From Acinetobacter marinus (GTDB lineage: Bacteria; Pseudomonadota; Gammaproteobacteria; Pseudomonadales; Moraxellaceae): a DNA stretch of 32,000 nt. This document shows, piece after piece, positions 1 through 32,000 of this stretch. The notes beneath the pieces are model-generated. The model was given only the letters and a program-made list of their open reading frames with translations, was not told the origin of the DNA and ran no database searches. The position numbers were made by a program, and so were the translations under genes. How positions within the stretch are numbered: the first letter of the stretch is position 1; each line of letters opens with the position of its first letter. The DNA lies in the NCBI RefSeq assembly GCF_900096915.1, contig NZ_FMYK01000002.1, positions 32,808-64,807 on the forward strand. Reading direction: 5' to 3'.

Positions 1-1
1 C

Positions 2-1132
2 GGTCTAGTCGGATATTTTGGCTATGACTCGGTGCGCTATATCGAGCCAAAATTAACCAATGTCCCTGAAGCTGATCCTGTGGGCTTGCCAGATATTTGG
101 ATGATGCTCTCAAAAACCGTGATCGTGTTTGATAATCTCAAAGACACCATGTTTTTGATCAGTCATGCCGATGCCAGCCAAGCCGATGGCTATGAAAAGG
201 CACAACAACGTCTTGATGAAATCGAAGCCTTGCTTGCGCAGCCTGTGAGTTTGGCGGCACAACCACACACTGCGCCACAATTCGAATCTTTAACGGGCAA
301 ACAAAAATTCTTAGACACCATCGAAACGGTGAAAGAATATATCCGTGCGGGAGATGTGATGCAGGTGGTGCCTGGGCATCGCATGGTCTCCAATTTTGAT
401 GGCGATGCGATTTCGGTCTATCGTGCGCTTCGTCACCTCAATCCATCGCCGTACTTATTCTTGGTACAAGGCTATACCCTACACGATCAAAAGCCGTTTC
501 ATATTGTTGGCTCATCACCTGAGATTTTGTGCCGTTTAGAAGATGGTGTGGCAACGGTGCGCCCGTTGGCAGGCACTCGTCCCCGTGGCAAAACTCATGA
601 AGAAGATTTGGTTTTAGAAAAAGACTTGCTTGCCGATGAAAAAGAAATTGCTGAACATCTGATGCTCATCGATCTCGGGCGCAATGATATTGGTCGTGTC
701 TCGAAAATTGGCAAAGTACAAGTCACTGATCAGATGGTGATTGAGCGCTATTCCCATGTCATGCACATCGTCTCGAATGTGCAAGGTGAAGTGTTGGATG
801 ATGTTGATGCGCTAGACGTATTAAAAGCGACTTTCCCTGCAGGAACGCTGTCAGGTGCGCCAAAGATTCGTGCCATGGAAATCATTGATGAAGTCGAACC
901 TGTCAAACGTGGCGTATTCGGCGGGGCAGTTGGTTATCTTGGATGGCATGGTGAGATGGATATGTCGATTGCGATTCGGACGGGGATTATCCGAGAAGGC
1001 AAAGTCTATGTCCAAGCAGGCGCAGGTTTGGTGGCGGACTCTAATCCTGAATCGGAATGGAATGAAACCCAAATTAAAGCACGTGCAGTGATCAAAGCGG
1101 TTGAATTATCGTCAAATGGTTTGATTTTATAG
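2..1132 (+). CDS. trpE: Anthranilate synthase component I, C-terminal part (5' end outside the window)
   Basis: The frame is open from the window edge (GLVGYFGYDS precedes the listed ORF start). Chorismate-binding motifs are present: LMLIDLGRNDIGRV, FPAGTLSGAPKIRAMEII, GGAVGYLGWHGEMDMSIAIRT. Confidence 0.9.
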   Translation, partial: GLVGYFGYDSVRYIEPKLTNVPEADPVGLPDIWMMLSKTVIVFDNLKDTMFLISHADASQADGYEKAQQRLDEIEALLAQPVSLAAQPHTAPQFESLTGKQKFLDTIETVKEYIRAGDVMQVVPGHRMVSNFDGDAISVYRALRHLNPSPYLFLVQGYTLHDQKPFHIVGSSPEILCRLEDGVATVRPLAGTRPRGKTHEEDLVLEKDLLADEKEIAEHLMLIDLGRNDIGRVSKIGKVQVTDQMVIERYSHVMHIVSNVQGEVLDDVDALDVLKATFPAGTLSGAPKIRAMEIIDEVEPVKRGVFGGAVGYLGWHGEMDMSIAIRTGIIREGKVYVQAGAGLVADSNPESEWNETQIKARAVIKAVELSSNGLIL

Positions 1133-1162
1133 GAATTCATAGCATTTCAGTAAAAAAAGCAC

Positions 1163-1190
1163 TTGCATCGTTTGAAAGTTTTGCTAAACT
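1163..1190 (+). promoter_or_regulatory. Candidate sigma-70 promoter of the tRNA-tuf operon (TTGCAT-16 nt-TAAACT)
   Basis: The hexamers were read directly and lie about 55 nt upstream of the first tRNA. There is no experimental support. Confidence 0.3.
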
Positions 1191-1244
1191 GCACACCGTT
1201 CTGATGCGAAACGTCATTGATGAAATGATGTGAAATATCGAAAA

Positions 1245-1320
<76 letters not shown>

Positions 1321-1395
1321 TTTTTAAGAATGATTGAATATTTTTAAAATATGGTAAGATAGCAGAAGTAACGAGCTCTAATAAGAGTGAAAAAA

Positions 1396-1479
1396 GGTGA
1401 GGTTCCCGAGCGGTCAAAGGGAGCAGACTGTAACTCTGCCACGAAAGTTTCGAAGGTTCGAATCCTTCCCTCACCACCA
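1396..1479 (+). tRNA. tyrU: tRNA-Tyr (anticodon GTA), long variable arm
   Basis: 84 nt: GGTGAGG...CCTCACC acceptor, anticodon loop CTGTAAC, GGTTCGAATCC T-arm, CCA. Confidence 0.93.
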
Positions 1480-1542
1480 TTTTTCAACTTCGATTGAGTG
1501 CTGACTTCAAGTATTTAAAGAATATTGAAGCAACCAACATCT

Positions 1543-1618
1543 GCGGGAGTAGCTCAGTTGGTAGAGCGGCAGCCTTCCAAGCTGCATGTCGCGAGTTCGA
1601 CCCTCGTCTCCCGCTCCA
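1543..1618 (+). tRNA. glyT: tRNA-Gly (anticodon TCC)
   Basis: 76 nt: GCGGGAG...CTCCCGC acceptor, anticodon loop CTTCCAA, CCA end. Confidence 0.93.
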
Positions 1619-1662
1619 TTCGAAGAGCATTGAAAACTGAATAACTACATCACGTAGTGATT

Positions 1663-1737
<75 letters not shown>

Positions 1738-1958
1738 GATTTGATTTAAATTACCAGTGTGTCAATATTCACACAGTAATCAAAACATAGAATTTTATCT
1801 CAAAGCAGGCTATTTAGTCTGCTTTTAAAGTATTAGGCGTTCAGTTTTTTAAATTTTTAAGACCTGAACATATTTCAGTCGATAGCTGAAAGATTGTTAT
1901 TTTACCAAATAGCAATACATCAGGATCGAGAGTCTCGACGTAAGCGAGGAGTATCATC

Positions 1959-3149
1959 ATGGCTAAGGCTAAGTTTGAACGTAATAAACCACACGTAAAC
2001 GTGGGCACGATCGGTCACGTTGACCATGGTAAAACAACTTTGACAGCAGCGATTGCAACAATCTGTGCTAAAACCTACGGTGGTGAAGCAAAAGACTACG
2101 CAGCAATCGACTCTGCACCAGAAGAAAAAGCACGTGGTATTACCATTAATACTTCACACGTAGAATACGATTCTCCTACACGTCACTACGCACACGTAGA
2201 CTGCCCAGGACACGCCGATTATGTGAAAAACATGATTACTGGTGCTGCGCAAATGGACGGTGCGATTCTTGTATGTGCTGCGACTGATGGTCCAATGCCA
2301 CAAACACGTGAACACATCCTATTGTCTCGTCAGGTTGGTGTACCATACATCCTTGTATTCTTGAACAAGTGTGACCTTGTTGATGATGAAGAATTGCTTG
2401 AACTCGTAGAAATGGAAGTACGTGAACTTCTTTCTTCTTATGACTTCCCTGGTGATGACACACCTGTTATCCGTGGTTCTGCATTGAAAGCGCTTGAAGG
2501 TGATGCGGGTCAATACGGCGAATCTGCTGTACTTGCATTGGTTGAAGCGCTTGATTCTTATATCCCAGAACCAGAGCGTGCAATTGACAAAGACTTCTTG
2601 ATGCCGATTGAAGATGTATTCTCGATTTCTGGTCGTGGTACAGTTGTTACTGGTCGTGTAGAAACTGGTATTGTTAAAGTTGGTGAAGAAGTTGAAATCG
2701 TTGGTATCAAAGATACAGCGAAAACGACTGTAACTGGCGTTGAAATGTTCCGTAAATTGCTTGACGAAGGTCGTGCAGGCGAGAACTGTGGTGTACTTCT
2801 ACGTGGTACAAAACGTGAAGAAGTACAACGTGGTCAAGTATTGGCGAAGCCAGGTACAATCAAACCGCACACTAAATTCGACGCAGAAGTATATGTACTT
2901 TCTAAAGAAGAAGGTGGTCGTCATACACCATTCCTTAACGGTTACCGTCCACAATTCTATTTCCGTACAACCGACGTCACTGGTGCGATCCAATTGCAAG
3001 ACGGCGTTGAAATGGTTATGCCAGGTGACAACGTAGAAATGTCAGTAGAATTGATCCACCCAATTGCGATGGATCCAGGTCTACGTTTTGCGATCCGTGA
3101 AGGTGGTCGTACAGTAGGTGCTGGTGTTGTTGCGAAAGTAACTGCATAA
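1959..3149 (+). CDS. tuf: Translation elongation factor Tu
   Basis: 396 aa with [14 protein letters not shown] and NKCD GTPase motifs. AGGAG-type RBS (gcgaggag) lies upstream. The position after the thr-tyr-gly-thr tRNAs matches the tufB context. Confidence 0.98.
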
Positions 3150-3212
3150 GCTACGCTGAAGTCGGTATAATAAAATTTATCAGGTCGGGAATGCGTTTCC
3201 GATCTGTATCAC

Positions 3213-3288
3213 AGGTCAGTAGTTCAATTGGTAGAGCGTCGGTCTCCAAAACCGAATGTTGGGGGTTCGAGTCCCTCCTGACCTGCCA
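3213..3288 (+). tRNA. trpT: tRNA-Trp (anticodon CCA)
   Basis: 76 nt: AGGTCAG...CTGACCT acceptor, anticodon loop CTCCAAA, GGTTCGAGTCC T-arm, CCA. Confidence 0.93.
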
Positions 3289-3398
3289 AATATAATGCTA
3301 AATAATTGATTTGAATAAATACTGATAATTTTTTATTTTTATAACCCTCATCATTACCCACATAAAAATTTGGATAGAATCAGATCAAATAGATTTGT

Positions 3399-3617
3399 TT
3401 AGGACTTTGGTCTAGTGCATTTGGTATCTCTTGTTAAATTGAGTTTCCCAGCTCCAGCTTGCAAGTTGGAATATCTGGCATTCTGCTCGGGTTGTAAATC
3501 TTGTATTTTATTTTCTACAGTTAAATTCTGAACTTGATCGGTCGGAAGCACAATGCTAGCCCATCTTGATTCCTTCCAATAATTTAATATCTGTTGCACT
3601 TCATTTGAGAATCTAAG
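3399..3617 (-). mobile_element. Decayed IS30-family left-end remnant (inverted copy of 4447-4640)
   Basis: 3534-3617 is the reverse complement of 4447-4530 (80/84 identical by manual alignment). Weaker similarity continues leftward into a degenerate copy of the transposase N-terminus (NLTVENKIQDL versus HLTLEERYQIY). Confidence 0.45.
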
Positions 3618-3633
3618 CGATTAAAAATATCAA

Positions 3634-4446
3634 TTACTGTGGTTTTTTATCGAGAATATAAGGTTGTAGCGCCTCTCGAACACGTGTTTGAATTAATTGC
3701 CAATCTTTTAAATTTACTCGTTTATAAATTACAATTGCTCTTGCTCTTGCTTTTAGCTCTGGTAAAAATAAGAACCGTTGCTCACACCCTCCTCCAAATT
3801 TATTACTATGACAATACATGATTGTAATTACATTACCATTTTCATCCTTATATACATAAAGATCTCTATTCATACCATGTCTTGATGGATTATCCAGTTT
3901 ATACTCCTGTAAGCCATAAATTTCTTTGCCTGTAGGATGATAGGCAGTAGAGCTATTTTTAGGGGCACTCATAATATTGTCCCAAGTAATATCCATACTC
4001 CCCCCCCCATAGCGCTTACCACTTTCAATACCAACACTTAACCATTTACTATCTGGTCGGTCATGTTCTGCCTGATATTGAATTTTTGAAGTTTGTGGTG
4101 CTTTATAATATCCCTCTAATAACATACCATCGCTATAGCGCATCTCAAAAGCCATCGATTTAATAATAGAATCGTAGGTTCGAGGGTGTTTTTCGTATTC
4201 TAGTCTTTCTTCTTTTGTCCCTCCCCATGTATCGGGAGAGTCGTTATACTCCCATACAATAAATATGGTTGAAGGCAACTTTACTGGTTTGCCACCTAAG
4301 TTACCTGCCCAATAAGGTAAACCATATTGGTCTTTCGGGCGTTCAAACGCTGGAGCTTGTTGCTCGGATTCAGAATGTGGTTGGCAAGCAGCCAATAATA
4401 GAAGACTGGTTGCCAATAATACGAGTTTTAGGCTTGTTTTATTCAT
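3634..4446 (-). CDS. Hypothetical lipoprotein (270 aa), family not recognised
   Basis: Lipobox signal peptide MNKTSLKLVLLATSLLLLAAC-QP. Long intact ORF whose start codon abuts the right repeat arm (4447) and whose stop lies 16 nt from the left arm (3617). Contains a G9 tract at 4000-4008. Confidence 0.7.
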   Translation of the reverse strand: MNKTSLKLVLLATSLLLLAACQPHSESEQQAPAFERPKDQYGLPYWAGNLGGKPVKLPSTIFIVWEYNDSPDTWGGTKEERLEYEKHPRTYDSIIKSMAFEMRYSDGMLLEGYYKAPQTSKIQYQAEHDRPDSKWLSVGIESGKRYGGGSMDITWDNIMSAPKNSSTAYHPTGKEIYGLQEYKLDNPSRHGMNRDLYVYKDENGNVITIMYCHSNKFGGGCEQRFLFLPELKARARAIVIYKRVNLKDWQLIQTRVREALQPYILDKKPQ

Positions 4447-4640
4447 CTTAGATTCTCAAATGAAGTGCAACAGAGATTAAATTATTGGAAGGAAGCAAGA
4501 TGAGCTAGCATTGTGCTTCCGACCGACCAAAGTCAAAATTGCATTCATGAACTATACTCATCTCACTCTTGAAGAAAGATATCAGATTTATGTTTTGTTA
4601 CGTGAAGGTTTTTCTAAGCGTCATATTGCCTCGTTTCACT
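4447..4640 (+). mobile_element. Truncated IS30-family element, left end (terminal repeat plus first ~30 codons of the transposase)
   Basis: The terminal motif CAAATGAAGTGCAACAG (4457-4473) resembles, from memory, IS30/ISAba125-type inverted repeats. It is followed by a transposase HTH fragment. Confidence 0.55.
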
Positions 4641-4696
4641 GCTGTGCGGTGGGAATCTTGCAAAATATATTTTTCATGGTTGATGTGTGGATTTGA
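4547..4696 (+). pseudogene. IS30-family transposase, N-terminal HTH fragment only
   Basis: MNYTHLTLEERYQIYVLLREGFSKRHIA matches the conserved N-terminal HTH of IS30-family transposases. Similarity is lost after about 30 aa, with a stop at 61 aa and no DDE domain. Confidence 0.6.
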
Positions 4697-4846
4697 GTGG
4701 AGATTCGTTAGGAATAGGCTATCGATAGTCTGGCATTTCGACTGTGTTTTCTTATTTTGATTCGAGTCTTTACCAGCTTGTTTAATAGGTTTCAAAGATC
4801 TGATTTATTTAAAATTCTTATTTTTTGGCATTGCCATCCTAAAATG

Positions 4847-4879
4847 AAAAAAGCCCATATCAATAGATATGGGCTTTTT
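4847..4879 (-). terminator. Rho-independent terminator, presumed original terminator of the tRNA-Glu operon
   Basis: Stem AGCCCATAT/ATATGGGCT with a 6-nt loop, flanked by A and T runs. It lies directly 3' (minus strand) of the tRNA-Glu 3' fragment. Confidence 0.7.
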
Positions 4880-4931
4880 AGAATTTGGCGTCCCTACGGG
4901 GATTCGAACCCCGGTTACCGCCGTGAAAGGG
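4880..4931 (-). repeat. attL: displaced 3' 46 nt of tRNA-Glu plus 6 nt downstream; direct repeat of 12457-12508
   Basis: agaatt+TGGCGTCCCTACGGGGATTCGAACCCCGGTTACCGCCGTGAAAGGG is identical at both sites. Sequence diverges after the core (ggcgtgatcg versus cgatgtcct). Confidence 0.9.
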
Positions 4932-4946
4932 GCGTGATCGAGTTGC

Positions 4947-5801
4947 TTAATAGTTTTGTAAACTTTTGTAATTTTGCGTTAAAATTGGCAGGGCGTTTAA
5001 ACATTCGTGCAAATTATCAGGCGCTAAGTGCGCATAGCATTGTGTTATGCGTGTATCTGAATGCCCCAGCAATTGTGAAACGTGGTAAAGCGGTACACCC
5101 TGTTTTATTAGAAAACTTGCAAAAGTGTGGCGTAAGTCATGGATTCTAACTTTGCCAATATCGGCACGTTCAACAGCACTAGAGAATCGTTTATAGAATG
5201 TTCTATAGTGATCATCGGTTTTTTCATTGTAAAACACCCATTTTTTGTGGTTTCTCATTCTGAGTAGGGCAGTAATTGCAGAATCATTTAGCGGTTTATA
5301 AACAGTCTTTTCATTCTTAGAAAGTGAATTTCTAACTATTAAATAACGATCATTTAAATAGACATTGTCCCAAGTCAATTTAAGCAGCTCACCCGACCTA
5401 CACCCTGTATTCAATAGCAGCAATATATAATCATGTAGGTAAAAATTACCGAATCGTTTTGACTCAGTGAGAAGTTTTGAACATTCCGAAGCATTCAAAA
5501 ATCGTGGGATGTAATCATCTTCAAAAAGTCGAAATCCATTAAATCTGTTTTTAAAATTCGCATCGTCTTTGTGTTTTAAGTAGTAATTGAATGCCGAGCG
5601 AATAACATTTAATTCCCGATTGATTGTACTATTCTTTACCCCAGAAGATCGGCGATACAATACATATTGATGCAAGATTTCAATTGTGATTTCATCGAAT
5701 TGATAAAAATATTCCAAGTGTTTAAATTTTTCTAAGTATTCATGATCAGATTCAAACAAGCCATTAATTGCATAAAATTTCAGAATTTTTTTAATATCCA
5801 T
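4947..5801 (-). CDS. int: Tyrosine recombinase / phage integrase (284 aa)
   Basis: Catalytic signature is present: TGCRSGE (Arg), HDLRHTFAS (H-x-x-R), LLGHSD (His), TQCYAHL (Tyr). The stop lies 15 nt from the att core. Confidence 0.88.
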   Translation of the reverse strand: MDIKKILKFYAINGLFESDHEYLEKFKHLEYFYQFDEITIEILHQYVLYRRSSGVKNSTINRELNVIRSAFNYYLKHKDDANFKNRFNGFRLFEDDYIPRFLNASECSKLLTESKRFGNFYLHDYILLLLNTGCRSGELLKLTWDNVYLNDRYLIVRNSLSKNEKTVYKPLNDSAITALLRMRNHKKWVFYNEKTDDHYRTFYKRFSSAVERADIGKVRIHDLRHTFASFLIKQGVPLYHVSQLLGHSDTRITQCYAHLAPDNLHECLNALPILTQNYKSLQNY

Positions 5802-6122
5802 AATATAAGCCTTTGTTAATATTGAATTTTATTTGTAGCAAAAAGCAAAAGCAAAAGCAAAAGCGGAATTCAGCGAGGGTGTATGGGCGAAAATTTTGCA
5901 CGTCACTCGTAGACACTCGTTAAAGAATATATTCGAGTGAGCAGGGGCGTGATGATGGCGAATCGACAAACTCGCTTTGTTAGCGAGCTTGTGAAAATCA
6001 AAGATTTTCAAGTTAACTTTGAAATTTAGTGTTCTATAAAAACGACATATGTAACAAGCAGGGCAAAAACCATGGAGGTTAAACAGTCAAGATAGCCGAT
6101 CCAATAATATATTTGTGCATAT

Positions 6123-7328
6123 TTATCCAAATCCATGATTTAACTCCCCTGTTTGTTGGGGTTGTGACCGTTGATATTCTTGCGTAATACGCTGATATTC
6201 TTGGAATTTTGCATATTCATTCAAAGAAATCTGCGCAGGATTTTGTTGACTAGATAGCGGACTATTGCCCGAATTATTGCTTTGAGCATAAGTAAAATTC
6301 TCATTTGAGTTAACTTGTTTGAATGGGTTAAACGGCTTGTCACCATTCATATATCGCTTGCAATCAGTTTGTGAAATGTCTAAACGTGTCGCTTGCTGTG
6401 AGTAGCATGTACATTTTTTATCGATGATTGCGCAACCTGATAATTGCGGTACTTGTTGTACTTGGTACTGGAAAGCTGTGTAGTCAATGTCATACGGTTT
6501 ATTAACATTGTATTTCATGAGTTGTTCACGGTTATACTCAAGTTGTTTATTAAAATCAGCCCTGCGTTGTTCTTCTGTGCGATCATCAAGTCCGCCAAAG
6601 CCTTGCGGTTCATTAATTGACACAGATGACGCTTGCGATTCAACAACTTTTTTACCGCTTGCGTGATCATAGTTATCTTTGATTTTGTGTGCAGATAAAA
6701 AAGGGTTATTTGAGCCAAAAACCATATATAAGATCAATGCAATGACAGCAAGCAAGAATCCGCCTAATTTCCAATATAAAACAGGTACTTTAAGTTTATG
6801 TGTGTCAATCGTCGTGGATTGATAATTATCGAATAATTTTGATTCAGGTTTAAATTTTTCGTGTGATTCTGCTTTATTTTTTGCACCCGTTGAGTCAGGA
6901 GAATGTGATGTATATCGCCATAAAAACACATCAGCATATGAACGACCATAGGCACGGTGCAAGTGATAATGCTCACCAACAAGGCTTAGAACATGGTTGT
7001 GCAAGAAGCTCGGCGATTGTGTAACAAGGATAATGTCATAGCCTTGATGACGATGAGTTTCTAAACCCTTTACACGTTGATCACTAGAGAGCTTTTCACG
7101 TCCTTTGTACTGTAAGAAATCAAATTGCTGGGCTTCATCATAGATAACAACGGATCCGTGAGGACAATCAGCCCAATCAAGAGATTCGGGGAGCTTTTGA
7201 ACGCCCTCATAGTCGAAATTGTCGATATTTGTATAGACTGGACGACCTTCTTTGACAAAGCGCATGGCATCGCTCACAGCTTTGGCAGTTTTAAATGAGC
7301 CGGGTTTGCCAGTATAGAGCTTAAGCAT
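6123..7328 (-). CDS. zot: Zot-family P-loop NTPase, filamentous-phage assembly protein (pI-like)
   Basis: N-terminal Walker A GKPGSFKT, IYDEAQ Walker-B-like motif, a central TM segment (GGFLLAVIALILYMVFG), and the expected position after the pVI-like gene. Confidence 0.85.
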   Translation of the reverse strand: MLKLYTGKPGSFKTAKAVSDAMRFVKEGRPVYTNIDNFDYEGVQKLPESLDWADCPHGSVVIYDEAQQFDFLQYKGREKLSSDQRVKGLETHRHQGYDIILVTQSPSFLHNHVLSLVGEHYHLHRAYGRSYADVFLWRYTSHSPDSTGAKNKAESHEKFKPESKLFDNYQSTTIDTHKLKVPVLYWKLGGFLLAVIALILYMVFGSNNPFLSAHKIKDNYDHASGKKVVESQASSVSINEPQGFGGLDDRTEEQRRADFNKQLEYNREQLMKYNVNKPYDIDYTAFQYQVQQVPQLSGCAIIDKKCTCYSQQATRLDISQTDCKRYMNGDKPFNPFKQVNSNENFTYAQSNNSGNSPLSSQQNPAQISLNEYAKFQEYQRITQEYQRSQPQQTGELNHGFG

Positions 7329-7402
7329 TTTTTATCCTCCAGCGCCCGCGCCATGCGTTACATGTGCGAGGAAGCGCACACGGTACGCACAGCGCAGGCG
7401 CA

Positions 7403-7684
7403 TCATGTGAGTTTCTTCAATGAAACAGAGCTAGCAACAATAGTTGCACGAGCAATTAAAGCGCCGATCACAATAGATATGGCAGTATCTACGCCCGAGA
7501 TTGAAAGCAAACCCAAATATGTTGGATCTACTGAATTTGATGCATTGATTGCTTTATTAATAAATGCGGTCAGTATTGATTGAATGATTGCGCTTGATAC
7601 AATTGCAACACCAGCGCCCAATAGCACTTTTTTAGCAAAATTGGATAAGAGCCAAGAACCGAGCATAAATAATAAACGTGGCAT
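7403..7684 (-). CDS. Small membrane protein, pVI-like minor coat protein (DUF2523-like)
   Basis: 93 aa with hydrophobic segments. Its start overlaps the stop of the pIII-like gene (TAATG). The position between the pIII-like gene and zot is as in inoviruses. Confidence 0.6.
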   Translation of the reverse strand: MPRLLFMLGSWLLSNFAKKVLLGAGVAIVSSAIIQSILTAFINKAINASNSVDPTYLGLLSISGVDTAISIVIGALIARATIVASSVSLKKLT

Positions 7685-9045
7685 TATCTCATTCCTAAAA
7701 TAATGTAAGCGCCAGCAAAATAGGCACAGGCAATAATTGCCCAGCGGAGCTTAGAAAGTAATTCACACCAAGGCGACCACGACAAAGTTAGCGTTGAGGA
7801 TTGACCCATCAAGTTAATGTGTACATTTTTATCTGCTGGACATTGTGACGACCAAGAAACATAGTTATTTTCATAGTCACCTACTGTATGTTCCTGTATT
7901 TCTGCTGTACCGTTTTCACTGAAATCGACACCCGAATCATCTTTAAGCCAATCATCAATAGATTGGATTTTGTCGTTTGTTTCTGTTTGCAAGTCTTTAA
8001 TATCATTTAAATTTTGATTTGATTGATCTAATTTTTCATTAGTCTGATCAAGTTTTGCATTAGTTTGATCAATGCCATTTTGAACAGCATCTAACTTTGT
8101 ATTCGTTGTATCTAAACGTGAGTTTGTACCATCGATTTTTGAATTGACCGTATCAAGTTTTGAATTAGTTTGTGCTGTATTTGATTTTATATCAGCAGTG
8201 TTTTGTGCTGTTTGTGCTGTATTACTCGCAGTTTGAGCTGTGTTATTTTTTACATCATTTAAACGTGCATTCGTTGTATCGAGCTTTGAAGCAACTTGAT
8301 TCACTGCTGATGTAATTGCAGAACTTGCAGAATTAACAGCATTGGTAATGGATGTTTTTGCGTTGTTGACTGCTGTGGTTATTGCAGAAGATGCGTTGTT
8401 TACTGCGCCAACAATGGAAGATGAAGCATTATTGATTGCTGAGATAATGCCCTCAGAATCCATTGTATTACAGTTATTTGTGCCATTACATGAGCCGTCA
8501 CCAGTTCCGTCAGGTGGTTGATTTGGGTCTGTTGGGTCTGTTGGGTCTGTTGGGTCTGTTGGGTCAGTTGGGTCAGTTGGCGGATTAGGGTTTTCAGGAG
8601 TACCCATATTTGTATCTACTTCACAAGTGTTGCCCGTGGATTCATAAGTTCCACCCCATTCGTTGTCATCAAAAGACATTGATGATAATTGTGTGTATTC
8701 ACAGCCTGAATGACAAAACAAGTCAGGCATAGATGAACCATAGTAAGGCTCAAACCATTCCTCATTACCTGCCTCACATTGACTAGGAACATAAGTAAGA
8801 TTGAAAGAAAACCAAACTGAACCACCAGGATAAAGGGCATTTAACTTAGTATGTGTGGAATCTGTGTCTTCAAATGTGCATGAAGCAACGTTAGAACGGT
8901 TAGCTTTAACTGCGGAACACCATTCTTCTTTTGTTTTATATTCAGTTACACCGTTAGTATATGCACCTGTACCAGTCCAACCAGCGAATACAGAATTTGA
9001 GATAAATAACAAAGAAATGAAAATCAAATATTTAAAGTATTTCAT
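7684..9045 (-). CDS. pIII-like adsorption/minor coat protein with PTD linker and long coiled-coil-like repeats (453 aa from the Met at 9045)
   Basis: Signal peptide MKYFKYLIFISLLFISNSVFA; Cys-rich N-domain; (PTD)x6 linker; 11-aa and 7-aa repeat blocks; C-terminal TM anchor WAIIACAYFAGAYIILG. The start was moved from 9096 to the Met preceding the signal peptide. Confidence 0.7.
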   Translation of the reverse strand: MKYFKYLIFISLLFISNSVFAGWTGTGAYTNGVTEYKTKEEWCSAVKANRSNVASCTFEDTDSTHTKLNALYPGGSVWFSFNLTYVPSQCEAGNEEWFEPYYGSSMPDLFCHSGCEYTQLSSMSFDDNEWGGTYESTGNTCEVDTNMGTPENPNPPTDPTDPTDPTDPTDPTDPNQPPDGTGDGSCNGTNNCNTMDSEGIISAINNASSSIVGAVNNASSAITTAVNNAKTSITNAVNSASSAITSAVNQVASKLDTTNARLNDVKNNTAQTASNTAQTAQNTADIKSNTAQTNSKLDTVNSKIDGTNSRLDTTNTKLDAVQNGIDQTNAKLDQTNEKLDQSNQNLNDIKDLQTETNDKIQSIDDWLKDDSGVDFSENGTAEIQEHTVGDYENNYVSWSSQCPADKNVHINLMGQSSTLTLSWSPWCELLSKLRWAIIACAYFAGAYIILGMR

Positions 9046-9119
9046 TATTTCACCATCAAAGTTATTGTGATCGTAAAAACAATGACAATGAGCCAATTTG
9101 CAATGTGAACAGTGTCCAT
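9045..9119 (-). CDS. Possible 24-aa hydrophobic peptide (MDTVHIANWLIVIVFTITITLMVK), translationally coupled to the pIII-like gene
   Basis: AGGGGA RBS lies 4 nt upstream of the ATG. The stop overlaps the next ATG (TAATG). It is too short to be in the ORF track, so the call rests on my own translation. Confidence 0.3.
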   Translation of the reverse strand: MDTVHIANWLIVIVFTITITLMVK

Positions 9120-9151
9120 GTCATCCCCTGAAATTGTTTAAATATTTGAAT

Positions 9152-9173
9152 TAAAAGAGGGGGCGAACCCCCT
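9152..9173 (-). terminator. Rho-independent terminator after the major coat gene
   Basis: GGGGG-TTCG-CCCCC hairpin followed by TCTTTT on the minus strand, immediately 3' of the coat gene, as after gene VIII in Ff phages. Confidence 0.75.
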
Positions 9174-9180
9174 ACTTTTT

Positions 9181-9438
9181 TTATCGTGCAGCTGCTCGAA
9201 GATTACGCCAAATTGCAATACCCGCAGTAAAGCCGAGCCAAGCAACACCGATCGTTGCAGCAGCAGTAACAGCAAGACCAAGATTAGAAACGATCTCAGT
9301 CACATCATAGTCAGCAAAAGCGGAGGTTCCCGCAGTTGCAACAACTGCACCCGCACCGATTTTGTTTACAATGCGTTGTAAACGTGGATATTTTTGTTCT
9401 TTAGCAGTGTGAACAGTCACTTGTGTTTTTTTATCCAT
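9181..9438 (-). CDS. Major coat protein (pVIII-like)
   Basis: Leader ends in AFA. The predicted mature part DYDVTEIVSNLGLAVTAAATIGVAWLGFTAGIAIWRNLRAAAR has an acidic N-terminus, a hydrophobic core and a basic C-terminus. Confidence 0.75.
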   Translation of the reverse strand: MDKKTQVTVHTAKEQKYPRLQRIVNKIGAGAVVATAGTSAFADYDVTEIVSNLGLAVTAAATIGVAWLGFTAGIAIWRNLRAAAR

Positions 9439-9631
9439 GAGATGATTCCCCTATTTTGGATAATTTTCGAAATACAGCTCCAGTGATGATAACCAGTGCA
9501 ATAGATGCACTAATAACAACAGCTTGAGCCATTGTGATGCCAAGCAGATCATTTATTGTGATTTGCTCGACCCATACGGCGCATGTAGCGACATTGTTTT
9601 GTACGGTCAATTGCTCGCATACATACGCCAT
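9431..9631 (-). CDS. Small membrane protein (66 aa), phage structural module
   Basis: One TM segment (AQAVVISASIALVIITGAVF). Overlaps the coat gene start by 8 nt. No family recognised. Confidence 0.5.
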   Translation of the reverse strand: MAYVCEQLTVQNNVATCAVWVEQITINDLLGITMAQAVVISASIALVIITGAVFRKLSKIGESSHG

Positions 9632-9633
9632 AT

Positions 9634-9732
9634 TTAATGACCTCTTAAAAATTTGAGCGTTGCTTTATACACACAATAAATGTGTGCAATAACGCCAATT
9701 AATAAGAAGTACCAAACTGCATATATGATCAT
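9634..9732 (-). CDS. Possible 32-aa hydrophobic protein (pVII/pIX-like size): MIIYAVWYFLLIGVIAHIYCVYKATLKFLRGH
   Basis: My own translation. It is packed with 2-3 nt gaps between the neighbouring ORFs, and its size and hydrophobicity resemble Ff minor coat proteins. Confidence 0.35.
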   Translation of the reverse strand: MIIYAVWYFLLIGVIAHIYCVYKATLKFLRGH

Positions 9733-9735
9733 AAT

Positions 9736-9840
9736 TTAGTCATCACAATATTTTTGATGTTTTTCTAAATCTTGTTTAGATACAAAATCTTGATCACATC
9801 GTGTACATGTGAATAGTGTTCGTTCCCATTGATAAATCAC
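9736..9840 (-). CDS. Possible 34-aa C2HC zinc-finger-like peptide: (V/M)IYQWERTLFTCTRCDQDFVSKQDLEKHQKYCDD
   Basis: The GTG start overlaps the stop of the ssDNA-binding gene (GTGA). The C-x2-C-x12-H-x3-C spacing was read directly. The ORF fills an otherwise unassigned gap. Confidence 0.3.
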   Translation of the reverse strand: MIYQWERTLFTCTRCDQDFVSKQDLEKHQKYCDD

Positions 9841-10142
9841 GGTTTTGCCTGTTGTGACGTTTTTGGCACAGGAACAACATCAAGAATAATCGTGGTCATT
9901 GCTTTACCATTGGAAACCTGTTGCATAACAACATCGGCAAGCAATGGCGATTCATGTTTATTCAGTTTTTCAATGTTTGAAGAAAGCCCCCAGCGCATTG
10001 ATTCGCCGACTTGACCCCAGTAATTTGCACCCTCAGGTGTGTCAGCTTGGAAAAACACCTCAGTGTAATCGTATGTATTCCCTTGGAATTCGCCCTTTGA
10101 AGCACGAGCGCCCAAGATTACAAGTTGAGTTTTAAATTGCAT
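9837..10142 (-). CDS. Putative ssDNA-binding protein (pV-like), 101 aa
   Basis: Assigned by size and by its position immediately after, and overlapping, the replication gene. No diagnostic motif recognised. Confidence 0.5.
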   Translation of the reverse strand: MQFKTQLVILGARASKGEFQGNTYDYTEVFFQADTPEGANYWGQVGESMRWGLSSNIEKLNKHESPLLADVVMQQVSNGKAMTTIILDVVPVPKTSQQAKP

Positions 10143-11640
10143 TTATGAATTCCTCATAGATTGGTTTTTCAAAGTTGTAATCAGCACCAACGAATAAAGG
10201 GAATTCGTCAGCAAATGATTTTTGGATAGGTTGATTGGTACAAATTGCTTGATGAACCGCAGCCATTGAAAACTGTAAACGCTTCGGTACTTCGTCTTTA
10301 TCAGATGAAAGCAAGCGAATTAATTCGCTTGGTTCGATGTATTTCGCAAAATGGCGCATATACTTACCGAATTGATGCTTCATGATTGAAATTGCTTTCA
10401 ATTCATTGATTTTGCTTTGCTTTTTAACAATTTCCAATTTTGTCGGTAATGCATAATCACCAAGTTTTTCGATTAAAAGACGAAATGCAGGGTATGCACC
10501 TGAAAAATAATCAGTTGGATTCAACAAAATATCCAAAGGGATATGGGCTTGTGTCGCTTTAAATTCGATTTCTGCACGTACCCACGGAGACATATTGTCG
10601 CCCTCTTTTTTGCCACGTTCATAAATGCGGGCAAACTTATAACTGGTACGATCACCAATTGTTAAGGTACGTCCTTTACCTGTGATACGTTTCCAGTTAC
10701 CTAAATGGTTAACCTCAGGAGGGCGACCACCTGAGAAAAACAACCCAGCATCGTCCCATTCGTCAGCCAACTCCGTAGTTATAAATTCGCCCTCGAAGTC
10801 ATCAAAAGCCAAGTCGACACGGTTTAATTTTGCTTTTCTTGCTTGATCATGGAGAAAATCATATAGGCGTTCATTCCAGCCAAGACGTGCCAGTGAACAG
10901 CCTGAGCCGTTTATCTGCACTGCAATACGGCGTGATTTATGACCATATAAAACCATGCCCAAATTATCTTGTAATTCATAGGCGCATTGATACCAGTGCA
11001 TGCCTTTATCACGTTTTTTACCTAATCCGAAACCGAACATTTCAAAAAGCCACTGGTCAAGGTGCGTTTCAATAGCATCGGTCAATGCTTCGATATTGTG
11101 TTGAGGGTCAATAAATGAATATTTTTCACCAAAAGTGGATTGGCAAAAACTGAATGTTACCCAGTCGTGACCTACATCCTGACCCTGAACGGGCACACAG
11201 CAAAGCACTGGCACAACGCCTTGAGGAGTTGAAATTAATTTGTGATTGTCCAAATGCCGAGGAAATGCGTATTTTTCAGATTGCGGGTACTCATCCTTTT
11301 CCCCCATATTATAAATTGGGGGAAATTCACGGTGATTTACTATGTGTTTTTCACACGTTTTGGATAAATTTTGTACAAAAGATTGCTGGATTGAATGGTC
11401 AGGAACATATGCAATTTTTTTCGATAATTCAGAATCAAACTTTTTCAGTTTATTGATAAATATGCCATCGAGCATATTTTTTAAGGTCAGCGAATCATTG
11501 GCAGTAATGTCACCAAATGCAGTCAATGCATGAATTTCTTCATCAAGCGCCGTTTTTGCTTTAAACACGTGAACAGCATTAGGGGCGATTTCATTATCGA
11601 AATCTTTAATCTGCTCGATGATCTTAAATAGTGGATTCAT
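10132..11640 (-). CDS. Rolling-circle replication initiation protein (pII/RstA-like, Rep_trans-type)
   Basis: 502 aa. The block LNRVDLAFDDFEG...IYERGKK...AEIEFK resembles the replication-initiation factor family of filamentous phages. It sits at the head of the long operon. Confidence 0.7.
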   Translation of the reverse strand: MNPLFKIIEQIKDFDNEIAPNAVHVFKAKTALDEEIHALTAFGDITANDSLTLKNMLDGIFINKLKKFDSELSKKIAYVPDHSIQQSFVQNLSKTCEKHIVNHREFPPIYNMGEKDEYPQSEKYAFPRHLDNHKLISTPQGVVPVLCCVPVQGQDVGHDWVTFSFCQSTFGEKYSFIDPQHNIEALTDAIETHLDQWLFEMFGFGLGKKRDKGMHWYQCAYELQDNLGMVLYGHKSRRIAVQINGSGCSLARLGWNERLYDFLHDQARKAKLNRVDLAFDDFEGEFITTELADEWDDAGLFFSGGRPPEVNHLGNWKRITGKGRTLTIGDRTSYKFARIYERGKKEGDNMSPWVRAEIEFKATQAHIPLDILLNPTDYFSGAYPAFRLLIEKLGDYALPTKLEIVKKQSKINELKAISIMKHQFGKYMRHFAKYIEPSELIRLLSSDKDEVPKRLQFSMAAVHQAICTNQPIQKSFADEFPLFVGADYNFEKPIYEEFINAI

Positions 11641-11641
11641 G

Positions 11642-11893
11642 TCAGCAATCCCCCATGTTTTCTTGTAATTCTTTGTTGGCTGCCTTATATGTTTCTAGGT
11701 ATGCATCAATTAATGAATGATCATAAGACCATTCGTAACAGACCAGCGCCAAGTGAGATAAGCATTTTTGCGTTGAAAAAGCGGGTACAAATGCGTCCAA
11801 TGTTGGGCGACCATGATCAGAAATGATTTTGGCGATGTCATTGAAAGCAGATTGCAAATATTCTTGTCGTGTTTGAAATATTATTTGTGCCAT
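11642..11893 (-). CDS. Hypothetical phage protein (83 aa)
   Basis: The ORF is tightly packed between orf68 and rep. No family recognised. Confidence 0.45.
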   Translation of the reverse strand: MAQIIFQTRQEYLQSAFNDIAKIISDHGRPTLDAFVPAFSTQKCLSHLALVCYEWSYDHSLIDAYLETYKAANKELQENMGDC

Positions 11894-12100
11894 TTATGCC
11901 ACCACTGGGAGGGAGCCAAGTTTTTTCTTGATGCGATCTAAAGACCTAGGTTGATCAATACCATCTATAAAACGGCACTTATGAGCAAAAGTAGATTTCT
12001 GAACGTATTCTTTGAAATACTTTTGGCGCAATTCATGAGAATCAGCATTAATAATGCTTTTTTCGAGTTCTCGAAGTTCAGAACGAATTTGATTCTTCAT
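11894..12100 (-). CDS. Hypothetical phage protein (68 aa), first gene of the leftward operon
   Basis: Basic, charged small ORF directly abutting the next gene. Its position suggests a regulator or Cro-like role, which is inference only. Confidence 0.4.
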   Translation of the reverse strand: MKNQIRSELRELEKSIINADSHELRQKYFKEYVQKSTFAHKCRFIDGIDQPRSLDRIKKKLGSLPVVA

Positions 12101-12133
12101 AAAAAGCCCCTTGATATTTTTGGTATTTGGTTT

Positions 12134-12204
12134 TACCGTTCACGGTATTAACTTACCCAATTGGATAAATATCCATATGGGTAATCTAACTATCCATTTG
12201 GATA
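12134..12204. promoter_or_regulatory. Divergent promoter/operator region with three palindromes
   Basis: TACCGT-TC-ACGGTA (12134-12147); ACCCAATTGGATAAATATCCATATGGGT (12155-12182, core TGGATA-AA-TATCCA); TATCCA-TT-TGGATA (12191-12204). The region lies between the divergent repressor gene and the rep operon. Confidence 0.55.
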
Positions 12205-12222
12205 AAATCAAGAGGGCGAATT

Positions 12223-12519
12223 ATGAATAAAGAGCTAGTTGATCTGATTGATCGTGCAAGATGGAAAGCAGGAAGCTATAAAGCTGTAGCAGAAAAGATG
12301 GGAATTACAGCAGGAAGATTATCGGATTTTAAACATGGCAATAGAACGCCATCGACATTAAATATTTGTCAACTTGCTGATATTGCTGAACTAAATGTAG
12401 CAGAAACTTTGTTTCAGATATTAGAAAAGCTCGACACTGATCATGCCGAGCTTTGGAGAATTTGGCGTCCCTACGGGGATTCGAACCCCGGTTACCGCCG
12501 TGAAAGGGCGATGTCCTAG
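12223..12519 (+). CDS. HTH (Cro/CI-type) phage repressor; last ~20 codons read into the tRNA-Glu/att core
   Basis: The HTH-like segment SYKAVAEKMGITAGRLSDFKHG, an AGAGGG RBS, and divergent orientation to the rep operon. The C-terminus WRPYGDSNPGYRRERAMS is encoded by tRNA sequence. Confidence 0.6.
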   Translation: MNKELVDLIDRARWKAGSYKAVAEKMGITAGRLSDFKHGNRTPSTLNICQLADIAELNVAETLFQILEKLDTDHAELWRIWRPYGDSNPGYRRERAMS

Positions 12520-12538
12520 GCCTCTAGACGATAGGGAC
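12463..12538 (-). tRNA. tRNA-Glu (anticodon TTC); its 3' 46 nt form the attR core
   Basis: The reverse complement GTCCCTATCGTCTAGAGGCC...CTTTCAC...GGTTCGAATCCCCGTAGGGACGCCA folds as a cloverleaf. Confidence 0.92.
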
Positions 12539-12605
12539 TAATATGAGGCATGTTCTAAAGTGAAGTGTTGACTTCAAGGCACTTTAATTAGGTTAAGAAT
12601 TAAAG

Positions 12606-12681
12606 TGGCGTCCCTACGGGGATTCGAACCCCGGTTACCGCCGTGAAAGGGCGATGTCCTAGGCCTCTAGACGATAGGGAC
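12606..12681 (-). tRNA. tRNA-Glu (anticodon TTC), second identical copy
   Basis: Same 76-nt sequence as 12463-12538. Confidence 0.92.
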
Positions 12682-12878
12682 GCAGAGTACAAGTGTTGAT
12701 AACTATCAATCTGCTTGCTTAGAACGAGGTGCATTGTAATGGCATATTATTGATGATGCAAACGATTTCAATGCACTAACGACGAGATCATGCGCTTTTT
12801 CATGCTATTTGTCCAAGTTTTATGCAACATCGTTCAAATTGAACGCAACGCAGGTGCTTTATTCAGAATAATCATCAA

Positions 12879-13382
12879 TTAGGTCGATTGGATGCGGCAT
12901 GAGGTGTGGCTATGTTCGTGCTCTAGCCGAGTTTTTTTGCGATGCTCGGCAGCTTCAAAGCGACATTGTTGTACAGGGTTTTGAATGGTTAATGGCGGAA
13001 TCTTTTTGGGTTTACGGTTTTCATCGACGGCGACCATGGTGAAGTAACAGGTATTGGTATGACGTCGGGTGCGTTCTCGAATATTTTGTGCTTCGACACG
13101 GATACCGATTTCCATCGAGGTATTGCCGACATGGTTGACGCTAGCGAGGAAAGTCACCAGTTCACCGACATGCACAGGTTCTTTGAATAACACCTGATCG
13201 ACAGACAAGGTCACCACATAGCTACCACTATATTGACTGGCACAGGCAAACGCCGCTTGATCCAACAATTTTAAAATAATACCGCCGTGAATATTTCCTG
13301 AGAAATTGACCATATCTGGCGTCATCAATACAGACATGCTGAGTTCGGTCTGTAGATTGGCTGGAGTGGTTGAATCAGGCAT
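12879..13382 (-). CDS. Acyl-CoA thioesterase, hotdog fold (YciA-like)
   Basis: NIHGGIILKLLDQAAFACA and the SMEIGIRVEA hotdog-type core. The start is set at MPDSTTP, preceded by an AAGGAAA RBS; the track ORF extends to 13442. Confidence 0.75.
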   Translation of the reverse strand: MPDSTTPANLQTELSMSVLMTPDMVNFSGNIHGGIILKLLDQAAFACASQYSGSYVVTLSVDQVLFKEPVHVGELVTFLASVNHVGNTSMEIGIRVEAQNIRERTRRHTNTCYFTMVAVDENRKPKKIPPLTIQNPVQQCRFEAAEHRKKTRLEHEHSHTSCRIQST

Positions 13383-13703
13383 GAGGATTTCCTTCATTTG
13401 CAACAATATCGATAGATTAAGCACAAAACAGGGTGTATTCAATGCTTTCTGTGCCTAGAGAATAAGCCAGTTGATTATCAGATCATAGGTTGAATAGATG
13501 ATCATCAACATGGCAAAGCCTGCCATTCACACGGTGATATTGCTAGCAAAATTAGCGCCAGAAGATGACATCCGTGCACATCATGTGCAGTTTCATATCC
13601 TAAGTTGTCGCAGTGCGTCAGTAAGTACTTGCTGAAAATTCCCAAGCGCCGTAGCATAGCTAAAACTTGATAAAATGATTTCTAGAAGGAATGCATCGAT
13701 CAC

Positions 13704-15935
13704 ATGAGTAGCCTTGTCCATCACGCCACTGAAAACCGCTCTGTTGCCGAATTCACCGAACAAGCCTATTTAAACTACGCCATGTACGTGATCATGGATC
13801 GTGCATTGCCCCATATTAGTGATGGTCTAAAGCCTGTACAGCGTCGTATCGTCTATGCGATGAGCGAACTTGGATTAAAGAATTCAGGTAAACCAAAGAA
13901 ATCTGCACGTACCGTCGGTGATGTGCTCGGTAAATATCATCCACATGGCGATAGCGCATGTTATGAAGCGATGGTGTTGATGGCACAGCCGTTTAGCTAT
14001 CGTTATCCATTTATCGAAGGTCAAGGCAACTGGGGATCACCAGACGATCCAAAATCCTTTGCGGCGATGCGTTATACCGAAGCCAAGTTGTCCAATTATA
14101 GTGAGCTTTTACTCAGCGAACTCGGTCAAGGCACTTGTGAATGGCAAGACAACTTTGATGGTAGTTTAAAAGAACCAGTCACCATGCCTGCTCGTGTGCC
14201 GAATATTTTACTCAATGGTACGACAGGGATTGCGGTCGGTATGGCAACCGATATTCCACCGCACAATCTACGTGAAGTGGTCAAAGGCACCGTTGCCCTG
14301 ATTAAAAATGCCAACCTGACCGATGAAAAATTACAAAGCATTATCCCAGGTCCTGATTTACCGACCCATGCCGAGATTATTACCCGACCTGAAGAATTAT
14401 TAAAAATTCAAACCACGGGACGTGGTAGTTATCGCATGCGTGCAGTTTATACGGTTGATAAGCAAGCGGATAAACACGAGATCGTGATTCAGCATCTACC
14501 GTATCAAGTATCAGGCTCGAAGGTACTGACGCAGATTGCGGATCAAATGCAAGCGAAGAAGTTGCCATTTGTGACTGATCTACGGGATGAATCTGACCAT
14601 AAAAATCCAACGCGTTTGGTGATCGTACTGCGTTCCAATCGGGTTGACGTTGATGCGATCATGAGTCATCTGTTTGCTACGACCGATCTGGAAAGTAGTT
14701 ATCGGGTCAATCTAAATATGATCGGTGCGGACGGTCGCCCACAGGTCAAATCGATTCGTCAGATTCTGCTGGAATGGATTGAGATTCGCACTGAAACTAT
14801 TACCAATCGACTACGCTATCACCTCAATAAAATCGAAAAACGTCTACATATCTTGGCGGGATTACTCATCGCCTATCTCGACATAGATACCGTCATTAAA
14901 ATTATCCGTGAAGAAGATAAGCCAAAGCCTGTTTTGATGGCACATTTTGGTATTGATGAGATTCAAGCCGAAGCGATTTTAGAACTCAAGTTGCGTCATT
15001 TGGCACGCCTTGAGGAAATGGAAATTCGCAGAGAGCAAGACGAGTTAGCGGCACGTGCAGCAGTGATTCGTGAACAATTGGAAAACCCTGAATCACTGAA
15101 AAAACTGATGATCGAAGAGCTGACAGAAGATGCCAAAAAGTTTGGCGATGATCGTCGTTCACAAATCGTGTTGCGTGAAGATGCAGTGCAAATCAAGGAA
15201 TCTGACCTTGCACCAGCGGAAACCGTGACCGTGGTGCTCTCTGAAGCAGGTTGGATTCGGATGGCAAAAGGTGAAGTCGATGCCACACAGCTCAACTACC
15301 GTGCAGGGGATAAATATTTAGACTCTGCAATTGGTAAGTCCAATCAAAAAGTCTATTTACTTGATCAGACTGGACGTAGCTATGCACTCGCTGCTAATGG
15401 TTTGCCTTCTGCACGAGGACAAGGTGAGCCACTCACCTCAAAACTTAATCCAGCCAATGGCGTGCAATTTGTGCAAGTGATCATGGGCGCCGATGATGCG
15501 CCGATCGTGACGCTTAGTTCACAAGCGTACGGTTTTTTATCCACTTTGAAACAACTTGATACCTCTGCCAAAGCGGGCAAGAACTATTTATCTGTAACAG
15601 ATGGTTTCAAGAGCCTAGCAATTGAATTTGCTCAAGAAAAAAGTCATTTGGCACTGCTCAGTCAGCAAGGTCGCCTACTTATTATTGATAGGGAATCTTT
15701 ACCACAACTCAATAAAGGTAAAGGAAACAAGATGATGCAACTTGAGGCTGGAGATGAACTAATCAGTCATCTTACTCTGAATTTGAGCCAAGATGTGTTA
15801 AAAATACACGTTGGCAATCGCTTCCTTAACTTAAAAGGCGAAGATTTGAAAGCCTACTATGGTAAAAAGGCGACCAAAGGCAAACTTTTACCTCGTGGCT
15901 ATCAGAAAGCGCAACGATTATCACTTGATCTGTAA
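13704..15935 (+). CDS. parC: DNA topoisomerase IV subunit A
   Basis: 743 aa. N-terminus [51 protein letters not shown], and the active-site region AAMRYTE. Confidence 0.95.
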
Positions 15936-16178
15936 TTCGGTATCAACGTATAGTCGTGCTATGCGATATGTTTTTAAACAATAGCCATGGACAAGGTAAA
16001 ATTTGATGATCTGATGGTAAATTGAATCGATGGCGATCACACATTGCATCGGAATTCAGCTTACAGGGAATCAGGAGCTTTGTTCAGCGCAAGACACATA
16101 AATCAAATCAGGGCAGATTGATAAACATCGCAACAGTCTGCATTGGTACAAGGAAATATTTTGGGAGTAGTGGGTACT

Positions 16179-17876
16179 ATGGACAAAGTTTGGCTGAAAG
16201 CGTATGAAAAATTTGGAATTCCTGCAGATATTTCAATGCCAGCAGAAAATACATCGTTAATTGATATTTTCGAAAATAATTTTAAAAAATATAGCTCACG
16301 TGATGCGTTTATTTTCATGGATAAAACCATGACCTTCGCTGAACTAGAAGATCATAGTCGTCGTTTTGCTGCATATTTACAAAGTCTGAATTTGCCGAAA
16401 GGTTCTCGCGTTGCGGTGATGATGCCGAACGTATTCCAATATCCAATCGTGCAAATTGGCGTATTTTTGGCAGGTTTGGTGTTGGTGAACGTCAACCCAT
16501 TGTATACCACACGTGAGCTTGAGCATCAGTTGAATGACTCAGGATCGCAAGTATTGGTGGTGGTAGAAAACTTTGCCAGTGTCTATCAGCCGATTCATGG
16601 TAAAACCACAGTAAAACACGTTGTCGTGACGGGTGTGGGCGATATGCTCGGTATGCTCAAAGGCACTTTAGTGAACTTTGTACTGCGTAAAGTCCGTAAG
16701 CAAGTACCAGAGTGGAGCATTCCAGGTCATGTGCCGTTTAAAACTGCGCTGAACCAAGTTTCTCCAAGTAAATATCAACGTCCAACCGTGAGCTTAAGCG
16801 ACACTGCGGTATTGCAATATACTGGCGGTACTACAGGTGTGTCTAAAGGTGCGGAGTTGACGCATCGTAACCTTGTGGCAAACCTACTGCAATGTGAAGG
16901 CATCTTCTCTTCAAAATTTGGTCAAGGTGATGCAGCACAAGGCGATAAGATCGTCTGTGCGCTGCCGCTATATCATATCTTTGCGTTCATGGTCTGTGCG
17001 CTATACGGCATGTACAAAGGTCAAACCAATATCTTGATTCCAAACCCACGTGATCTCCCTGCGGTGGTCGGTGAGCTGCGTAAGTACAAGCCATCGTTCT
17101 TCCCTGCGGTAAACACCCTATTCAATGCATTGGTGAACAATGAAGAGTTCAAACAACTCGATCATAGCAATCTCAAAATGGCAATGGGTGGCGGTACAGC
17201 AGTATTACCATCAACTGCGGAAGCATGGAAAAAAGTCACTGGTACGACCATTATCGAAGGTTATGGTCTCTCTGAAACCTCGCCTGTAGCGACAGCAAAC
17301 CCGCCGATTAACGAAGAGTTTACTGGAACCATTGGTGTGCCATTACCTGCAACCGAAGTGACTTTGCTAGATGATGATGGCAACGAAATTGCACTTGGCG
17401 CATTGGATGAACAAGGCAATCCACAATCTGGTGAAATCTCGATTCGTGGGCCTCAAGTGATGAAAGGCTATTGGAACCGTCCTGAAGAAACTGCAAAAGT
17501 GATGACAGCAGATGGCTACTTCCGCACAGGTGATGTCGGCATCATGAATGCTGAAGGCTATTTCAAAATTGTCGACCGTAAGAAAGACATGATCTTGGTG
17601 TCTGGCTTTAACGTCTATCCAATCGAAATCGAAGAAGTCGTCTCAAAACATCCAAAAGTATTGGAAGCGGCGGCGATTGGTGTACCAGATGAAAAATCAG
17701 GTGAAGTACCAAAATTGTTTGTGGTGAAAAAAGACGAAAGTCTGACTGCAGAAGAAATCTTGGCGTATACCAAACAAAACCTCACAGGCTATAAGCAACC
17801 ACGTTATGTTGAATTCTTGCAAGAACTGCCAAAATCTAACGTTGGTAAAATCCTGCGTAAAGATTTGCGTAAATAA
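16179..17876 (+). CDS. fadD: Long-chain-fatty-acid--CoA ligase
   Basis: AMP-binding motif YTGGTTGVSKGA plus GYGLSETSP, YFRTGD and GKILRKDLR. The start is set at MDKVWLK, which aligns with the FadD N-terminus (the track starts at a TTG at 16143). Confidence 0.9.
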   Translation: MDKVWLKAYEKFGIPADISMPAENTSLIDIFENNFKKYSSRDAFIFMDKTMTFAELEDHSRRFAAYLQSLNLPKGSRVAVMMPNVFQYPIVQIGVFLAGLVLVNVNPLYTTRELEHQLNDSGSQVLVVVENFASVYQPIHGKTTVKHVVVTGVGDMLGMLKGTLVNFVLRKVRKQVPEWSIPGHVPFKTALNQVSPSKYQRPTVSLSDTAVLQYTGGTTGVSKGAELTHRNLVANLLQCEGIFSSKFGQGDAAQGDKIVCALPLYHIFAFMVCALYGMYKGQTNILIPNPRDLPAVVGELRKYKPSFFPAVNTLFNALVNNEEFKQLDHSNLKMAMGGGTAVLPSTAEAWKKVTGTTIIEGYGLSETSPVATANPPINEEFTGTIGVPLPATEVTLLDDDGNEIALGALDEQGNPQSGEISIRGPQVMKGYWNRPEETAKVMTADGYFRTGDVGIMNAEGYFKIVDRKKDMILVSGFNVYPIEIEEVVSKHPKVLEAAAIGVPDEKSGEVPKLFVVKKDESLTAEEILAYTKQNLTGYKQPRYVEFLQELPKSNVGKILRKDLRK

Positions 17877-17901
17877 TTCGCTTAAGTATATCCAAGACAA
17901 T

Positions 17902-17927
17902 AAAAAAGCAGCTTCGGCTGCTTTTTT
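17902..17927. terminator. Bidirectional rho-independent terminator
   Basis: AAAAAAGCAGC-TTCG-GCTGCTTTTTT, between convergent genes. Confidence 0.8.
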
Positions 17928-17983
17928 CTATTTAAAAATCATGATGTGACTGTTATACACATTGTGATTGAACAGCATCGTGA

Positions 17984-18382
17984 TTAAAACGAATCTTTTT
18001 TCATCATGGCACGTTCAAACATAAAGCGGGTCAACCCGATCAGTGAAACGAATAAAATCATCGACAGCAGCTGACGCTTAAGTCCAGTGATATTAAATTG
18101 CATGTGGTAACTGAGATAGTTGTCGATCAAGCAATAGATCAAGACGATAGTGAGCGTGAGTGCCAATGATTTTTTCTTGATGCCGACCATGACAAAGCAG
18201 ATACCAAGTACGATCGCTGTGCCGATGGTGGATAAAATGTTCCAATTGGCAAAAATCGCACTCAGTAAGAGTGCCAAAATCGGCAAAATAATCCACAAGA
18301 TACGGTCTAAATCACGGCGATTTTTTTCCTGAACAGCTAAGGCGTGCTCCAGCTCCTGATTGGGGTCAGTTTTTTTATTCAT
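17984..18382 (-). CDS. Hypothetical inner-membrane protein (132 aa, ~4 TM)
   Basis: Hydrophobic segments throughout. No family recognised. Confidence 0.55.
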   Translation of the reverse strand: MNKKTDPNQELEHALAVQEKNRRDLDRILWIILPILALLLSAIFANWNILSTIGTAIVLGICFVMVGIKKKSLALTLTIVLIYCLIDNYLSYHMQFNITGLKRQLLSMILFVSLIGLTRFMFERAMMKKDSF

Positions 18383-18491
18383 CGCTACATCCGCAAATTC
18401 AAATATCGAAAAATCCAGAACATGGTATCATGCTTCGGAAAATTAAATTGTTGATTTACGCAGACTTTCAATTTCAATGCCGAGGACATTC

Positions 18492-18887
18492 ATGCATAGC
18501 TTAAATATCATCATTCTGATCATTTTAGTTGCATGTTTATTGCCCTATGTTTTTGCCTTCATTGCGCGCATGACTTCGAGCTACGATGCCAAAATTCATG
18601 ATAGTCATCGCCAAGTGGTTGAGCAGTCGCAGGGCATTACCCGACGTGCTGATGCGGTACAAAAGAATAGCTATGAAGGCTTGCCATTATTTATCGCTGC
18701 GATGTTGATCGCAGATTATTTGGTGGTGCCCGATTTTTTTGTGGTGACATTGGGCATCGCCTATCTGATTTTAAGAGTGATTTATGGGCTATGTTATTTA
18801 GCCAATTTTAATCGCTTGCGTTCGGTATTCTGGATGCTTGCTACCTTATGCCCTGTGTGTTTGCTGATTATCTGTATCCGTCTCTGA
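18492..18887 (+). CDS. MAPEG-family membrane protein
   Basis: RRADAVQKNSYEGLPLFIAA matches the MAPEG R..A..N..E..P.F motif. The start is set at the ATG preceded by GAGGA (the track starts at 18477). Confidence 0.65.
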   Translation: MHSLNIIILIILVACLLPYVFAFIARMTSSYDAKIHDSHRQVVEQSQGITRRADAVQKNSYEGLPLFIAAMLIADYLVVPDFFVVTLGIAYLILRVIYGLCYLANFNRLRSVFWMLATLCPVCLLIICIRL

Positions 18888-19074
18888 GTGTTTATAAAAC
18901 GGCAAGAATCATGGAAGGAACATGCAATAAAACATGACAATTCTTCGTGCAATTGACAGCGCAACAGCTTGAGATTTAAGTATAATAGGTCGATTAAAAT
19001 TTTTAGATGATAATATTTTGCAAGATACGCAATGCATTATCGCCATTTATTTCACCACAGACAAAGAGTGAGCT

Positions 19075-19602
19075 ATGAGTTACAACAATATTCCGCCAGG
19101 TAAAGACGCACCAAACGACATCTATGTGATCGTTGAAATTCCTGCCAATGCTGCACCGATCAAATATGAAATCGACAAAGATTCTGATGCATTGTTTGTC
19201 GACCGTTTCATGGGTACAGCGATGTTCTATCCTGCGAACTACGGTTATGTGCCAAATACTTTGTCAGAAGATGGCGATCCGCTAGACGTATTGGTCGTTA
19301 CACCGCATCCAGTGGCTGCGGGTTCGGTGATTCGTTGCCGTCCAGTGGGTAAATTGAACATGGAAGATGATGGTGGTATTGATGCGAAATTGATCGCTGT
19401 ACCGCACGAGAAACTTTCTCCACTGTACAAAGACGTGCAAGAATATACTGATCTTCCGCCATTGTTGATCAGTCAAATTGAACACTTCTTCTCACATTAC
19501 AAAGATTTAGAGCCTGGTAAATGGGTAAAAATCAGTGGTTGGGAAAATGCTGAAGTAGCAAAAGCTGAAATCCTAAAATCAATCGAAGCGTTTAAAAAAT
19601 AA
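19075..19602 (+). CDS. ppa: Inorganic pyrophosphatase
   Basis: 175 aa with family I PPase motifs: [39 protein letters not shown]. Confidence 0.95.
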
Positions 19603-19618
19603 GCTGAAAGATTGAAGT

Positions 19619-19645
19619 AAAAAGACCGCATTTGCGGTCTTTTTT
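19619..19645. terminator. Bidirectional rho-independent terminator
   Basis: AAAAAGACCGC-ATTT-GCGGTCTTTTTT, between convergent ppa and the MscS-family gene. Confidence 0.8.
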
Positions 19646-19667
19646 GATTGACGGATGTGTTTATTGA

Positions 19668-20966
19668 TTAGGTATTTTCTGTGTTCTTCGCCTGCTTTTG
19701 CGCTAATTCAGGCGCATGCAACTCTTGTCGCTCAAGTTGAATATTTTGAAAATCGGCACCCGACGGCGCTTGGTATGCACGCAAACCAAACTCACTGATA
19801 ATCGCAAACAGATGATCGAAAATATCTGACTGAATATCTTCATATGCAACCCATGCAGTGGTATTGGTGAAGCAATACAACTCCAGCGGTAAGCCTTGCG
19901 CAGTTGGTTGAAGTTGGCGGACGAGCAAAGTCTGATCTTGTGCGATGCCATCATGCTTTTGCAAATAAAGCAACATGTAGGCTCGGAAAGTCCCAAGATT
20001 GGTCATACGGCGTTGATTAAATAAGTCTTTGATACTGCTATTCCATTCTGCCAGTTCATGGCTTTTTTTATCGATATAAGTCTCAAGTAGCAGAAAATTT
20101 TTTAAACGGGCAATGTCATCATCAGATAAGAAATGTACGCTACTTTGATCGACATAGAAGGCACGTTTGATGCGACGTCGCCCAAGATCGGTCATACCAC
20201 GCCAGTTTTTAAAGGTGTCGGTGACCAATTTGTTGGTTGGAACCACGGTATAGGTTTTATCAAAGTTTTGCACGGTGACGGTGTGCAGTGCAATATCAAT
20301 CACCGTACCATCTGCGCCAAGACTTGGCATTTCGATCCAGTCGCCGATACGGATCATGTCATACGATGAGATTTGAACACTTGCCACCAAAGACAAGATG
20401 GTATTTTGAAAAACCAACATCAGCACCGCAGCCATTGCACCGAAGCCTGCTAGCAAGGTAAACACATCTTTCTTTAAAAAGGTGCCAATAATCATCAAAC
20501 CGCAGACGATATAGACGATGAGTTTGATTAGTTGCAGATAGCCTTTGATCGGTTTATTGGCGGATTTGGGATTGGTTTGATAGGACAGATTAAAAATATT
20601 TAAAAAGTCGCTGATCGCCAGCGCCATCGTCACAAAAATCCATGCCTGTGACAGCATTTGTACCAATTGGACGACTTTCTCAGACAAGTGTGGGACTGTG
20701 CCGATACCATTGATAATCACCAAAGCAGGGACAATGTTGGCGATTCGACGAATGACGCTATGCTTTTGAAAACCTGCGCTATTTTTAATCCAAGATACTC
20801 TGGCAAGGAGTTTGCGAATGCCCACCACCACGACTTTTTTGGTGATCAGATAGGCGACAGCTGCGACGAGACACAAAATTGCCAATGAATTGAGCATCTC
20901 TAACCACGGATATTGGTCAATCCAGTCTTGTAACTTTAGCCAAATCTCTTGCACAGCACACTCCAC
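19668..20966 (-). CDS. Mechanosensitive ion channel family protein (MscS-like)
   Basis: 432 aa. N-terminal TM helices, then the MscS core pattern (ILSLVASVQISSYDMIRIGDWIEMPSLGADGTVIDIALHTVTVQNFDKT). Confidence 0.8.
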   Translation of the reverse strand: MECAVQEIWLKLQDWIDQYPWLEMLNSLAILCLVAAVAYLITKKVVVVGIRKLLARVSWIKNSAGFQKHSVIRRIANIVPALVIINGIGTVPHLSEKVVQLVQMLSQAWIFVTMALAISDFLNIFNLSYQTNPKSANKPIKGYLQLIKLIVYIVCGLMIIGTFLKKDVFTLLAGFGAMAAVLMLVFQNTILSLVASVQISSYDMIRIGDWIEMPSLGADGTVIDIALHTVTVQNFDKTYTVVPTNKLVTDTFKNWRGMTDLGRRRIKRAFYVDQSSVHFLSDDDIARLKNFLLLETYIDKKSHELAEWNSSIKDLFNQRRMTNLGTFRAYMLLYLQKHDGIAQDQTLLVRQLQPTAQGLPLELYCFTNTTAWVAYEDIQSDIFDHLFAIISEFGLRAYQAPSGADFQNIQLERQELHAPELAQKQAKNTENT

Positions 20967-21254
20967 ATTTCATCATTTTAAAGGCATTCTGCGAGCTCAG
21001 CAGATCAACCAAAATCATTTCATCAAGAAGTCGCATAGCTTAAACTATGTCTATGCCAGTCGGATGTTATTTGTCAAAAAAGAACATAAAAAAACAATAT
21101 TTAAAAGTTAAGCTAAGAAATCATAAAATCTAAAACCGTGATGAGTGATCGCTGTCATTTAAGAAACTACAATTTTTGCTATACCTCAGAGATTGGTTCA
21201 GGCACAATCAATATCAGTCAAATTTATGTTTTTACTTATTTTTAGGAGCTCTAA

Positions 21255-22178
21255 ATGACTGCGCAATCTGTCATTTTGCCACTACCTTCCGATCATGCCC
21301 GCTTTATCGTGATTCGCTTGGGACAACTGACCATAGAACAACTCAAACAGCAACTCAATGATCTGATCAATACTCGAGATCGTTTGATCACCCAACACGC
21401 CAACGCCGAAATTAAAACAGCAATCGCATTTTCACCGTCGCTTTGGCAACAACTTCATGATCAAACTCCTGAAAATTTTCATCAGCTTGAACCATTACAA
21501 GGCGCATTCTTGATGCCTGTTGATGCAGGTGATGTATTGATTCACGTGGCGAGTAGCAAGGCAGATATTTGTTTTGCACTGAGCCAAGCATTTTTTAACG
21601 GTGTTCGTGAGCAAGTAGACGTGCTTGAAGAGCGTACCTGCTTTAAATATCTGGATAGCCGTGATTTAACGGGCTTTATTGATGGCACAGAGAATCCGCA
21701 ATTCAAAGATGACCGTGAAGAAGTGGCGCTACTTGGAGAAGATGCGGGTATTTTTGCAGATGGTAGTTTTGTTTTTGCTCAGCGCTATGTGCATGATTTG
21801 GAAAAATTCAATCGCTTAAAAGTCGATGCGCAAGAGCATGTGATCGGTCGTTCTAAGCTCGAAAGTATCGAGATGGAAGACGATGTCAAACCTGACAATG
21901 CGCATATCGCACGTGTGGTGATCGAAGATGATGCGGGCGAAGAGCTCGAAATCGTGCGCCACAGTTTGCCTTATGGTGACGGACATGGTGAGCAAGGTTT
22001 GTTTTTTATCGCCTACACCAAAGATTTAAATATTATTGATCAAATGCTTGAGCATATGTTTGGTACGACAGGGGATCATATCCACGATCGTCTGTTGCAT
22101 TTCACCACAGCGGTCAATGGTGGCTATTATTTTGCACCATCTGATGAATTATTGGCTGAAGTCATTGATGAAGATTGA
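21255..22178 (+). CDS. Dyp-type (dye-decolorizing) peroxidase, YfeX-like
   Basis: Hallmark GFIDGTENP (GxxDG) motif, length of about 300 aa, and an AGGAG RBS. Confidence 0.85.
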   Translation: MTAQSVILPLPSDHARFIVIRLGQLTIEQLKQQLNDLINTRDRLITQHANAEIKTAIAFSPSLWQQLHDQTPENFHQLEPLQGAFLMPVDAGDVLIHVASSKADICFALSQAFFNGVREQVDVLEERTCFKYLDSRDLTGFIDGTENPQFKDDREEVALLGEDAGIFADGSFVFAQRYVHDLEKFNRLKVDAQEHVIGRSKLESIEMEDDVKPDNAHIARVVIEDDAGEELEIVRHSLPYGDGHGEQGLFFIAYTKDLNIIDQMLEHMFGTTGDHIHDRLLHFTTAVNGGYYFAPSDELLAEVIDED

Positions 22179-22209
22179 TTTTGTGATTCATTGATAAAAA
22201 TGTAAAAGG

Positions 22210-22347
22210 AGCTGTCTCAAAATCCAATTTTCAACCCCACCTAACCTCCCCTTAAAAAGGGGAGGAATTTTAGCCATTTGATTTTATTGAGCGGTTTTCC
22301 CCCTGTGAAGGGGGAATTAAAGGGGGTTTTATAGTTTTGAGACAGCT
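22210..22347. repeat. MITE/REP-like palindromic element with 13-bp terminal inverted repeats
   Basis: AGCTGTCTCAAAA (22210-22222) pairs with TTTTGAGACAGCT (22335-22347). Internal hairpins are CCTCCCC-N7-GGGGAGG (22245-22265) and TTCCCCC-N6-GGGGGAA (22297-22316). Confidence 0.55.
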
Positions 22348-22385
22348 TTTTAACTTTGGGGAATCAAAAGCCGAATTTTGCGATT

Positions 22386-22655
22386 TTAGATTTTAGAAAA
22401 ATCAACCAAACGTGCGGTAATACGGCGCACAATCGGTAATAAAATCAACACCGCAGGGAAGGCGATACACCATGAAAAAAACCATGCCGAAATCCAAACT
22501 GTCGCAAAATGATCGACAAAACCAATATTGTGAATAATATTGATGAATGAAATCAGTCCACTCATCATAAATGACAAAATAAACGGAATCACCACCGCAG
22601 CATATTTGGCAGGAAGTTTTGGCACCGTGCCAAAGATATAAGGAGATTGAGACAT
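22386..22655 (-). CDS. Small membrane protein, DUF2798-like
   Basis: Two to three TM segments. The start is set at MSQSPYIFG (the track extends to 22712). The family call is from memory only. Confidence 0.5.
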   Translation of the reverse strand: MSQSPYIFGTVPKLPAKYAAVVIPFILSFMMSGLISFINIIHNIGFVDHFATVWISAWFFSWCIAFPAVLILLPIVRRITARLVDFSKI

Positions 22656-22824
22656 AAAGCGGATCAAATCAAAAAGATGGACTATTCTAACCATATTTAC
22701 AAAATTAGCCAAAAATTAACCAGAAAAAAACCACATCAAATACCGATCGCATGCTCTTCGCTCTCCCTTTGTACGGCAAAATTTGCTATATTTGCTTTCT
22801 TTTTTCGCAATATTCCGAGCGGTT

Positions 22825-24642
22825 ATGAACACGGCAATCCAAAATGCACTGGCGCAAGCAGTGACGGCACTTCAATCTCAAAATATTCTTCCACAAGATT
22901 GGCAAAATAACAGTGTATTGACCCGTACCAAAGACCGTAGTCATGGCGATTTTGCCTCAAATATTGCCATGGTGGCGTCCAAAGTTGCAGGCATGAAGCC
23001 ACGTGATTTGGCAGAAAAAATTTTAGAAAATCTACCAACGGTCAGTGACATCAGTAAGGCGGAAATCGCAGGGCCAGGCTTTATCAATTTCTTTTTAAAT
23101 GCCGATCAACGCTTTGTGGTACTAGACACCATTGCGACGCAAAAAGAGCAATACGGTCGTAGCCAAGTCAATCAAGCCGAAAAAATCCAAGTCGAATTTG
23201 TCTCTGCCAATCCAACATCGAGTTTGCATGTTGGACATGGTCGTGGTGCAGCGTATGGGATGACCGTGGCGAATTTGCTGGAAGCCACAGGTGCAACCGT
23301 TGATCGTGAATATTATGTCAATGATGCAGGGCGTCAGATGGACATCTTGGCGACGTCGACCTACTTGCGTTATTTAGAGTTGTGCGGTCAAACGCTGGTT
23401 TTCCCAAAGAATGCTTATCAAGGCGACTACGTTAAAGACATCGCACAAAGCATTATTGACGCCGATCAGAGCCAAGATAAAAATCATTATGTTCGTGATG
23501 TTGCGGATGTCTATGCAGAAGTGCCTGAAGATGTGCAATATGCTGAGGAGCTTGATGCAGAAGGCAACAAAGTCGTGCTGTCTGGTGATAAAGAAAAGCA
23601 TATCGATGGTTTGATTGCCAATAGTCAAAAGTTGCTTGGTGAAGATTATGCGGTGTTCCATCAAGCAGCGTTAAAAGCCATTTTGGATGATATTCAAGAT
23701 GATTTGGCGGATTTCGGCGTGACTTTTGCCAAGTGGTTTAGCGAAGCCTCATTGATTGAGAAGATTGATGAAGCCTTAGCGGTGCTCGATCAGCGTGGTT
23801 TCCTCTATGAAAAGGACGGCAATATTTGGTTTAAATCCACTGAATTCGGTGATGAAAAAGACCGTGTGGTAAAACGTCGTAACGGTCAAACTACCTATTT
23901 TGCTTCGGATATTGCTTATCACTTAGACAAGTTACAACGTGGCTATACCCATATCGTGGATATTTGGGGATCAGACCATCATGGCTATATCGCTCGGGTC
24001 AAAGCGGCGATTGATGCGCTTGGCTATGATTCATCAAAATTGACTGTGCTTTTGGTGCAGTTCGTCAGTCTATGGCGTGGCGGTGAAATGGTACAAATGT
24101 CCTCTCGCTCAGGGCAGTTTGTGACTTTGCGTGAGCTTCGTCAGGAAGTTGGCAATGATGCGGCACGGTTCTACTATGTGATGCGAAAGTCTGAGCAACA
24201 TATTGATTTTGATTTGGATTTGGCAGTTTCACAAAGTAAAGACAATGCGGTGTATTACATCCAATATGCCCATGCACGTGTGAATCGTATGGTCGATGTG
24301 AGAGCACCAGAAAAAAATATTCCGTTTAATCGAAATGCCGTCGATGACTATGACCGAACATTGTTAAGTCATGAGTTTGAGACCGAGTTGCTGGTAAAAC
24401 TAGCAGCCTATCCAGAGATTGTGATTCGTGCGGCCAATGCCTATGAACCACATCAGATAGGTAATTATCTCAAAGACTTGGCGGCATTGTTCCACGGCTG
24501 GTATGCGCAAGATGACATCAAAATATTGGATGAGAACAATATTGCCTTGTCGCAAGCACGTTTATTACTTTCGGTCAATGTACAGCAAGTTTTGCGCAAT
24601 GGGTTAAATGTGCTTGGTGTCAGTGCGCCTGAGTCTATGTAA
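22825..24642 (+). CDS. argS: Arginine--tRNA ligase
   Basis: Class I HIGH motif (SANPTSSLHVGHGRG), an MSSRSG (KMSKS-equivalent) motif, and a DALR-type C-terminus. The start is set at MNTAIQNAL (the track starts at 22783). Confidence 0.93.
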   Translation: MNTAIQNALAQAVTALQSQNILPQDWQNNSVLTRTKDRSHGDFASNIAMVASKVAGMKPRDLAEKILENLPTVSDISKAEIAGPGFINFFLNADQRFVVLDTIATQKEQYGRSQVNQAEKIQVEFVSANPTSSLHVGHGRGAAYGMTVANLLEATGATVDREYYVNDAGRQMDILATSTYLRYLELCGQTLVFPKNAYQGDYVKDIAQSIIDADQSQDKNHYVRDVADVYAEVPEDVQYAEELDAEGNKVVLSGDKEKHIDGLIANSQKLLGEDYAVFHQAALKAILDDIQDDLADFGVTFAKWFSEASLIEKIDEALAVLDQRGFLYEKDGNIWFKSTEFGDEKDRVVKRRNGQTTYFASDIAYHLDKLQRGYTHIVDIWGSDHHGYIARVKAAIDALGYDSSKLTVLLVQFVSLWRGGEMVQMSSRSGQFVTLRELRQEVGNDAARFYYVMRKSEQHIDFDLDLAVSQSKDNAVYYIQYAHARVNRMVDVRAPEKNIPFNRNAVDDYDRTLLSHEFETELLVKLAAYPEIVIRAANAYEPHQIGNYLKDLAALFHGWYAQDDIKILDENNIALSQARLLLSVNVQQVLRNGLNVLGVSAPESM

Positions 24643-24829
24643 CAATTTATTTTAGTTGCTATGAAGCGCCAAGAAATTCTGTAATATAAATGCCATAGTG
24701 CATTGCCATGGAACTAAAGCAATGCCATCAGGTGAGAATACTGACAAAATACGATGTGGTTGATCACATTATGTTTTGTCAGTGAACCATGATGTAATTT
24801 TCATTGCTCAAAAAATTAGAGGACAGTCT

Positions 24830-25477
24830 GTGTTTGGTAAAGCCCCTCGTGGAGTGTCGCAACGCCCAAAAACACGTGAAAATACCCGAGCCATTCCATC
24901 ATGGCTATGGCTGGTGGTTTTGGTTTTAGCAGGGATTTGTGTTGCCATTTTCTTGTCATTGTGGAGTCCGTGGAAGCCCGTTGAGCGCAAAACGGTGACG
25001 CAAGGACCGATGTCCGTCAATGGACAGGAAACCAATAAAGACTACCGTTTTTACGATATGTTGCCACAGCAACAAGTCACGCCGATTCCTGATCAAGCCG
25101 TACCTGAACATCAAGTGGAACAGCCTGTGGTAGTGGTTGAAGCACCTGCACGACCAACGACGGAAACCTCAGAAGAAGTTGTGAGTGATCCTTTTGATGA
25201 AAATTATCCAACGGCGCAGATAAGCGTCAGTCCACGGTTTATTCTACAAGTGCGCAGCTATGAAGATCCTGACAGTGCCGATGCTCGGCGTGCGGAAATC
25301 GTACTCAATGGTTTATCCGCCGAAGTGATCATGACTAATGAAGGGGAGAAGGTCTGGTATCGTGTGATTTCTGGGCCGTATCATTCTAAAGAGTCTGCAC
25401 ATATCGCACAGCAAACTTTGCAACATGCAGGGATTGACTCCATCATTGTGCAGCAGTCAACGAAAGCAACGCACTAA
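24830..25477 (+). CDS. SPOR domain-containing cell-division/septal protein
   Basis: N-terminal TM (WLWLVVLVLAGICVAIF), a Pro/Glu-rich linker, and a C-terminal SPOR-like domain (ILQVRSYEDPDSADARRAEIVLNG...WYRVISGPY). GTG start preceded by GAGGA (the track uses TTG at 24776). Confidence 0.7.
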   Translation: MFGKAPRGVSQRPKTRENTRAIPSWLWLVVLVLAGICVAIFLSLWSPWKPVERKTVTQGPMSVNGQETNKDYRFYDMLPQQQVTPIPDQAVPEHQVEQPVVVVEAPARPTTETSEEVVSDPFDENYPTAQISVSPRFILQVRSYEDPDSADARRAEIVLNGLSAEVIMTNEGEKVWYRVISGPYHSKESAHIAQQTLQHAGIDSIIVQQSTKATH

Positions 25478-25616
25478 TTACAGTCGCTAATTAATGTCAC
25501 AAAAAAAGTCACTGACTTCGAATAATTAATTTTTAATTGCTTTGATCATGCACTGATACTACAGCGTATTTCGGTGCATTTTTATGTCAGCGATCATACG
25601 GTTAAATTGTATTAGC

Positions 25617-25644
25617 AAAAAAAGAACCCTGCCGAAACAGGGTT
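25617..25644 (-). terminator. Rho-independent terminator of the distal porin gene
   Basis: AACCCTG-TTTCGG-CAGGGTT followed by a T-run on the minus strand. Confidence 0.7.
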
Positions 25645-25707
25645 TGCGAAAACGTGAAATTGTAAAAAATATATTATTATCAAATGACTAGATTTAACAA
25701 TGGTCAA

Positions 25708-26466
25708 TTAAAATGATTTGGTTAAGGTAAATACCGCACCAGCATCAACCCCACGTTTTGCAACATCGCTCATGTCATCGGTATCAATGTCTGTGCCGAC
25801 TGCTGCCAATTCAGCAGTTAAACCATCAAACATCGGAATCGCATAGTTCACACCGACTTTCCAATCGAGATAGTCATCACTGCCTTTACCATCAAAATCG
25901 TAATCAGATGTAGTGGTATAACCTAGACCTGCAACACCGCCAAAGCCTGCACCAAATGGGATAGAGTAGGTTGCATTGAAGTACCATTGATCGCCTTTAG
26001 CTAAGTCACCTAAGTAATCATTCGCATAATTAATACTGGTCAATAAGCTGTCATCGGCAGTAATGAGAGAACCGAACGTCAATTTTGCATAAAATTCAGC
26101 CCAGTTGAGGTCAGAAGCACTTGGATAATTGTAGTATGAAACACCCACATCAAGGACTGGTTTTGATGCAAAAGAACTGAGTTCAGTTGAATAGCCTAAA
26201 TATGGGTCAAGTTCTAAGTGTGGGTCAGCAGTACCAAAATTAACATTAGAACCCCACACACCCGCATACAGACCAGAAGTGTGCGCAAAGTTAAATCCTG
26301 CTTGCAAAGCGGCATCATTCTGATTTTGGGTAATACCACGGAAGCGATAATCAGATGTTAATGCAGCGCTACCAGAAAGCGTTACTGAACTTTCAGAAGC
26401 TAAAGTGACGCCACTTGCACAAGTGAGTAATGATGTAGCCAAAAGAGTAGAAAGTTTAAAATTCAT
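25708..26466 (-). CDS. TorF-family (TIGR02001/Gcw_chp-like) putative outer-membrane porin, paralogue 1
   Basis: Signal peptide, then TLSGSAALTSDYRFRGITQ...GLYAGVWGSNVNF...LELDPYLGY, and a C-terminal aromatic residue (F). Confidence 0.75.
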   Translation of the reverse strand: MNFKLSTLLATSLLTCASGVTLASESSVTLSGSAALTSDYRFRGITQNQNDAALQAGFNFAHTSGLYAGVWGSNVNFGTADPHLELDPYLGYSTELSSFASKPVLDVGVSYYNYPSASDLNWAEFYAKLTFGSLITADDSLLTSINYANDYLGDLAKGDQWYFNATYSIPFGAGFGGVAGLGYTTTSDYDFDGKGSDDYLDWKVGVNYAIPMFDGLTAELAAVGTDIDTDDMSDVAKRGVDAGAVFTLTKSF

Positions 26467-26535
26467 GGTGGTTTCCCCGCAAAGAAAAGTGATTCATCCA
26501 AATCAAATTGATTTAAAATGACCTAATAAGTAATT

Positions 26536-26551
26536 AGCAAATAACGTGCCA
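26536..26551 (-). promoter_or_regulatory. Sigma-54 (-24/-12) promoter: TGGCACGTTATTTGCT
   Basis: Read on the minus strand about 70 nt upstream of the ATG at 26466. Fits TGGCAC-N5-TTGCW exactly. Confidence 0.7.
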
Positions 26552-26638
26552 ATATGTGAAAATTTTTCATTGATATTGTTCGATAAAGTCAGCGTGTTTA
26601 TTTCGATTATTAGAGTGTGCTTGAAGTTAAAATAGGAA

Positions 26639-26670
26639 ACGCCTGCAATCACAGATCAGATTGCAGGCGT
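26639..26670 (-). terminator. Hairpin/terminator after the proximal porin gene
   Basis: ACGCCTGCAAT-N10-ATTGCAGGCGT, followed by TTCCTATTTT on the minus strand. Confidence 0.6.
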
Positions 26671-26711
26671 TGATGTGCTTTAGGAATATCGCATCTTAAA
26701 GCATGGCTAAT

Positions 26712-27470
26712 TTAGAAGGTTTTGGTCAAGGTAAATACCGCACCAGTTTCCACACCACGCTTAGTTACATTGCTCATGTCATCAGTGTCGATGTCTGTAC
26801 CGACAGCTGCTAATTCGGCAGTTAAACCATCAAACATCGGAATCGCATAGTTTACACCAACTTTCCAATCGAGATAATCATCACTGCCTTTGCTGTCAAA
26901 TTCGTAGTCAGATGTCGTGGTATAACCGAGGCTGGCAACACCACCAAAGCCTGCGCCAAATGGAATCGAATAGGTTGCGTTGAAGTACCATTGATCACCT
27001 TCAGCACCATCACCTAGGAAGTCATTGGCATAGTTGATATTAGTCATCAAGCTATCATCAGCGGTAATCAGTGAGCCGAAGGTTAAGCGAGCATAAAATT
27101 CTGCCCAATTTAGCTCTGATGCACTTGGATAGTTGTAATACCACACACCCACATCAAGCACTGGCTTTGATGCAAAAGCACTGAGTTCAGTCGAATAGCC
27201 TAAGTATGGATCAAGCTCCAAATGTGGGTCATCTGTACCGAAGTTAACATTAGAACCCCACACGCCAGCATACACACCTGAAGTATGTGCAAAGTTAAAC
27301 CCTGCTTGTAAAGCGGCATCGCTTTGCGTTTGTGTAAGACCACGATAGCGATAATCTGAAGTTAATGCAGCACTACCAGAAAGTGTCACTGCGCTTTCTG
27401 CTGCAAGTGCTATACCACTCGTGCAAGTGATCAATGAGGCAGCCAAAAGTGTAGAAAGTTTAAAGTTCAT
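26712..27470 (-). CDS. TorF-family putative outer-membrane porin, paralogue 2
   Basis: Same length (252 aa) as the downstream copy and identical at most positions. Confidence 0.75.
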   Translation of the reverse strand: MNFKLSTLLAASLITCTSGIALAAESAVTLSGSAALTSDYRYRGLTQTQSDAALQAGFNFAHTSGVYAGVWGSNVNFGTDDPHLELDPYLGYSTELSAFASKPVLDVGVWYYNYPSASELNWAEFYARLTFGSLITADDSLMTNINYANDFLGDGAEGDQWYFNATYSIPFGAGFGGVASLGYTTTSDYEFDSKGSDDYLDWKVGVNYAIPMFDGLTAELAAVGTDIDTDDMSNVTKRGVETGAVFTLTKTF

Positions 27471-27540
27471 GTAGGTATTCCCCTGAGCAATATAATGAAT
27501 TCAAATCGTACTGATTTGATTTATAAACTTGCATAGACTT

Positions 27541-27556
27541 AGCAAGCATTGTGCCA
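27541..27556 (-). promoter_or_regulatory. Sigma-54 (-24/-12) promoter: TGGCACAATGCTTGCT
   Basis: Read on the minus strand about 70-85 nt upstream of the ATG at 27470. Fits TGGCAC-N5-TTGCW. Confidence 0.7.
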
Positions 27557-27653
27557 ATTTGTTAACTTATTGTTTTGTCGCGTGTGAAAAGCGTAAAAAG
27601 TGCGATTGGTCACAGAAAATAAACTGAAAGAATGGGAGAAATTCCCAGAGTGT

Positions 27654-27686
27654 AAAAAAATGGTGCAAAATATCAATTTTGCACCA
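27654..27686 (-). terminator. Perfect 11-bp-stem hairpin with T-run (second terminator after thrC, or an activator site)
   Basis: TGGTGCAAAAT-ATCA-ATTTTGCACCA, followed on the minus strand by TTTTTTT. Confidence 0.5.
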
Positions 27687-27752
27687 TTTATAATCAAACT
27701 GTATCAAATTGTATAAATCAATGTTCAAGGATTTCCAGTTGCATCACTTCAA

Positions 27753-27779
27753 CAAAAAAGCCAATCACGAGGATTGGCT
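27753..27779 (-). terminator. Rho-independent terminator of hom-thrC
   Basis: AGCCAATC-N5-GATTGGCT followed by TTTTTT on the minus strand, about 55 nt after the thrC stop. Confidence 0.7.
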
Positions 27780-27831
27780 CTGTTCTGCATAAAAAAATGG
27801 TTTCAGCGCAGTATTTGGATTGAAGAAAGGC

Positions 27832-28977
27832 TTATTTTTCCATATTGCTCAAAATTGATGTTCTTACATCATCTAGTGTCGCATTGATGGTGAGCATCAC
27901 AGCATCGGCACATTGTTTGATCGCAGTGTCAGGATCTTTTAGACCATTACCAGTCACTGTGCAAACGATCACCGAACCTTCAGCGATTTTACCTGCTTTG
28001 ATATCACGGATTGCACCGCCGATTGAAGCCGCCGATGCAGGCTCTACAAACACACCTTCATACATTGATAGCATGCGCTGTGCATCTAAGATTTCTGCAT
28101 CAGTCAATTCATCAAACCAACCATTTGAGTCACGAGCTACAGCTTTGGCATGATTCCAACTTTGTGGATTACCAATACGGATCGCCGTTGCGACAGTTTC
28201 AGGTTGTTCCACTGGCGCACCACGTAAGAACGGCGCAGCACCTGCGGCTTGATAGCCAACCATGGTTGGACGACCTTCAGGTTTTGGTCCTGTGAATTGA
28301 TCAGTTGCTGCATCATAGACCACTTGTTCAAATTGATCAGCAGACTGATTGGCAACCGCTTCGGTGTAGCCCATCCAATGCGCAGTGATGTTCCCTGCGT
28401 TACCGACAGGCAAGCAGTGATAATCAGGCGCACGACCAAGCTCATCCACGATTTCATAGGCAATGGTCTTTTGACCTTGCAGACGATATGGATTGATCGA
28501 GTTCACGATGGTGACAGGTGCTTGATCTGCAACTTCTTTCACCAAGCGCATGCCATCGTCAAAGTTGCCACGGATTTGCATGGTGATCGCACCGTACATC
28601 ATTGACTGTGCCATTTTACCCATGGCAATTTTGCCTTCAGGAATCAACACATAGGCTTTGATTCCAGCACGTGCCGCATATGCAGCAGCAGCAGCAGAAG
28701 TATTACCAGTCGATGCACAGATAATCGCTTTTGAACCTTCTTCAACGGCTTTGGTCACCGCCATGGTCATGCCACGGTCTTTAAATGAACCTGTTGGATT
28801 CAGACCTTCGTATTTGACATAAATCTCGACATTCTTGCCAATCAAACGTGGGATATTCTCAAGTTTGATCAAAGGCGTGTTGCCTTCACCGAGGGAGATA
28901 GCACGAGTAGTAGCAGATACAGGCAAACGATCACGATAGCGATCAACGAGACCAGTATAACGATTGGCATTCGACAT
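27832..28977 (-). CDS. thrC: Threonine synthase
   Basis: 381 aa. PLP-lysine motif NPTGSFKDRG and STGNTSAAAAAYA. Lies downstream of hom. Confidence 0.93.
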   Translation of the reverse strand: MSNANRYTGLVDRYRDRLPVSATTRAISLGEGNTPLIKLENIPRLIGKNVEIYVKYEGLNPTGSFKDRGMTMAVTKAVEEGSKAIICASTGNTSAAAAAYAARAGIKAYVLIPEGKIAMGKMAQSMMYGAITMQIRGNFDDGMRLVKEVADQAPVTIVNSINPYRLQGQKTIAYEIVDELGRAPDYHCLPVGNAGNITAHWMGYTEAVANQSADQFEQVVYDAATDQFTGPKPEGRPTMVGYQAAGAAPFLRGAPVEQPETVATAIRIGNPQSWNHAKAVARDSNGWFDELTDAEILDAQRMLSMYEGVFVEPASAASIGGAIRDIKAGKIAEGSVIVCTVTGNGLKDPDTAIKQCADAVMLTINATLDDVRTSILSNMEK

Positions 28978-29061
28978 GATGGTGTTCCGATGAGTTGTTT
29001 TGAGTCATTGAGGCGGTTTTAAACGATCTCGCCTCGACTCGGTATGTAATAAACGAATAAA

Positions 29062-30366
29062 TTAACTTTCTAAAGATTCTAAACGAATTCGAACGATTTC
29101 GCCATGAATCGCAGGCAGTGCTTGGATTTGCGCAAGCGCATCATCCATCACCGACTCTTTGATTGGGTCGGTCAAAATCACGATCGGAATCAAATCTTTT
29201 AAGCGGGTTTGTTGCATGATGGCATCAATGCTAATCCCTGCACGGCTTAAAATCGTGGTGATGTCAGCAAGTACGCCAGTTTCATCTTCGGCATTGACAC
29301 GGATGTAATGTCCAGTAGTCATGTCCTCACGACTAAGAATCGGTAAATCGGTCAAATCTTCAAAGGCAAAATGTGGAATCGTGCCTGCGCCATCTTCGGT
29401 ATAGCTAATGTCACGTACAATATCGATAATATCAGCCACCACCGCAGACGCTGTAGGCCCCGCACCCGCACCTGCACCATAATACAGCGTCGGTCCAACG
29501 GCATTAGATTGCACCAGAACTGCATTTTTCACGCCATTGACATTGGCAAGTAGTTGCTCTTCAGGAATTAAGGTTGGATGTACACGTAATTCAATGCCTG
29601 TTTCGGCACGACGTGCAATACCTAAATGCTTGATACGATAGCCGAATTCTTCTGCATATTTGACATCTTGTGCAGTGATTTTGCTGATGCCTTCGGTATA
29701 GACTTTGCTAAATTGCAGTGGCATACCAAATGCAATCGAAGCGAGCATCGCCAATTTGTGCGCAGCATCAATGCCTTCCACATCAAAGGTCGGGTCAGCT
29801 TCGGCATAACCTAATTCTTGTGCTTCTTTGAGGACATCCGCAAATGGACGACCTTTTTCACGCATTTCGGTCAGGATAAAGTTGCCTGTACCATTGATAA
29901 TGCCTGCGAGCCAATCAATACGGTTGGCTGCCAAACCTTCACGGATCACTTTGATGATCGGAATACCGCCTGCAACCGCTGCTTCATAGGCGATTTGTAC
30001 GTTGTTGTCATCTGCTGCTTTAAACAGCTCATTACCGTGTTCAGCAAGCAATGCTTTGTTGGCAGTGACGATATGCTTGCCGTGTTTGATCGCTTCTAAC
30101 AGCACTTCTTTGGCAGGGTGAATACCGCCCATGACTTCGATCACCACATCGACATCATCTTGACGTGCGATATTGAGCAAATCTTCACTTTGCTTGATGC
30201 TTGTATCGAGATTTAAATCTGGGCGAGGACGACGTGTACCGACATGGGTGATTTGAATCTCTCGACCTGTACGGCGTTTAATTTCTGCGGCATTGATTTG
30301 TAATAATTCAAGAACGCCACCACCGACGGTACCCAAACCAAGTATAGCCAGACGAACTGGTTTCAC
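29062..30366 (-). CDS. hom: Homoserine dehydrogenase
   Basis: NAD-binding N-terminus VRLAILGLGTVGGG and a C-terminal ACT domain. GTG start preceded by GGAG (the track extends to 30447). Confidence 0.9.
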   Translation of the reverse strand: MKPVRLAILGLGTVGGGVLELLQINAAEIKRRTGREIQITHVGTRRPRPDLNLDTSIKQSEDLLNIARQDDVDVVIEVMGGIHPAKEVLLEAIKHGKHIVTANKALLAEHGNELFKAADDNNVQIAYEAAVAGGIPIIKVIREGLAANRIDWLAGIINGTGNFILTEMREKGRPFADVLKEAQELGYAEADPTFDVEGIDAAHKLAMLASIAFGMPLQFSKVYTEGISKITAQDVKYAEEFGYRIKHLGIARRAETGIELRVHPTLIPEEQLLANVNGVKNAVLVQSNAVGPTLYYGAGAGAGPTASAVVADIIDIVRDISYTEDGAGTIPHFAFEDLTDLPILSREDMTTGHYIRVNAEDETGVLADITTILSRAGISIDAIMQQTRLKDLIPIVILTDPIKESVMDDALAQIQALPAIHGEIVRIRLESLES

Positions 30367-30453
30367 GTCAAACTCCAATATTAGATGATAAAAATTATTT
30401 CGATCATAGCGAAAAAGCGACCTAGACTCTAGCGCTAGATCGCTCATCTTGCA

Positions 30454-31281
30454 TTATTTTTTCGAGGTGGTTTCTTCTAAGCGTTGCAGCAGTGCATCAG
30501 GCTCAATATAACCCGCCAAATAGCGTCCATCTTCGCTGTAGATCGCAGGTGTACCGTTGACGCCGATCTTTGAACCAAGCTGATATTGTGCCATCACAGG
30601 GTTGGTACATTCAGCAGCGACCACAGGCAAGCCAGCGACCGCTGAACTAAATGCTGCTTTACGATCTTCACTACACCAAATGCTTTGCATGGTCGGGAAG
30701 AATTGCTCGCCACGAGGCCAAGCGATATAACGCACTTCGATACCTTTGCTGTTGATTTCGTCCATGTGCTCGTGCAGTTTGTGGCAGTACGGACAGCTAG
30801 AATCGGTAAAGACATAGACCACATGCTTGGTTTTGCCTTTGGCTGGATAGACGATTAGGTCTTCTTTTTTCAGTTTGGCAAATTCAGCTTTGTTATCACC
30901 TGCTTGCAAATCTTCACTGACATTATGAATTGCACTTTCACCAAGTCGAATCATGTCACCTTGAAAGATATATTTGCCATCGCTACTTGCTAATACCGCA
31001 GGGAAGCCGTCCAAAGTCACCCAAAACCAGTTTGGAATCTCGGTGGCTTTGACATTGATAATTTTGGCTTTTAAACCTGCTTTGTCAAAGTTGGCTTGCA
31101 GTGTTTTGATAAAGCGTTGCTGTGCATTACGCTCAGTCAGTGTCGATGCTTCACCAGATACAGGTGTGGTTGCGGTGATTTCATTGTTATTGCTTGAGTT
31201 CGCATCATTTTTTGAACATGCAGATACACCGAGTATGCTGCCCATCAATACTGCGCTCAGCGCAAATTTCAACAATTGCAT
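30454..31281 (-). CDS. dsbC: Thiol:disulfide interchange protein, DsbC/DsbG family
   Basis: Signal peptide MQLLKFALSAVLMGSILGVSAC and a thioredoxin-fold CPYC active site (FTDSSCPYCHKLH). xerD-dsbC synteny as in E. coli. The start choice is moderately certain. Confidence 0.8.
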   Translation of the reverse strand: MQLLKFALSAVLMGSILGVSACSKNDANSSNNNEITATTPVSGEASTLTERNAQQRFIKTLQANFDKAGLKAKIINVKATEIPNWFWVTLDGFPAVLASSDGKYIFQGDMIRLGESAIHNVSEDLQAGDNKAEFAKLKKEDLIVYPAKGKTKHVVYVFTDSSCPYCHKLHEHMDEINSKGIEVRYIAWPRGEQFFPTMQSIWCSEDRKAAFSSAVAGLPVVAAECTNPVMAQYQLGSKIGVNGTPAIYSEDGRYLAGYIEPDALLQRLEETTSKK

Positions 31282-31706
31282 AAATTGCCTATGTCTAAAG
31301 TCAATTTGGAATGACCGCATAATATAGCAAAAAGCAGGAACACTGCCTAGCAAATATACGATGTGCAAGTTAGAGTGGTTTCAATAGAGCACTAAAAGTA
31401 ATTAAAGAAACAAACATAACTAGGTTTAAAGGAAGTACACAGTAATAATTTTTAAAAGCATAACATTTTAGACAAGGTCTTGCCGTGTATGCGCATAAGT
31501 CTGGATTAACCTTCGGTTCGACCTACTTTTCTTTCGGGAAAAGTAGGCAAAACCATTTGTCAGTCGCAAACTCGGTCATGTATTAAAATTTATCCAACGC
31601 TTTGAAAAACGTCATTTTGCTAATGTTGTCCTGACCTCGAGCAATGCGACTGACGTTCCCACGAATCAGATAATTTCTACTCATCTTATGTAAAACTCAG
31701 GTTGAA

Positions 31707-32000
31707 TTAACCACGTGGATGATGTTGTTGATGCAGTTGTTGCATGCGCATTTGTGCCACGTGGGTATAAATCTGTGTGGTGGATAAATTGGCATGTCCA
31801 AGGAGCATCTGTACCACACGCAAATCTGCACCGTGATTGAGTAAATGTGTGGCGAAGGCATGACGCAACACGTGTGGTGAGATATCTTGCTGAATGTCGG
31901 CTTGTAAGGCATAGCGTTTGATTGCATACCAAAAGTTTTGCCGAGACATCACACCGCCATGCTGTGTAAGGAAAAGCGCATCAGTCGATTGTTTGTAGAG
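31707..32000 (-). CDS. xerD: Tyrosine recombinase XerD, C-terminal part (5' end outside the window)
   Basis: [39 protein letters not shown] (H-x-x-R, H and Y catalytic residues). The frame is open to the window edge. Confidence 0.9.

What the first reader, a model, noticed from the sequence alone, without database searches (positions are those of the whole stretch)
3534..4530. Lipoprotein gene fitted exactly between two 84-bp inverted copies of an IS30-like left end
3534-3617 is the reverse complement of 4447-4530 (80/84 matches by manual alignment). The arms point outward and each continues into a decayed IS30-type transposase N-terminus. On the right this is MNYTHLTLEERYQIY...; on the left it is only a degenerate echo. 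The 270-aa lipoprotein ORF occupies the 829-bp interior almost exactly: its ATG touches the right arm and its stop is 16 nt from the left arm. Its RBS and promoter must therefore lie inside the repeat. This IRL-gene-IRL geometry is not a normal composite transposon. It could be the relic of an IS30 dimer or inversion event, an IS-end-driven expression cassette, or an invertible segment. A small tyrosine recombinase gene sits only about 400 bp to the right, although it is more simply explained as the phage integrase.
Basis: seen in the sequence. Interest (0 to 1): 0.65.

Follow-up and report, generated by a model that had tools for sequence, protein, structure and literature searches.

The report
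IS remnants bracket orphan immunity-type lipoprotein
Two broken, mirror-image left ends of a common Acinetobacter jumping gene (IS30 family) sit tightly on either side of a lone lipoprotein gene; the gene resembles a toxin-immunity protein, and the arrangement looks like an ordinary transposition relic, not a genetic switch.

Summary
The inverted repeat is real: 3524-3617 and 4447-4540, 94 nt, 87/94 matching, 829 bp apart.

Both arms start exactly at nucleotide 1 of a 1048-bp IS30-family element. That element has 26-bp IRs, a 315-aa transposase and 3-bp target duplications, and is multicopy in 63 of 247 Acinetobacter species. No intact copy remains in this genome. The right remnant keeps IS nt 1-183 (28 transposase codons). 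The left keeps nt 1-~94, and the proposed "transposase echo" on the left is not supported.

The arms share a substitution (T67G) seen in none of 22 other copies, so they are probably sister copies.

The 270-aa lipoprotein belongs to the Smlt3025/FrpD family, which binds or neutralises the N-domain of RTX-type effectors. Relatives sit directly upstream of such an RTX gene. Here one IS end cuts the spacer 16 nt after the stop and the other abuts the ATG. No effector homologue was found in the genome.

Both junctions resemble the element's preferred T-rich target. Inverted flanking IS copies with like ends inward are normal composite-transposon geometry.

The most likely reading is a decayed, immobile composite or inversion relic carrying an orphan immunity-type gene.

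The parts
3213..3288 (+). tRNA-Trp(CCA). It is the last conserved gene before the locus; in relatives secE follows about 75 nt later.
   Evidence: ARAGORN; nine related Acinetobacter species have secE-nusG directly downstream
3289..3523 (.). AT-rich flank (30% GC) of unknown origin that replaces the rest of the left IS copy. It is not IS-derived and has no homologue elsewhere.
3524..3617 (-). Left IS30-family remnant: IS nt 1 to about 94 (the 26-bp IRL is 3592-3617, with the terminus at 3617 facing the gene). It carries 7 changes relative to the right arm.
3618..3633 (-). 16 nt of native spacer after the lipoprotein stop codon. It is homologous to the start of the 28-nt lipoprotein-to-RTX-gene spacer in the closest homologue (L068). 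The IS junction reads TATTTTTAA|TCG.
3634..4446 (-). Orphan lipoprotein gene, 270 aa, lipobox LLAAC with Cys20, Smlt3025/FrpD-type fold, 37.8% GC against 43.3% for the genome.
4000..4008 (-). G9 tract on the coding strand (codons GGG GGG GGG). It is the only G/C homopolymer of 9 nt or more in the 3.0-Mb genome.
4447..4629 (+). Right IS30-family remnant: IS nt 1-183 (26-bp IRL 4447-4472; transposase ATG at 4547; 28 codons of the HTH domain). It is cut off at 4629/4630. The junction with the gene reads TGTTTTATT|CAT, so CAT/ATG is the likely 3-bp target duplication.
4630..4840 (.). Flank of unknown origin that replaces the rest of the right IS copy. It holds a weak promoter-like site on the minus strand (4691-4664).
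4848..4879 (-). Intrinsic terminator hairpin downstream of the tRNA-Glu operon.
4880..4931 (-). 52-nt copy of the tRNA-Glu 3' part, which is attL of the filamentous prophage. It is identical to 12457-12508.
4947..5801 (-). Prophage tyrosine integrase (Phage_integrase, E 6.5e-31). It is not connected to the IS arms.

Best explanation
The locus is a fossil of IS30-family transposition around a single cargo gene.

What is shown:
- The arms are the first 94 and 183 nt of two inverted copies of one 1048-bp IS30-family element.
- That element is common in Acinetobacter but has no intact copy in this genome.
- The termini of both copies face the 829-bp interior.
- The interior holds only a Smlt3025/FrpD-type lipoprotein gene.
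- In relatives this gene is the upstream partner of an RTX protein whose N-domain is Smlt3024-like, next to type I secretion genes. Here no effector homologue was found in the genome.

What is inferred:
- The element inserted on each side of the gene at its preferred T-rich, AT-rich target. One insertion duplicated the ATG. The other landed in the short spacer before the effector gene.
- This produced a composite-transposon-like unit, IS(inverted)-lipoprotein-IS. The alternative route is one insertion followed by an IS30-type intramolecular inversion that made the inverted sister copy.
- The unit carried or kept the immunity-type gene without its toxin, in a region where the conserved tRNA-Trp/secE junction is broken.
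- Later deletions removed everything but the inner ends of both IS copies. The structure can no longer move.

Consequences:
- The gene now depends on IS-derived or flanking sequence for transcription, and on a weak GAGA Shine-Dalgarno motif in the IRL for translation.
- It is not a programmed invertible switch.
For: - Inverted repeat: 94 nt, 87/94 matching.
- IS terminus: every match of the right arm in 63 of 247 Acinetobacter species starts at window position 4447, which is IS nt 1. Most end at nt 183, where the window copy breaks off.
- Full element: 1048 bp, 26-bp IRs, 315-aa IS30-type transposase. Most of 17 full copies with both flanks show a clear 3-bp target duplication, and the target is TTTTTT(A/T)A-NNN, roughly palindromic.
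- Own genome: only the two arms plus one 29-nt IRL-like scrap.
- Sister copies: both arms share T67G (and G92A), absent from 22 other copies.
- Target fit: the window junctions TGTTTTATT|CAT and TATTTTTAA|TCG score in the top 6% and 1.9% of positions on contig C9 under the target matrix.
- Same geometry elsewhere: the same IRL-inward arrangement surrounds a guaA segment in G247.
- Lipoprotein family: NCBIfam NF050129 (Smlt3025 family) hits 10 of 22 family members, best E 2e-10. A profile of the family hits PDB 6PDK at E 8e-5.
- Lipoprotein fold: the AlphaFold model (pLDDT 83) has 6PDK (E 4e-9, TM 0.52/0.56) and FrpD 5EDF (E 8e-5) as its only significant Foldseek hits.
- Context of homologues: HlyD, a 253-aa protein, the lipoprotein, then an RTX protein with a weak collinear Smlt3024 hit. 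The closest homologue has an MNTRETLTIIQIQ... gene 28 nt downstream.
- Orphan status: no RTX N-domain, 253-aa or LRAT-like partner is found in the own genome.
- Published behaviour: IS30 makes deletions, inversions and truncated copies, and prefers near-palindromic hot spots (PMC9333248).
Against: - The outer parts of both IS copies are gone and the flanks (3289-3523, 4630-4840) match nothing. Target duplications therefore cannot be checked, so two insertions, a composite move and a replicative inversion cannot be told apart.
- The structure was found nowhere else: two metagenome scans and one genome scan for the junctions gave nothing. Nine of the closest lipoprotein homologues, on metagenome contigs, were checked and lack the arms. 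No donor or intermediate is known.
- The target-matrix scores are only moderately good. C at the first position of the target duplication was not seen among 34 half-sites.
- No convincing outward sigma-70 promoter lies in the arm. The best candidate is TTGACT-15-CACAAT. Expression of the gene is therefore unproven.
- Immunity function is inferred from family membership and gene context only.
Confidence: 0.7

Rival explanations
1. One insertion plus an IS30-type intramolecular (replicative) inversion. A single IS copy next to the gene attacked a target 829 bp away on the same molecule. This created the inverted sister copy and flipped the gene. Both copies were truncated later. No composite transposon ever moved.
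For: The arms share a private substitution, so one may derive from the other. IS30 produces inversions and incomplete copies through its IR-IR junction intermediates (PMC9333248). The locus coincides with a break of the otherwise conserved tRNA-Trp/secE junction.
Against: It gives the same end product as the composite model, and the diagnostic target duplications on the outer sides are deleted. It also does not explain how a gene normally paired with an RTX effector came to lie beside tRNA-Trp in a genome where no partner homologue was found.
Confidence: 0.2
2. IS-end-driven expression cassette. The right remnant has been kept by selection because it supplies the promoter and/or ribosome-binding site of the lipoprotein gene, as the ISAba125 remnant does for blaNDM-1.
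For: The native upstream region is entirely replaced, because the IS terminus touches the ATG. The ORF is still intact and full length relative to homologues. In nt 1-94 the right arm has no private change while the left has 7. Three of those 7 destroy a TTGACT hexamer that the right arm and the IS consensus keep. There is precedent for an IS30-family remnant carrying a -35 box (PMC4569734).
Against: The consensus scan finds no promoter inside the arm at its threshold. The best candidate has a 15-nt spacer and a poor -10. The Shine-Dalgarno motif is weak (GAGA). If 7 of the substitutions fall in the left arm and 0 in the right, that is suggestive only (about p 0.02, and not significant over the first 84 nt).
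Confidence: 0.3
3. Invertible ON/OFF segment. Recombination between the 94-nt arms flips the gene. In the flipped state it would run in the same direction as the strong tuf-tRNA-Trp transcription instead of against it.
For: The arms are long enough for RecA-dependent inversion. No terminator was predicted on the plus strand between tRNA-Trp and the gene, so read-through would currently be antisense to the gene. A tyrosine recombinase gene lies 500 bp away.
Against: That recombinase is the integrase of the filamentous prophage, with its own att sites in tRNA-Glu. The arms are IS ends, not recombinase sites. No transposase of this IS is left in the genome. The arms have diverged by 7%, which argues against frequent exchange. 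The one other assembly with the locus (a Logan contig) shows the same orientation.
Confidence: 0.04
4. The arms are a common intergenic repeat or a chance palindrome unrelated to any IS.
For: None beyond the AT-richness of the region.
Against: The arms match full 1048-bp transposase-bearing elements from nt 1 at 82-96% identity in dozens of species, and match plasmid genes annotated as IS30-family transposase.
Confidence: 0.01

Closest known systems
Composite transposons bounded by inverted IS copies (Tn5 and Tn10 type; in the IS30 family, Tn125 = ISAba125-blaNDM-1-ISAba125)
   Same: Two copies of one IS flank a short cargo. With inverted copies the two inner ends are of the same kind, as here (IRL-gene-IRL). 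The cargo is a single accessory gene of lower GC than the genome.
   Different: Both IS copies are reduced to 94 and 183 nt. There are no outer ends, no transposase and no detectable target duplications, so it is not a functional transposon. Tn125 has direct, not inverted, copies (own knowledge).
Truncated ISAba125 remnant upstream of blaNDM-1 (PMC4569734)
   Same: A short terminal piece of an Acinetobacter IS30-family element persists directly upstream of an acquired gene after the rest of the IS has been lost. It has replaced the gene's native upstream region.
   Different: In the NDM case the remnant's promoter role has been reported. Here no good outward promoter is evident and expression is untested. 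A second, inverted remnant also lies downstream.
E. coli IS30 rearrangement pathways (IS dimers, hot-spot and IR targeting, deletions and inversions; PMC9333248)
   Same: The family is the same: an N-terminal HTH transposase, terminal IRs of about 26 bp, short target duplications and a preference for near-palindromic targets. Known products include inversions and incomplete IS copies.
   Different: The element here is 1048 bp with a 3-bp duplication (IS30 is 1221 bp with 2 bp, own knowledge). Its transposition chemistry was not tested. No IR-IR junction is present.
Smlt3025 (immunity protein of the Stenotrophomonas X-T4SS effector Smlt3024; PDB 6PDK) and FrpD of Neisseria meningitidis (binds the N-domain of the RTX protein FrpC; PDB 5EDF); PMC6759196
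   Same: It is a lipoprotein of similar size. These two are the only significant fold matches. There are weak but collinear profile hits. Acinetobacter homologues lie directly upstream of an RTX protein with a Smlt3024-like N-domain beside type I secretion genes.
   Different: Sequence identity is only 10-13%. No partner effector homologue was found in this genome. Neither binding nor protection has been shown.
Orphan immunity genes carried by mobile elements (as described for type VI secretion immunity islands; own knowledge)
   Same: An immunity-type gene is present without its toxin, has foreign base composition and is flanked by mobile-element debris.
   Different: It is a single gene, not an array. 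It belongs to an RTX/T1SS- or T4SS-linked family, not a T6SS one. Any protective role is untested.

Membership tests
IS30 family insertion sequence (the arms as its left ends) | The sequence matches transposase-bearing elements from their terminal nucleotide onward. | tested here: met
   Matches in 63 of 247 species all start at 4447 = IS nt 1. The full copy is 1048 bp.
IS30 family insertion sequence (the arms as its left ends) | Terminal inverted repeats of about 20-30 bp and a short (2-3 bp) target duplication. | tested here: met
   26-bp IRs (22/26 matching). Most of 17 full copies with both flanks show a clear 3-bp duplication. This was shown for the parental element, not for the two remnants, whose outer ends are missing.
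IS30 family insertion sequence (the arms as its left ends) | A transposase with an N-terminal HTH and an IS30-type DDE domain. | tested here: inconclusive
   The window keeps only residues 1-28 (HTH_38, E 3e-7). The plasmid homologue is annotated as an IS30 family transposase. The DDE domain of the 315-aa protein was not scanned.
Functional composite transposon | Two IS copies, at least one with an intact transposase and intact outer ends. | tested here: not met
   Only nt 1-94 and nt 1-183 remain. No other part of the IS is in the genome.
Functional composite transposon | A direct target duplication flanking the whole unit. | not testable with these tools
   The outer ends are deleted and the flanks are of unknown origin.
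Programmed invertible DNA switch (invertase or tyrosine-recombinase type) | A dedicated recombinase acting on the inverted repeats. | tested here: not met
   The only nearby recombinase is the prophage integrase with tRNA-Glu att sites. The arms are IS ends.
Programmed invertible DNA switch (invertase or tyrosine-recombinase type) | Both orientations present in a population. | not testable with these tools
The one other assembly with the locus has the same orientation.
Smlt3025/FrpD-type lipoprotein (effector-binding or immunity) | A lipoprotein signal peptide with a lipobox cysteine. | tested here: met
   MNKTSLKLVLLATSLLLLAAC, read directly from the sequence. Cys20 is nearly invariant in the family alignment.
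Smlt3025/FrpD-type lipoprotein (effector-binding or immunity) | The fold of 6PDK and 5EDF: a central antiparallel sheet with a C-terminal helix. | tested here: met
   Foldseek gives 6PDK at E 4e-9 (TM 0.52/0.56) and 5EDF at E 8e-5, and no other significant hit. The model has pLDDT 83.
Smlt3025/FrpD-type lipoprotein (effector-binding or immunity) | The sequence reaches the curated family threshold (NF050129, 500 bits). | tested here: not met
   21 bits for this protein. 10 of 22 relatives hit, best E 2e-10. It is a distant relative, not an equivalog.
Smlt3025/FrpD-type lipoprotein (effector-binding or immunity) | Encoded next to a Smlt3024-like or RTX partner. | tested here: not met
   This is met in Acinetobacter homologues. 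In this genome the partner position is occupied by the left IS end, and no homologue exists elsewhere. Hence 'orphan'.

The most novel reading that the evidence does not exclude
The two IS ends may be the fossil of an IS30-family composite transposon whose only cargo was a toxin-less Smlt3025/FrpD-type immunity gene. That would be a direct footprint of IS-mediated trafficking of orphan immunity genes against RTX/T1SS- or T4SS-delivered effectors between Acinetobacter species. In addition, if both retained arms are transcribed together they would form a 91-bp duplex between the 5' and 3' untranslated regions (about -149 kcal/mol) ending at the start codon. Expression would then be gated by RNase III, by antisense read-through from tuf-tRNA-Trp, or by rare RecA-dependent inversion.
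Probability: 0.15. Interest if true: 0.5.

Novelty: new member of a known kind. Interest (0 to 1): 0.3.

Why it matters
- The tight fit that looked strange has an ordinary cause. This IS prefers T-rich, AT-rich, near-palindromic targets, which are the kind of sequence found at start-codon spacers and short intergenic gaps.
- It records a plausible route by which a bacterium keeps or gains an immunity-type gene without the matching toxin. This bears on how resistance to interbacterial toxins spreads.
- It assigns a fold and a likely role to a lipoprotein family with no Pfam match that is scattered through Acinetobacter (21 of 201 species).
- It marks a break in the otherwise conserved tuf-tRNA-Trp-secE junction.

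None of this changes current understanding of IS30 elements or of immunity proteins.

Tried and rejected
1. Transposase 'echo' left of the left arm. tblastn of the 315-aa transposase with word size 2 and E up to 100 found only residues 1-28, on the right. Rejected.
2. A second, divergent IS variant sharing only the first 95 nt. A genus-wide search with 3289-3560 found no multicopy match beyond the arm. Rejected.
3. Origin of the flanks 3289-3523 and 4630-4840. Searches in 40 relatives, the whole genus, plasmids and the own genome gave only AT-rich chance matches, the terminator and the tRNA piece. Unresolved.
4. The same junctions elsewhere. Exact-pattern scans of metagenome contigs (twice) and genome contigs found nothing.
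5. IS arms around the closest lipoprotein homologues (53-63% identity, short contigs). These are metagenome contigs with native upstream regions and no IS sequence. The short contigs are therefore not caused by IS repeats.
6. Reconstructing the rearrangement partner. The genes upstream of secE in the own genome (C13) are not conserved in relatives, and no IS scrap lies there. No simple reciprocal inversion could be shown.
8. Pfam on the lipoprotein gave no family. The identification came from NCBIfam, the PDB profile search and the fold search.

Full report
**Observation**

Its layout is trpE, four tRNAs, tuf (1959-3149) and tRNA-Trp (3213-3288). The locus in question follows, then a filamentous prophage integrated in tRNA-Glu.

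The repeat finder reports one strong inverted pair: 3524-3617 and 4447-4540, 94 nt, 93% complementary, 829 nt apart. The match runs 10 nt further with three more mismatches.

The 270-aa ORF (3634-4446, minus strand) fills the interior. Its ATG abuts the right arm and its stop lies 16 nt from the left arm.

**What the arms are**

- The right arm and the 90 nt after it match plasmid genes annotated as IS30-family transposase.
- Across the genus, 63 of 247 species carry matches, usually several per genome. These matches start at window position 4447, and most stop at query position 183, where the window copy breaks off.
- A full copy (G092) is 1048 bp. It has 26-bp terminal inverted repeats (CTTAGATTCTCAAATGAAGTGCAACA at the left end) and one 315-aa ORF beginning MNYTHLTLEERYQIY.
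- Most of the 17 full copies with both flanks show a clear 3-bp target duplication inside a T-rich/A-rich, roughly palindromic target, TTTTTT(A/T)A-NNN-T(A/T)AAAAAA.

So 4447 and 3617 are true IS termini. Both point at the gene. The right remnant is IS nt 1-183 (28 transposase codons; HTH_38). The left remnant is IS nt 1 to about 94.

The own genome holds no other piece of this IS except a 29-nt IRL-like scrap 470 kb away. No intact copy of the element remains in this genome.

Both arms carry T67G (and G92A), which none of 22 other copies has. They are therefore probably sister copies, not unrelated insertions of different variants. The left arm has 7 further private changes in 94 nt and the right arm none.

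**What the gene is**

- The protein has a classical lipoprotein signal (…LLLLAAC) and no Pfam match.
- Homologues occur in 21 of 201 Acinetobacter species at 41% identity or less, sometimes in tandem. Metagenome contigs hold homologues at 53-63% identity.
- NCBIfam NF050129 (Smlt3025 family) hits 10 of 22 family members, best E 2e-10. This protein scores only 21 bits, far below the curated cut-off.
- A profile of the family finds PDB 6PDK at E 8e-5.
- An AlphaFold model (pLDDT 83, pTM 0.78) has two significant Foldseek matches and no others: 6PDK, the Smlt3025 immunity protein (E 4e-9, TM 0.52/0.56), and 5EDF, FrpD (E 8e-5).

According to PMC6759196, Smlt3025 neutralises the effector Smlt3024. 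Homologues of Smlt3024 form the N-terminal domains of RTX proteins in many genera, including Acinetobacter. FrpD binds the N-domain of the RTX protein FrpC.

This fits the gene context of the Acinetobacter homologues. The order there is HlyD, a 253-aa protein, the lipoprotein, then an RTX-repeat protein with a weak collinear Smlt3024 hit.

In the closest homologue (L068) a gene starting MNTRETLTIIQIQ… begins 28 nt after the lipoprotein stop. The first 16 nt of that spacer are still recognisable in the window, up to the point where the left IS end cuts in.

The own genome has no homologue of the RTX N-domain, of the 253-aa protein or of an LRAT-like neighbour. The gene is therefore an orphan member of an effector-binding or immunity lipoprotein family. 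Its GC content is 37.8%, against 43.3% for the genome. Any immunity function is inferred, not shown.

**Why the fit is so tight**

In IS orientation the two junctions read TGTTTTATT|CAT and TATTTTTAA|TCG. Both have the T-run followed by A/T that this element prefers. Under a matrix built from 34 half-sites they score in the top 6% and 1.9% of positions on contig C9. This is supportive, not decisive.

On this reading the start codon itself (CAT/ATG) was the 3-bp target duplication. That would explain why the ORF survived intact while its native Shine-Dalgarno motif (GGGG in homologues) was replaced by IS sequence carrying only a weak GAGA.

**Geometry**

It is the Tn5/Tn10 arrangement (own knowledge). 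The same element brackets a 2.45-kb guaA segment in the same way in another species.

IS30 itself is documented to generate inversions, deletions and incomplete copies through its IR-IR junction intermediates, and to prefer near-palindromic hot spots (PMC9333248).

The most likely history is therefore a composite-like unit, or an insertion followed by intramolecular inversion, whose IS copies were later deleted down to their inner ends. The outer ends and target duplications are gone and the flanks match nothing. These variants cannot be separated.

**Setting**

In nine related Acinetobacter species secE-nusG follows tRNA-Trp after about 75 nt. In this genome secE-nusG lies on another contig, and its upstream region is conserved only from the -10 box onward. 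The IS relic thus sits at a genuine rearrangement breakpoint. I could not reconstruct the partner breakpoint.

**Switch hypothesis**

- The nearby tyrosine recombinase is the prophage integrase. It lies beside a 52-nt attL copy of tRNA-Glu that is identical to 12457-12508.
- No transposase for the arms remains in the genome.
- The arms have diverged by 7%.
- The only other assembly holding the locus (a Logan contig from SRR4236227, 100% identical over 3121-4909) has the same orientation.

I put the switch hypothesis at about 4%.

**Expression**

No good outward promoter lies in the right arm. The best candidates are TTGACT-15-CACAAT inside the arm and TCCACA-16-TATATT at 4691-4664 outside it. 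Three of the left arm's private changes destroy the TTGACT hexamer that the right arm and the IS consensus keep. This is a hint that the right remnant is under constraint, but the numbers are small.

If both arms were on one transcript they would form a 91-bp duplex (about -149 kcal/mol) ending at the AUG. That is a physical consequence; whether it has any function is unknown.

**Verdict**

The feature is real and well defined. Its parts belong to known kinds: IS30-family remnants around an orphan Smlt3025/FrpD-type lipoprotein gene. It is ordinary in mechanism and modestly interesting as a case of an immunity-type gene isolated from its toxin by insertion sequences.

Noticed in passing
window 4000-4008: The G9 tract on the coding strand of the lipoprotein gene (GGG GGG GGG, where homologues have G-T/A/V-G) is the only G/C homopolymer of 9 nt or more in the whole 3.0-Mb genome. 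It is a candidate slipped-strand phase-variation site. It is in frame in both assemblies that hold it.
   Followed up: partly
window 3288-3340, and own genome C13:131016-131070: The conserved tRNA-Trp/secE junction (secE about 75 nt after tRNA-Trp in nine relatives) is broken here. secE-nusG lies on contig C13 behind non-conserved genes. Only the -10 box and leader of the secE promoter are retained there.
   Followed up: partly
own genome C9:505130-505158 (outside the window): A 29-nt IRL-like scrap of the same IS (93% to IS nt 4-32) lies about 13 nt upstream of the ATG of a gene I read by eye as isomerase-like (MLNLAVNLSLIFHEMPLIERF...), in the same orientation as that gene. It may be a third, older remnant of the element.
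   Followed up: no
L010, L009, L011 (other Acinetobacter species): There is a conserved cassette: HlyD-type protein, an uncharacterised 253-aa protein (no NCBIfam family), the Smlt3025/FrpD-like lipoprotein (sometimes two or three paralogues), then an RTX protein with a Smlt3024-like N-domain. It looks like a T1SS-linked effector/immunity locus that has not been described for Acinetobacter in the paper read.
   Followed up: partly
L069/L070 (metagenome contigs): In some close homologues the gene after the lipoprotein is a 195-aa protein with a weak LRAT/NlpC-P60 hit instead of an RTX protein. The lipoprotein family may therefore pair with more than one effector type.
   Followed up: no
window 3150-4446, plus strand: No intrinsic terminator was predicted on the plus strand after tRNA-Trp. 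Read-through from the tuf-tRNA-Trp operon would be antisense to the lipoprotein gene.
   Followed up: no
L073 (G247:C11, 2820 bp): The whole contig is a guaA plus small periplasmic protein segment bounded on both sides by left ends of the same IS facing inward. It is a live example of the geometry seen as a relic in the window.
   Followed up: yes

Follow-up and report, generated by a model that had tools for sequence, protein, structure and literature searches.

Within the window, by which we mean the whole 32,000-nt stretch of Acinetobacter marinus DNA that was analysed, the region 4880-12508 is bracketed by an exact 52-bp direct repeat (4880-4931 = 12457-12508, 52/52 identical) and corresponds to an element, or circular genome, of 7,577 bp. 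The element contains 14 ORFs, every one of which is intact, and has a GC content of 38.3% compared with 41.8-43.1% in the flanks. Its features and those of the adjoining tRNA locus are listed below in window coordinates.

4848-4879, minus: host terminator that originally closed the tRNA-Glu operon (14-bp stem, then T-run)
4880-4931: attL, left copy of the exact repeat; displaced tRNA-Glu 3' fragment (46 nt) plus 6 nt
4932-5149, plus: antisense-to-int tail that would extend the HTH ORF in the excised circle (from the attP reconstruction)
4947-5801, minus: tyrosine integrase (int), 284 aa (PF00589 Phage_integrase 6.5e-31; phrog_1 1.8e-51)
5802-6025, minus: non-coding spacer separating int from orf36; contains a GCGAG hairpin and repeats of (GCTTTT)n (fold overall not significant, z=-1.5)
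6026-6136, minus: small hydrophobic ORF, 36 aa, without family match, overlapping the Zot end by 14 nt
6123-7328, minus: pI/Zot morphogenesis ATPase, 401 aa (PF05707 Zot 3.2e-19; phrog_197 2.5e-65)
7342-7401, minus: GC-rich hairpin at the pVI/Zot junction (DNA MFE -27.6 kcal/mol, z=-6.35)
7403-7684, minus: pVI-like minor coat protein, 93 aa (PF10734 DUF2523 3.9e-13; phrog_1242 5.3e-16)
7684-9045, minus: pIII-like adsorption protein, 453 aa (NF041109 VF_TspB_C_term 4.6e-18, 65 bits, cutoff 24)
9158-9173, minus: terminator or attenuator 3' of the major coat gene (AGGGGGTTCGCCCCCT, then a T-rich tail)
9181-9438, minus: pVIII-like major coat, 85-aa precursor (PF05356 Phage_Coat_B 1.6e-11, 44.5 bits, cutoff 23.5)
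9431-9840, minus: three small ORFs of 66, 32 and 34 aa (orf66 = phrog_9110 4.9e-07)
9837-10142, minus: 101-aa protein in the gV/RstB position (phrog_4994 8.5e-24, function unknown)
10132-11640, minus: rolling-circle initiator of Rep_trans/RstA type, 502 aa (PF02486 Rep_trans 4.4e-22; phrog_453 4.3e-92)
11642-12100, minus: orf83 and orf68, opening the leftward operon, function unknown (orf83 = phrog_20873 4e-41)
12101-12222: divergent control region with the palindromes TGGATAaaTATCCA (12162-12175) and TATCCAttTGGATA (12191-12204), read from the sequence
12223-12519, plus: XRE-type HTH regulator, prophage form, 98 aa (PF01381 HTH_3 1.3e-4, 22.4 bits, just below the Pfam cutoff of 23)
12457-12508: attR, right copy of the exact repeat, giving the 3' part of the functional tRNA-Glu
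12463-12538, minus: intact tRNA-Glu(UUC), integration target (ARAGORN)

The repeat consists of tRNA-Glu positions 31-76, that is 46 nt of the 3' end, and 6 nt from downstream. The initial annotation had proposed this composition and that the repeat brackets about 7.6 kb, with an intact tRNA-Glu at the right copy and a displaced fragment at the left, and this holds: the right copy completes the tRNA found by ARAGORN at one end of the element, and the fragment at the other end is attached to the 4848-4879 terminator, which, from the arrangement of the sequence, the prophage now separates from its tRNA-Glu. The same annotation predicted that an empty site would run from tRNA-Glu directly into this terminator, and exactly this joint is present in four metagenome contigs (L107-L110), where the terminator sequence directly follows an intact tRNA-Glu with 96.7% identity over 4842-4931. 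Three of the four show synteny to the right flank (81-92% identity) and are without the 7.5 kb; beyond the terminator the left flank has no synteny with the empty-site contigs, and the ancestral locus of this exact strain has therefore not been recovered.

A second tRNA-Glu copy lies at 12606-12681 on the minus strand, and with two tandem tRNA-Glu genes adjoining the element it might be supposed that the left repeat is the leftover of a tandem tRNA-Glu array and that the phage genes entered via XerCD/dif or a transposase, in the manner of the Af phages of A. baumannii, for which an IS110-type transposase or host recombination has been published (PMC11209303). We attach next to no probability to this, as it is contradicted by the exact empty site, and the 6 extra nt of the repeat (AGAATT on the plus strand), which lie downstream of the first tRNA copy, are absent at the second, so the left repeat is not what remains of such an array. 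Furthermore, there is no transposase inside the element, the integrase gene adjoins the repeat, and integrase clade co-varies with tRNA target across species: relatives whose integrases are 65-78% identical to this one have tRNA-Glu duplications on their flanks (A. guerrae, A. corruptisaponis and Acinetobacter sp. Axc73), and relatives in A. soli have an integrase that is 42% identical and a 45-bp tRNA-Arg core.

The tyrosine integrase that had been annotated next to attL matches its family and aligns to the solved integrase 5c6k (E=8.5e-16), the motifs TGCRSGE, HDLRHTFAS, LGHS and CYAHL being conserved and the catalytic set R..HxxR..H..Y present in that alignment. No excisionase was recognised in the element. 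The spacer at 5802-6025 may hold the end of the morphogenesis operon and the int promoter.

The canonical inovirus order and the coupling of the minus-strand genes were also found as first described, with packed junctions (TAAATG, TGAcATG, GTGA, TAATG) and overlaps of 8, 11 and 14 nt, and the family searches that had been suggested as a check support Zot, Rep_trans, Phage_integrase, DUF2523 and Phage_Coat_B. The element carries hallmark families of an inovirus, namely a pI/Zot ATPase, a small major coat protein, a rolling-circle Rep, and pIII- and pVI-like genes between coat and pI. The pIII-like protein is composed of a signal peptide, a (PTD)n linker, coiled-coil repeats and a TspB-type C-terminal anchor, and its gene contains a 9-nt tandem repeat at 8522-8575. 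The strong terminator expected after the pVIII-like gene was located at 9173-9158. Two of the three small ORFs are hydrophobic and in a pVII/pIX-like position, and the other has a C2H2-like motif, its zf-C2H2 match (23.3 bits) being under the 25.2 cutoff. As anticipated, none of the element's ORFs matches a secretin family, in particular no pIV-type gene was found, and the outer-membrane channel would therefore have to come from the host. The hairpin at 7342-7401 may serve as packaging signal or minus-strand origin; at the pVI/Zot junction of eight relatives there are hairpins too (-22 to -28.5 kcal/mol), with different sequences.

The initiator matches the solved Rep 4cij (E=4e-9) and, by tblastn, CTXphi-genus records, the nearest deposited phage Rep being 33% identical and from gut inoviruses; the phage record collection contained no Acinetobacter inovirus with this Rep. 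The 101-aa protein may be an ssDNA-binding protein, as the initial annotation had labelled it. The top Foldseek matches of its structural model (AF2 pLDDT 66) are OB-fold ssDNA binders at a weak level (E ~0.05, TM 0.45-0.54), there is a weak match to an 'RstB-like protein', and no Pfam or NCBIfam family matched. The first genes of the operon differ in their distribution, orf83 being kept in relatives at 45-81% and orf68 having no homologue in them. The two palindromes of the control region, TGGATAaaTATCCA and TATCCAttTGGATA, are candidate operators; a promoter scan performed no better than on shuffled sequence (25 found against 26.8 expected).

Taken together, we consider 4880-12508 to be an intact, integrase-encoding inovirus prophage of A. 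marinus that was inserted in tRNA-Glu by its own integrase, with a probability of about 0.88. As we reconstruct its cycle, the integrase family targets the segment of tRNA-Glu from the anticodon loop to the 3' end, and the 46-nt tRNA 3' end plus 6 nt carried by the phage rebuild a complete tRNA at attR upon integration, leaving the original 3' fragment with its terminator at attL. Judging from the gene families and from other inoviruses, the excised double-stranded circle would be nicked by the Rep_trans initiator, single strands would be coated by the 101-aa OB-like protein, and the particle would be extruded via the pI/Zot ATPase complex, with pVIII, the pIII/TspB-like protein, pVI and the small hydrophobic proteins added, to leave through an outer-membrane channel borrowed from the host.

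The attP predicted for the excised circle (12456, core, 4932) matches the natural junctions of relatives, one of which (L106) can be aligned colinearly to the reconstructed attP for 1,000 nt, its core being identical and identically placed; another (L105) is a circular or tandem genome of 7,986 bp in which HTH and int are convergent across the core. In this strain's own assemblies no attP contig was found, nor do public assemblies hold the long-form HTH protein of this strain described below, and its exact Rep is carried by one strain lineage only. These observations would suit a defective, domesticated remnant that no longer excises or makes particles, with genes that persist only through recent insertion, but such a remnant is improbable given 14 intact, tightly coupled ORFs, identical repeats, an integrase with its catalytic residues, and circular or attP forms among related elements.

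The regulator deserves separate treatment. It was initially annotated as a divergent HTH repressor abutting attR, and divergent from the main operon it is, but its ORF does not stop short of attR: it runs through the repeat and ends inside the tRNA gene, its stop TAG (12517-12519) coming from the tRNA body. The HTH domain (AF2 pLDDT ~90) resembles the lambda cI NTD, P22 c2, SinR and ImmR. Our reconstruction has an XRE-type regulator whose gene points away from the operon for replication and structure and spans attP, so that prophage and free circle would encode different proteins, one of 98 aa ending with 18 tRNA-encoded residues and, in the reconstructed excised circle, one of 167 aa with a tail that lies antisense to int's 3' end; these two forms may differ in activity. 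The HTH frame through the att core is conserved in both tRNA-Glu and tRNA-Arg relatives, HTH and int are convergent in the attP forms with an antisense overlap of 70-200 nt, and the regulator proteins in databases fall into two length classes, 95-98 aa and 130-167 aa. Separately, an exhaustive search gave hints that, in other bacteria, genes of the same XRE family run across att sites at five or more further tRNA genes.

It is possible, with somewhat less than an even chance, that the read-through past attP is a functionless by-product, the regulator being identical in both states and the core lying in its 3' end because of genome compactness. Tail length does vary among lineages (+35, +39, +59 and +72 codons), and in one of them (L010) it is no longer than chance (P=0.46), no ssrA-like C-terminal end is visible on the long-form tails, AF2 confidence for the tail is low, and conservation of the tail sequence can be explained by int on the opposite strand. 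What this does not account for is codon choice: in the int overlap 0/27 at-risk dicodons make a stop, against 108/207 in the rest of int, and each at-risk Ile is encoded by the rare codon ATA. For the present element the figure is 0/7 dicodons, with ATA at both at-risk Ile positions, and synonymous resampling of its int gives P=0.002 for the open tail frame. Its tail frame has no stops in the first 60 codons as against 5-8 in the other two frames, other antisense frames in the same stretch carrying 2-8, and the tRNA-Arg clade, in which the relative frame is different, also avoids stop-making codons (0/8 against 17/34). Going by this codon usage, selection acts to leave the tail frame open, and it does so in two clades of integrase.

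We would put forward, as a tentative and on balance unlikely proposal, that, with attP lying inside the regulator gene, integration would swap a selected tail of 35-72 residues for the 18-residue tRNA-encoded end and switch the activity or stability of the protein, with the phage thereby sensing its own integration. By analogy an ssDNA phage with a Gram-negative host would then show integration-dependent immunity, which we regard as equally doubtful. If the two forms do differ in activity, a chronic, non-lytic phage would have a simple built-in way to tell episome from prophage, and this could explain the silent prophage as against the productive episome. The regulator gene spanning attP is to our mind a more useful result than the prophage itself. 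An antisense-to-int frame is kept open by two integrase clades with two tRNA targets, so that free and integrated genomes would have to encode different regulators. With the prophage, a lineage so far known mainly through catalogue entries gains a well-delimited Acinetobacter inovirus, in which attL, attR and attB can be read from the sequence together with a predicted attP and candidates for a packaging hairpin and for operators.

The prophage belongs to an already known type, its family being represented in IMG/VR and tRNA-targeting inoviruses with an integrase being known from the Pf phages. The latter (Pf4, Pf6 and others of P. aeruginosa) have their own tyrosine integrase and a terminally placed repressor, lack a secretin gene, and target tRNA genes (Gly, Met, Sec, tmRNA), their attP being a fragment of the tRNA 3' part and the integrase type correlating with the target (PMC7549136). 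The element described here shares these traits, with tRNA-Glu for its target, and differs in that its Rep is Rep_trans/RstA-like, no excisionase is recognised, int is distal to the intact tRNA, and the regulator spans attP and overlaps int antisense, a feature not described in PMC7549136.

With CTXphi and related Vibrio inoviruses it shares the layout of the replication and regulation module, in which a Rep_trans-type initiator, with a divergent HTH repressor, is followed by a small and here putatively OB-like protein, as well as Zot (the pI homologue) and the absence of a secretin. CTXphi exits via the type II secretin of its host. It has no integrase and relies on host XerCD at dif (PMC12715192). 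Unlike CTXphi, the present element encodes an integrase and targets a tRNA.

A filamentous phage of Acinetobacter, CRAphi of A. baylyi ADP1, was reportedly already described by Renda in 2016. In common with CRAphi and the Af phages (PMC11209303, PMC12285184), which have prophage and episomal forms, the element has an Acinetobacter host, a size of ~7 kb and a zot-coat-adhesin core. For the Af phages, which infect A. baumannii, an IS110-type transposase is reported, or tandem arrays that use host recombination (PMC11209303, PMC12285184); the tyrosine integrase and tRNA target seen here are not mentioned for them. The TspB C-terminal domain of the adsorption protein and the lack of a secretin are shared with MDAphi/Nf of Neisseria; the Neisseria filamentous phages, as far as they are cited in PMC11209303, integrate via a Piv/IS110-type transposase and not, as here, by a tyrosine integrase at a tRNA.

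Finally, attP lies within the repressor ORF in BPs, Brujita and Charlie, tailed dsDNA phages of Actinobacteria with a tRNA target and a tyrosine integrase gene next to attP, in which integration shortens the repressor, rep and int share one orientation and are co-transcribed from the repressor promoter, and the viral form has a C-terminal degradation tag and is inactive, the prophage form being stable and conferring immunity (PMC3694055, PMC4557955). In the A. marinus prophage HTH and int are instead convergent and antisense-overlapping, and no degradation tag is recognisable, but as in the BPs type the att core lies inside the regulator ORF and the viral and prophage forms predicted from the sequence differ.

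The 7.6-kb element at 4880-12508 is an inovirus prophage, as the initial annotation had correctly read it, and relatives of the element are already catalogued; what draws attention is its XRE-type regulator gene (HTH), which lies across attP, the junction in the excised circle, and is under apparent selection. The major gene families that had been assigned were all backed by profile searches.

Genes of the element, by position in the window, with the matches obtained
4947-5801, tyrosine integrase (int, at the attL end): PF00589, 6.5e-31; phrog_1, 1.8e-51; R..HxxR..H..Y residues kept in alignment to a solved integrase
6123-7328, Zot/pI: PF05707, 3.2e-19; phrog_197, 2.5e-65
7403-7684, pVI-like protein: DUF2523, 3.9e-13
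7684-9045, adsorption protein: C-terminus scores 65 bits with the NCBIfam model of the TspB C-terminus, above its cutoff (24)
9181-9438, major coat protein: Phage_Coat_B, 1.6e-11
10132-11640, Rep: Rep_trans, 4.4e-22; phrog_453, 4.3e-92; solved Rep 4cij, E=4e-9
12223-12519, HTH regulator (at the attR end): HTH_3, 22.4 bits (cutoff 23)

The HTH domain of the regulator is confident in the AF2 model and matches the DNA-binding domains of lambda cI, P22 c2, SinR and ImmR. In the adsorption protein a (PTD)n linker is encoded by a 9-nt tandem repeat (8522-8575); the pIII of Ff phages has glycine-rich linkers at the matching position. The 101-aa protein encoded after Rep had been labelled an ssDNA-binding protein, which is plausible from its predicted structure, as the closest structural neighbours are OB-fold ssDNA binders, although the scores are weak and the AF2 pLDDT is 66; searching solved structures with a sequence profile of this protein yielded no useful match. 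Between its gene and the small hydrophobic ORFs lies a 34-aa ORF (9736-9840, minus strand) whose motif resembles a C2H2 zinc finger, at 23.3 bits in Pfam against the slightly higher cutoff of 25.2; tblastn gave no match to this ORF in the relatives. A secretin match was found in none of the ORFs of the element, in keeping with what had been claimed, and inoviruses commonly lack one. The host gspD, the type II secretion secretin, would be one candidate exit channel. It is located together with gspC and gspN on comparison contig L102 (16714-19026), ~2.3 kb past the left edge of the window, and its closeness to the prophage is probably coincidental.

The tight packing described for the element also holds, with gene stops and starts that overlap or abut, and true gaps separate pVI from Zot, precede int and follow the coat gene, where there is a terminator (9173-9158). 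The 74-nt GC-rich spacer between pVI and Zot contains a long hairpin on the coding strand (7342-7401, minus; DNA MFE -27.6 kcal/mol, z=-6.35), and hairpins of similar stability and unrelated sequence occur at this junction in eight relatives; by analogy with Ff phages it is a reasonable guess that the hairpin is a packaging signal or a complementary-strand origin. The overall fold of the 224-nt spacer between orf36 and int is not significant (z=-1.5), and this spacer, upstream of int, carries a hexamer tandem repeat (GCTTTT x4, minus strand) at 5841-5865. In the divergent control region between HTH and orf68 (12101-12222) there are two 14-nt palindromes, TGGATAaaTATCCA (12162-12175) and TATCCAttTGGATA (12191-12204), which have the half-sites TGGATA and TATCCA in common, and a further palindrome, ACCGttcaCGGT (12135-12146), all of which may be operators. 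A scan for sigma-70 promoters was at background level and therefore no promoters were assigned.

An NCBI protein from Acinetobacter marinus matches Rep at 100% identity, and the locus was found in assembly GCA_042649845.1. Among deposited phage records none is close; the top Rep match, of 33% identity, is to gut inoviruses, and phages of Ralstonia and of the CTXphi genus match more distantly. Members of the Rep family with 51-58% identity are common both in IMG/VR and in genomes of Acinetobacter. An alignment-based scan of contigs found relatives, where single-protein Rep patterns had given none. In two uncultured relatives the identity rises to 81% and 70%. The relatives are mosaic, as the identities of the replication, structural and lysogeny modules vary between them. 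Two 240-kb phage-collection records named 'Acinetobacter phage MD-2021a' (CAKLQF020000004.1 and CAKLQH020000003.1) look like bacterial chromosome contigs, with cusA, zitB, gltX and tRNA arrays, and are apparently mislabelled; there too AGAATT and a hairpin terminator come after tRNA-Glu.

The 52-bp direct repeat said to bracket the element is exact, with 52/52 nt identical between attL (4880-4931) and attR (12457-12508). According to ARAGORN the minus strand carries tRNA-Glu(UUC) twice, at 12463-12538 and at 12606-12681. The repeat spans positions 31-76 of the tRNA, from two stem bases through the anticodon loop to the 3' end, plus 6 nt downstream. As the second tRNA-Glu copy is followed by a sequence other than these 6 nt, the left copy of the repeat is not debris of the tandem tRNA array. 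The terminator proposed beside the left copy is there, a 14-bp stem at 4879-4848 that directly adjoins it, and the bracketed DNA has a GC content of 38.3% compared with 41.8-43.1% in the flanks. An IS30-type HTH_38 fragment lies at 4511-4696, between a lipoprotein gene and attL.

Metagenome contigs were scanned for attB, the empty tRNA-Glu site, with a query of the terminator, AGAATT and the whole tRNA-Glu, and the predicted site was found exactly in four of them; three are syntenic with the right flank of the window from the thioesterase gene and parC onwards, with 81-92% identity and without the 7.5 kb. When the empty site was sought via exact flanking host proteins, only the same strain or contigs broken at the tRNA repeat were recovered. 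Beyond the terminator the empty-site contigs have genes unrelated to those left of 4842, thus the left flank of the window is a synteny break, possibly one that is IS-mediated. The predicted attP junction (12456/core/4932) has natural counterparts in two relatives; assemblies of the A. marinus strain itself gave no sign of excision. One of these relatives is L106, a contig of 1,006 bp that stems from a different run and aligns colinearly with an attP reconstructed from the window (12136-12456, the core and 4932-5600) at 77.8% identity, with an identical core in the same position; in the other (L105, 7,986 bp) the first 24 nt equal the last 24 nt, and HTH and int are convergent across the core.

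The tRNA-Glu duplication also flanks relatives in A. guerrae, A. corruptisaponis and Acinetobacter sp. Axc73 (integrases 65-78% identical), where the copies are ~8.5 kb apart and host terminator-like sequence follows each distal copy, and an IMG/VR entry with an integrase 74% identical begins at the tRNA-Glu core, present once on its contig. The A. soli relatives have an integrase 42% identical and a 45-bp tRNA-Arg(CCG) core starting at the anticodon loop, so that integrase clade and tRNA target co-vary, as is likewise the case in Pf phages (PMC7549136). A 15-nt terminal overlap in an A. soli-type contig (L005) was rejected as a sign of circularity, being expected of a unitig bounded by the 45-bp repeat at k=31.

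The HTH gene had been described as abutting attR; it does not stop short of it, as the ORF continues across the full 52-nt repeat. In the prophage the TAG stop lies inside the tRNA body, three codons past the repeat, giving a protein of 98 aa with the C-terminus …ELWRIWRPYGDSNPGYRRERAMS, whilst in the reconstructed excised circle the frame would run on beyond …RRER for a further 72 codons, opposite the 3' end of int on the other strand, and the protein would have 167 aa. In-frame read-through is kept in all tRNA-Glu relatives (HTH 44-73% identical) and in the tRNA-Arg group. Both length classes are present in public protein sets, the forms of 95-98 aa, which end in the tRNA-derived peptide, coming mostly from large contigs and those of 130-167 aa mostly from small contigs. 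The AF2 confidence of the tail is low, and no recognisable degradation tag was seen at its end.

Judged from codon choice in int, the tail frame looks to be selected. When synonymous codons of int were resampled, a tail of at least the observed length was obtained with P = 0.0008-0.018 in six of seven sequences and P = 0.46 in the seventh (contig L010). Antisense stops in the tRNA-Glu clade would come from the int dicodons xTT/A, xCT/A and xTC/A, and stop-making forms account for 0/27 at-risk dicodons in the overlapped part of int against 108/207 in the rest; ATA is the codon at every at-risk Ile, and its share of all Ile codons of the window is 9.5%. The tRNA-Arg clade has a different relative frame, in which stops would come from TTA, CTA and TCA, and these form 0/8 of the Leu/Ser codons in the overlap against 17/34 upstream. 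The first 60 codons of the tail frame are stop-free in five of the seven sequences; the same frame has 16-25 stops over the int-antisense stretch that follows (up to 285 codons; ~210 in the partial L106), and over those first 60 codons the two remaining antisense frames contain 2-8. These counts come from related sequences and are thus not independent of one another, yet identity between the integrases is 42-78%, and different synonymous codons stand at the constrained positions (e.g. CTA, TTG and CTG before ATA).

Exhaustive HMMER searches align distant members of the XRE family only as far as the residue where the core begins, and at least 30 distant homologues from other bacteria (among database proteins P0193-P0281) have C-terminal peptides of the sort that a translated tRNA gene gives, with at least five kinds of tRNA gene represented. 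These sequences suggest a widespread regulator family in which the att-spanning layout may hold generally. In many of the distant homologues the HTH domain is followed by a hydrophobic 'RAAGVAA…' helix.

Inoviruses that target tRNA genes and encode an integrase are established, as in the Pf phages, and are known in gamma-Proteobacteria too (PMC12715192). A full-text literature search of one collection gave no relevant paper on an integration-dependent repressor/attP arrangement in filamentous phage. In the integration-dependent immunity of mycobacteriophages attP lies within the repressor ORF, which has distinct viral and prophage forms, the target is a tRNA gene and a tyrosine integrase lies beside attP; integration strips a C-terminal degradation tag (PMC3694055, PMC4557955). 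The element is unlike these phages in that its repressor and integrase genes (rep and int) are convergent, whereas those of mycobacteriophages are co-transcribed, and one defining feature of integration-dependent immunity is therefore absent. It is like them in having attP in the regulator ORF, two forms of the regulator, a tRNA target and a tyrosine integrase beside attP, and by this analogy it might work in the manner of integration-dependent immunity, a possibility that we would put at about three in ten, without its being classed as a member.
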